Below, piece after piece: positions 1 to 64,000 of a stretch of 64,000 bases of DNA. A program made the translations under genes and the position numbers. Where the stretch lies: positions 14,818,001 through 14,882,000 of the forward strand of contig OX597832.1 in the NCBI GenBank assembly GCA_951406725.2, read 5' to 3'. This DNA is from Octopus vulgaris. Its lineage: Eukaryota. The notes below the pieces were generated by a model. The model was not told the DNA's origin. It searched no databases and saw only the letters and a program-made list of their open reading frames with translations. Positions within the stretch are counted from its first letter, which is position 1. Each line of letters starts with the position of its first letter.

Positions 1-6
1 GTATCA

Positions 7-220
7 AGGTGGCGAACTGACAGCATCGTTAGCACGCCCGCCCAAATGCTTATCGTTATTTCGTCTGTTTTCACACTCCCAGTCCAAATTCTGCACAGAC
101 AGAGTTTGCCTTTCTTCCTTTTGGGATCGTTGAATAAAGTACAAAGTTGAGTACTAAGGTCAAGGTAATCGATTAGTTCCCACAAATTTAGTATTTTGTA
201 CCTATGATACAAAAGATTAT
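7..220 (+). mobile_element. Degenerate tRNA-derived SINE, family B (Meta-domain-like core)
   Basis: Similar to the cleaner copy at 23097-23330 (ggcgaactgacagcatcgttagcacg... tttgcctttcttccttttgggatcg... taatcgatt), with the alternative tail ending in ATT. Confidence 0.7.
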
Positions 221-246
221 TATAAATTGTAACTATTATTAGCACA

Positions 247-317
247 AGTAGTAGTAGCGGTAGCAGCAGCAGCAGTAGCACAGGAGTAGTAGTAGAAGTA
301 GCAGCAGAAGCAGCAAC

Positions 318-369
<52 letters not shown>
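247..369. repeat. (AGT)n/(AGC)n trinucleotide microsatellite
   Basis: Directly visible. Confidence 0.95.
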
Positions 370-804
370 AAATTTGATACGTTGAGAACTATACAAAATA
401 TTTTCCAGAAAACAATTTCTAAGTGGCTGGGTTTACACATTCTGCCTATGATTTTATCCAGAACATTTTGTCCAAGTTTTGTGTATATGACACAAACAAT
501 CATTTTGGTTAAATTCTACTAAATTATGAATCATCTTAACATGTTTATGGAAAATGTGGAATACATCAATTCTTAATAGTCATCGTAGGACATTGTGTGC
601 TAAGATTTAAGCATCAGACATATTATTATGCGTCAAATCTGACATCCTTATAGGTAATATTGTTCCCGTTCAATTTAAATACTATTTTGAAATCTGTGTA
701 TTTCGTCGCTGTCGGATTTACATACAGACACTTTTCGGATATTCATAGACTGTTCATAATTTTATAGAATAAATGAATAGATAAATACACCGAAAATGGA
801 GGAA

Positions 805-807
<3 letters not shown>

Positions 808-883
<76 letters not shown>

Positions 884-936
884 TGTGTGTGGTGTGTGTG
901 TATGTATTTAGAGTAAATGACAGACGGTTAGTTAGG

Positions 937-995
<59 letters not shown>
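808..995. repeat. Compound (TA)n + (TAGA)n microsatellite
   Basis: Directly visible. Confidence 0.95.
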
Positions 996-996
<1 letters not shown>

Positions 997-2480
997 CGGC
1001 AGGATGGCTGGATGGATAGATGGATAGATAGATATATAGCTAGCGAGACTGACATAGATAAGTAGAGAGGCAAACAGCAATATAGATTGATAGGGAAATA
1101 CCTAGATATATATATATATGTATATATATTAATAGACATGCAATAAGTTTGCCACACGTATTAATACACAAACCTGCATGCATTTCTTATGTACTACGGA
1201 CAAAATGTATATATACGTAATGGAGACCATAGTTTATACTAGTAGAGAAGAAATTGTTATGTTGAGACAATGGGTATCGATATTTCACCTATTGGTGTTT
1301 TGGGTATTTTTTAAAGTTTCGTAAATTGTTACTTATAAAAATCTGGTGTGGATGTTATTGACTACATTTCAATTAATTGAATACGTTTCTGTATAATTTT
1401 TTTATTTTTAAATATGTAAAATAAAGTACTGGTTGGAAACAAATTACCCGGCTTAAACAACCGTAAAACGATTAATATATTGAAAATATATATCTATGAA
1501 TCACAATTGATTCTACAATGAAACACATAGAAAAAAGTTACAGAAAAGTTACAGAGAAGTGAAACAAATTGCTACTTGTACAGTTTCTACGTTTATATAA
1601 TGTGCAAGACGTTGAAAAGCAAATATATCTAAAATGACTGCTGCCGTATATTCACTGCATATATTATTGACAACCCTACTTAACATGCGTCCATAATATT
1701 ATTTTCTCGACAGAAAATTAGGTTTGTAAATTATACCACGCTACAGCATGTTATGCTAATAGTATTTTTCTGTGATTTTTATCACTGTGCCAAGAAGAGC
1801 ATTATTGTATTGTTCGTAGGACGAAGCTAAATAATTCAAACGTGAGCTCTTAGCAGCCAGATTGTCTTTCATAATTGACAGTTGCGGTTAGATAATGCTG
1901 TTGTAACTGCCAGAGGGAAGATATTGGTAAATATTCAGGGAAAAAGAGAAACAGAAAACAGACATATTAAATGGAAAATAGATAGGAATTCGTATAAATC
2001 ATATAATAATATCGCTTTAAATAAGAAAGGAAAAAAAAGAAGGTACAATGTAATACCGCCCTGATTCAAAGCTCCATACGAAATGAGGTATAATGCTAGT
2101 GAAAAACATGTGCATACAATTGTTACTAGACCTTTCGATATAAATATATCGGGTAAAAAGTATATCAGAATTCTGAAGGAAGAGCCAAGAAAATTGTTGC
2201 TCTTTTCTTTCCTCATGTTAGAATTAAACAAGAGTAACCGTCAACTAAAATTTAAGTGCAATTTACACTTTAGTGCATTAGTGAATTATGCATGTATATA
2301 TATGTAAAAAAATTAAAGAAAAAAGGAGCATATCCCAATAAGCTTAATATTGGGAACAAAAGAAGGAAGAGTTGAGGGAATTTATATGCGTGAAAGGGCT
2401 GATAGAAAGAAGGAATAGAGTCATACAAGATTTAGATAAATATATACTTACATATAAGAGACCAAAGAGTACGTACGCTG

Positions 2481-2557
<77 letters not shown>

Positions 2558-3708
2558 TGTGTGCGCGTGTGTGATATACAAAGTGGGACAAAAAAGGGAC
2601 AACAAAACATACATATAGACGACACAAAGTAAATTAGGTGGGTTCATTCGGAGGGTTTCTATTTATTTCTTTTCTTTACATATCTATCGGTGTATTTAGC
2701 TATCCATCCTTTTCTATAAAAAGAAGGAAAGTTAATGAACATTTCAAAATATATACAGGAACCCTGCAGCTACGTAGCATTCCTTTTGAAAGTATCTAAA
2801 TTGAACTATATTACTTATACGGACGTTAAGACTGACTCAGTAATAATATTTCTGCTGCCTAAATCATAGCTTTACCTCATATTGTCCTACGCAGATTATT
2901 AAGAATTTACGTATCCGAAATTCTTATTAAACGCCTAAACGCATACGTAAATTACGTAGTTGTGATAAACATATTAGATTGAAACCGAATGAGCTGCTAA
3001 GAACATATAGAGAACACGTAGATGATATATTCGGAATAAAATAGAGTATTCATTTTATAAGCATATCTCTACTAATTTCCTATGAAATTTAGAGCCAGCA
3101 CTGCATGTTATAACGTTTCGTATACTAACACGTCGATGTACACAATGTATTCGAAGATAAGAAAATAATGTTGCATATGAATATTTCAGGAGTGATGCTC
3201 CTGCTTCTGCACCCCATGCAAACCATTAACTATCCACAAATATATTGTCTAAATAGGCAAAAAATGTAGCGGTGTAACATAACTGGATACAGCTATTTAC
3301 ATATTGGACACATTCCTGGCAAATGGTACGTTCAAACTAATAGATGTTAAGGACACCTTATTTCGTTCCATATCCTTAATATAGAACCAACTCTTTCTAG
3401 AGTTTATAAGCCAATGCCTTGTCCTACTTTCTATTACCAGTGCATTGTTTTCATTTTATTTCCGTATGAAAATTGCCATATGATTCACTGACACGTTGCA
3501 CCCTTAGTAACCATTCATATACATGTTTTCGTAGTTTTACAATTTGCCCGCTAGAATCTTCAACACTATATGCATCCTCGTTGTATATATGTACTGGTCT
3601 TTTGTTTGCACTTCTACGTCATTCTTTTTATTTTTTCCTCGTATTCATCGAATCATTTTTCATTTTATCTTCTATTACTGAATTTTTATTTCATATGCTT
3701 TTACTCAT

Positions 3709-3762
3709 GGTCGCAGTGGTTGAAGTGTGGTAAAAAGCTTGCTTCCTAACCAGATGTTTCCG
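3709..3762 (+). mobile_element. 5' head fragment of SINE family A
   Basis: gtgtggtaaaaagcttgcttcctaaccagatgtttccg matches the head of full copies (gtgtggtaagtagcttgcttaccaaccacatggttccg). Confidence 0.7.
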
Positions 3763-4994
3763 AAAGTGAGAGATATAAGTATCTAGGAATACTAGAATTT
3801 GACAGAGTACTAACTACAGAAATGAAAACAAAAATTCAGAAGGTGTACATCAGATGGATGTAGAACCTAATAAAGTCAAAGTTAAATTATCTGAATCTAG
3901 TGAAGTCTGTAAACACTTGGAGAATATCATTACTTAGACACAGCAGATTTTGTAAGCTAGAGAAAAACTGAGTTAGCAAAGCTAGACAGAAGACCTAGGA
4001 ACGAATTCAATATGACTGGAAGGCTCCACCCAAGAATAGGGGTAACAAGATTAGACCTTCCATAGAATGGAAGGTGGAAGAGGATTATAATCCGTAGAAT
4101 ACTGCGTGGATCCTAGCTAGCATAGATATAGACTACTGTGTAGGTAATAATGAAGAAAGTATATTAAAAGCTGCTAGTGTCACAGAAAGTCCTAGAGAAA
4201 AAAAAAAACACCAATCAGATTTAAATCCAGAAAACAAAACAGAATTTATCTGACTGGCAGTAGAAGGCGTTGCATGGTAGATTCCAAACGATGGTTTCAG
4301 CGAATAGTATTACTGAGTCATAGTTATGACTGCAGGAAGGAAAGATGACGACAGTGAGAGAGTATGTTAATGGCTTTACGAGATCAAGCATTTATGACTA
4401 ACTGGATAAAAGCCAAGATAGAGAAAAAAATAGATTCCCAATGTAGATTATTCATATCCAAAGAGGAAAGCGTTACTCATATAGTAAGTGAATGTAGCAT
4501 CTCGGCACAGAAAGAATACACGAAAAGACATGACTATCTGGGGAGAGCAATCCATTGGAAATAATGCAGTTAGCTGGGATTTGAACATACTAATAAATGC
4601 TCTGAAACTATTAAAGTACTAGAAAGTAAGATATACAAGAAGTTCGGTAATTTTAATTTTCAGACTGACAGAGTAAGAGAAAATAAAATGCCTGATTTGA
4701 TAGTAGTAGATAAAGAGAATAGAAAGTGCGAGATATTGACTTTACAGTCTCACATGATGTAAAAGTTAATATAAGAAGTATAGAAAAAAGTACCAGGACC
4801 TAGCTATTGAATTGCAGACAATATTGAAAGTGCGCATAAAATGGTATTCCCGTTGATATAGGTGCAATTGGAACTATCCCTAAATATCCGAACAGATGGA
4901 TAAAGAAATTGGCATAAAACCCAGATTAGTACAGCTGCAGAAAACATTGTTATTAGAGACAGCTAGAAGACTTAGGAGGGTTCTTGGCATCTAA
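3763..4994 (+). mobile_element. 5'-truncated, decayed R4/Dong-like non-LTR retrotransposon (RT C-terminus, zinc knuckle, restriction-like endonuclease)
   Basis: Translates with stops and frameshifts to YKYLG (RT), CRL..EESVTHIVSEC (CCHC knuckle, one Cys lost), KRHD, MPDLIVVDK (PD-D/ExK nuclease) and LQKTLLLETARRLRRVLGI-stop, followed by a (TAA)n tract. Confidence 0.88.
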
Positions 4995-5033
4995 GGCTGC
5001 TTTATGTATCCCGATGTTAAAGTTGTTGAGTGT

Positions 5034-5089
<56 letters not shown>

Positions 5090-5110
5090 GATAATAAAAA
5101 TAATAATAAA
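5034..5110. repeat. (TAA)n/(TGA)n tract between the R4-like 3' end and a SINE tail
   Basis: Directly visible. Confidence 0.9.
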
Positions 5111-5285
5111 TTCTACTAAAGGCACATGATCTGAAATATTGGATTTATTACTACTGAATTTATCGACCTCGATGAGTAAAACGCAAATTTGACTTCGGCG
5201 GAATTAGAACTCAAACATGTAAGGAGGGACGAACATGTCGCTATGCATTGTTGCCCCACGCCCTAACGATCACTGCCGCCTAACT
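5105..5285 (-). mobile_element. Degenerate SINE family B
   Basis: tttatcgacctcgatg...gacttcggcggaattagaactc...ctaacgatcactgcc is the reverse complement of the family B body. Confidence 0.7.
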
Positions 5286-5289
5286 GGCT

Positions 5290-5403
<114 letters not shown>

Positions 5404-5517
5404 AATAGAATATTTTCGTATATATACATTATGATAACACGCATATACATACATGTGTATGTGTGCGTATTTGTGTTTGTAAATATATTAATGTCATACA
5501 TATGAAATATACTTAAA

Positions 5518-5577
<60 letters not shown>

Positions 5578-6859
5578 CATATATATACATGTATAAACTA
5601 TATGTATTTATATATGAATTTACGTACGTATGCATGTATGCATATACGCATTCAATTTTGAATAAAACACACCTGTGTGACTATATAAATATACATACAT
5701 ACATATTTTACAATTCATGTTTAAAACTGGATTGACAGAAGGAAAATTGAAATTACTCTTTGATCGAAAAGAACGTTGTCTGTCTATTATTTTTTTCCAA
5801 AGTAAATATATAGAAAATCGTACAAAATATCGGAAAGTCGAATAAAGAATATAGTTATTTAGGCCATCTGCCAATATGTCAAAACAAGTTATAAAAGATC
5901 TTATACCTGATAGCAAAATCAAACTGTGATGCCAAAAATGTGAATTCAAAGAACATGAATAATCAGAATTTATTGAGTTAATATTACTGAGTCGATTTCC
6001 TATTATAGATGATTGGTTTCAACTTTGGTATATTCAAGCAAATAATACTATCTATAGAGAAATTGATATTTAGAACGTGTTATTTTGTCATATTAGAGAT
6101 GTATATATCCAGAAATTCATAAAAGTTCACATGTGCCAAAAGGAATTGATTTATAGAACTAATTTTCGAAATCATTTTCAGTCACATATTATGAGTTATT
6201 TTCATGCTTGCTAATAAAAGCTGATATTGTCCTACACATCATGGTACAGGCACGGGTGCTCATACACGCATGTACACGCACATACACACGAATACACACA
6301 CACACACACACGAAATAGACGCGAATTCAACGTATGTGTGTCTCGACATGATGCTTTGCCGCTGTCAGAGCGCGTGTAACAGAACGAGTGTCTGTCAATA
6401 AGTGTGTATCATAAGAGTTTTGTCGACTTCCAATGCTCGCGGTCCGTGTTGTCTAGAGTAATGTAACTAAGTGTGCTTATAACGATCGAGATGAAAGATA
6501 GCGGTGTGCGTTACACATAATAGATTACATATATATGAGTATTACAAAAAGGCAAGTGTTTAGTAAACATTTGGTAATCTCACAAGAAAATAGTTCATGC
6601 CATACTGAATTAGATTTCTATCCAAGGTTATACTTGTGGTTTTGAAATGTGTAAAATAAGTACCAAGTAGCAGATATTTTGAAATTTACTAAAGTATAGA
6701 TACATGGTACAAATTTAATATAATTAGATAGAACAATATGATATATACCAAATGTACACGATGTATTTCAAATATGAAATTTGGGAAAACATATTTTAAA
6801 CATTTAAATGAACTGGACTTTATTTTTAGAAAATCGGAACCTTAATTCTAAATATCAAA

Positions 6860-6970
6860 AGCTGTTGATAGAATCATCAGCACGTTGGACGAAATACTTC
6901 GCGACATTTCGTTCTGAGTTCAAAAGTCGCCTAGGTCGATTTTGTCTTTCATATTTTCGTGGACAATAAA
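6860..6970 (+). mobile_element. SINE family B fragment
   Basis: cgttctgagttcaaaagtcgcctaggtcgattttgtctttcat matches the family B B-box and core. Confidence 0.6.
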
Positions 6971-8179
6971 AAAAAAATACCTGTTGAGTAAATTGATTTT
7001 CCTGTTGCCAAACGTTTGAAACCAAATTTATACAACGACATATGCACGCACACAGAGGTAATGAATTCATGGGATTATTCGATGAACACTTAAACATCCA
7101 ATCGCTGTATACAGTTCTTCCGTGTGGACTAACTTTCTTAACATATTTGAATTAGATATATTCATGAAATCGGCAAAATTAACAATGGTTACATACTGCG
7201 CTAGCTTGCAAGTACAAACTTTACTTTAGATATAGATAATCTCTTTAAGGCTTTTGCTAAAATCACTACATTTAAGCATGAAACCTATCCAAGCCCAGAT
7301 ATACGCACTAAATATATGATCAACGAGGAAGTTAAGGAAACCTATGTTTCCATGTTGTGAATGAAAAAGTCGTTGACCCATACCTGCATAGGACTCTCCC
7401 TGTATCATCAGGAACTTTTCAACAACTAATCCATGGAACTGTCGCCAAATGTTTTTGTAAAGTTATACAGAAGAAAGTATATTCTGGCTTCCATGCCGAA
7501 GGCAAAACAGTGCTACTACTTTTCCTGGAAAAAAAAAGAGTGTACTGACGTAAACGTCTAATATACAGTTAACACAATGAGCAAACACGCCAGATATTTC
7601 ATCGGAAAGAGTTTAAAAGTCGTACGCTATAGTAGAGATCAGTGGACTGGCTTATGATGACCTCCCGAGGAATTCGAAGAAATGTTTTAATATCCGGAGA
7701 ACTAATAAGAAATCTACAAATCTCTTATACTGAATATAGATGTCCAATTTCCATTATTGTCATCGTTAGTCTTGTCTCAGCTACATAACAGCAGAACTGC
7801 ATAGAAATAAATAATACTAGATAATTTTCAAAGAATGAATGTTAGCTGATTAATATTCTTGAAATATAGTGCATAGGGCGTACATAAAAATATAATGAAG
7901 CATTTTAGGTTTCTTACCGAAAGGGCTCCCGAAAACGGTTAGTCATATAAAATAAAGCATGTACATATATAAATGCACACTGGGCATCCATATAAGAGAT
8001 TGTTAAACTATTAACGTAGAAAAAAAAACCGAAACAGCAAAGTCATTTTCTTTAACCAAAAGGTATCTGCGAAACTGTTAGGACTGAGTTTTGCTAATGC
8101 AAAAACCTAAGTTAAATACCAAAACACTACAGCTACACATCTATCCATACGTATATAGACAGATGTGTTTCTCCAGCAG

Positions 8180-8273
<94 letters not shown>

Positions 8274-9246
8274 TATATTTATATATATATATATATATAT
8301 GAGAAGGAGGTGTGCGTATATGTATGTGTGCATGTGGGCTGTAAAAGCTTTGTAAAAGCTTCTTTTTTCAATTTGTGTCACATGCAGAGCTTTTTCCAAA
8401 TACCTAACGGAATAATTAGCTTTTTTAGGTATTTTTGTAAATATCTTTTAGCTCTGTGCCTTATATTCATTTAACACAAGTATAGTCGAGTTCAAATGTA
8501 TTTCGGTCATATAGAGAGAATCATAACTTGTTTACCATCAATTCACTTCAGTATAAAGGGGCATGTTGCCTGTTTAGTGAAGCCGGTAAACTCTAAGGAA
8601 GCTGTAAATATTCAGCAGCGACAATTTGATAAACTCACAATCTTATGCAAGTCCATATATACTTACAGGTATACATATGCACATAGTGTATAGAGCATAT
8701 GTACTTCTATGAGCATGCCATTCTACGAGAGTTGGCATACGTTTGCCTCTGTGAGTATCTGTGAACGTAAGACGTTATTGAAGTATTAATGTGGGGTTTG
8801 GTATAATTATAAATGTATATGCAGTCTAATACAGCAGACTATCTATTCTATGAACAATAATTTAATCGGAAATTACGTTTCCATTGCTGTCTGACTTTTA
8901 TTGACAACTTGTCGGCCTAAGGAAACACATGGAGCTTTATTATATATGATCTCAATGTTTATTATACGTCTTTTAGTATATGCGAAACGAAAAAATACTG
9001 ACTACTTATTTAAATGGCTTGTTGCAAGTGTTAATGATATTGAAATATATTTTCGATATTGCTGTAGGTGTTGATTTATGGGAATGACAAATTTGACTGT
9101 TATTAATAACCCTCTAAGTTGAGTTTTCAATGTTTACGCCGATTTCACATTTGAATAAGTGTGTTTTCTTCCAATATTTGTATTGTATTCTTGCCTCAAA
9201 TACTCGTTACTAAGCTATCTACTCAAAGAACTACTACATACGTACG

Positions 9247-9298
9247 TACCTACCTACCTACCTACCTACCTACCTACCTACCTACCTACCTACCTACC
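9247..9298. repeat. (TACC)n tetranucleotide microsatellite
   Basis: Directly visible. Confidence 0.95.
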
Positions 9299-9440
9299 GA
9301 GCTACCTACATATATATATATATCTGTGTGTGTATGTGTGTGAGTGTATGCGAGTGCGTGTCTGTGTGTCTGTATAATTGTTTATGTAAATGCTTTCATT
9401 GATATAGAGACATACAAACATCAACAATATTAAATACACA

Positions 9441-9488
<48 letters not shown>

Positions 9489-10650
9489 TGTATGTATGTA
9501 TATGTAATATCTCTCTCTCTATCTCTCTCTTTATATATAAATATTTTTTATGCGAGTGTATATGTGGATATATTTTATCTTTTACCTGTTTCAATCATTA
9601 CCTTGCAACCATACTTGTGCAACCACGTGAAATACTTTAATCTAGGAATCAAATCCAGTACTAATGAAGCATCAGACATTTGATCTCATTCTCACGGCGC
9701 TAACCGTTGATGTGCGGACGTAAACACACCAACACGGATCATCAGGGTGTGGTCGGTGACAAGCAAAAACATAAAGACTCGTACGCGAACACACATATAT
9801 TACATACATATATATACACTCACACGTACACACACATACGCGGCCTTCTCTCTCTCTCTCCCTCTCTCTCTCTATTTTTGCCATATTTTTATAACAAGTT
9901 GTTATAAAAACAAAATGAAAATGAAAATGCTCAACTCTGTTCAAATAATTGTATCCCTTATACAGAAAGAATAAAATGCATATCCTTATAATTTAACATT
10001 TAATACAGAATAATTTTACGTCTATGATATTAAGTGGAATGTGTAGTTTACGTTTTCATTTCTTTCTTTTTTTTTTTGAATTTATAGCATTTATATTTCT
10101 GCATAAGAGTGCACAAGAAAACAATTCCGTTCTTTTCCTATACTTTAGCTATTTATGCACAGGTATTAACTGGAAATATTTTCAAATTAGGCCACGGAAT
10201 TTCTTCGCATGTCGCTTTATTTTCATTGTGATGGAGCTTTCGACTTTATAGATAAAGGCCTTTCTTATTATGAGCCTTTATTTAGCAATAGAATATGTAG
10301 TGATATACAGGCAAAGAACAACCTGTGAGGGTGTATGTATGAATTATAAATCTTCCAAGACATATATAATATTCTCTAAAATTTTAGCCATCTCACGCCT
10401 ATATTTCTGAATTTTCTTAAAATAACAATTGCTCGTTTGTATCACATTGTATTTTATTCTTCTTTTAATTAGCCTTTTATGCAGCTGCGTAATTTCATGC
10501 CGGATAGCATACATAATGCATTCGGATTTTACGTAAATATAACCTGAAAATTTCAGTCAAAGTATCTTTTGAAAAATTATATGACTACCTTATAACGTTT
10601 AAATGGGCCAAAATCATTTCTAGTATTTTTGCTTATTCAGAAATGAATAA

Positions 10651-10842
10651 GGCGTAGGAGTGGAAGTGTGGTAAGTAGCTTGCTTATGAACAACATGGTT
10701 CTGGGTTCAGTCACCTTGGTAGAATGTCTTCTACTATAGCCTCGGGCCGACCACATCCTTGTGAGTGGGTTAGTAGACGAAAATTGAAAGAAGCCCGTCG
10801 TATATATATATATGTATGTATATATATATATATGTATGTATG

Positions 10843-10897
<55 letters not shown>

Positions 10898-11160
10898 CTG
10901 TGTTTGTGTGTGTGTGTGTTAGTGCGTGTGTATAAGTTTGTGTATCTTTGTCCTCCCAACATCGCTTGACAACCGATGCTGGTGTGTTTACATACACGTA
11001 ACTTAGCGGTTCGGCAAATAAGACCGATATAATATGTACTAGGCTGACAAAGAATAAGTCCTGGGTTCGATTTGGTCTATATAAAGGCGGTGCTCCAGCA
11101 TGGCCAAAGTCACACGACTGAAACAAGTAAATAGAGTAAAAGAGTAAACAGAGAGTAAAT
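10651..11160 (+). mobile_element. tRNA-derived SINE family A with internal (TA)n(TG)n
   Basis: A-box-like tggaagtgtgg, B-box ggttcagtc, conserved body, and tail ggcggtgctccagcatggcc...ctgaaacaag(taaaagag)n; several near-identical copies in the window. Confidence 0.92.
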
Positions 11161-11787
11161 ATCGTTCTGGATTTTCCCATGAGTATATTTTTTGTTGTTA
11201 TGCCGATCCTTATTATGATTTTAATTTGTTGTCTTCGTGAATGAGCTTTCCAAGACGTAGATCCCTTAAATCACTATTTATATAATAGAAATTTATATAT
11301 AAACTTGTATTAATATTAGAGGGTAATTTGTCTGGATTTCTGTTATTTCTTTCCAGATGTTTGCAAGGTTTAACAAAAACGATAGCGCTAATGATCAAAG
11401 TATTAAAAGATTCGATCCTCAAGGTATTGGGATATATTTATATTTGTTGTAATACTCAGTGATATAAATTCTATTTCCATATTCTACCGAAGAACACTTA
11501 TTGTTCCAGGTTAATCACGTAATGTTTTGTTTCGGAGTTATGGAAAACAAATGAAGTCATCAATTTGTAATAAATTGTTTATTTTTATTGTAGAGCTCCA
11601 AGTGTGCAAACCAATAGGTTTTAGATAGTAAAATATTAATATAGCTACGAGAGATATAGCGATTAAAATGTATTATCTAATGCATTTCATTTTCAGACTA
11701 CAATTATTTTCCTATGAGGGTAAATATATATATATATATATACACAAAAGCACACACACACATTCATATATATATATACATGCATGT

Positions 11788-11819
<32 letters not shown>

Positions 11820-12561
11820 CGTCAGTGAATATATGCATATGGATATATATTTATATGTAAACATATATTCACATCCATAAATATACATGTATGGATTTAT
11901 CATTAGCTGTACACTTAGTGGTGTGTGTGACAGTGTTCGTTCGAGACTGTCTGGAATATTGATCATACAGCGTTTGCTCTGTTGCAAACGTGAAGAAGAA
12001 TTCAGTTCGCCTTAAGGGAGAAGAAATGCAAATTCGCACATCCTAAAATTAATTGAAATACTTTACCTGAAAAATATATCTAGGTCAAATTACTTTCTCA
12101 TAAACAGATTTCCTTTGGCATAAGAGAATATAATGGAATTCATTCGTAATGAATATACTTTTTTAATTTTCCTCTTAAATTCGTGTTTTTCGTTGCTGAA
12201 ATTATAATAGCAATATACACTAGAATACAAAGGGAATAAATGATATGGTAGGAAAATAATTTAATCGATTACATACTGGCGGGTAAGCTTGTCGACAGAA
12301 ATTTAATGGTGTCTGGGTCACATCAGATACATTAATACCTAAAGTGACATTTATGTATGAATGCACCTGATGCCAGATTTATAGTATTATAGTATGATAC
12401 ACTGCACCTCATCCATAAAGGAAAGTCGTAGAATGGCTCGAAATGATCGCGGCACACTAATTTCAATCTCTTGCTTACATATTTTATCTGAACTAAAACT
12501 GCAGAATTTCTGAAGTAGATTCAACAGAAATCTAGTCAAACTGCATATATATATATACAAA

Positions 12562-12770
12562 ATGAAATGGTTTGCAAAATTCAGAAATGGAGATTTCAGT
12601 CCTAATTCAAACCATAGAACGGTACATCGTTATCTTCAACAACTTGGAAAGGTTCCTAAGCTTGGAAAATGGGTGTCTCATGAATTGTCCGAAAGCAACC
12701 GCAAATCCCGCGTTGACAACTGCTTTTCTCTCTATTCTCGTGAACTCAATCACCCTTATTGGATATATAT
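12562..12770 (+). mobile_element. Internally deleted mariner transposase fragment
   Basis: KWFAKFRNGDFS (HTH end) joined to TVHRYLQQLGKVPKLGKWVSHELSE, containing the mariner WVPHEL motif. Confidence 0.8.
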
Positions 12771-13327
12771 ATACCATAGAGCAATTGATATATTGCAATT
12801 TATGAAGAATGGAGATGAGGTGAATTCCTGCTTGTTTTGTACACAAATAAATATCCGGAGAATCATCCGTTCACAATGAACGTACATATAATTGATTACT
12901 ATTATATCCATATCCTGGTATTTAATATCTCGATAATTGAAAGATCGCATTGTCGTCCCCTTATGTAACCAATCTAAGCAACTGTCAAAACCAACCGGAA
13001 TTCCTCACATGTCTCCAGAGCATAACGACCTCATATAAGTTACTGTATTAAATGCTGAACATTGTACGTCTCTATAAATGCTCACTCACAGATGCAAATA
13101 ACACGCACGCACTCACACGGAGAGAAAGACATAAACACACCATCACACACACGCAAACACTCAAACACACAAAAGCAAATATTCGCACAAAAATCAGCAA
13201 GTACTTTGTAAGTGACATCTCCAGTGTTCCGGTGCCTGAGGATGGATTTTCGTTTGTTTAGTAAACACCGTTAATTTGCATTGCTTTTAAAATTCAACTC
13301 GTATTCGAACGAGTGTGAAATCAGAAA

Positions 13328-13840
13328 TAATGTTTTCTACTCTCGGCACAAGGCCCGTAATTTTGGGTGTGAGTTCCAGTCGATTACACCGACACCCGTA
13401 CGGAAATGTTATGTATTATTACGCATTATTTATGGACCCCATAAATAATACGTTCTATTACGTATTATCTATGGGGTCCATAAATAATACGTAATAATAC
13501 GTTACACTTTATACGTTTTATTCTGTATTATTTATGGAACCCCAAAATATGTAAAGTAAAACCAACCTCAGCGGAATTTGAACCCAAAACGTAGAGGCAG
13601 ACGACACACGTATTTCTTTACTACTCACAAGGGGCTAAACACAGAGAGGACAAACAAGGACAGACAGACGGATAAGGTCAATTATATCAGCCCCAGTGCG
13701 TAACTGGTACTTATTTAATCGACCCCGAAAGGATGAAAGGCAAAGTCAACCTCGGTGGAATTTGAACTCAGGACGTAACGGCAGACGAAGTACGGCTACT
13801 CATTTCGTTAGGCGTGCTAACGTTTGTGCAAGTACACTGG
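13328..13840 (-). mobile_element. Tandem or dimeric SINE family B
   Basis: Two successive family B bodies (aacctcagcggaatttgaaccc at about 13565 and aacctcggtggaatttgaactc at about 13748), each with a different tail. Confidence 0.85.
13411..13502. repeat. Inverted repeat, 43-bp arms, 6-bp spacer
   Basis: 13411-13453 versus the reverse complement of 13460-13502 shows 3 mismatches. Confidence 0.9.
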
Positions 13841-14990
13841 CTTCTGAAATCAGAAATTAAAAAAATGACAATTGCTTTATTTTTTTTTTATTTTTTACCC
13901 CAGCTCGGGAAAACTTGCTTCTATACAAACGCTAATATGCATGCCTTAAGTGCTTATGCATGGGAGTTTTATGTACGTATTGCTAATGCTGTTTAGAGCA
14001 AATTTTCTTCACAAGCGTGTGTACCTATACATATATAGGTACACACGTATTTGTATATGCTGATATATGAGAAATAAAATTGGCGCCAGAAAAGTATATA
14101 AATACTTCAATAACCAACTAATATCAGTTAGACAGTTTCATGTACTGAATTCGAATTTCAAAAGAAAATTTAACAAATAAAATAAAATTAATAATTGATG
14201 GTATTTATACGAATTCACTGACAAGATTGAAAAGGAAATATTCACGATAAAAAGGTCACACGGAAATATAAGAAATGTCAGGATAATATTGAAAATCATC
14301 GTTCATGATTTTCTTTGTTTAAATGTCTGGTGGCATTAGTTTCTTTTTTATGGACTCATGACCAATTTTTGTAGCGGAAATATCTATCGTTTTATAATTG
14401 TTCTTTGCATATGTGTTATTTCTTAAACAGCAAAATGTCGACTAAAATTGAACTTACACGAACACGAACGGTTGCCTTTTATATTCAAAGCAATCTTGTA
14501 ACAAAACGTCTTTTAAATGTACGTCGTATTTGTAGACAGAATGTTAGTACAAGAAAATTATTTGGCATAATTTTCGTCAACGAAGACTGCATCGTTACAT
14601 TTCTTACACATTTCTTTTGGGAAATTTTTCGGTCGTAGAATTTACATCCTCATGTCGGGAGTTTACACTAGAATTCCCTCCCTGAAATTATGTATCTATA
14701 AACATTCTCAAGGAGCTAGTTGTTTTAATGAAAAGCTATCTGTTCACATCTTACTGACAATAGAAATATTGTGCCAATCGGCCAGGCCATGGTCTTTCTT
14801 ACCATAAAAAATAAATAAATAAAAGAGTCTCATTTGCTCAAACATCTATGTTATAGATTCCTCATTTGGAATGGCGTTGGTATATTTTGAAAGAAATCTT
14901 CTTTCTGATTATGCACGATCTTGATGCTATTCCAATGCAGATAATATGTGAGGCATATTCTAAAATTTTATCTACACGTCAGAAAATATA

Positions 14991-15185
14991 GGCACAAGAG
15001 TGGGTGTGTGGTATCTTGCTTGCCAACCACATGGTTCCGGGTTCATTCCCAATGCGTGACAGCTTGGACGAGGGTCTTCTACTGTAGCCTGCCGCCTCAG
15101 GTCGACCATGCCTTCTCAGTGGATTTGGTAGACGGAAACTGCAAGAAACCCGTCTTATATATCTATATATGTGTGTGTGTATATA

Positions 15186-15219
<34 letters not shown>

Positions 15220-15398
15220 TACTCCTCACATTGCTTGACAACCGATGCTGGTGTGTTTACGTCACCATCGCTTAAAAGAGTACGAGAGAATAAGTACTAG
15301 GCTTACAAAGAATAAGTCCTGGGTCGATTTTCTCGGTTAAAAGTGTTGCTCCCGCATGACCGCAGTCAAACTTCTAAAACAAGTAAAATAATAAAAGA
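14991..15398 (+). mobile_element. SINE family A (diverged)
   Basis: ccaaccacatggttccgggttcattccc...gacggaaactg...cttgacaaccgatgctggtgtgtttacgtc...caaagaataagtcc. Confidence 0.9.
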
Positions 15399-15419
15399 TC
15401 CAATGAGTAAACATCATCC

Positions 15420-15535
15420 CCACGCACACTTCTCAATGTACATGGAACAAATACGAGCTACAATAAGGGTGGATCACTCGCAGAAAACAGCACTGGCTGG
15501 AACCACTTGAATACTCCGGATGGTACTCTTTCCGT
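15420..15535 (+). mobile_element. Short 3' fragment of an R4/Dong-like (RLE) retrotransposon
   Basis: Translates to MEQIRATIRVDHSQKTALAGTT*ILRMVL, like the C-terminus LQKTLLLETARRLRRVL at about 4935-4990. Confidence 0.55.
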
Positions 15536-16246
15536 CCAAGTCAAGAAGCATTAAATTGTCGAAAGATATATCTGAGTTAATTGAAAATGTCTGAAATATC
15601 ATTTATACGTAGCCAAAAATCCCTTTGCTGCCTTGAGATGTGTAAAGGTCTCTTTCCCGCCGCTAACTCTAGCTTTGTTAGACTATTCGCAGCAGCATTT
15701 GCTTTCCATGTTGTTTTACTCCTTACTTCATCTCGCCTTTTTTCCGCTATTCATCTTCTTTTTTTTACTCTTCACTTCTACCTTTTCTTTCTCCTCCTCC
15801 TTCTTGTCTTCCTGCTGTCTACTGCAGTTCATCTACTCGCGATACCAGAGGGCGCATACTCTCCAGGGATACAGGCATCCAGCAACAGAACCTCCGTAAT
15901 GCTACGATGGCGTAGCATAGTCAATTCCTTTGTCTCGACCACTGTCGAACAATGATGATGATGATGATGTTGCATTTCATGGTGGAGTGGACGGGGGATT
16001 CCTCGTGTAAATTGCCGTACCACCTTCCTTCACCACTACAGGTTTTCGTCGCCATCTTCAATGATTACGTTCACCGAAGCAAATTTTCGAAGTAGTTTGA
16101 AAACAAAGATTTCTATCACCCCGAAAATGAGGCTTTCGTTAACAAACAATTCAAACAAGAAAATACATTTTAGGACCTTTTAAACAAGTGAATTAGACAT
16201 AAAATTACAGCGCTCCAAAACAAACCACCAGTTGTTTTTATTATCA

Positions 16247-16265
16247 ATAATATTATCAATAATAC

Positions 16266-16341
<76 letters not shown>

Positions 16342-16357
16342 TAATAATAATAATAAT

Positions 16358-16405
<48 letters not shown>
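16247..16405. repeat. (TAA)n microsatellite
   Basis: Directly visible. Confidence 0.95.
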
Positions 16406-16407
<2 letters not shown>

Positions 16408-16860
16408 AGCTAGCGATTGCCATTATGGATGCAAGACGAACATCGTTAATGATGAGGTCGACTAAATGAAGATAGCGTTGAGAATTAATTTGTGAGCGTT
16501 AAGGGAAGCAGAAGAGAATAAAGTAATAAAACACGTGAGTTACTGGGGATGAGTGATAGTGAAACTAACTATTCCTGATAACCACAGAACCGATATGGCG
16601 AGGAAATTCTTTTTAAAAAGATAGCGAATAGGGGGTGGGTGTCAACTATTTAAATCTAAAACCAAAAATAAAGTAAGAATTGAAATTGTGACATAAGACT
16701 AGTTTAATAGGTGTTGAGTGATCCTGGAGCTGATAATGGTAGAGGGGAAATTAAAAATAAAAATAGGGCTAGGAGCGCTGGTATAGAACAAAATGTGAGC
16801 AGCAGAAAATAGGAGTGGAAATAGTAAAGGGTAAATACCTGATACTAGGATGGTTATGAA

Positions 16861-17500
16861 TAGTTATTTAGTTAGTTAATTTGGCTCAAAAGCAAATAGC
16901 AAGGGCATGTAGGGGGACATGGAGTTAAGTACAGGGTGGTGTTCATGTAAAGAGTTCAGGCCACTTGAGGTCCAAGGAGGCTTTGAACAAAGCGGTCGTC
17001 GGCATCTTCACCATATCGTCTGGCAGCTTGTTCCACGGATCCGCAACCCGGACGGAGAAAGCTCCTCTCCTTCGATTGAGATGAAATCGTCGCAGGTAGA
17101 GCTTTTCGGAATGACCCCGCAGCCGACGCTCTGGAGCAGGAGTGAAGAACAGCTCTTTCGAGAGGTTACACTTTCCGCTTATGATGTTGTGGGCGAGAAT
17201 GAGATCACCACGGCGGCGGCGTTTTTCAAGAGAATAAAGGTCGAGCGTCCTCAGCCTTTCTTCGTAGGACACATTTTTGAGACCATGAACCGTGCGGGTA
17301 GCCAGCTTCTGGACTCTTTCGAGATGCTGTATGTCTTTGAGAAGAGGCTTGAATCCCATACTCCAATATGGGTCTCACCAGCGTGACACAGAGTGGTAGG
17401 AATATGGCTGCTGTGAGCATTCCGAATGACCGTCGAATCAAGAACAGGATTCCGCGTGCTTTGTTGATAGCATGGACGCACTGGGCCGAAGGCGAAAAGG
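16861..17500 (-). mobile_element. 5'-truncated CR1-clade LINE (ORF2 C-terminus, 3' UTR, tail)
   Basis: LVRPILEY, LERVQKLATR, YEERLRTLDLYSLEKRRRRGDLI, RGH, FSVRVADPWNKLP and FKASLD are CR1 ORF2 motifs. There is a frameshift near 17345, a 3' stem-loop CATGT-CCCCCT-ACATG at 16906-16921 and a (TAAC)n-like tail. Confidence 0.93.
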
Positions 17501-20155
17501 AGGAATATATTCGAACTCATTGTGAAGAGAACTGCAAGGATATGTTTTAAGGAATGAAACGTCGCGAGTAAATGTTTAAAGGTATAAGGAGTTTCCGTAA
17601 TGTTTATCAATATTCTGCCTTGATTGACAATGCTGTCTTCTCATTGCATCAACGTATACAGTTTTTCGTTAGATATAAATGTTTATAACAACCATAACTA
17701 TTATGATGCTGAAAAGTGATTCACTATCATTTAGTATACCTAAATTGCACAATTATCTGAAGAATACAGTCTGGCTCTTATTTTCTTTACTTGCCATCAC
17801 GTCAAAACGACGAAAGAAATATAGCTTCCATACTATTTATTTTTCTTTTTTCTGTTATTCCTGACCTGTGTGTGACTAAAGAAAAGAAGAAACATGCATA
17901 TTCTATTTACTCCCGAACACGTTATTACAATCATCATTATCAATCACCACCTCCTCATCCATATCATCATCTCTATATGTGTATGTGTGAATTAAATTTC
18001 TCCCTTCTGTTCGCTTTTTCGTCTTGTATTCATTGATTTCATGATAAAATGTAGGAATGTACAAATACTATTAAGTGTGAGCGTATGTGTGTAAGTGTTT
18101 GTGTATGTGTGTGTTCATACATTTAACGTTTGTACGGATGTGGGCATTTGGATAAAATAAACAAAAGGAATGATATTCAAAGCAATCAATATTGTGCATA
18201 AGGTGTTATTTATATTTTATGAATCATTTATCAATAAACGGACTTATTTAATTACAAATAACGTCACATAAATAAACTATAAATTACATCCTTCTACAAC
18301 ACCTTATATAAGTAGTATGAGTTTGTTACATGCAGACACATACACACGTGCGCATATGTGTGTATATAAGATTGTGTGTAAGTGTGTGTGTACGTATGTT
18401 CCCTATGTATTCCAAAACTGAGATGTCGATTTTGACGTATGAGGTATCAGAAGATTCAGTACTATTTCGGCTACCAATTAAAACATATTTGCATTATCAA
18501 AATTTAAAATTGCAATATTGTCCATCAGTCAAATGTCATGAACAGTATATATGACAAGGACGTCGATGACGTCACACTTTCTATATGAGTGTGAATCTTA
18601 AAGACAGCCATTATTACAACACACACTTTCACTCACTCACTCTATCTCTCTCTTTCTCATTCTCCCGCTCTCTTCTCTCTCTCTCTCTCTCTCTCTCGCA
18701 CACACACATCGATTTTATGGTCTCGTGCATACATCTTTCGCTTTCTCATCTCCTTCACTTTCTGTTCTTTCTCCCCTTTTCGTTTTCTCTTGTCTTTCAA
18801 TTCATGGTCTCTTCAAAGCATAAATAAATATTTTTTTACGGAATGACCGAGGAAAGTTCAGGATGAGATAAGAGAAAGAAACACAGACAGAAAATAAGTT
18901 TATATAGTAGATGAAAGACACATAGCGGGTGAGAGACAGGCATTGATGTTTCATAAACTATGTTTGTTCTACAATTGGAAGTGAAAAAAAAAAAGAAAAC
19001 ACAAATTTGATACTGCATATACCTTATAGGTGAAGATGAACGAAGGCCCGCATAAAGAGAGTAGGGAGGTGGGGAGCAAGGGGACTCTGAGATCCACAGA
19101 AACGAGGTCGTGTCGTACAATTTTCAGGTCGTTTTCAGGTCACTTCCATTTTCGTCCAATGTTTAACGCATGCGTATAATTAGGCATTATCTTTCTGTTT
19201 CAATTTCTTATAATGTACGGAGAATCTATCCTCTCAACAACTCAGAACTTCCACTAATTAATTGGAATTAAGAATTGCATGCAAATGTAAATTCAATTGG
19301 CAACCACATGCGCGCGATCTCACGCACGTACAGAGACAGACAGAAGGGATTTAAAGTTCTGTATAAATTATGTTAATTCTTGCTGTGCGCTAAATTGCAT
19401 ATCAAATCATATGCAATGGTACAAGATTGATTGACTCACTACAATGATAAATCATGCTCTAGAATCAACCATTATTGTTAGCTGCCATCGGGAAGAGATA
19501 ATATAGATTCCACACATGTCCCTTTCAAATGTGTCATTTCAATTCAAGCGCCTCCGGTTCCCAGTGCGATTGCGCTTCGTTATGAGAATCAACATAAATC
19601 AGGGCCAAACGTTAAAAATTGTGAGTCTCAATTTTAAAATACCCTACTTTTCTCATTGACAATTATATGTCGCATGCTTTCGAGTTAGCAGTGAAGATTA
19701 CTTCTATATTTCTGTTACCAACACTGGACGTACGACGCAAAACATAGTTTACCCAGATGCATTGTTGGATTCGCTTAACATATGTTGAAGTGTGTAGTCT
19801 GCCAACATTTTATAGAGATGGTTCTTTTCAAAATGAAGCAGTATTCCTTCCATATAGCTTAATTCTGCGCTACGAATACTCCCATATTCTCAGTCGTTAT
19901 CTAATTCCTTACATCCGTACGTCTTGCTCATTTTGGGGGCAATGTTAGGATTTCACTCTAATCTAAGCTGCTACACTACATGTTTTCTGTCTCGACAATT
20001 CTGGCAGTCTTTCCCGCAAAATGGCTGAAAAACTTCTTAATAAAGAAGAGTTGTTTCCTTCAATCTCCTTGTGCACCGATTCTACCCATAAGAAAGACGG
20101 AAATAAGACAATGTGGATGTAGGTCTTAACCCCAGGTAACATCGGGATTCATCGC

Positions 20156-20162
<7 letters not shown>

Positions 20163-20238
<76 letters not shown>

Positions 20239-20252
20239 TGTGTGTCTGTATG

Positions 20253-20295
<43 letters not shown>

Positions 20296-20314
20296 ATGTA
20301 TGTGTGTGAGTGTG

Positions 20315-20364
<50 letters not shown>

Positions 20365-20372
20365 TGTGTGTG
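20163..20372. repeat. Compound (TA)n/(TG)n microsatellite
   Basis: Directly visible. Confidence 0.95.
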
Positions 20373-23096
20373 CACACAGAATTGGCATGTGACAGACGTC
20401 CACAAAGGTACTACTCATTTCACTGCAAATACATTCGTCATTCCCATGATATCCACTCAGGTTCGCACTGGGACTAAATATTGAGATTGGTTCATGAAAA
20501 TAAAGTCATGACACCGAGAAAAGGGAAAAGAGAGAGAGAAGGAGAGAAAGCCAGTTATCCGCCTTTGCGAAAAGATAGACCCTTCCCCCTAATTCCGCCT
20601 CCGAACTTTAGTAAAATTGTATGAGAAATATCAGACTGTCAATTTTGGCCTGATCAACCCGTATATATTTGCTGGGGCCTCGATGTAATTCGTCCTTATT
20701 CGAAAACTCGGTTAACTAAGACTTACTCGGTAGGCTTATTTGTATAGCGCTATATCATTCCAGACGAATTCATACAATATCGCTGAAAATTATAGCTTCA
20801 AGGAGAAATGTATAGAACCTGGTTATATAACAGGGCTATCCATAGAGAGTAATATAACTGCGATTTCCTATGGATATACTTTTTTTAACTGTTTCAATAT
20901 CATTAATCTCTTTCAGCCTGTAAGAAAACTGCAGCTAGGAACGGTCGTATATAGATAATAACAAACTGTAAACGTCAAATAGGCAATATATTGCTGAGAG
21001 CCAGCCAATTACGCATGTGACAATGTCAAACTAGCATAACGAATGATGTTATCTTTCACCAATGCACTCTTCGTCCTCTCGTTAAATCCCTCATTATGCC
21101 TTCCAGTAAAGCATAGTAATAAAATACCTTGAATGATCAAACGGATCAGCCGTCTATGAGATGGCTCGTAAAGTGAGCAAAATCTCACACAAATGCCGCT
21201 CGATGTCTGGAGTATATATGTATATATATATATATATATATATAATTTGAGATGGATACAGCAGTAACATCTTTGATCATAGAATTGGGCTGAGAGGAAA
21301 GAAACGTCATATAATAATGTTTTGAACTAAAAAGTGGGAAAATAACTCCAATTCCTTTGCAGACTGTCTGCATCTATATATGCGCTTGCTTCGGTAGATG
21401 AAAAGTAGTGAAGCTAATTAACGAACTTTTCCGTGGAATTATAAGTAAATGTTAGTCCAAATATACTATGTGGAGCGGTAAGAAGAAGTGCAATAGTATG
21501 TTGCAGAATTAAAATACGTACGACATTAGAATGTACTCGATTAACGCATGAGTTGTGCGAGTGTTATTTGAAACAATGACCATTAGAAAATAGCTTAAGA
21601 TAGAGTATATGCTATTGCTTTCATATATACAGTATGCATATTTAGTATGATATCGTTGGATTAATATACGGGTTTGTTACACTGAAGTTCCATAATGACT
21701 ACATGGAATCTTATGGGGATAAAAGCAAATTTCCATATAGATCCTAATAAATTGTGATTATATTCCGGTCACCTGAGGGTTAATATATAATGAAATCTGT
21801 TGCAATTTTATCTGTGCTATTTCTTCCCAGATAAACTCTGTAAGAACAAGATGTTATTAATTAAAAACCTTCTTTTCATAATCGCCCACAGATTTTCCGT
21901 AACGTTTCAATTTATAGAGATACAGATTAATGGAATTTTGGCTGTCATTTAAGCATATTTCGTGACAGTTTACACCTGCTCTCATTACCTACTATAGAGA
22001 ATGGAATTGTTTCGTTCTATAAACACAACTTTCACAGTTATTGGGATAAGCAATTACATGTAGAATTTATAAAATCCTAGTATGTAGTTTTGATTTACGC
22101 AGCATCTCAACTAGGAGTGATTGGAATTCATTCAATGAAGGCTCTAAATATGTTCAGTTGTAATTCAAAACGTATTAGCTGATACGGAATATAGGTTATG
22201 TAATGATACAATTAACTACGATATTACATCTTATATATGCTAATCCTCATGAATTATGAAGTGCCAAACACAGTATTTGCATATAAATAATCTTAAATAG
22301 TGATGAACTCATTATTATGTACGGACACAAAGGATCTCGAGTGGATGTACAGCATAACAAATATATGCATGCAACACAAATGCTTTTGTTTACAAGATAT
22401 TCATTTAAATGTATCATTTGTTCTGGAATACGGCATCCAATCGACAACAATGCTGTTAAGATGAATTAGGCAATTGAAGAACCTATGTGATAGACTAATA
22501 ACACTATGCAAACGACAAATTTTCTGTTAATGTTATGCTCTCTAACAGGCTAAATATACCTGTTCCTATTGAAACGTAACAATAGTGACTGTCGTCTCAG
22601 AAGAGCTCCATAATGGTGCATTCAACAATGGGCAATATAATGATTTATTACTCAAAGAATCAGCTATTATTTAATGAACTACAGGGACAAATTGAACAGT
22701 TTCTAACTGTACATGCAGTAACTTTCTTTTTCTTTTTCTATATGCATATTCGTAAGAGAAAAGAAAGCTTACAAATAAACACAGATAAATATGTAAGTGC
22801 TGACAGCCATTCAGAGATACGAAACCCCGGCTTATACGAACTATAGTTAATATCGTCTGCTAGCCTATTACTTTGAGCGAAAAATATGTAGGGAAAAAGC
22901 CTTAATTTTATTCCACATGCGGTAATACACTCTTTGTGCATATTGCATACATGTGTCTGCATATGTGTGTTTGTCTGAGTGTGTGTTTAATGGATACACA
23001 CAGACACACAGACACATACAAACAGCCACCCAAACACACACTCACACACACACATGCATATATATGCTGGGGATTGCAGTAGGTATAGTGAATTAA

Positions 23097-23330
23097 GGCA
23101 GCGAGCTGGCAGAAGCGTTAACACGCCGGGCGAAATGCTTAGCTGTATTTCGTCTGTCGCTACGTTCTGAGTTCAAATGCCGCTGAGGTCTAATTTGCCT
23201 TTCATCCTTTCGGGGTCGATTAAATCAGTACCAGTTACGCATTGAGGTCGATATAATCGACTTAATCCGTTTGTTTGTTCTTGTTTGTCCCTTCTTTGTT
23301 TTTGTCCCTTGTGGGTAGTAGAGAAATAGG
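23097..23330 (+). mobile_element. SINE family B, well preserved, with 15-bp target-site duplication
   Basis: B-box gagttcaaatgcc and core gcctttcatcctttcggggtcgattaaatcagtaccag; direct repeat taggtatagtgaatt at 23080-23094 and 23327-23341. Confidence 0.93.
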
Positions 23331-24626
23331 TATAGTGAATTGTTTCTTCCTCATGACAATTCTAACTTTAAGGTCTGGTACGCAATTTGTGTTGGAAGTA
23401 TGATAGGGATGTTGGCGGCGGTAGAAGTAGCAATGACAGTTTTCATAGTAGTGTTAGCTATGTTAATCTCCTTGATAGAAAAAAAAACAACATTTGTAGG
23501 TCTGGTATCTATTGTAGCATAACTAAGAACATTAAGAATAGTTTCATTACTACAATGGCCGAGGTGTGATTTGTGTCTGTCACAAATGATAATAAACATT
23601 ACTTTTTGTCTTTTCCTTTCTAGATCTATTGCTATTGCAACGTTATCATTCATCTATGGTAGTAGGTGAATAATATTTTTATGTCCACAATTTACTAAAT
23701 CTCAGCGTTTTTAGAGCTTTGTCGCTTATTTAGTTCTAAACCAGATAGAAAACTGTTAATATTTTTGAAGGGGACTCATCCCTCGCTACAGTTTAACGTT
23801 ACAAAAATGTGGTGAAAATTTGCAGCAGATTTGTAGGAGGCTAAGCAACGCCTCCAATCAAGTTTAGATCTAAATCATTTTTTGTTTGAAAAGCAAAAGA
23901 TATTCATGTTAGTTTTAATGATAGACGAAAGCATGAGGAAATGCATAGCTTTAGTTCCATGCAACAAAAACTTGTATTAAAATTTTATGAGGCACAATAT
24001 CATGGAAAATATAAGACAACAAACTGAACTTAAGTATAATTAACTTGATTTATTTTAAAAACAAACTACACTTTAATTAAGCTTATATGGTAGAGCTCAA
24101 TTCGAGGAATTTTATGGTATCAAACTTATGAAATGAAGCTTTTAAAGAAAATGTTATGAGTTTTTATTTCTCAAATATGAGGATGATAAAATAGTTTTAT
24201 ACTTGTTTATGAATATAGAACTTTCAGGCGGTTTTTAATACCGGCACCATTGAGGTAAGGAAAACATTATCAATGACACCGTTAATTTTCAATTAGTTTA
24301 ATTACGTCGTCTGTATTAATTAATGCAATTATATCATTTAAAACATTCCCGTAGTATTTGAGACCAGAAAGAAGTTTCAAAATAAAAAAAAATTTACTAT
24401 ATCTACTAAATTACAGAAGTAGAAATTTTTTACTAAAACTATTGCAGCTAAGGATACAATTTGAACACAGAAAGATGCTTTTAATTTACAAGACACCATT
24501 ATAATTAAGAAAGGTACCATTGTTGTGTCAAGATATGGAGATACTAGAATACTAAAAATATGAGAGCCAGAAGTACCAATATGGCAAACGATTTATGCAA
24601 AGTAGAATAGTATATTAATTATTTAT

Positions 24627-24703
24627 GCGCCCTTTTCAAGCGTAGCCATGCTCATCGGCCCGGTTTCCCAGTTTCTATGGCGTATGTGTTCCCCCAGCTT
24701 GAC
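24627..24703. mobile_element. Probable fragment of another interspersed repeat (SINE-like)
   Basis: GC-rich island gcgcccttttcaagcgtagcc...cccggtttcccagtttctatggcgtatgtgttcccccagc in an AT-rich context; single copy in the window, so the assignment is from recall only. Confidence 0.4.
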
Positions 24704-25090
24704 TAAAGTGTTTCCGATATATTTGCGAAGAAAGTGCTCACATATTTTTGTTGTAAATTTTAGTGCTACAGAATTTCTAAATAATCTATGAATGAATTCT
24801 CAAAGGAAGTGGCGTCCTATGTTCGTACTACATCACAGTCCATAAATATTGTCACTAAACACCTAACAGTTATTTTCTACAATGGAATATAGGTACATCA
24901 TCAAGGGGTTCACTATGCATTTATGTAGTACTGCAGCATGGTTATCTAAGCAGAATTTAGAGGGTTTGATTCACGTAGACATTTGTATAAATATTCAACG
25001 GCTTTATTAATATCTGTCACTGGAAATGAATTTGGCAACTGTAAATCGACACTTACAAATTTTTTTAACATATTTGAGGAACTGAATATT

Positions 25091-25345
25091 TTTTTGCCTG
25101 TTTCAGCTCAGAGCCGATGCACCGCCGTTTTGTGCTACACTGTTATTACGAAGAACCTCCTCTAATATGTGGCACTTGGTGAAGAATGGAGTTTGACATA
25201 GCTACTCTCATTTGCACCTCTTGCCGTGAGCTAGGTTCATCTGGGACTCTCGAGAGGAAGATGTCCAGCTTTGATTTAAAATCTTCTACAATTACTTTGT
25301 GCAAGTTCCTCAGACTATGGGAGAATATTAAAAATCTGTGGGCCC
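25091..25345 (-). mobile_element. 3' end of a second CR1/L2-group LINE
   Basis: The minus strand gives GPQIFNILP / SLRNLHKVIVEDFKSKLDIFLSRVPDEP...SNSILHQ, a typical LINE ORF2 terminus, followed by a short 3' UTR. Confidence 0.8.
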
Positions 25346-25550
25346 TATGGTACTTAGACGGAGACTTTCACAGATTGGACCAGCGGTTATTTACCATACT
25401 TATACATCAATATCTCTGTTGGTCATATGAACATTCACTTATTTTCAGCTGCTTCTATGTCACATAAAAGACTAAATAACAACTGCTCCCACCACAACAT
25501 CCACAGCTATAGGACTTCAACTACCAATGAAAAAAGTTGAATACCAGTAT

Positions 25551-25622
25551 TGATTGTGGTAGGAACATTTTGATTTGTGGTAGTGATCACTACCACAAAT
25601 CAAAATGTTCCTACCACAATCA
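25551..25622. repeat. Perfect 72-bp palindrome (36-bp arms, no spacer)
   Basis: tgattgtggtaggaacattttgatttgtggtagtga|tcactaccacaaatcaaaatgttcctaccacaatca. Confidence 0.97.
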
Positions 25623-25858
25623 TAAGGAAAGAGACAAAAGATGAAAATACAATAAAAGGAAAACTGTTTTTATTTTTGTCACGGTTATGTGAATTTACAA
25701 AACGGAATTATAAAATGTGGATGCTCAGAACTGGATCCATAAAAGCATTTTTTCGCTTCAATTTCTTCATTTCTATATTTGTTGTAGAAATAAATTTCCG
25801 AAAGTAATTGAAATATATTTTAATCTAGGATGATAATGTTTTACTCCATAAATGAAGC

Positions 25859-25911
<53 letters not shown>

Positions 25912-26023
25912 CACAAATAGACAGATAGTTTGAGAGAGAGGGGGAGGGAGAAAGATAGATAAATATGTACATAAATATATAAACATATGTATATATGTAT
26001 ATATGTTTACATATATACATAAA

Positions 26024-26100
<77 letters not shown>

Positions 26101-26413
26101 TGTGTGTGTGTTGGTACAATTGACCTAACACAGCAGCCAGCCCCTTGATATTGAACGAAGCAACGATTTCTACTTTGCTACCAATTTAACATAATTACAA
26201 GCATATAATCGCGAATCAATATTGATTTGTACGCCGGAAATATCATTCAGACACAGAAATATGTTCCATACTGCTTAATTCCCCAGTCATAATGGATTAG
26301 TCCATCACAATATGTAGTTACAAGCATGCATAGATTCAGGCACACTCACACAACCCAGCATGCATACGATCCTCACATATATATATATATATATATATTT
26401 TATATATATATAT

Positions 26414-26483
<70 letters not shown>

Positions 26484-26938
26484 CGAATGATTGTCGAATC
26501 ATATTTCCTTCAGCTCACAAAACCGATATAAATACACAGTACATCGTAAAATATACTTTGATAAGTTAGAATAAAATTGTGATGGATGATAATTTGGATA
26601 GCGACATAACTTGCAAAGTAGATGATAAATGTCACAATGAATATGGAAAAGAAATTACTGTTTACATCTAGGATATTTGTAAATTCTTGAATTAAGAACA
26701 ATGGTATATTCAGTCATTCAATATTTTATAACCATCTAGAGACATGTTGTTTCCATGTAACATGTATTGAATACTAATTTAATATCTACCATTCTGCGAT
26801 ATATATATATATATATATATATTCATAAATGTATGTATTTATAAATATATATGTATGCATATAAATATAATTATACATACATACGTATATACATATGAAT
26901 ATATACGTCCGTGTATATAAAGTAAACATGTATACATA

Positions 26939-26993
<55 letters not shown>

Positions 26994-27326
26994 TAACTCG
27001 CGTACATATGAGGGTAATATATTAAAATAATTTATTAATAGGAATTAGCATGCTTAAATAAAAATGGGAACACATAAGATATTTTCGGATATATAGAAGT
27101 GTAGACAATTTTTTTAGGCACAAAAAAGAGACCTTTGACAGGATTCCTGTCAACGGATTCCTAAACAACGGAAAGTAGAAATCATGTAGCACTCGGAGTA
27201 TAACACCAGAACGAACAAAAAGATATATTAGTTATTCCCGAATTCGATTACTGATTTGGAAACTGTGGCTTACAGAGAATATGTCCTGAACACTATTTGT
27301 TCCACTGAAAGCGGTTCTGAAGCATG

Positions 27327-27402
27327 AATGACTGAAACTATTAACATATGACTGAAAAAATTAACATAATATATATGACTGAAACAATTAACATAATAAA
27401 TA
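27327..27402. repeat. Short tandem repeat, three copies of atgactgaaa..attaacat
   Basis: Directly visible; units of about 20-27 bp. Confidence 0.8.
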
Positions 27403-27422
27403 TACACAGTGGCAGAGAAAGA

Positions 27423-27463
<41 letters not shown>

Positions 27464-28185
27464 TGGGAGAGAGAGAAAGAGAAAGACAGTAAGAGAGATA
27501 GGAAACAGAGAGAGTCAGAGAGAGAAAGAGAAAAAACAGAGGGAGAGAGAGAATTACATAGGCAAATATATATAACGTAGCATTAACATGAATCCTGTAT
27601 TTTGAAAATGTAAAGGGGGTGAAATAATTAAGAAATAGCAATTGAGGGTAACTGACTTAGAAAAGGAGAAAGTACGGCGGTACAAGGATTCTCTAATGTC
27701 GTCATGGTATTGTGATTCTCAAACTCCCTCTTGAATTTCTTTATGTACACAGAGCTGCTTTGAAGGCAGAACATAACAGCCTAGAACCATGCAAGTTTCT
27801 ATCACACTAGACACGGAAACTTGTTGAGTACACAACCCACGTACACAGTTCTAGTCATTGAAGTGGTTTCATATCGCAGAGAAATGTCTACTTTCCAAGC
27901 TCTCAAAAAAAAAAACGAAATCTATATCAATTTATTGTCCTCTATCATCATTTTCCATTAAGATGTACAGAAACTTATTTGCAATAGTTTTAAACAAATT
28001 ATCATTTTCTCAATAGGATATGCATTTGATAGCCATTCACAATACGACATAAATAAATAACTTAAAGGTATAATCTACATATACAGATGCAAACACACAC
28101 ATATTTGTACGTATAATCACATACACAATTATGGATGTGCAAATATGTGCGCCTGTGTTTATACATGTGCATATAAATTCATACT

Positions 28186-28231
<46 letters not shown>

Positions 28232-28257
28232 ATTTTTCTATCTGTATATATATGCAC

Positions 28258-28322
<65 letters not shown>

Positions 28323-28621
28323 CACATATACACACACATGCATGTACATATATGTATTTGAATTAAGTAAATAGAATTTTCTTCAATATAGAAAGCTCAG
28401 CGTGATGGTCTAGGTATTGAACATAAAGTACTAAAATATTTATGCTATTTGAGTGTAAATATTATCGCAGTGGTTATTACTTTTCATAACCTCATAAGTG
28501 AAAATATATGTCCAAATTGGACATATTCCTGCTGTCGAAATAAGCCACACGTTACTTCAAACTGAGACGTATATGCCATTGTGTGTTATATCGTGTGCAT
28601 ATGAGCACACACACACACACG

Positions 28622-28708
<87 letters not shown>

Positions 28709-28805
28709 CATGTGTGTATATCGGTGTATGTGTATGTCTCACTATCTTACGTTTATGCACCGGTGTATGTGTATATTTAATCTATCTTTCTGTCTATCTG
28801 CCTAA

Positions 28806-28855
<50 letters not shown>

Positions 28856-28873
28856 ACATACCTACATATATAT

Positions 28874-28918
<45 letters not shown>

Positions 28919-29700
28919 TATGTATTTATATATATGTGCATATATATACATACAAACACATATTCATCCATATATATACGTACATATATATATATGCATA
29001 TATATGAATACATGCATTCATACATGTATGTGTACACCTGCGTACGTATGCTCAGTGATATTGATGGTGTTACGCTTAGGTGTGTTTATATTTCAGTTAG
29101 TGAGATTTAGTTATTTTTATTCTTATTCTTGTTGTTCGTTACCTGATAAAATTGCTTTGCTGCTTAATCTAGTATTAATTTGTGACAATTGTATATTAAT
29201 ATTGATATATTAACATTTATTAGAATTCGATGAACATCAAGTTAAACTTGTTGCTTGTCATGTCCTGTCCGCAATGGTCAGGATTATTTTTTCGTGGAAT
29301 AATGACCCTTTACATCACAGGTGACTCTCTGGAGGAGCAGTGAGGTAGGGATTATAAATTGATGTATTATATCGTGTCATTTACTTTTAACATGTCCTGC
29401 AAAACATACATTTATTTTTTGCCAACCTTATTTACATATACACCTGTGCTTAACTAGATCTATGTAAGTGAATTGTAATATATGACATCAATATCTAGAT
29501 ACATGATCTCGTTATAAATTTATAATTACATATTTGTTTTCCGTGACTTTCACTCAATGTTTTCTTTATTTTTCGAAATTGGCTCCACAGTAGGTCATGC
29601 CGAAAGTTCTGCATTGTGCTTGTGATATTTAATTAATATTTATACGTATGTTGACCTGGTTTTTCTAGTAATATTTATATGATTCTTCAGGTCATTAACC

Positions 29701-30049
<349 letters not shown>

Positions 30050-30224
30050 AAATAACAAGAAGTGTGCGACTGTTATTTGAAATAAATATAAATTGACTCT
30101 CTTGATTAAAATGAATATGAAACGAATGAACACTAATTCGACACTCCGTTTATCCTTTACAAGTTCAAAGTATAAAATGAAATGAAATTCACAGGAAGGA
30201 AACGCTGGAATATTCAAAACTAAA

Positions 30225-30830
30225 CGAGAATAACTGCGTTTCTTTCCAGATGAAACGACGTCATCAGTCTTCAGTCTTTCGCAATGGAAGGCATCAGGAA
30301 GGAAAGAAAGAAATATAAAAAATAAAAGATTTGGAGGAAAAATTTATTCAGTCAAAAAGTTTAGTGTAAATGTGGTGGAATTCACCAGCCATTTTATTAA
30401 TTCCTCCAGGCGGAAAATGTCAACAGTTGAGAAAAATATCTCTTCTAATGTGTTTTGAGGAATGAAATTGTAGTGGAATGAATGTAATTTTTGAGGATGT
30501 GCATCTTCAGTTCTTCCTCAAACTTACACCCTTTTCATGTAGTATACTTCGCAAGTTCCTTACAGCCATTGGTATTGCACCTGGCGTCATATTTATGTCC
30601 ATTAATTCTCTTTTGCAATCGTTCTTTTTGTGTAACGAACATAATTCTTTTTGTGTTCGTTGTATTCCGCTGCATACACAAAACGGAAATGCTTCCAGGC
30701 CCCTCCTTCTGTGTAAATCATAACAGATCTGTTAAAATTCTTGATAGGTTTGGTCTGGCACATGTTATTGCACAACGAACAAAGCTTACCTCTTTATGTG
30801 TATGATTTTATGGGTGCATGGTCATGAAAC
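30225..30830 (-). mobile_element. Penelope-like element relic: Cys linker, GIY-YIG endonuclease and 3' region
   Basis: With frameshifts, the minus strand gives KLCSLCNNM, NYVRYTKR (YVG-like), LQKRINGHKYD, CKELAKY, LKMHILK and a terminal PGGIN, all characteristic of the PLE GIY-YIG domain. Confidence 0.72.
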
Positions 30831-30999
30831 TATACTCTAGTTACGGCTCATTGAAGACGTGTTATTTCTCCTGTATGACTGCTTCGCAGAAGACTGTGGC
30901 TTTAGGCCCTGAAGAAAATCTACGTCGAGCTAATCAAGAAGTAACGTCGAATATTTCGACACAAAATTTATGTTTTCGAAACGTCGAATAGCCGTAGAA

Positions 31000-31476
31000 T
31001 TATTTTGCAAACCCACGTCATTCCGTATTCATCTCCACCACCGCTCTCTTCAGCTACATCCTACAATCAGATCAGATTCGAAGTCCCAGTGTTTGAGGCC
31101 AAGACGTACTTGCACAGACAAAGGGTATTATTAGAAATATGCAAATATTTTAGTGCGCCTTTATGTAAAACGCGGTTGTAGTGAATCAGGCTTACAGGTA
31201 ATCGCGAATGATACATAGCAGTAATTAGTAGTGTTAATCACTTTGACGGCTAATTTCAAAAGTGGGAAAAAAGCTTATGACCGAATTCCTTTAGTGATTA
31301 ATTGGCACCGGATTTTTGCTGGCATTTCAAAATTGTTGTATGAGAGTTACCAACAAATTTCAGAGAAATATTCTCATTTCCGACGCATATTTCCTCTTCG
31401 GCCGATTGCAGCCTTCAGGCGTAATAGAAATGCTAGAATATTACTGAGCAATACCTCTAAAACAAACTCCATCTGA
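31000..31476 (+). mobile_element. Penelope-like element relic: RT thumb and linker
   Basis: FCKPT..HLHHRS, KSQCLRPRRTCTD, KRG, RIPLVINWH and IFPLRPIAAFRRNRN match PLE RT C-terminal motifs (KPT, SQ.LRLRRIC, RGY, RIPLV.TYH, P..A.RR..N). Confidence 0.8.
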
Positions 31477-31489
31477 ATGAAGTAGAGTA

Positions 31490-31583
31490 ACGAGCGGAAG
31501 AACACAGCGCACCGCCGGGAAGCGTGCTCATGACTCTACAATTGTGGGCTAAATTCCCCTAACCACTGAGCCATGCACCTTCA
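31490..31583 (-). mobile_element. tRNA-like SINE head (fourth family, degenerate)
   Basis: The reverse complement gaaggtgcatggctcagtggttagggg... has a clear A-box; the B-box is decayed. Confidence 0.55.
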
Positions 31584-31643
31584 CTCTCTTAACCGTAGAG
31601 AAAAGGAGTGAAGTGACAGAGGCAGAGAAAGATAAGCATCATA

Positions 31644-31956
31644 CATTTAAAATGAAATTTAGACTGAAATACGATCGATCTTTTCCAGCATCTTTACGTT
31701 TAACAATGAAGAGGAGAGAAAGACATTCGGTAACGATTAGAGGCAAGGTTTTTCCGCTGTTTCAGTTTTCACTCTGGGAGTTCAAGAAGGATCGAGTGTT
31801 CATTTAAAATGACAATTAGACAGAAATACGATCGATCATTTCTACCTTTCTACATTTAAGAATGAAGAACAGGGAAAGATATTTAGTAATGAATAGAGCG
31901 AACGTCTTTCAGATGTTTACGTTTTCATTCTGGGAGTTCTAGAACGATCGAGTGTT
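31644..31956. repeat. Diverged tandem duplication, two units of about 157 bp
   Basis: Units 31644-31800 and 31801-31956 both run catttaaaatga...gaaatacgatcgatc...ctgggagttc...gatcgagtgtt. Confidence 0.9.
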
Positions 31957-32257
31957 AGTTTTCTCTTCTTTCCCCACCCTCGTATATATTCACCATCTTT
32001 GATATTTCTTCATGTCTCTTAGTTGGTTGGAAGATCTTGTTTTGTTTTTTTCAGGCACGTTTAATGGTTTCCCCTAATAATTACAAACAAGCCTGCTTCC
32101 CTTCCTTACATTCATACAAAAACTTATGCAAATTTCGAACGGGGTACAGCTGCTAAAGGAATCCAGAAAAATAGATGACACCCTCTACAAAAGAGGTGGG
32201 AGAGATCAGCTACCCATATGCGGCTATTGTACTCAATTGTACTCTATACTTTAAATA

Positions 32258-32332
32258 GTGTCTTTTACTAGACCTTCGGGCCGACCAATGTTTTGGAGAG
32301 GATTTGGTAAACGGAAACTGAAAGAAGCCCGT

Positions 32333-32370
<38 letters not shown>

Positions 32371-32600
32371 GATATATACGTATATATATGTGCTTGTGTG
32401 TGTTTGTCTATGTGTTTGTCCCCCATCATCATCACTTGATAACCGCTGTTGATGCGTTTGCATCTAGTTACCTAGCCGTTCGGCAGGAGAGAATGATAGA
32501 ATAAGCACCAGAATCTCAGGGAATAAGTGCAGGGTTTGATTTCTTATACTAAATTGTGGTGCTCCTGCATGACAGCGGTCAAATGATTGAAAAATATAAA
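32258..32600 (+). mobile_element. 5'-truncated, diverged SINE family A
   Basis: cttcgggccgaccaatg...cggaaactgaaagaagcccgtc, an internal microsatellite and a degenerate tail. Confidence 0.85.
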
Positions 32601-32743
32601 AAAAAGAACACCAGAAGAAATTTCCATACCACTAAAAACCTGGAAGGTTCTTCCCATACGTACGATGTATTTGAAGGCTAAATAGTAATACCGTTTTGGT
32701 TGGATTATGTAGTTATCGGGTTTACACTTCATTATATATCCTG

Positions 32744-32837
32744 AAGACACTTGCCCAAAGTGCCACGCACTGGGACTGAACCCGGAACCATGTGGTTCGT
32801 AAGAAAGCTACTTACCACACAGACACTACCACGCCTA
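32744..32837 (-). mobile_element. SINE family A head fragment
   Basis: gaagacacttgccc...gggactgaacccggaaccatgtggtt...ctacttaccacac. Confidence 0.88.
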
Positions 32838-34404
32838 TACTGAAATATTCTTTAATATTCTGTTCATATTCCAATTTTCTGTGAAAAAAACATAACGGAA
32901 GCTGTGATTCAGAAAATCCACACGCCGAAAATTTCGAAAAAGTTTGCATATTTTACTGATATTTTCGTCAAGCATATTTCATGTGGTTTTGATTACGATT
33001 GCATAAAGAATTAAAGTAGAAAAATGTGAAGGGAACAGATATTTCTTCCCTCTTGACTTCGTTTGCTCATCATTTTGATGATATAATTAACGTATGTTAA
33101 AAATAAACGTCGACATCTATGTAATCACAGCTATTTCTAGCTTATCATATGACTATGGATTCGGCGCACCAGCTTTGAGTAGTTTAATGACAGAAATGTA
33201 TTTCATTTAGAATGAAAGATTTTAAGAAATATATATTAAATAAATAGCATTGTATTCTATTCTCCTTTATAGAAAGGTAACTTTCATAGGATTATTAATA
33301 AATAATACAATATTTTGAAAATATATAAATAATACAATATATTGAAAATATATGGGGAAACCAATATTAATATGCATGAAATATCCCTATCATCATTTTA
33401 TTTGTACATTAAATTTCAACATAATCTTAATCTGCACCGTCTGAATAATATTTATAGAAAATTTCCTTTATACAAACATCGGCTTTATCGAAAGCTATAA
33501 GGAAACGAAATGGGAGTGTTGTATGAAGTGATGACACACTTTAGTAATCACTGGCCCATCCAGAATAGCCTTGTAAAACATGTATATGTTTTCCTTCCAC
33601 TTTCTATGTTCTTTAATCCTTTAGAGCATTGAAAGTATAGTTGGAACCTGCAGTAATTCATTAACTGTTTTAAGCTTCTAAATTGTAGAAAGCAGCTTTG
33701 GACACGTCTTGAAAACATTTTTGTTTCCACTAGTATCTACATATGTTAACACGTGCTACTGCACAGTTAATTGGAATATTACTTTAAATAAGATTTTGTG
33801 ATCGAAGCTATTATTTCAAATAGTAAATTATACAAACTTTTCAAAACCTCGTTTCCGCAAAAATATATAGAAATTTGTGAAAAGAATACCTTTCTAGTTA
33901 TGAATATTGGTTTATTTTATTAAATGTTAAATATTACCAACTAAATGATACGCAGGTTTCATCATATTGGCCACACGCCGACGTGTTAGCTTTGTGTGTC
34001 ATTGGCCAAAATGATTTCCTGCAGCAGTTACTGGTATTTACGTTAAAATGACCTGGTTCAAATGTTACTGTCACCATTATGCAGGAAATGAAAGAATAGC
34101 ATAGGAATACCAAGATAGATGGTAAACACGGATTCTATATTCACGGAAATTTCTGAAATAGCTTCCAAATTAGAAGAATATATATAATGAACAGGATTTC
34201 TTTCAATCGGACCTGCTCAGAAAATTATACTTGGATTTCATTCCGTATAAACTAGAATTCTGTCTTAAAATAGTTTGCTTCCGGAATGATTTATAGCGAA
34301 AAGACTAGGACATTTCTACAATATCCATCATAAAGATTTCCTGTAGATAATTACATTCAATTATGAAAATGGTTAAAATATGGCAAAATACAAACTTTAT
34401 AATT

Positions 34405-34569
34405 GACACAGGAGTGTCTGTGTGGTAAGTAACTATGTAATCAACCACATGGTTCCGGGTTCAGTCCCACTGCGTGGCATCTTGGGCAATTGTCTTCTGC
34501 TATAGTCCCGGGCCGACCAATGCCTCGTGAGTGGATTTGGTAGACAGAAACTGAAAGAAGCCTGTCGTA

Positions 34570-34624
<55 letters not shown>

Positions 34625-34804
34625 TTGTGTGTCTGTGCTTGTCTCCCTAGCAGTGCTTGACAACCGATGCTGGTGTGTTTATTGATAGAATAAGTACTGG
34701 GCTTACAAAGAATAAGTCCCGGGGTCGATTTGCTCGACTAAAAGGCGGTGCTCCAGCATGGCCGCAGTCAAATGACTGAAACAAGGAAAAGAGTAAAAGA
34801 GTAA
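34405..34804 (+). mobile_element. SINE family A
   Basis: Near-identical to 44231-44660 apart from an internal deletion; includes the CORE-like cttgggcaa(t/g)tgtctt segment. Confidence 0.93.
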
Positions 34805-36085
34805 TGTTACTGGAGAGGAAGTTATAAGTGTTGCCAGTAGTTACATCTGTCGTATCTTGACTCTGACACAATGAAATTCTTTCCTATTACATCTATATTC
34901 GTGTAAGATTTTGGGCTGAAAATAAGTACGATCTTAGGTTTATAACTTGAATTCATTACATGCATATTGTGTATATATTAACTGTATTCCGTTTTTCAGT
35001 AGCATGGTGTGGATTGCGGGAGATTTTGATGCAATTTATCTTTGGATCATTCGATGAAATTCATGCAGCTGCACCAGTAAATGGCAGCAATAAGCACAAT
35101 ATAACTAGGGCAGAATAATTTATCACATATTTGCATATATTATAAGTGATTAAAAAAGTTTTGTTTGCCTGAGATCCTAATAACTACATTTTCTCTCTCT
35201 CTCACACACACACACACAAATATATGAGAATGATATTTATTCCTATATTTTATAGCACAAACTTAGCTTTGATGAAATATAAAGCTTTCTACAAATTGCT
35301 TGGAAATATAGTTATAAGTTTAATTAGAGTAATATACAATATTATATCTAGTATGTTAAATGCTTTATATTCTTGTTACGTGAATAGAAATGTGGAACAA
35401 TTAGTTTACAGTTTATATGAAAGAGTCAATACATTCAGTCGTGAAAAAATAATTTCTCGTTCTATTTTATAGTCTCTGTTGCATTTCGATATGATAAAAC
35501 ATGAATTAAATATCAAACAGATTAATATGGTGTTAACACGTGCTTATACATGTCTCCTCTCATAAGTTCATCTTCCTAGCGTTCTGAATACTTTTTCTAT
35601 CGTCTTGCCGTAACAGCCCTCACTATTTGTTTTTACTGTTTTGCTCTCGCTCTCCTGTTCCTGTTACCACTTTCGCCCCCCGCAAAAGAAAAAAAAACAT
35701 CCCAAATTTCTTTTAATTTCTTTTCCGGGAAGGACTGCTTCAACAAAGTCTCGTATTGTCCTTGCCTTCGACAAGTAAGTTGTCATTATAGTACTCGGAG
35801 TTTCGAATGTCCGAGGGAAGGGCTGCGATGTATTCGTGTCACCTATTAAAGACAATAGACGCTATGAAAAACCATTCAATAAAGGGAAACAAAGAAACAG
35901 TTAAAAAATGGACGGAACAGTTTTTCATAACGTCTGTTGCCAGTAATAGCCGACGAATATGCATCGTAGCTATAGAAACGGAGTACTATAAGGAGAACTT
36001 ACTGATTGCCCTAGATTATACATATATAAATAATTCTTAATTTACCTAATATAGAGGTCTGTTTCTTTTGTTGTCACTTTTTCTT

Positions 36086-36147
<62 letters not shown>

Positions 36148-36724
36148 GACAGATAGATAAAGATGTACATACATGCAAACCTACGCACGAAAATACATAT
36201 TTCCTGGACTCTTGAGAAATAAAATATGACACCATATCCCAGTTGAATGTCTACTCAAATGATAAATTTTCATTATATGATATACGTTTTAATATATGAT
36301 GTATTTATGTGTAGAGTAAACATAGCAATCCTTATGTTCCATTTATCATCTGCAAAATAACACCTGCAACAGCAAGATCATTATATATAAAGTAGAATAA
36401 TATTAATCATGTTGAATTTATATGCCCCACCTTCCGCTTACACCCTTGGAATATTTTCGATTAGAAATATTACGTCCAGTGTTTACTAAATGCCATTTAC
36501 AAAGCTTTCTATTTCAATTTCCGTATTTTATTACGACGAATGAAAGATGGATATGTCTGCCTCATTTTGCTACTCACATTATTTATGTATTATGAAAGTG
36601 TAAGTATTGAAAAAAGTTTCTCACTCTTTAAATGTTTATAACTCTCATTGATAAATATTATTTCAATGGTTTACAAAACACAAAAGCTTGCACTCATATT
36701 ACGATGGAGTTTAAACCAACGAGC

Positions 36725-36926
36725 GTACGAAACCGTTAACAAGGCGGATAAGATGTTTAGTGACGTTTCATATTAAGATCCATTTCCACTGAAGTTACTT
36801 TTGCCATTCACGCTTCCGAGGGCGTGGAATTTATGAAGTAAGTACTATTTAAACATTAGGATAATGTAATCTACTAGTCCCGTACATTTCATATTTCAGG
36901 CCGTGTCCCTATGTAGAAAGGATATT
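36725..36926 (+). mobile_element. Highly decayed SINE family B
   Basis: acttttgccattcacgcttccgaggg core and tail tttcaggccgtgtccctatgtagaaaggatatt. Confidence 0.5.
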
Positions 36927-37505
36927 ACAATAGTATATGTAAATTTGCGAATTTAGTAATTGCTCTTCTTGATTACAATATTTTGAAAATGACTGCAACA
37001 TTTTAGACGACGTAATTGAAAATGTAAAAATTCATTATCAAGAGACAAAGCGAAACAGTTTGACGCGAATAACATTTCTTAAAGAAAAATGCTACTAATC
37101 AATGGACATATCTACCAACATTTTGATAAGCTGTACTTGTATTTTTCCATCTTCCAAATTGAATAAAGGGAGAATGTACTAGCTATCAAATTAAATATTA
37201 AAACCGAAGAGAACGTGGCTCTCAAAACAGTTGAAAGCTGAACAATATATTAAATATTAATTATGTTTGAGACTATATAGCAGAAATGTTTGCAGTTTTA
37301 TAGAGAAAACATGGTTTCATGTCAGAAAATATAAATCAAATTTCAACAAAGGCTATGAAGGAATCTAAGTGATATTATTTCTTAACTTTAAATCTTATAA
37401 GCCATACCATATGTATAACTAAGTATGCATGTATTTCCGCAGTATATTAAAGCATCGTATAATTTTGGGATATAAAATGTCATTTTCTGTTTGTACATGA
37501 CATTT

Positions 37506-37679
<174 letters not shown>

Positions 37680-37847
37680 TCGTAATATGTACTTATGTAA
37701 AGATGGATATATGAATAGATAGGTAGATAGATACATGCATATATACATACAATACTCTATGTATGGGTGGTTATGAATATGTTTGTAAAAACATGCTCTC
37801 CCTCATGGAAACATTATGAATGTTATCTAACACCTTTACTTCAGCTG

Positions 37848-37901
<54 letters not shown>

Positions 37902-38160
37902 AATTTTATTCAATTTGCTTTGCGGGAAGGAATGTTTCCATGAAGTCGTGTCTTGCCTTTCCCTTCGAAAGACAGAGTAGAAGAAACAGAGGTGGCTGAA
38001 GAAGGGGAATTTTCATTTTGTTGTATGTCTTCTACTCTGTTTTTTCATTGTTTAAACAGATTTATTTTTCCTTGTTTTTGTTTTTATGTTTTGGTGTTTC
38101 ATTGTGTTCGACGTTTTTTCTGATGTCCTGTACCCATATATGCATGTATATAAACATATG

Positions 38161-38419
38161 TGGAGACATAATGGTCCAGTGGTTAGGGCGTTGTGTGTGT
38201 TTATTGAGCGAAAACACCTAAAGCCCCACGAGGCTCCGCAGGGGCTGGTGACGATAACTTCTGTACTCTTTCGCCACGACTTTCACTCTTTCTTCTTTTG
38301 GCCTGCTTCCTTAGCCATCATAGTGGCGTTATTTGGAGGCTAAACAATGGGAAGTGCATTGTGAGCAGCGATGTGTAGCAACATCTGATGGCCTGGTCGG
38401 TCACGGTGATCACGGTGAT
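38161..38419 (+). mobile_element. SINE family C (internally deleted)
   Basis: Matches 52971-53276 (gtgtttattgagcgaaaacacctaaagc...agcgatgtgtagcaacatctgat...ggtcggtcacggtgat) but lacks the B-box segment. Confidence 0.9.
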
Positions 38420-39072
38420 ATATACATATAGATGTAGGTACGTACATATATGTATGTATATATGCATGTTTTGTTTTATATCTTACTTTCCCGTTTCCCG
38501 TCACACCACTCTCACACCCCTCGCATTCTTATGTCATTCTATCACTTAGTCACTATTTCTTCCAGGGGAGGCTATTCTCTAACATTGATAGTTTTTCAAG
38601 AGTTACCTCTTTCAATGCTCAAACTTTAATATATAATCTATGCATGGGATAAGGCCTAAACAAACACATTATCGACTTTTGCGCTTGCGAGACGAATTTC
38701 GGAACAGAAATAGCGCAGTTCAATTTTCATGTGCATAAACTTTAAGTGACACATTTTTGGTGGTTCTACGATGTGTTGGCTAGGAGGAGATGTGCCGGTA
38801 GTTTAGACACACAGACACACACACAGATACACACACAGACACACAAGTTGAGTTATATATATATAGATATATTGTTGTGTCTGGGAAGAGTCAGTCTCTT
38901 TTAGTGCCTCATAATTTAACACACGCATTTTACACATTTATTTATATATGTAGAATTCCGTTGAGTCTTGTAACCTTTTCTGTAGTTGTTGACTCCGTCC
39001 ATTATCTAAACTGCGTTCTATTTGTTTGTGTGTTTGTGCGCATGAGTCTAGGTGTGTGTGTGTGCGCGCATT

Positions 39073-39113
<41 letters not shown>

Positions 39114-39396
39114 ATGCATGTAAGTGTCTGCATGCATGCATGTCTGTGTGTATGTATATACGTATGTGTGTACGTTTGAATGTACGTGTTCCGCATATTC
39201 ATGTGTTTGCATGTGTGCATGTATGGGTGTGTCTGTGCGTGTTTATTGGATTTGTGGCTACGTGCTTTGTCTATGTATGGACGTGTATATCCATATGTTT
39301 GTATGTGTGTATCTGTGTATCTGTGTGTCTCCGTATGTATCCTTGTATACATGTAGAATGGTTAGAGGGCTGTTACGTAGATGCATGTTTTTGGGC

Positions 39397-39430
<34 letters not shown>

Positions 39431-39602
39431 GTAAACAATGTCAAATGCGATACAATAAAATTAATTATTATCGCTGGTGTTCTAGGACACGCCATATATT
39501 ATTCATATATAAGTACATTAAAAGGCGAAGTGTGTACTAGATACACAAAAGCTGGATAAATTTAATGAGATGAAAATTAAAAACTTTTACAAACTTAGTT
39601 CT

Positions 39603-39675
39603 TCTTAGACTGCAGTTTCGCCTATTTCAGCAATAAAAATAATATTTATTTACTCAGGTAGGCTCTTCAGTAAGA
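39603..39675 (-). ncRNA. Minimal type I hammerhead ribozyme motif
   Basis: Minus strand: UCUUA-CUGAAGA-GCCUA-(34 nt)-UAGGC-GAAAC-UGCA-GUC-UAAGA. All core nucleotides are present, stem I and stem II are each 5 bp, and the minimal stem III has a palindromic loop. Confidence 0.8.
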
Positions 39676-39837
39676 TTCCTGTTATTATGGGAAGCGCACA
39701 TTAATAGAGGCACATGCGTCTATTAAATTGCTCTTTCTAAACTATTCAAATCACTGCGCAGACTCAGAACGTACCCGACAAAATAGGGTTTTCTGGTATA
39801 TCGTCTAACGCTCAAAAATTTATCGAGAAAATACGTA

Positions 39838-39874
<37 letters not shown>

Positions 39875-41138
39875 TGTGAGTGTGTGTGTGTGTAGCTAAA
39901 TGCATATGAAAGTAAAAAGGTAAATATGCAGACGGATAGATACGCAAGTGATATGAACAGACAAATTCACATACACATACCGACACACTCAGGCATACAA
40001 ACAAGAACACACAAACACATGAATATCCAGAATACCCACATACAAACGTAGAAACATATATATGTACATATGCACACACACGTACATGCATACATCCACA
40101 TGTATTCATGCATACATAGATACATGTGCAGGTACACACACTCACCCACACTCACACATGCGCACAGACAAACAAAAAACGCAGCTCGGATAATGGACGG
40201 AGTCAACAACTATTGAAAAGGTCGCAAGACGCAAGGAAAATTTTAGAAAAATAAAGATGTATATGTGTGGAAATTTTACCGGCGTGTGTATTAAACTAGA
40301 ATACACTGCGACATACTATTTCAATATTTCAAAGTAAGGCAGCCTTATTTGCACAGTTACAGAGAAACGTTTTTTTCTGGGTGATTTCCAAATATTTTTT
40401 GAAAAAGTTACCTACTGATGGTATACTAAACCTGAAATTTTGAAATATCTGGTATACGTACGTCCATCGACTTGCATTATCTAGTTTCTCTAACTTGAAT
40501 TTTTTGGCTTTTAAAACATATTTAATATATTTAGATGCACCAGTCAATACTGGATATATACCCAAAGAAGCTTTCAGTGGAACACCCAAGACTTATATGA
40601 AAATAATACAGCCTTAAATATATTGGAACGAATGAAATACCATAATGTAACAATCCTTTATGATAGAAAAGAAATAACATATTTTCTTTTGATATAAAAG
40701 AGATGGAAAAGAAAGAAATGAATTCAAACATCACAAACATTTTCTTACAAAGAGCATTAAAAGATGTACTTCGCTATTTTCAATACCTATCTCAAGTTAG
40801 TTACTTTATCCAGAAAAAACAATCATTTTCTTTCTTTCTTTTTCGACTGTCTGACCTTCGACATAATTTGACATAACCTAAAGAGAGAGAGAACGAGAGA
40901 GAGGGTAAAATATTACTTAAATAAGAATAGAAAATCAAATAATTTACTTTCACCATAAAAGCGGAGAAATATAAGATGTTTGCAGTGATAGATTAACATG
41001 ACCTATGGTATATTCAATACGTATTATAGAACGCTATTGTTCCTACATTATGTTATAATATAAGATCTTACAAGTGCTGAACAAGATGTGTGCAACATTT
41101 ACATTATATATATTAGCGAAAAATTAAAGTACATCGTG

Positions 41139-41238
41139 NNNNNNNNNNNNNNNNNNNNNNNNNNNNNNNNNNNNNNNNNNNNNNNNNNNNNNNNNNNNNN
41201 NNNNNNNNNNNNNNNNNNNNNNNNNNNNNNNNNNNNNN
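41139..41238. other. Assembly gap (100 N)
   Basis: Run of N; contiguity across it is not assured. Confidence 0.99.
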
Positions 41239-41493
41239 ACGGCTGCATAGATTGGAATTGCGATTTGTATTTTTCCATGTCTCCATACTTACTGAGAAAA
41301 TCGATTAAAACTTTTTCTAATGGATTTCCTATGTTTTCCCCCATTAAAACAACCAGTTGCTCACACAGCCGGCATATACCACTTCGCTAGCAACAAGGAG
41401 AGTACATGATGACAGTTAGTCAAAACTTTCGCTATGCTTCCTCTTCTTTCACTTCTTTGTAAATATGTAGTCACGTATATATAAATACATACA

Positions 41494-41580
<87 letters not shown>

Positions 41581-42293
41581 GACTATTTGAAAGTCGTAGA
41601 GGTTTGTTGTACATCAACAGATATATTGTTCGCGTCTTAATATGATTCTTACGTTTTATGTCACAATGAAGAAATTAAGGGAAAAGTGCACTCTCATTTT
41701 TGTCTGTGAATTCTTGCTTTACGTGAACAATAACGTGGCTACGAAAACATTGGATGAAACAGCACCTACCGTGTACACCAACTTACTGCATGCATTTCAT
41801 TTACGAACTGGTAAAATACTGCAATTCAGTCCAGTCACCAAGAGGCTATGAGTAAAAATCGAAACTGCATGTCACGCTTTCCTTCACTAGAGCTTGAGAT
41901 GCTGACACAGAGAAACTATCAATCATCAAATACTGTTGCCAGAATCTATGAGAATATCGTCAGGAGTACTATGGATGATTAAAATATCAGTTAATTATTA
42001 ACTTTAGGATGTTATATTTGGAACCGAAATGACAATTTTAGTCAACGTAACATAATATTCAAAGTAAAATCTGAACCTACGCACGTAGAGCTTAAGTAGT
42101 ATAGGTATATTTATGTTGAGGAAAAGTGTTCGCATTAAATCTAAATAAATCAGCAAATATATGTAAATACTGTGCAATTTATTCATACATTAATATATGT
42201 ATGTATACACATCGAAATATCTAGCATTCACTGTCATTCTGTGTGTGTCACTCTCTCTCTGTTCTTCTGTCTCAGTTTCTCTAAATATATATG

Positions 42294-42322
<29 letters not shown>

Positions 42323-42324
<2 letters not shown>

Positions 42325-42542
42325 CCACAAGGGGCTAAACATAGAGGGAGCAAACAAGGACACACAAACGAATTAAGTCGATTACATCGACTCCAGTGCG
42401 TAACTGGTACTTAATTTATCCACCCCGAAAGGAAAAATGGCAAAGTCGACCTGGGCGGAATGTGATCTCAGAACGCAGCGACGGGCGAAATACCGCGAAT
42501 CACTTCGCCCGGCGTACTAACGTCTCTGCCAGTTGGCCGCCT
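42323..42542 (-). mobile_element. SINE family B
   Basis: Reverse complement of the 23097 copy, including the tail cccacaaggggctaaac. Confidence 0.9.
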
Positions 42543-42574
42543 TAACACACACATACAGATAAATTCTTTTATTA

Positions 42575-42670
42575 TGTTACTAGCTTCCGTCATTTGACTG
42601 CGAACATGCTCGTGTAATGCGTGTTGTCGAACAAGTCGATCCTAAGACTTATTCTTTTGGTAGATTAGTA
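42575..42670 (-). mobile_element. SINE family A 3' fragment
   Basis: gtcatttgactgcg...gtcgaacaagtcgatcctaagacttattctt. Confidence 0.6.
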
Positions 42671-42847
42671 CTTTTAGAAATAGCAGCCTAACGCGTCGAC
42701 AAGTAATCAAATGCCGGGTGAACTTTCGCTATTTTACCCTCTATGCCTACCTGAATTGTTTTTGAGTAGACATTTTCTAGCTACATTCTTTGGATGCTAT
42801 TTCTAAAAATTCGGTATGGACCTAAGCAAATTTTTTTTGCTGAACCC

Positions 42848-42896
<49 letters not shown>

Positions 42897-44230
42897 ATAG
42901 AAACCCATGGATATTTTCTAACTTCCGTGGTTCGGCCCACTATGCAACATATCTAGCGTGGTTTTTATCTAGTCTATTCCTTAAATATTGTATACATTTT
43001 GCTCGCATACTTCGCAACCATGGTTGCCTACCGTGAAATATTGAATAATAATTTGCCTTTCTATAGATTGCTTGAATTTCACAATCTCCCTACAACTCGA
43101 TCTTTTGACTTTGCTTATATATATATATTCATATATATAGATAGATAAATAGATAGATAGATATACCTGCATAAATACTTATATGTAGATGCGTGAGTAA
43201 TGAATATTTCTGCGGGTAATTACGTGACTGTGCGTTCGTTAATAAAGTAGTAAGGCCATGTTTCAATAGGACTTCGTATTTACTATATGAAAGAATATAT
43301 CTTAATATTCTCCAAAATAAATGGAAAGTGAAAATACGAAAACAAACATCTCCTATGCACAACATTGTAACACGTAAGATAATTACTTGTAGCGATGTGT
43401 AATAGATTTTAATATATAATTAACATGCGTAACTATACCTCGTTTATATTTTTTAGCTTGCAAATGGAGTGCGTATATATAATCAAATGGACACACAACA
43501 CATACACATTTACATACACAAACTCGCTTACACACACTCACAGACGTACACATATTTACACATAGATAGAATAATACACCTGTATATATATATATATATA
43601 TATATATCATTCCATGTAAATATATACATGCATATGTGTGTGCTACTCTCTCTCTCTGTGTATGTAGGTGCTTATGTGATCGTACGTATGTGGAACCGTT
43701 CCCGTTTCTAGAAAATATATTAATGGAAGATATTTTGAAGATATAAATGTCAATGCATGTTTCATATCCTCTAGCATATTCAGTAAATTCATGTAATATT
43801 TAAAACTCTTTTTTTTACAATCGAGTGTACATATGAAGCGAAGCAGATAATTATGTTATCCTCTGCATATCGCTGTGTTTTTTTCGTTTGGAAAATAGCC
43901 TTTAACATAATTAATTAAAACCTCATAGATTATGAGCCACTGATGTGCGCTGATGCGTTACCCCATCTTATGATGATGCTCCATCTCTTAATCATGCGTA
44001 TGTAGCTCACATATATTTCTCTCAATTCTGAAGTCTAGTCGAAAATCATTAATTTTTGTACTGTTTCCACAAAATTTCTATTGCTGCTAATTGCATTTTA
44101 GTTACATGTTATGTAGATCCGATAAAGCAGCAACTTCGCTGTTTCTAAAATGAATCAGTGCAGGTATTACTATTCCTTTAGTTGGCTAAATGAGGTATTG
44201 CATCATTTCATCGTGTTTTTCTAATAATTA

Positions 44231-44395
44231 GGCGCAGGTGTGGCTGTTTGGTAAGTAGCTTGCTACCCAACCACATGATTCCGGGTTCAGTCCCACTGCG
44301 TGGCATCTTAGGCAAGTGTCTTCTGCTATAGCCCCGGGCCGACCAATGCCTTGTGAGTGGATTTCGTAGACGGAAACTGAACGAAGCATGTCGTA

Positions 44396-44448
<53 letters not shown>

Positions 44449-44660
44449 ATGTGTTTGTGTGTCTGTGTTTGTCCCCCTAACATTGCTTGACAACCGATGC
44501 TGGTGTGTTTACATCCCCGTCACTTAGAGGTTCGGCAAAAGAGACCGATATAATAAGTACTGGGCTTACAAAGAATAAGTCCCGGGATCGATTTGCTCGA
44601 CTAAAAGGCGGTGCTCCAGCATGGCCGCAGTCAAATGACTGAAACATGTAAAAAAAAAAA
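44231..44660 (+). mobile_element. SINE family A, full length
   Basis: A-box tggctgtttgg, B-box ggttcagtccc, CORE-like segment, internal (TA)n(TG)n and LINE-like tail. Confidence 0.95.
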
Positions 44661-44739
44661 TTAGGAAGCCGCTTCTATCCTGCTTAGTCTGGATTAAGCC
44701 TGTATCTTAATCGATATGGTAAGATTTTCTATATTTATG

Positions 44740-44880
44740 AGAGGCTGATCTGACGCAATCGGTACAACTTTTGTCTTCGCACTCTCTGCTCAAATCTCGC
44801 CGAAGTCCACATTGCCTTTCATCTCTTCAGAGTCGATTCAATAAGTACCAGCTGAAAATTCGACCTATGTAATCGTCTTA
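44740..44880 (+). mobile_element. Decayed SINE family B fragment
   Basis: ctcaaatctcgccgaagtccacattgcctttcatctcttcagagtcgattcaataagtaccag. Confidence 0.65.
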
Positions 44881-44982
44881 CTTCCTCGTATATTCTTTCC
44901 CGTATATTCCATCATCTTCTGTCTTCCAGATGTCAGGTATATATATATATATATATACATACATATATATATATGTGTGTAC

Positions 44983-45035
<53 letters not shown>

Positions 45036-45124
45036 TATGCATATATTCTTGCGTGTGTATATTTTTGCATTTGTTTTTGTGAATATGACTAGAAAAGATA
45101 CGTACACACATAGAGAGAGACAGA

Positions 45125-45155
<31 letters not shown>

Positions 45156-46011
45156 GGGGAGAGAGCCATTGATAAATTAGAAAAATAGTGAGGCAAAGCG
45201 TATTAAATTTTTGTACTTTCGTCAATCTGATAAAATTATTTTATAGAGTTGCCCCACGAAAAAGTTGGAAAGTATTCGAATACACACGTTAGAATGTTTC
45301 ACCATTTTCATAGGATATCGTATAATCACAGCTGAGAATACATTAACAAAGATTTCGAGTCCTGAATTTGATATGTGCCGCCTCATTCAATGGAATTCTG
45401 TTGTTAATATATCTTTAAAAATGTATACTATGCAATATTACTCTTGTTCTGTAAGAAAGGGATACGATTTAACTGAAAGCAAACCACCGTATAAACCCTC
45501 GATGAGATACCTGTGGCTTTATCAAATAGCTTGTTGAAATCCTTTTGTTATTGCCAATGAATAAATAACATAAATAGTGCTTAAATCAATAACAAATGCG
45601 AATATTAAACAGAATTTTGTAGAAACGTATTTTTTAAAGGTAGAATGTAATTAGAGTTATAGCAATTATAACACTTACGAAAAAAATGGTAATCTTATTT
45701 TTAATATTCAACACAGAATATATAATAATTTGTTCTTGGGTGTGTATGTACGCATTCCAAGGTCACTAACCCAAAAGTGGAGTTAGAACTCATTAGGGGT
45801 GCCTGCTGCAATTATACAATTTTCGAAATTATAATTGAATTCATTTTCAATAACGCTTTTAATTATTTTCCAAGACACTGTGATAAACTGCTGCTGCTAT
45901 TACTACAACAACAACAACTACTACTACTACTACTACTACCTGTAGATCTATTCACAGTGTCTTAAAATAACATCAGTGATGTAATCATCACCGTCATAAC
46001 ATAATCAGCAC

Positions 46012-46309
<298 letters not shown>

Positions 46310-47043
46310 TCTATGAGTATTATCATTATTACTGCTGGAATTCATTAGCGTGTATATTAAGTAACACAGTGAACATTGTTAAGATAAATATTATATCCTG
46401 GAAATTTTCACGTGCTTTCTGTTTGTCCATATTAGTATTCACAGAAAGAAAAAAAACCCAAAAGAAACGATCATTTTTGTTTGAATTAAGGAGTCTCTTT
46501 TGAATAAGTGTGGCTTTGTTTTTTATTCATTTGAAGGAGCTAAAATTGATGCAGTAGATTAAATAAGGAAACTAAATAACGAACATGGGGACAGAAAAAA
46601 TAATCATAATTCTTAATTAATTTTTTGATTAGTGTATTTTATATTCCAAGTGAAATAAATATTCATAATTCATTAACTAGAACACGCAACAAAATTTATC
46701 CCGTTCAATTTCAATATACGACCGATAAGTTTCTATTGGAAAAAATATATTACAAACCATATACACATACATACACACCGATGCACACATACACATGCTG
46801 GTGCATATACATACACAGTTATGTGTAGGCATGTATGTATTTGTCTATCTACATATGTATGCATCTCTCCAAGGCTATATCTACCTGTATCACATACACA
46901 CACACACACACACACATACACACACACACACTCTGTCTCTCTCTCTTTTTATGTACAAATTCTCACAGATAGATAACTATGTGTGTGAGGGTGAATGTGT
47001 ATCCCTGCATGTGTGCTGCTATATATTTTTGTATATGTATGTA

Positions 47044-47927
47044 CAGTGTGCGATGCGTAAACTGTCGCCCTTTTAGATATTCAATTACATGAATGTGTAT
47101 TGTTTGATTATGATTTTATCGAATACAGAGTATAGTAGGGTCAGTTGGTCACCGACTGTGGGAATACCGGGACGATGACGTAATTTACTTTGTCAATAAT
47201 GTTCGAACGTACTTGCTTTACTCTTTGGCATTCGAGCCGAAAGACCCAATACGAATATTTCAGAGTCTTTGTGTGTCAAACTAAAGACAGGCTGTCACCA
47301 AAACATGTACCGAGAGTGATAACAATCAACCATGAAGTCAACACCATTTGTTGTGGCCACTAATGACAGCAACATCATGCCTCCATTCATCTTCACATAC
47401 GGCCGCAGAATAAATCCGGAAGCCTACACGAAGTACTTAGAGGAGGTAGTGCTGCCCCTGCTCAAGAGGGGGACTGTTGAAAGACCCTATATCAGGCAAC
47501 ATGACTCTCCGCCATGCCACACACTGAACAGAACCCAATCATGAGTGTCAGACATTTTCTGCCTCTCCATGACCCCTAATATCTGGACACCTAACTCCCA
47601 AGACTGCAACTCCCTTCATTATTATGTATGGGGCACAGCTGAGCGAGAGACCAATAAAATTCCTTGTAACACCAAAGATGAACTGAAGACAAGTGTTATG
47701 GCAGCATTCACCAAATCAAACAAGGAGACCGTCCAGAAGAGTTGCAAGAATTTCCGAAGTCGTCTGAAGGCCGGTGTAAAATCTATGATGATTTTATTGA
47801 AAAAATTTATTCTTTAGTATTTGAAGATATTTTAAAGTATTTTTAGTAAATATTTCTGTTAGGATAAGATATCAGTGTTATTTTCATTTTCACGCAGTTT
47901 AGAATAGTTTATTCACCATCCATGTGT
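47044..47927 (+). mobile_element. Internally deleted DD37D (maT-family) Tc1/mariner transposon relic
   Basis: IMPPFIF..INPEAYTKYLEEVVLP..QHDSPPCH..WTPNSQDCNSLHYYVWG..FRSRL. There are 37 residues between the second Asp and the third catalytic position (now His). In-frame stop at 47542-47544; degenerate TIR-like ends. Confidence 0.85.
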
Positions 47928-48229
47928 AGATTAAAATATAAAGGTGTACGAGCATTTGTTTGTTTGTTTGTGTGTGTGTGTGTGTGTGCGTGTATATGCG
48001 CGCGTGAACATGTGTATGTGTGCGTTTATGTGTATCTTACTGCGTTTATCAATCTATATATATCCCTCTATCTCTCTCTATATATACACATATACTAATT
48101 CTTATAAACAAATATGTTTGTTCTGTGAGTGTGTGTGTGCATGTGTATCCCTTGTGTGCACTACTATGTATTTATGTATGTACAGATGTATGCTTGAGGG
48201 TGCTTGTGTGTGTATGTATGTATGTGCTT

Positions 48230-48278
<49 letters not shown>

Positions 48279-48349
48279 CGTGTGATTGTGTGAGTGGGTG
48301 AATGTGTGCGTGCTTTCATTCCTAAACACTGAGTTTTCTAATACAATAA

Positions 48350-48500
48350 TCTCTCTACACCGTGCGAAAGAATTAGCGGTATTTTTGTCTGTTTTACGTT
48401 CTGAACGCAAATTCTTTTGTAGTCGGCTTTGCCGTTCATCCTGTCATGGTCTATAAAATATATACTATCGGAACACTACGATCGATGTGATCGACTTATA
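48350..48500 (+). mobile_element. Decayed SINE family B
   Basis: ttagcggtatttttgtctg..ttacgttctgaacgcaaattc..ctttgccgttcatcc..gatgtgatcgactta. Confidence 0.6.
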
Positions 48501-48874
48501 TGCTACTTCGCAATTGCTGATTTCAAAACAATACCCGTAAAATTGTCTAGGTGATGAGAAGAATAGTCTATGGCAGGAGTGTTTGGCGAAAGTTACAGTG
48601 GTTTAAATTTTAGAAATTCTGCATATGCAACATTTTATTTTTTTACTGAATTTGAAAATAACTTTAATAGCTAACTTCACCTGGGCTTACAGCTTCGATG
48701 TGTTTCCGTTTAAAACATTGACCTATCGACATTTTAAAGATTAACATATAAAGCGAAATTTGTTTTGTTTTCATACATTTCATATATGTAGGATTTACTC
48801 AAAATTCGTTTGAAAGTAGATTGACATTTTATAAACAACCTGCGTTTATATATACTCTTATCTCACTGATACAG

Positions 48875-48940
<66 letters not shown>

Positions 48941-51222
48941 GCAGTCATACGTGTTTACAGACACAGAAACATACATACACACAAAAATATATGGTCACAG
49001 ATATATAATTGTAAATTTATTGTTACATGTGTGGCCTCTAAGTCATCTCCATCATTTTGGTTTCGCATGCATGTTCTTTCACGAATGTATAAATGCACGT
49101 ACTAAATACATCTACCACAAGCACTTACATATACACACGCGCACACACATTTGTATATATACAAACACGTATACACATGCGCCAGTAAATATATTATCTC
49201 AATTTGTATATATACACATACATATCTATCCACGTATAATACATATATCCTATATGCCCACATATATGTTTTAAGCACTCACTTATGTGTGCCCATAATA
49301 ACCACCTGTATAAATGTAGTCAATAATATATACACAGACAACACGTTATTACTTAACATATGTAGATATAAGATATAGATGCCAGATGCAAAACAGAGAA
49401 TGTAATATAAAATGAAACGCAGCACGGAGCGACATAAGATAAACAAGTAAATTCTCAATAATACATGACAATACGACTCGGTAGTCATATGATGTATTGC
49501 CAAATGTCATCCTCTTTATGGGTGGAAGGCATGAAAATTTACTCATTAGGAGGTGTATGATTTAGTATCAAATATTTCTCTGTTAATACTTAAATCGAGT
49601 ACAGCCTTAGATCAAATACACAATTTCGTCAGAGGATCTACGTAAGTTTAGGGTTCTCTGTGGATTACGTAACAGATTGAAACTATGCTACTGTATGTCT
49701 AATATTATGGAAGCATCTCAGGATTAGCTGTTCTGATTTATCGAGAACTAATTAAGAAAGCAATTTGAAAATAAGTAAGCTTAAATTCCTCGATCTCCGG
49801 TCCCTTCACGCACTTTTCGTATAAATGTTATTGTACTTTCTTAAAGTTGGGGAAATGTCACATTCCGTTTGTGCCTTACATGTTGATATGTTTCAAAGTT
49901 AATTGACGCTGGCGGGGTTTTTCCATGTTTTAGTCTGGAAATGTATCAATACTGTTGTGTATTTTGAGCCCAACTTGTGTAATTCTTTATACATATGCTA
50001 AACCTGAAACCATGTATTATATTGAGTACCTATATTTCTATGGATTTAAACAGATGGATGTCTGCGTATAGATACACACTTATCTTATAATACCGACAAA
50101 TATACCTGTCAGTAGTTTCAGTGGACTGTATGTTCAAAAAATACGTTCGCAGCCGCTCATGTTTGCATAAAAATATTCTAAGAAATCCTACTAATAATAT
50201 GTGTGTATGCGTGTGTATGTGTGTGAGTGCGTGTTTTTGTGTATGTGAGTATACATGCATCTTTGTCACCATACTCTCAGCATTTTTCCTCCACATTTCC
50301 ACCTCAGTTTTCATCTTCATACTGGTATTTTCTGTTGATGGACGACTTATCCGAATCGTCGAGTAATATTTCATTCAAATTTTCTAATGTAATAACCATA
50401 AAACCTTTCTGAAAATGTGTCTGTCTTCTCTTTTTGTTTCATTCCCCTAACATACTAACACACACACACACACACACAATCACACATACACATACACACA
50501 CTCTCAAACATGATATATATAATGTCTATCAATTTACACTTAATATACACAGGAATATGAGAATATATTTAACCAAGTATTAGGTCGTATGGAATTATAG
50601 TTTAAAAGAAAAATCCTCACGTATAAAGACAATTTGAGAAAGAACATATCGCATATCGTTTTTGAACTAGAAAAAGGGTAAGAAAATAGGCATTAAGCTA
50701 AACAAAATGAAGCAGCAAAATTTCATAAGAAAAACGTAGAGAATATAGATGACATGAAAATGTAAAGATTTACAGTGCGATGAACAAAATGGAGTATAAA
50801 ATTTTATCTTCAGTAAAAATGTAAACTATAAGAGAATTTTGTATGTAATGTTTTTAACGTTAAAGCAATAGCAAATGCATGAAAATATTCGTCTTGATGG
50901 ATTCATAAAAAAAGGACAATAACAATAATAATAATAATAATAGTAATAATAATAAAGAAAATTGTACCGAAATAGGAAATGTAAGAGATATAAAGATAGT
51001 AGTAGAAAGAAATAAAATCGTATATGCGTGTAATATGAAGTCTGTAGATAAATATTTGAAAGAAAAAGTAAGTAAAAATATATCCAATGAAAGGAAAGAC
51101 ATTGCCAGAATTATTGTATTTAGCACGATTTGCAAGTACATAACCGCAGAACCGAGTCACACGCAGTTATATTTATTCATATGGGCGTGTGTGTGTGTAT
51201 ACATACATATATGCGTAGATGC

Positions 51223-51272
<50 letters not shown>

Positions 51273-51433
51273 ACAAATATATATACATATACATATACTT
51301 ATATATATGTGTGTGTATGTCTGTGCGTTTGTACGTGTGTGTATGTGTGCATATATATATATATTTATATATATATATATATATATACATTCTTTATATA
51401 CACGAGTGAATATATATTACATATATACACATG

Positions 51434-51470
<37 letters not shown>

Positions 51471-52342
51471 AACTCACATACATAGATGGAAAAACTCACA
51501 GACGCACACGCACGCACATATATACACATTCGATCGCATATGTGACCATGTCTGCCCATGTTTGCCTGTATATGAATTAATGTATGTATGCATGTATCTA
51601 TCTATCTATCTATCTCTCTATCAATCTATCTCCCTATCTATCTTTCTCTCTCTCTATCTATCTGGATAAGTGGAGTAAATCCGAAGAAATATATTTAAAC
51701 ATTGAACGTTATAATTGTTAGCGAATAGTGTATAAGCGTAGAAATGTTTCGATAGACACATTATTGGTTTCGCACCTGAATGTATACCAATCCGCCTTCT
51801 TCCGTATGCTGTTATGGAAATTAGCCTTGTTTTACGTTAGTACCATGGTATTCTGCCTAACTGGTATATATGCGCCTTAATTAATTAAACAATAACACGT
51901 TTTATACTTCTCATTGTACAAATTTGGGAGTTACATATACTTAATCATTGCAAGAGTGTCGAAAACCGTTTAAACGTATATCCGGTAAAAGTGACTGTGG
52001 TAGAAAATGAAAGAAGCATGAAACAAAAAGCTTCTAGGAAATGACATACCCACCTCGATATAAGGTCTAATACATGACTAGATTCAACCGGACAGGTATG
52101 CAATTCGGTTACTCTCTTAAGTGATATAATGGTACACGACTGTTTAATGTGACTGCTGGTCAGAGCTAGACCTAGAGGATGGAAGCTTTTTGTTTTCTCT
52201 GACAACGTATCTCCTTACTTCTGACAGGAACATCATTGAAAAATGCACTTACAATTTCATTCCCTCTGATGTGATACTTTGTCAAGTTTCAATATATTAT
52301 ATTTGTTACAATTTCTTCAATGGTGGGCATACTCTCATTATC

Positions 52343-52490
52343 TTTATCTGTTACTTGTTCCAGTCATTTGGCAGCGGTCATACTGGGGCACCTCCTTCAA
52401 GAATTATATTCGAACAAACGCACAAAATATCTTTCTTTTAAGCGTACTACTCATTTTATCGGTTTCATTTGCCAAGCCGATAAGATAGGT
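52343..52490 (-). mobile_element. SINE family A 3' fragment (decayed)
   Basis: ttacttgttccagtcatttg..gcggtcatactggggcacc is the reverse complement of the family A tail. Confidence 0.6.
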
Positions 52491-52867
52491 TGGAATAAGC
52501 ATAAGAAGATAAAAAGAGCAAAAATAGAAAACCTTTGACTATGCGGAAAGTTGCGTAGGTTCTTTACATTTTACGCGCAACGTAAAACGATCACAAGAAA
52601 AAGAATCTGGTAAATGTTCTGCTATGTGGTTCGGTGACCCATTCAAATCTTCTAGATACCTGTAGCAGCAGTAGTCCCTCTTCAAAGGTAAGTGTGATCG
52701 GCGCGCAATTGTAGGTGTAAGCAAACTTCGAGATGTGTTCTAGGTCATAGCTAATTTTTATTGAACGCATTATGATAATATGATTACTATTATTATTATT
52801 ATTATTAGTAGTAGTAGTAGTAGTAGTAGTAACAGTAGTAGTAGCAGCAGCAGCACCAGTAGTAGCA

Positions 52868-53276
<409 letters not shown>

Positions 53277-56140
53277 ATATATATATATATATATATATAT
53301 ACATGTTTATGTATATATATACATGGTCCATATGTAATCAGGTACATATCAATATTACCTGAACCAAAACGTTCTGAACCATGCATTCGTCCTCATGGAA
53401 AGGTAAAATGTAAAATATATAATCTGAAACTTCATTTAAAACTGTTAAATGCTACGTGCTGAAAATCCATATAATATCTCTATAATTTTGTCCTTTCTAC
53501 TTTAAATATATTCTTCCGAAGATTATGCAAACACCTTAAAATGGAAAGAGATTAAAACAACTAAGCCATTGGGAATTGTTTTGAAACAAAGGATACAATG
53601 TGTCCCCTCGTGATATACAAAAAATATAGTGAATTAATCTCACTTTAGAAGATAATTGCCTTTAATCGAATTTATCGTTACCACAATCAACAACATAAAT
53701 AATACGTTATATTTATTTAATATAAAGATACGATGCAGCATCAAGTATAATTTTCAAAACAATACGTTATTGCTTCAAGCACAACAGCTAATGTTGTATT
53801 ACGTATGTCGGTTCATAAAACTAAGAATAACGGTCACATCGCACTTCATTTCAGAATAAAGTTTATACATATTGTAATATGTTCCATGTGCACAAAGGCT
53901 TTGGTTTTCATTACAACTTCCTATATCGACAGAAATAATAAACAAAAAGCTTGTATAGTCTTTTCTTTTAGTCGATGTCACTAGTTAAGTAAGTCGTGCA
54001 CTCAATTCTTTATATTAAAACATGTACAGAAAATTGATTCGGCATTTGACTGGATGAATATTCGGCAAGATCTGGAGAAATAAGCACATCTCCTGTACAT
54101 GTTAGAAGGTAGGAAGCTTACGTGTTACACTTGTGGGTGTAATCCCCATTTCGAAGCCTTTTATTCTCCACAAGATAACGAAACTGGGAGAAATAATGAG
54201 TTACTGTCCACACGACAATACAGTATATTCGACTGTAAAATCAAAAAGATATATATTTCAATAAACTATGGACGAAGAAATCCCTACATCTACAGGCACC
54301 TACAGGCAGTTATTCTTAGTTGCTTTCTTTGTTGCATTCTTAAACTGTTCCAATACAAAATAAAATGGCCGGGTTAGTTAAACACAACGTAAACAAAGTA
54401 TATCCCCATTTATCACACATATACGAGTTAGTCTTAAGTTACAGAAAATATAGTAATTTTCACAAAACTAATTTCCACCGTATTTGCTACTCCCAAATCA
54501 CATCAGAACTACCATTGCACAAAAGCACAATGCAAGTTACGAAGACAGATGACCCACGAAGCAAAGAATATATATTTCTCCTGAAGCATTCTAATCCCCA
54601 TTGACTGAAGCAATATCGTCAGTTATGCAGGTTTCAACACCAGCTATAAAAATATTATCGATATATTAATAAATCACTGAACAAATATTTTAGAACAAAA
54701 ATAAGAATGACACAATTCTGGAGAGCAAACTGCTTTCCTACGCTGAAGTATATGAAAATAGATAGCATCACATCAATCCACTTCCTCTGTTCTCAAAAAG
54801 CAGGCACAGCTATATTCAATAACCGGCAATAATGGCTCAAAAGCAACAGCTTTAAAATATGATTTCAGAAATATTTTCTTCCAGTCAGTCACAACAGCGA
54901 ATGTCAGTTTTCCACTACAGATTACATATAAAATATTGCATAAGGAAATAATACAATTATATGGGAAGGCGCATATATAGAGCCCCATTGCATACACAAT
55001 TAGTCCCGTGATATAGAAAATAAAGGATGAATACTGAGAGAGAGAGAGAGAGTGAGATATGAGAGGTGGGGAGAGAATGAATAAGAGCTAATTCCTGTTC
55101 TAGAAGATATAATAAACAACAACAGTTATAAAAATTGAGTGGTTATTTAAGCTTTGTCTTTGTGACATTTGTTGTATGATGATATTCTCTTTGCCATTAA
55201 TCAATAATCAATACCGGTAGTGTACCTTTAGCGATTGAGCCACGAATTCTCAGACAACAGAACTGGCAAAACTTGAATTAAAAGGTAACAGAACTATCGT
55301 CAATTCGGAGTTCACGTTTTTATTGTGTATAACACTCCAAATTGTTGAATGCATCTATACATAGAAATTTTACTTTCTATCGCGAGGGAAATCTTATCAT
55401 TGTATTAAAATCCACGCTGTTTCTCATGAATTTATAATTAACTTCTGTATTATATTCGCGAGCCTTTAAATTCTGAACATATATAATGAACAGCAAAAAA
55501 TGAACGTATAGAATGAGGATAAGAAAAGGTAATTCACAAAAATGCAAAGCGGTTTATATAAACTTGAAATACTCAGTGTCTTGTATTTAGATAGTTAGAT
55601 AGCCATTTAGATATGCTGAAATAAGATACGAAAAATACAGAATGGATATTTTACTATGATTATTCTTGCGTTCATTTACAGGTGCACATGATATGCATTT
55701 ATTCTTCTGGTATTAAACTTTGTAACAAAATATAAAGAATAAAATGCAATTTTGCTCTCATGGAGGATAATAACATATTGAAGCATTAAAAATATACAAA
55801 ATTACACATTAGGAATTGAAGCTTAAATGTGGTAACAGATAATGACTTCAAATTTTGAGATATACATTGTTTTCGAACTGCATGATATTATATACGTTTG
55901 TAATATACAAAAGCCGTAACAAAAGAAAAAATGAAAAGTAGAAGAAAATAAATTTAAAAAAATACAATACATGAAATGATAATGATAGTGGCCCGCTGTC
56001 ATCCACTTTGGAACATAATGAGAAGAACAAACACATACCTGCATAGATTTACATAAAACTGGAAAATATATCATTGTACATACAAACAGGTACTCAAGCA
56101 GGCGTTTCACAACGTACTATCTGAAAAATATGTATCAATT

Positions 56141-56492
56141 ACTAGCAATACAACCCGGCGTTGCTCGGGGTATTTTTTTAGTTGCGCTTAAAACGGCAGA
56201 ATTGGAATTTTTGAAAAGTAAACATTTTGCATTATGTTGCTTGTTATTCCTTTTAAGTGAACATTTTTCTGGTTGAAATACACCGAAAAATGGCGACACA
56301 GCATTCAAAAAGTCGTTAAAAACAGGGGTTTTCATAGAAAAAAAGCGCCTTTTTGATGTAAATAATTTTTGGTCGTAACATGGTCCGATTTGAATTTTTT
56401 CTCCTATGGAATGAAGATAACCCTTTTTCTATCATACTCTCAATTTTGGTCAACTTACGCCACACACAAACACATACACACACAACTTCTGC

Positions 56493-56496
<4 letters not shown>
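56141..56496 (+). mobile_element. Probable non-autonomous Helitron/Helentron-type element
   Basis: Begins actagc...cccggcgttgctcggg (subterminal hairpin typical of HINE/DINE-like elements) and ends in a (CA)n microsatellite plus acttctgcc before a (TA)n tract. Confidence 0.55.
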
Positions 56497-56558
<62 letters not shown>

Positions 56559-57040
56559 TATAATTATATAGAATAGGAGTGCAAAATATATAAAAACATT
56601 CACATATAATACGTTTAATATATTAAATAATATAATGCATTAGTATTATACCTGTAAATTTGCTAAATGAAGACTCATTTATAAGTAGAAAACCATCGGG
56701 TATGAACGCAAGGGAATGAGATAAATCGAACGATATCGATAGGACTTGGTGGAATATATATTGATTTAGTGGATTCGGTACGTTCATATTTGATGAGCCA
56801 TCAAATATGATGTAACCGATTTTACATAAACGCCCCAAGAAATTGACCAAAATATACGAGAAAGTAAAGACACAAACGGACGCTGATCTGTGTGTCCCTA
56901 CTCCAACCAAATCTATACATATGATAGCTCTACTCACGTTAGAATTCACTATACATATTCTTGAGAACAAAGCTGTCGAGTACAGAATAGAAAGATGAAA
57001 TTAAATTTTGGGGATCAATCGCTTCAATGTTTCCGGATGT

Positions 57041-57243
57041 ATACTCTTATACTCTTATACTCTTATACTTGTTTCAGTCATTTGACTGCGGCCAGGCTGG
57101 AGCACCGCCTTTAGTCGAGCAAATCGACCCCGGGACTTATTCTTTGTAAGCCCAGTACTTATTCTATCGGTCTCTATTGCCGAACCGCTAAGTGACGGGG
57201 ACGTAAACACACCAGCATCGGTTGTCAAGCAATGCTAGGGGGA

Positions 57244-57281
<38 letters not shown>

Positions 57282-57458
57282 CATATACATATATACGACA
57301 GGCTTCTTTCAGTTTCCGTCTACCAAATTCACTCACAAGGCGTTGGTCGGTCCGGGCCTATAGCAGAAGACACTTGCCCAAGATGCCACGCAGTGGGACT
57401 GAACCCGGAACCATGTGGTTGGTAAGCAAGCTACTTACCACACAACCACTCCTGCGCC
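57041..57458 (-). mobile_element. SINE family A, full length
   Basis: Reverse complement of 44231-44660, with a (TATAAGAG)n tail. Confidence 0.95.
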
Positions 57459-58794
57459 TATGTATAAGGCTGTTTAATCGAATGTTTTGGTTAAATGTAG
57501 CAACGCATTGTCTTCTGCTGTATATAGTTTGAAATAAGCAAGAGCCTTATACTTAGGAGCATGTATTACATTTGAGAGGTGCGGTAGATTTATCCGATGT
57601 ATTATCAAGGTTTAAAATTCTGGTGGTTTTATTTCAACGGATATATATGTGAGGAAGGAAGGGATTACTATTCTATTCTTTTCTGTAGTTCATTTCAAAT
57701 ATTTTCAAACACAGATCATGAATATAAAACAAGAGTGGGGGCGATATATCGTGCTCTTTCAATACATTTTACTTGTGTTCCATAAACAACATCACACAAG
57801 GAATGATTATACAAAGCACTTATATGAAATCAATAAAGTAATATATGTTTATAGAAATGTGTGTATATTATTTAATGTTTGTTGTTGTATTGAGATCATG
57901 TTTTATTTTTACCATTGCATATATAATATTTGGTATCTTAAATATTTTCGTATGCTTACTTTCAATGTATATTTACACTTCTATTAATATTTGTGCTTAT
58001 ATTTGTTTATTTTTAAATGCTATATTTTGAGAATGTGTGCGTCATTCTGGTTATCTATTCGAATGATACACTTGTTTCCACTTATGTACGTGTTAGTCTC
58101 CATATTCTTTCAATTATATGATAGCCTACAGTCAATATTATCTCTTTATATTTCATTTTCAAATCTTCGATCTATTATATTCCTCTCGAACGATACAACG
58201 AATATTATATATTCTAAAGTCCCATTGAATTCCAGGTAAGTGAGATACATCATTAAGTATTCATTTTTTTCTTCAAATCTGACTTTTTGATCTTTTCACA
58301 ATACTAATTTCTTTTGTTTTCAACACTCGTTTTTATTCTTGATACCTAGTTTATAAGAGCGAACTTACAGATCAATATGATGTTGTTTTATGCTGCTCAT
58401 TCATAGACTGATTTAAACATATATGTACTGTAATGGAATGGCAATGAAACGAAAGCTTACATTGTTGATATTAGTTTGCTCTCACATCTTCAAAACGTTG
58501 TGCTTTTTTAAATGTATTATATTTTGTGTTACATTGGATGTAACCCCATATATTTACTAAGCATCCACATACGTATAACTAGATTAGTGATTCTGAACCA
58601 ATTTTTGCCTCTAGACTCCTTTCATATACGTTTTACGCTACTGGACATACATAACCAGTTGAAGATTTCGAAATACCTCATTATATTTTTATAATTAAAT
58701 ATTTGTAAGATATATTGTGCATTATCGAATAATAGTTGGTGTATTGCACATATTTTAAGAATAAAAAGCTAGCAGATTAAAATATTATATGAGC

Positions 58795-59086
58795 CCCACT
58801 AGGGCCATGTCCACAGACTCCACAGACACGTGTACCCTTAACCTAATTCTTGAGGAGATTCAGCGTGACACAGAGTGTGACAAGGCTGGCTTTTGACACC
58901 CAGTTACAACAGAAACAGAGAGAAGGAGTGAGAGAAAGTTGTAGTGTAAGAATATAGCAGGGTTCGCCACTACACCCGTGCACGTGGAGCTTTAGGTGTT
59001 TTCGCTCAATAAAAACTCCCAACACCCGGTCTGTGAATCGAGACCGCGACCCTATGGCACCGAGTCTACTGGGTCATTCCGTCTCC
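58795..59086 (-). mobile_element. SINE family C variant (same head, different 3' half)
   Basis: Shares ttattgagcgaaaacacctaaagctccacg...caactttctctcactc with 52971, then diverges completely. Confidence 0.85.
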
Positions 59087-59164
59087 ACACACTCACACAC
59101 ACACATTCATATATACATATATATACATGTAAGTGCATATATGTACACACACACACACATATCC

Positions 59165-59195
<31 letters not shown>

Positions 59196-60428
59196 GATAA
59201 TCAATATATGTATTTATGTATATCTATATATACATATATATGTATATATGTATATGTTTCTGTGTATACATGTGTTTATGTACGTGTGTGTGTGCGTCTC
59301 TCTGTGTATGTGTGTGTATATGGCTTTGTTCCAATAAAAAATCAGGCATTTCATATTCTTAAAAATGTGCCAACATGCTAAGAAATCAGCCCATTAGTAA
59401 CCTGGAAATTATTTTTGCAATCGAAGTTAGACGTTTGTTTTTAATTTAATTTCCATGACATTTCCATATACACAGCCAGTAGTTATGTGCACTTACTTAG
59501 AAAAACCATATATTAAAGCGTAATATATATTTTGGCATATTTTTGAAACATTGACTAAATCATTTTAAATTATCTTATTGCCGTGATGTAGATTGGAAGA
59601 AAATTAATTAATCCAATTTTTATGAAGATGCTGAATGACTTTATTGGAGAAGGAAAGATTGTAAAAAATTTCGGAAGTGTTGAAAAAAAAAAAGTTTTTC
59701 AGTTTATCATGGTGTTTTGGTTATAGAGGGGAAAGTGCCAACTTTAAGAGATTTAGGTATTTTTTCCTATAATTAAATTGTCTTTTTCTTTACCAAATAG
59801 AAAAATGTGATTTTCCATAAGTAAGGGAGGAACCAATTAACTCTTTACATGACTAAATGATGAAAGAATGACTTATTGCCAAATATAATAAATGTGAGGA
59901 AATTCACACGGTATGCTTTTAAATTGGATAAAATGGAATGCTGACACGGAATTTCTAAAGAGCTCCGATGTAGATTTCGATAGTAATTATGATAAGAGTG
60001 AAATAAAATATTTTTGTTTCACTTTCCAGGTGAGTGTAAGATTTGTATTTGAATTATTTGCCAGAGACACCTAAATTACTGAGAATTTAGAAATACTGAT
60101 ATATTTATTAAGGCGAACTGTTTGTAATTATTGATTTTGCATTTGTTGAAATTGCTTAAGCATTTTAATACTTGAACCCTATCCCTTGTTGAAGATAGCT
60201 GCTATCATACAATCATATCTATTTTCATATACCAATCTAAGTTCGAGAGATAAATTCTAAATTTCAAGAAATTCCATCCCTGACTCAGGCAACAGAGGTC
60301 ACCGATAACGCTGTTCCGCTCTCATTGTACATGAACTCTCTAGGCAAGATATTGATATTGCAGCTCTTAGCGAAGTCCGGCTCACAAAGTGAGACTGCTT
60401 GAAAGAACATTGTGCACGGTACACACTA

Positions 60429-61675
60429 CGAGGGACGTTCAATAAGTAATGCCTCTGACCCACTTGCAGAAATTTTGTATGTGCATTCATTTATATCTCT
60501 ATAGAGTAAGTGGCAAATTACAGCTCTGAATTAGTTGTGGTTTCTGATTTACATGTGTTCGAACCGAGTCTAGTGTGAAATGGAGCCTGTTGAGTGTCGA
60601 GCAGTGATCCGGTTTTTGTATTTGAAAGGACGCACACCACGGGAGACTTTTGATGAAATGCAAGTAACTTATGGTGATGATGCCCCATCATATGACCTTG
60701 TAAAACGCTGGCATCGTGAATTCAAACATGGTCGGAACTCTGTGGAAACAGCTCCCAGATCTGGTCGCCCCCTTCTGCCACTGATAAGGCATCTGTCCGT
60801 CAAGTTGAGGCTGCCATTTTGGAAGATCGACGCATAATTATTCGCCAAATAGCTCATGAGGTCAAGATTAGTAACGGGTCTGTGGAAACTATCATTCATG
60901 ACCATTTGCATATGCAAAATGTGTCTGCCAGATGGATTCCCATGTTGCTCACGCCTTTCCAGAAGCAAGAACGCGTCGAATGCTCGAGGGTGAATTTGGA
61001 GATGTGCCAAGAAGATGAGTCAAATTTTTTCAAAAGACTCATTACACAGGATGAAACCTGGGTCCATCACGATGGTCCAGAGACCAAAGCCCAGTCAATG
61101 CAGTGGAAGCACCGTGACTCACCCCCTCCAAAGAAGGCAAGGGTGCAGCCCTCCGCTGGCAAGGTCATGCTCACAGTCTTCTGGGACCAGGACGGAGTAG
61201 TGATGACAGATTTCCTGACAAAGGATACCACAATTGCAGGAGCCTATTATGCTTCACTTTTGAGGAAATTAAGAGAAGTTATCAAAATCAAGAGGCGGGG
61301 CAAGATCAGCAAAGGCATCCTCCTCCTGCAGGACAACGCTCCGGTCCACAACTCGTATGGCTATGAACTCCTCCCCATACCCCTACTTTCCTGACCTTTC
61401 ACCCTCTGATTTTCACCTCTTCCCAATCATGAAGTTGTTTTTGAAAGGAAAGCGATTCCCAGATGATGCAGCCTTGATTTCTGAAGCCACGTTGAGGTTG
61501 GAGGACCAAGCTGGGTTCCTCTACAAAAACGGTCTCCAGAGCCGCATCAAACGATGGGAGAAATGCGTAACGCTGGGTGGTTCCTATGTAGAAAAAGACT
61601 AATAACTGTGCCAAGTTTCGTTGCTCTACTGCTATGGGAAGTGGGTCAGAGGCATTACTTATTGAACGTCCCTCG
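60429..61675 (+). mobile_element. Mariner DNA transposon (irritans-like), near full length
   Basis: Perfect 37-bp TIRs (60429-60465 and 61639-61675) and TA duplications at 60427-60428 and 61676-61677. Confidence 0.97.
60580..61602 (+). pseudogene. Mariner transposase pseudogene (two frameshifts, small deletion)
   Basis: Split over three ORFs: HTH..RSGRP; ARWIPMLLT, ITQDETWVH, LQDNAPVH; PYFPDLSPSDFHLF..RWEKCV..GSYVEK. The spacing between the second and third Asp is shorter than 34. Confidence 0.93.
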
Positions 61676-62634
61676 TATATTGGTCAAGCAAAACACCATA
61701 CAACATGACGTTCAGGTGTCGATTTCATAAGAAATTCCATTGTCTCAAAGCCGGGAATCCTACCAGCCGGTCATTCTCACAACATCAGCCCCATGCATCC
61801 ACATTCAGAAAAAGAAGGAGTATGCCACGATATTTCGCGTTAACTCACCGACCCGGCACTCAAACCCAGAAAACAATGACTATTTGTACTCAAACTTCAG
61901 TAGACTCCTTCAGGGAAACTCTGTCGATGATTAGATCATAAGCCTAGGAGATTTGAACGCCAGAGTGGGTCGAAATTCAGAAACCTCGAGAGAAGTCCTC
62001 GGAAAGCATCCGGTTGGGATCTGCAACGATAACGGGTGAGTATCTCTTGCGTTTTTCCCCGAACATCAGCTCGTCATCAACAAAACATCTCGCAGCAAAG
62101 AGAAATCTAGAGGCATACCCGATTAAAATACTGGTACTTACTACACTGCGTCCTAATGTGCCAACATTGTCAGTCTGATATCATGCAGGCCATAGTCATG
62201 CCCAGGGAGAATGCCTTACTGACCATCGCCTGATCTTTTACAAATTCAAACCGTGAAAATAGAGGGATAACCAAGAGCAAGAAAATCAAAACTAGTTTGT
62301 GTGCTGATAAACGAAGTGAAAGTAAACTTCTAGGCAGACTTACAGATAATGCTTGATCAATCCAATTACCCGTCTGATCCGTCTCCAACTGCAGACGTCT
62401 GTGTGTTTTCGAATAAAAGAAAACAAAGATTGGGTTGACGAAAATGTTGTACTGATCTTGGAATTATTTAAAAAGAAGAGGTCTGCCCAGCTAGCACACC
62501 TGGCACAACCGCCATGCCCTGAGAAGAAAGGGGCCTTTAACCAAGGTTACAGATCTCTGTAGCGCAGATTCCTTGGTGTTAAGAATGTGTGATGGCCAAT
62601 CTCGCACAACCAACCACGCTGAGAACTACGAGAA

Positions 62635-62704
<70 letters not shown>

Positions 62705-62705
<1 letters not shown>

Positions 62706-62800
62706 AGTGGTGTTCTCAACCACTTAAGTGTTAATTTCACGAGCATGCTCTTCAGTTAATCGGATCAACTGGAACCATCGCTGTTGTAAAGGACGGATGA
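62705..62800 (+). mobile_element. Probable SINE 3' tail fragment next to (TA)n
   Basis: gttaatttcacgagc...cggatcaactggaacc is recalled as a cephalopod SINE tail; there is no second copy in the window. Confidence 0.4.
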
Positions 62801-62982
62801 ATATAAGTATTTGCGGATATATAAATGGATTATCAAATGACGATGTAATGCATATATTGTGTGTTTGATAAACAGCTCTTCATATAAATGGTATTATAAT
62901 AGTTGCAAGGAATGCAAGAAATATGTTGCAATTTCTAAAACATAAGGTATTTAATATGACAGATTGGTTACCTTTTATCTTT

Positions 62983-63190
62983 TGGCAGAATCTTTGGCAC
63001 GCCGGGTGAAATTCTTTGCGGTAGTTCGTCTGCCGTCACGTTCTGAGTTCAAATTCCACCGAGGTCGAATTTACATTTCATCCTTTCGGGGTCGATTAGT
63101 TATGCACTGGGGTGGATGTAATCGACTTAATCCATTTGTCTGTCCTTGTTTGTCCCCTCTATGTTGAACTCCCTGTGGGCAATAAATGAA
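62983..63190 (+). mobile_element. SINE family B
   Basis: cacgccgggtgaaat..cgttctgagttcaaattccaccgaggtcg..ttcatcctttcggggtcgatt..tgtctgtccttgtttgtcccctc. Confidence 0.9.
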
Positions 63191-64000
63191 TATATATTGA
63201 CATGGCTGGTTAGTCAGTTGCCATCGAAACGAGGAAATAAGCCCAGCTATTCAGCTGAAAATCATTCGAAATGCACTATTTCGGAATAATCAGGAGATGA
63301 TGTTGACTCTGTAAATATTTGTATAATTTCATATTCTGCGTGAATAAACAATTGTAAATTTGTATTGCTTGCAAATCCTAGAAATTTGTTCTAAATATTT
63401 ATGCTATATGCAGTTTTATTAAGAATTGTGTCTTACTATAGTCGAAGAGTGGTGAGTACATCCCTTCCTTGTTATAAACATATTGATCACACTGACACAT
63501 ACGTTCGAAAACATGCATCCCATTGAAAAAATATAGTTGAAAATATTTTACACCTTTTATTGTTACTAGCTTTTAACTTCATTTAACTTCACTGACCGTG
63601 TGTTTACTTATTCAGTTACAGGATTTCTTCCTTCTCGTTTATCTTCCTAACCACTCCTCCAAACGGCGTCACACTAGTGTCTTACTATAACATACATTCA
63701 TGCCTTTGTACCTCCACATTCATATGTGGACGTAATGCATTCACACAGATTTATGACTACACAACACGTCTATGATTAAAAAAAAAGTGAACTCTGTATT
63801 TTCATAAATGCATTGATTTATCTCTCCCAAACATAAAACACGTTGTTCACGCTTGAATTATAATGGCGAAAGAACAGTCCAATTGCTTCATAGACGATCG
63901 CAGAAATAGTTACAAAAGAATCACAAAATTGTTGATTTTTTTTTATAAATATCAGCATTCATTACCTCCAACTGCAGATCAATTTCCAAAAAATAAGAGT

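Follow-up and report, generated by a model that had tools for sequence, protein, structure and literature searches.

Octopus DNA raises the question of what a hammerhead ribozyme motif is doing in a stretch of 64,000 nucleotides of Octopus vulgaris (the window), where it lies between two (TA)n tracts: is the motif genuine, and does it belong to the host or to a mobile element? A sequence-only reading of the window had described a solo minimal hammerhead with an intact catalytic core and an unusually long 34-nt loop, and had offered two origins, a non-autonomous ribozyme-bearing retroelement family or a self-cleaving site retained in a host transcript. As checks it had suggested an Infernal or RNAmotif search, a genome search with positions 39430-39840 and a comparison of homologous copies. 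The stem and core letters, the coordinates, the predicted cut between 39608 and 39607 and the flanking (TA)n tracts proved to be exactly as that reading gave them (Table 1).

Table 1. Positions in the window of the hammerhead motif, the insertion that carries it and the neighbouring Penelope-like element (PLE) relic.
Feature	Position	Strand	Basis
Retrozyme insertion, 404-nt unit plus 7-nt terminal redundancy, subfamily A	39430..39840	(-)	copies 97-100%; tandem period 404
Fixed 3' end of insertion, putative internal RT start; its 7 nt recur at 39834-39840, where the copy begins	39430..39436	(-)	126/129 loci
5' redundancy; copying would have ended just beyond one full unit	39834..39840	(-)	
(TA)16 target tract, 3' end of insertion	39398..39429	strand-neutral	TA-rich 3' flank in 117/129 loci
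(TA)15 target tract, 5' end of insertion	39841..39871	strand-neutral	TA-rich 5' flank in 83/129 loci
Type I hammerhead ribozyme motif, predicted cut 39608/39607	39603..39675	(-)	descriptor and Rfam
Stem I	39675-39671 / 39607-39603	(-)	letters read
Conserved flanks of stem I, which may lengthen stem I beyond an internal loop	39592..39686	(-)	by eye
Catalytic core, first half, CUGAAGA	39664..39670	(-)	letters read; copies compared
Stem II, proximal helix, 5 bp	39663-39659 / 39624-39620	(-)	letters read
34-nt insert in stem II	39658-39625	(-)	letters read
Extended stem II: 5-bp proximal helix, internal loop, distal hairpin	39620..39663	(-)	pair probabilities, covariation
Distal hairpin of extended stem II	39654-39650 with 39633-39629	(-)	pair probabilities
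GAAA, 2-bp stem III with palindromic tetraloop, GUC triplet (GAAAC-UGCA-GUC)	39608..39619	(-)	folding
Decayed PLE RT-thumb fragment (relic)	31225-31473	(+)	relatives 50-69%

The hammerhead motif is real. It has the CUGANGA...GAAA...UH core and stems I, II and III of a type I hammerhead, open at stem I, and a type I descriptor found it as the single site in the 64-kb window. In 200 local dinucleotide shuffles the same descriptor gave a mean of 0.01 matches with 4-bp stems and none (0/200) with 5-bp stems. When the 411-base island that contains the motif was compared with Rfam, model RF00163 (Hammerhead_1) aligned over its whole length (positions 1-45) with 30.6 bits and an E value of 9e-6. A 32-nt insertion in stem II keeps this score under the gathering threshold of 34; in that insertion the octopus motif differs from a model that it resembles in core and stems I-III. 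A scan of the whole window against Rfam gave microsatellite noise alone, with RF00163 absent, among the 150 of 171 matches listed. The intact core was thus borne out by both of the searches suggested for it. The word minimal was misplaced: the min-HHR of PLEs is defined as having neither helix III nor loop 3 (PMC4209133, in excerpt), whereas this motif has a 2-bp helix III closed by a 4-nt palindromic loop. In the same excerpts a helix III of 1-2 bp with a palindromic loop is the canonical metazoan type I arrangement, and by that analogy the octopus motif is expected to cut as a dimer.

The 34-nt length of the stem II insert was called correctly, but its description as a loop was not, as the insert folds as an internal loop plus a hairpin rather than as an open loop. 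Calculated pair probabilities were 0.93-0.97 for the stem II helix and 0.95-0.97 for the first three pairs of the distal hairpin. A kink-turn reading of the internal loop was rejected by eye, and covariation backs the plain register. The 8-nt stem III palindrome is predicted to form a self-duplex of -11.1 kcal/mol, the probability of stem III in the folded monomer circle was 0.00, and the modelling predicts that the palindrome pairs with a second copy. Dimer cleavage of PLE hammerheads was reportedly described in a 2017 paper. In the folding calculations the active fold came out ~8 kcal/mol less stable than the local minimum, and the probability of stem I in the circle was at most 0.03, which tells against activity. 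The unit circle folded weakly better than its shuffles (z -1.65), with a z of -1.76 for the local fold.

Of 774 candidates in the 2.8-Gb genome, which carries long (TA)n tracts, 40 were scored against the 411-bp island and gave 67 matches, the top 30 being 97-100% identical. Neighbouring matches overlapped by 7 nt and hence the unit is 404 nt, the window copy being one unit plus a 7-nt redundancy. Exact-pattern searches located 97 places for the 3' end of subfamily A, 116 for the A/B ribozyme and 101 for subfamily C; reversed-pattern controls gave 0 matches. With all subfamilies included, the 3' half of the ribozyme occurs at 351 places, and the term solo therefore holds for the window locus, which is a monomer, but not for the genome. 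We read about 170 loci, about half of the at least 351 sites. They form a family of at least four subfamilies with non-coding units of 396-404 nt: A (404 nt, ~98% identity to the window), B (399-401 nt, 88-90%), C (396-399 nt, 78-83%) and D (87-88%). Over its whole length the window copy is 97-99.5% identical to dispersed copies. Upon tblastn with two PLE proteins, PLE coding similarity in the loci fetched was found outside the units only. Among individual loci, L002 is 99.5% identical to the window copy and has an extra partial unit that stops 2 nt past the predicted cut and is followed by (TA)n. The subfamily C loci are L164, L186-L205 and L227-L240, and L240 is an array of at least 16 near-identical 396-nt pieces.

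The insertions have a distinctive footprint. In a set of 129 A/B loci, which includes one chance match, two mis-chained loci and two near-duplicate pairs, the 3' end fell at unit positions 407-411 in 126, the flanks were TA-rich on the 3' side in 117 and on the 5' side in 83, and the 5' ends were scattered by variable truncation. Single pieces made up 78 of these insertions, two pieces 46, three pieces 4 and five pieces 1, and all 51 with more than one piece were arranged head to tail. The C and D loci had the same ends, with arrays of up to 7 and at least 16 pieces. These hundreds of dispersed copies with a fixed 3' end and head-to-tail units uphold the proposal of a non-autonomous ribozyme-bearing retroelement family, and the suggested genome search returned the high copy number, tandem units and stem covariation that had been sought.

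A distance of 178 nt separates the predicted cut from the element 3' end downstream of it. In a set of 75 loci, mostly picked by the 3' motif with 26 picked as full-length matches, 47 insertions were longer than 178 nt and 28 were longer than one unit, and there was no pile-up of 5' ends near the predicted cut (2 versus 3.5 expected). Given lengths that run past 178 nt and no pile-up of 5' ends at the cut, RT would pass the cut site, and its template would be either a circle or an uncut multimer. An excess of exactly unit-length copies (6 versus 1.7 expected) was discounted, as the set is enriched for full-length matches. Pieces within an insertion were more alike than pieces of different insertions. 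With five loci and overlaps of <40 nt dropped, divergence in subfamily A was 0.65% within versus 2.76% between insertions (lower in 17/17 pairs), and in subfamily B 1.59% versus 4.54% (lower in 28 of 31 pairs, opposite in 3). This likeness fits one template read repeatedly, and would also fit homogeneous source arrays or later duplication. Microhomology at the 40 TA-abutting 5' junctions of the 75 averaged 2.35 nt, versus 1.03 nt expected. Inverted arms were seen at 2 of 167 retrozyme loci, one of them clear, and a twin-primed two-armed mode of insertion was rejected for this family on that count.

The suggested comparison of homologous copies also came out in favour of a ribozyme, since both core and stem pairing are kept. 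The core was intact in 92 of 102 complete A/B copies. Within the ribozyme, 1 of 73 positions separates the majority sequences of A and B, versus 37 of 316 positions outside. As the B loci were selected via the 3' half of the ribozyme, we counted separately the 51 positions of the 5' part not fixed by the search pattern and found 0 differences. We count this conservation in favour of selection acting on the RNA. MAFFT misregisters stem II between subfamilies, and hence pairs were counted through motif anchoring. Between the A/B motifs (98) and the C motifs (32), three stem II pairs change from C-G, C-G and U-A to U-A, U-A and C-G. A hairpin pair changes from U-G (95/98 in A/B) to C-G (29/32 in C) and is also found as U-A, and the outer stem I pair changes from A-U (26/98) to C-G (29/32). 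As judged from these copies the stem II extension is conserved, with compensatory changes that stem from few independent events. In subfamily C 27 of 32 copies have a CCGAUGA core, and the first stem II pair is mismatched (A-C or A-A) in 31. As subfamily C spread to at least 101 places despite this core and mismatch, fast cleavage may not be needed.

The features that can be tested in sequence place the octopus repeat among the metazoan non-LTR retrozymes: a short non-coding unit, head-to-tail repeats, a hammerhead in each unit, and dispersed copies on many contigs with fixed 3' and variable 5' ends; cleavage and circles are predicted only. In excerpts of PMC7229834 and 10.64898/2026.07.22.740005, such retrozymes likewise have a non-coding unit of ~400 nt (350-390 in mussel) with one type I hammerhead per unit; they too occur as monomers, dimers and multimers alongside PLEs, and copying from circles by a PLE RT was proposed there. 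The octopus family differs from those described in these excerpts in its stem II, extended by an internal loop and hairpin, and in features read copy by copy: targeting is strictly to (TA)n, the 3' end is internal and fixed, and the 5' ends are truncated. In Xenopus 21 matches, part of the families there, show pLTR homology, whereas the octopus unit showed no similarity to the three PLE families sampled. Of the Xenopus retrozyme dimers, 8 of 9 did not cleave (10.64898/2026.07.22.740005, in excerpt). EN+ PLEs of the Neptune/Nematis and Hydra clades share the (TA)n target, 5' truncation, partial tandems and internal RT start (PMC4209133, PMC8557442 and PMC11167929, all in excerpt), and in the same excerpts PLE hammerheads share the palindromic stem III that predicts dimer cleavage. 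Unlike the PLEs of these excerpts, the octopus unit is without an ORF, its ribozyme is not a min-HHR and it has almost no inverted arms. The ribozyme listed for Hydra-1_Obim differs by eye in sequence from that of the octopus family. No cephalopod retrozyme was described in the literature searched, as judged by titles and abstract openings.

A PLE could supply the RT and endonuclease that the non-coding unit lacks. The PLE relic ~8 kb from the motif that the sequence-only reading had mentioned does exist. It belongs to an old, abundant and decayed family in which a Cys linker precedes the GIY-YIG domain, and was rejected as the source: its best relatives are at 50-69%, and similarity to the unit was found in 0 of 27 loci. 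Two young PLE families, encountered in the flanks of retrozyme loci, are candidates. In one, of Neptune type, all 150 of the 150 matches listed were 100% identical, open frames are long, 23 of 25 loci have a single fixed end on (TA)n, and the 150 matches listed included 0 inverted and 3 tandem pairs; the Neptune/Nematis-type label comes from its Cys linker, read by eye against excerpts of PMC8557442. Its loci (L271-L295) have a ~1-kb 3' UTR with a small hammerhead-like motif near the fixed (TA)n end. The other, Hydra-like family (L031:2000-4000 and L241-L270) has matches 99% identical and ORFs of up to 717 aa. Its 3' end, long or short, meets (TA)n at either of two points, and the 150 matches listed included 30 inverted (head-to-head) pairs. 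Arms too short to include the endonuclease domain escape these PLE pair counts. One PLE protein of this genome resembles Hydra-1_Obim by eye. The unit shared sequence with the two young families in 0 of 53 loci (blastn, E 0.01), and hence was without similarity to any of the three PLE families sampled (27 + 53 loci). As the unit and the young PLEs have no sequence in common, it is the footprint only that assigns a partner. Among the families sampled the footprint would favour the Neptune type, which like the retrozyme has one fixed (TA)n end and almost no inverted pairs; we put a young Neptune/Nematis-type PLE as the partner at about evens, the alternative being the Hydra-like family.

Several neighbouring elements were also noted. 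Retrozyme fragments beside Hydra-like ORFs (L031, L068) were considered as co-insertions and rejected, being separate insertions in shared (TA)n. L068:3650-3900 holds a short inverted element with a hammerhead-like core, the (TA)n end of which resembles the retrozyme 3' end by a few letters. In the window, a 156-bp unit is present in two copies of 80% identity at 31644-31956, and inspection of the ORF list by eye suggested Mariner-like transposase fragments and the C-terminal part of a LINE RT at 60574-61602 (+) and 16943-17516 (-).

The explanation that we prefer, at a probability of about 0.85, assigns the motif to a single young copy, one unit in length, of a dispersed 396-404-nt non-LTR retrozyme, which the RT/endonuclease of a PLE likely mobilises in trans. 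Loci with at least two units would be transcribed, and two hammerheads would pair via the stem III palindrome and excise a unit-length RNA that is probably ligated to a circle. The PLE endonuclease would then nick (TA)n and RT would start inside the RNA at a fixed point, 178 nt further downstream than the cut site, cross the cut/ligation site, at times for several turns, and stop at random, the 5' end being joined through 1-3 nt of TA microhomology. In excerpts of PMC11167929 a PLE RT starts internally and cuts AT-rich DNA. The window copy has one ribozyme only, and hence could not alone release unit-length RNA and is likely a dead end. That the template is a circle rather than an uncut multimer seems to us somewhat the better bet. 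Alternatively, with the same PLE mobilisation, the template could be read-through RNA from a tandem array that stays uncut (or RT could jump between templates); no circle would be needed, and the ribozyme fold would serve chiefly for RT binding or as a protein-assisted element. As a variant of the preferred explanation, this reading overlaps with it in confidence, and we consider it rather unlikely. It would suit the lack of a 5'-end excess at the cut site, the source arrays of 7 to at least 16 pieces and the variant core of subfamily C, as well as the in vitro findings that PLE hammerhead mutants still insert and that the main substrate is unprocessed RNA (PMC11167929, in excerpt). However, 5' truncation during copying of a linear template could make copies only shorter, whereas every subfamily still has multi-unit insertions. 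Moreover, core, GUH triplet and palindrome are preserved, and related repeats of mussel, coral and axolotl yield abundant circles (PMC7229834, in excerpt).

Two further readings dispense with the retrozyme. The copies might be 5'-truncated 3' ends (pLTR/UTR) of an autonomous PLE yet to be found, given that PLEs, too, have a fixed 3' end, are truncated at the 5' side and form partial tandems (PMC8557442, in excerpt) and that hammerhead-like motifs occur at PLE ends in this genome. Nevertheless, when a copy exceeds one unit it runs into the previous unit and not into an ORF (about half of the at least 351 sites), similarity to PLE proteins lies outside the units in the loci fetched, and complete reading of two loci showed the PLE there to be an insertion of its own, lying behind (TA)n. 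The loci fetched had no repeat flanking an RT plus GIY-YIG ORF, and we hold this reading to be very improbable. Still less probable is a ribozyme retained by the host to process a host transcript at the window locus. Host-exapted hammerheads of the amniote intronic or UTR type occupy a single conserved locus and have a stable monomer fold, neither of which was found here. The core is indeed intact, and one contig from a spliced run of a related organism joins a family ribozyme to a host exon elsewhere. The window copy, however, is a young insertion near-identical along its length to dispersed copies, which tells against the retained host site of the sequence-only reading. In addition, its locus lies between microsatellites and stem III, as modelled, would be too weak for monomer cleavage.

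The family is also represented in sequencing runs. A search gave 10 rows with at least half of the query words under four organism labels, as contigs without joints or ends; none of the runs listed is recorded as RNA. Four runs gave spliced contigs on a host exon and hence are likely RNA. Low-depth contigs covered the unit in two spliced runs and one 371-nt contig crossed the unit junction, although tandem transcripts or genomic tandems would give the same as circles. In run X18 a contig of 820 nt and depth 91, identical in these values in both retrievals and thus taken as one record, has the ribozyme 3' half at 1-52 (5 differences) and a host exon at 58-203, the splice falling ~10 nt past the predicted cut site. 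The host coding exon, the acceptor of which is joined to the ribozyme 3' half, lies at L143:1499-1645 (G000:C11, about 74.2477 Mb). Its peptide recalls a Bak/Bax-like protein, by eye only, and had no Pfam or PDB match. The region from 360 kb upstream of the exon to 40 kb downstream, which has one gap of 100 N, contained no family sequence, and the one match of a pattern search for a genomic source of the join was rejected as chance. The join may be an insertion private to the related organism, an assembly chimera or an exapted exon. It is a long shot that a family ribozyme copy has come to serve a well-expressed host mRNA of the related organism as its upstream exon. If true, a dimer-gated hammerhead would remove the cap only when paired in trans with retrozyme RNA, a parasite-triggered switch on a host gene.

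The retrozyme class and its link to PLEs are already in print, and the octopus repeat is a new family within that known class. As a young family of at least four subfamilies it provides natural variants of a hammerhead with an extended stem II, including the spreading CCGAUGA variant. Its one-armed, fixed-end footprint points to a testable partner, the young Neptune-type PLE, and to a testable RT start point, which bears on the still unproven step from circle to genome.
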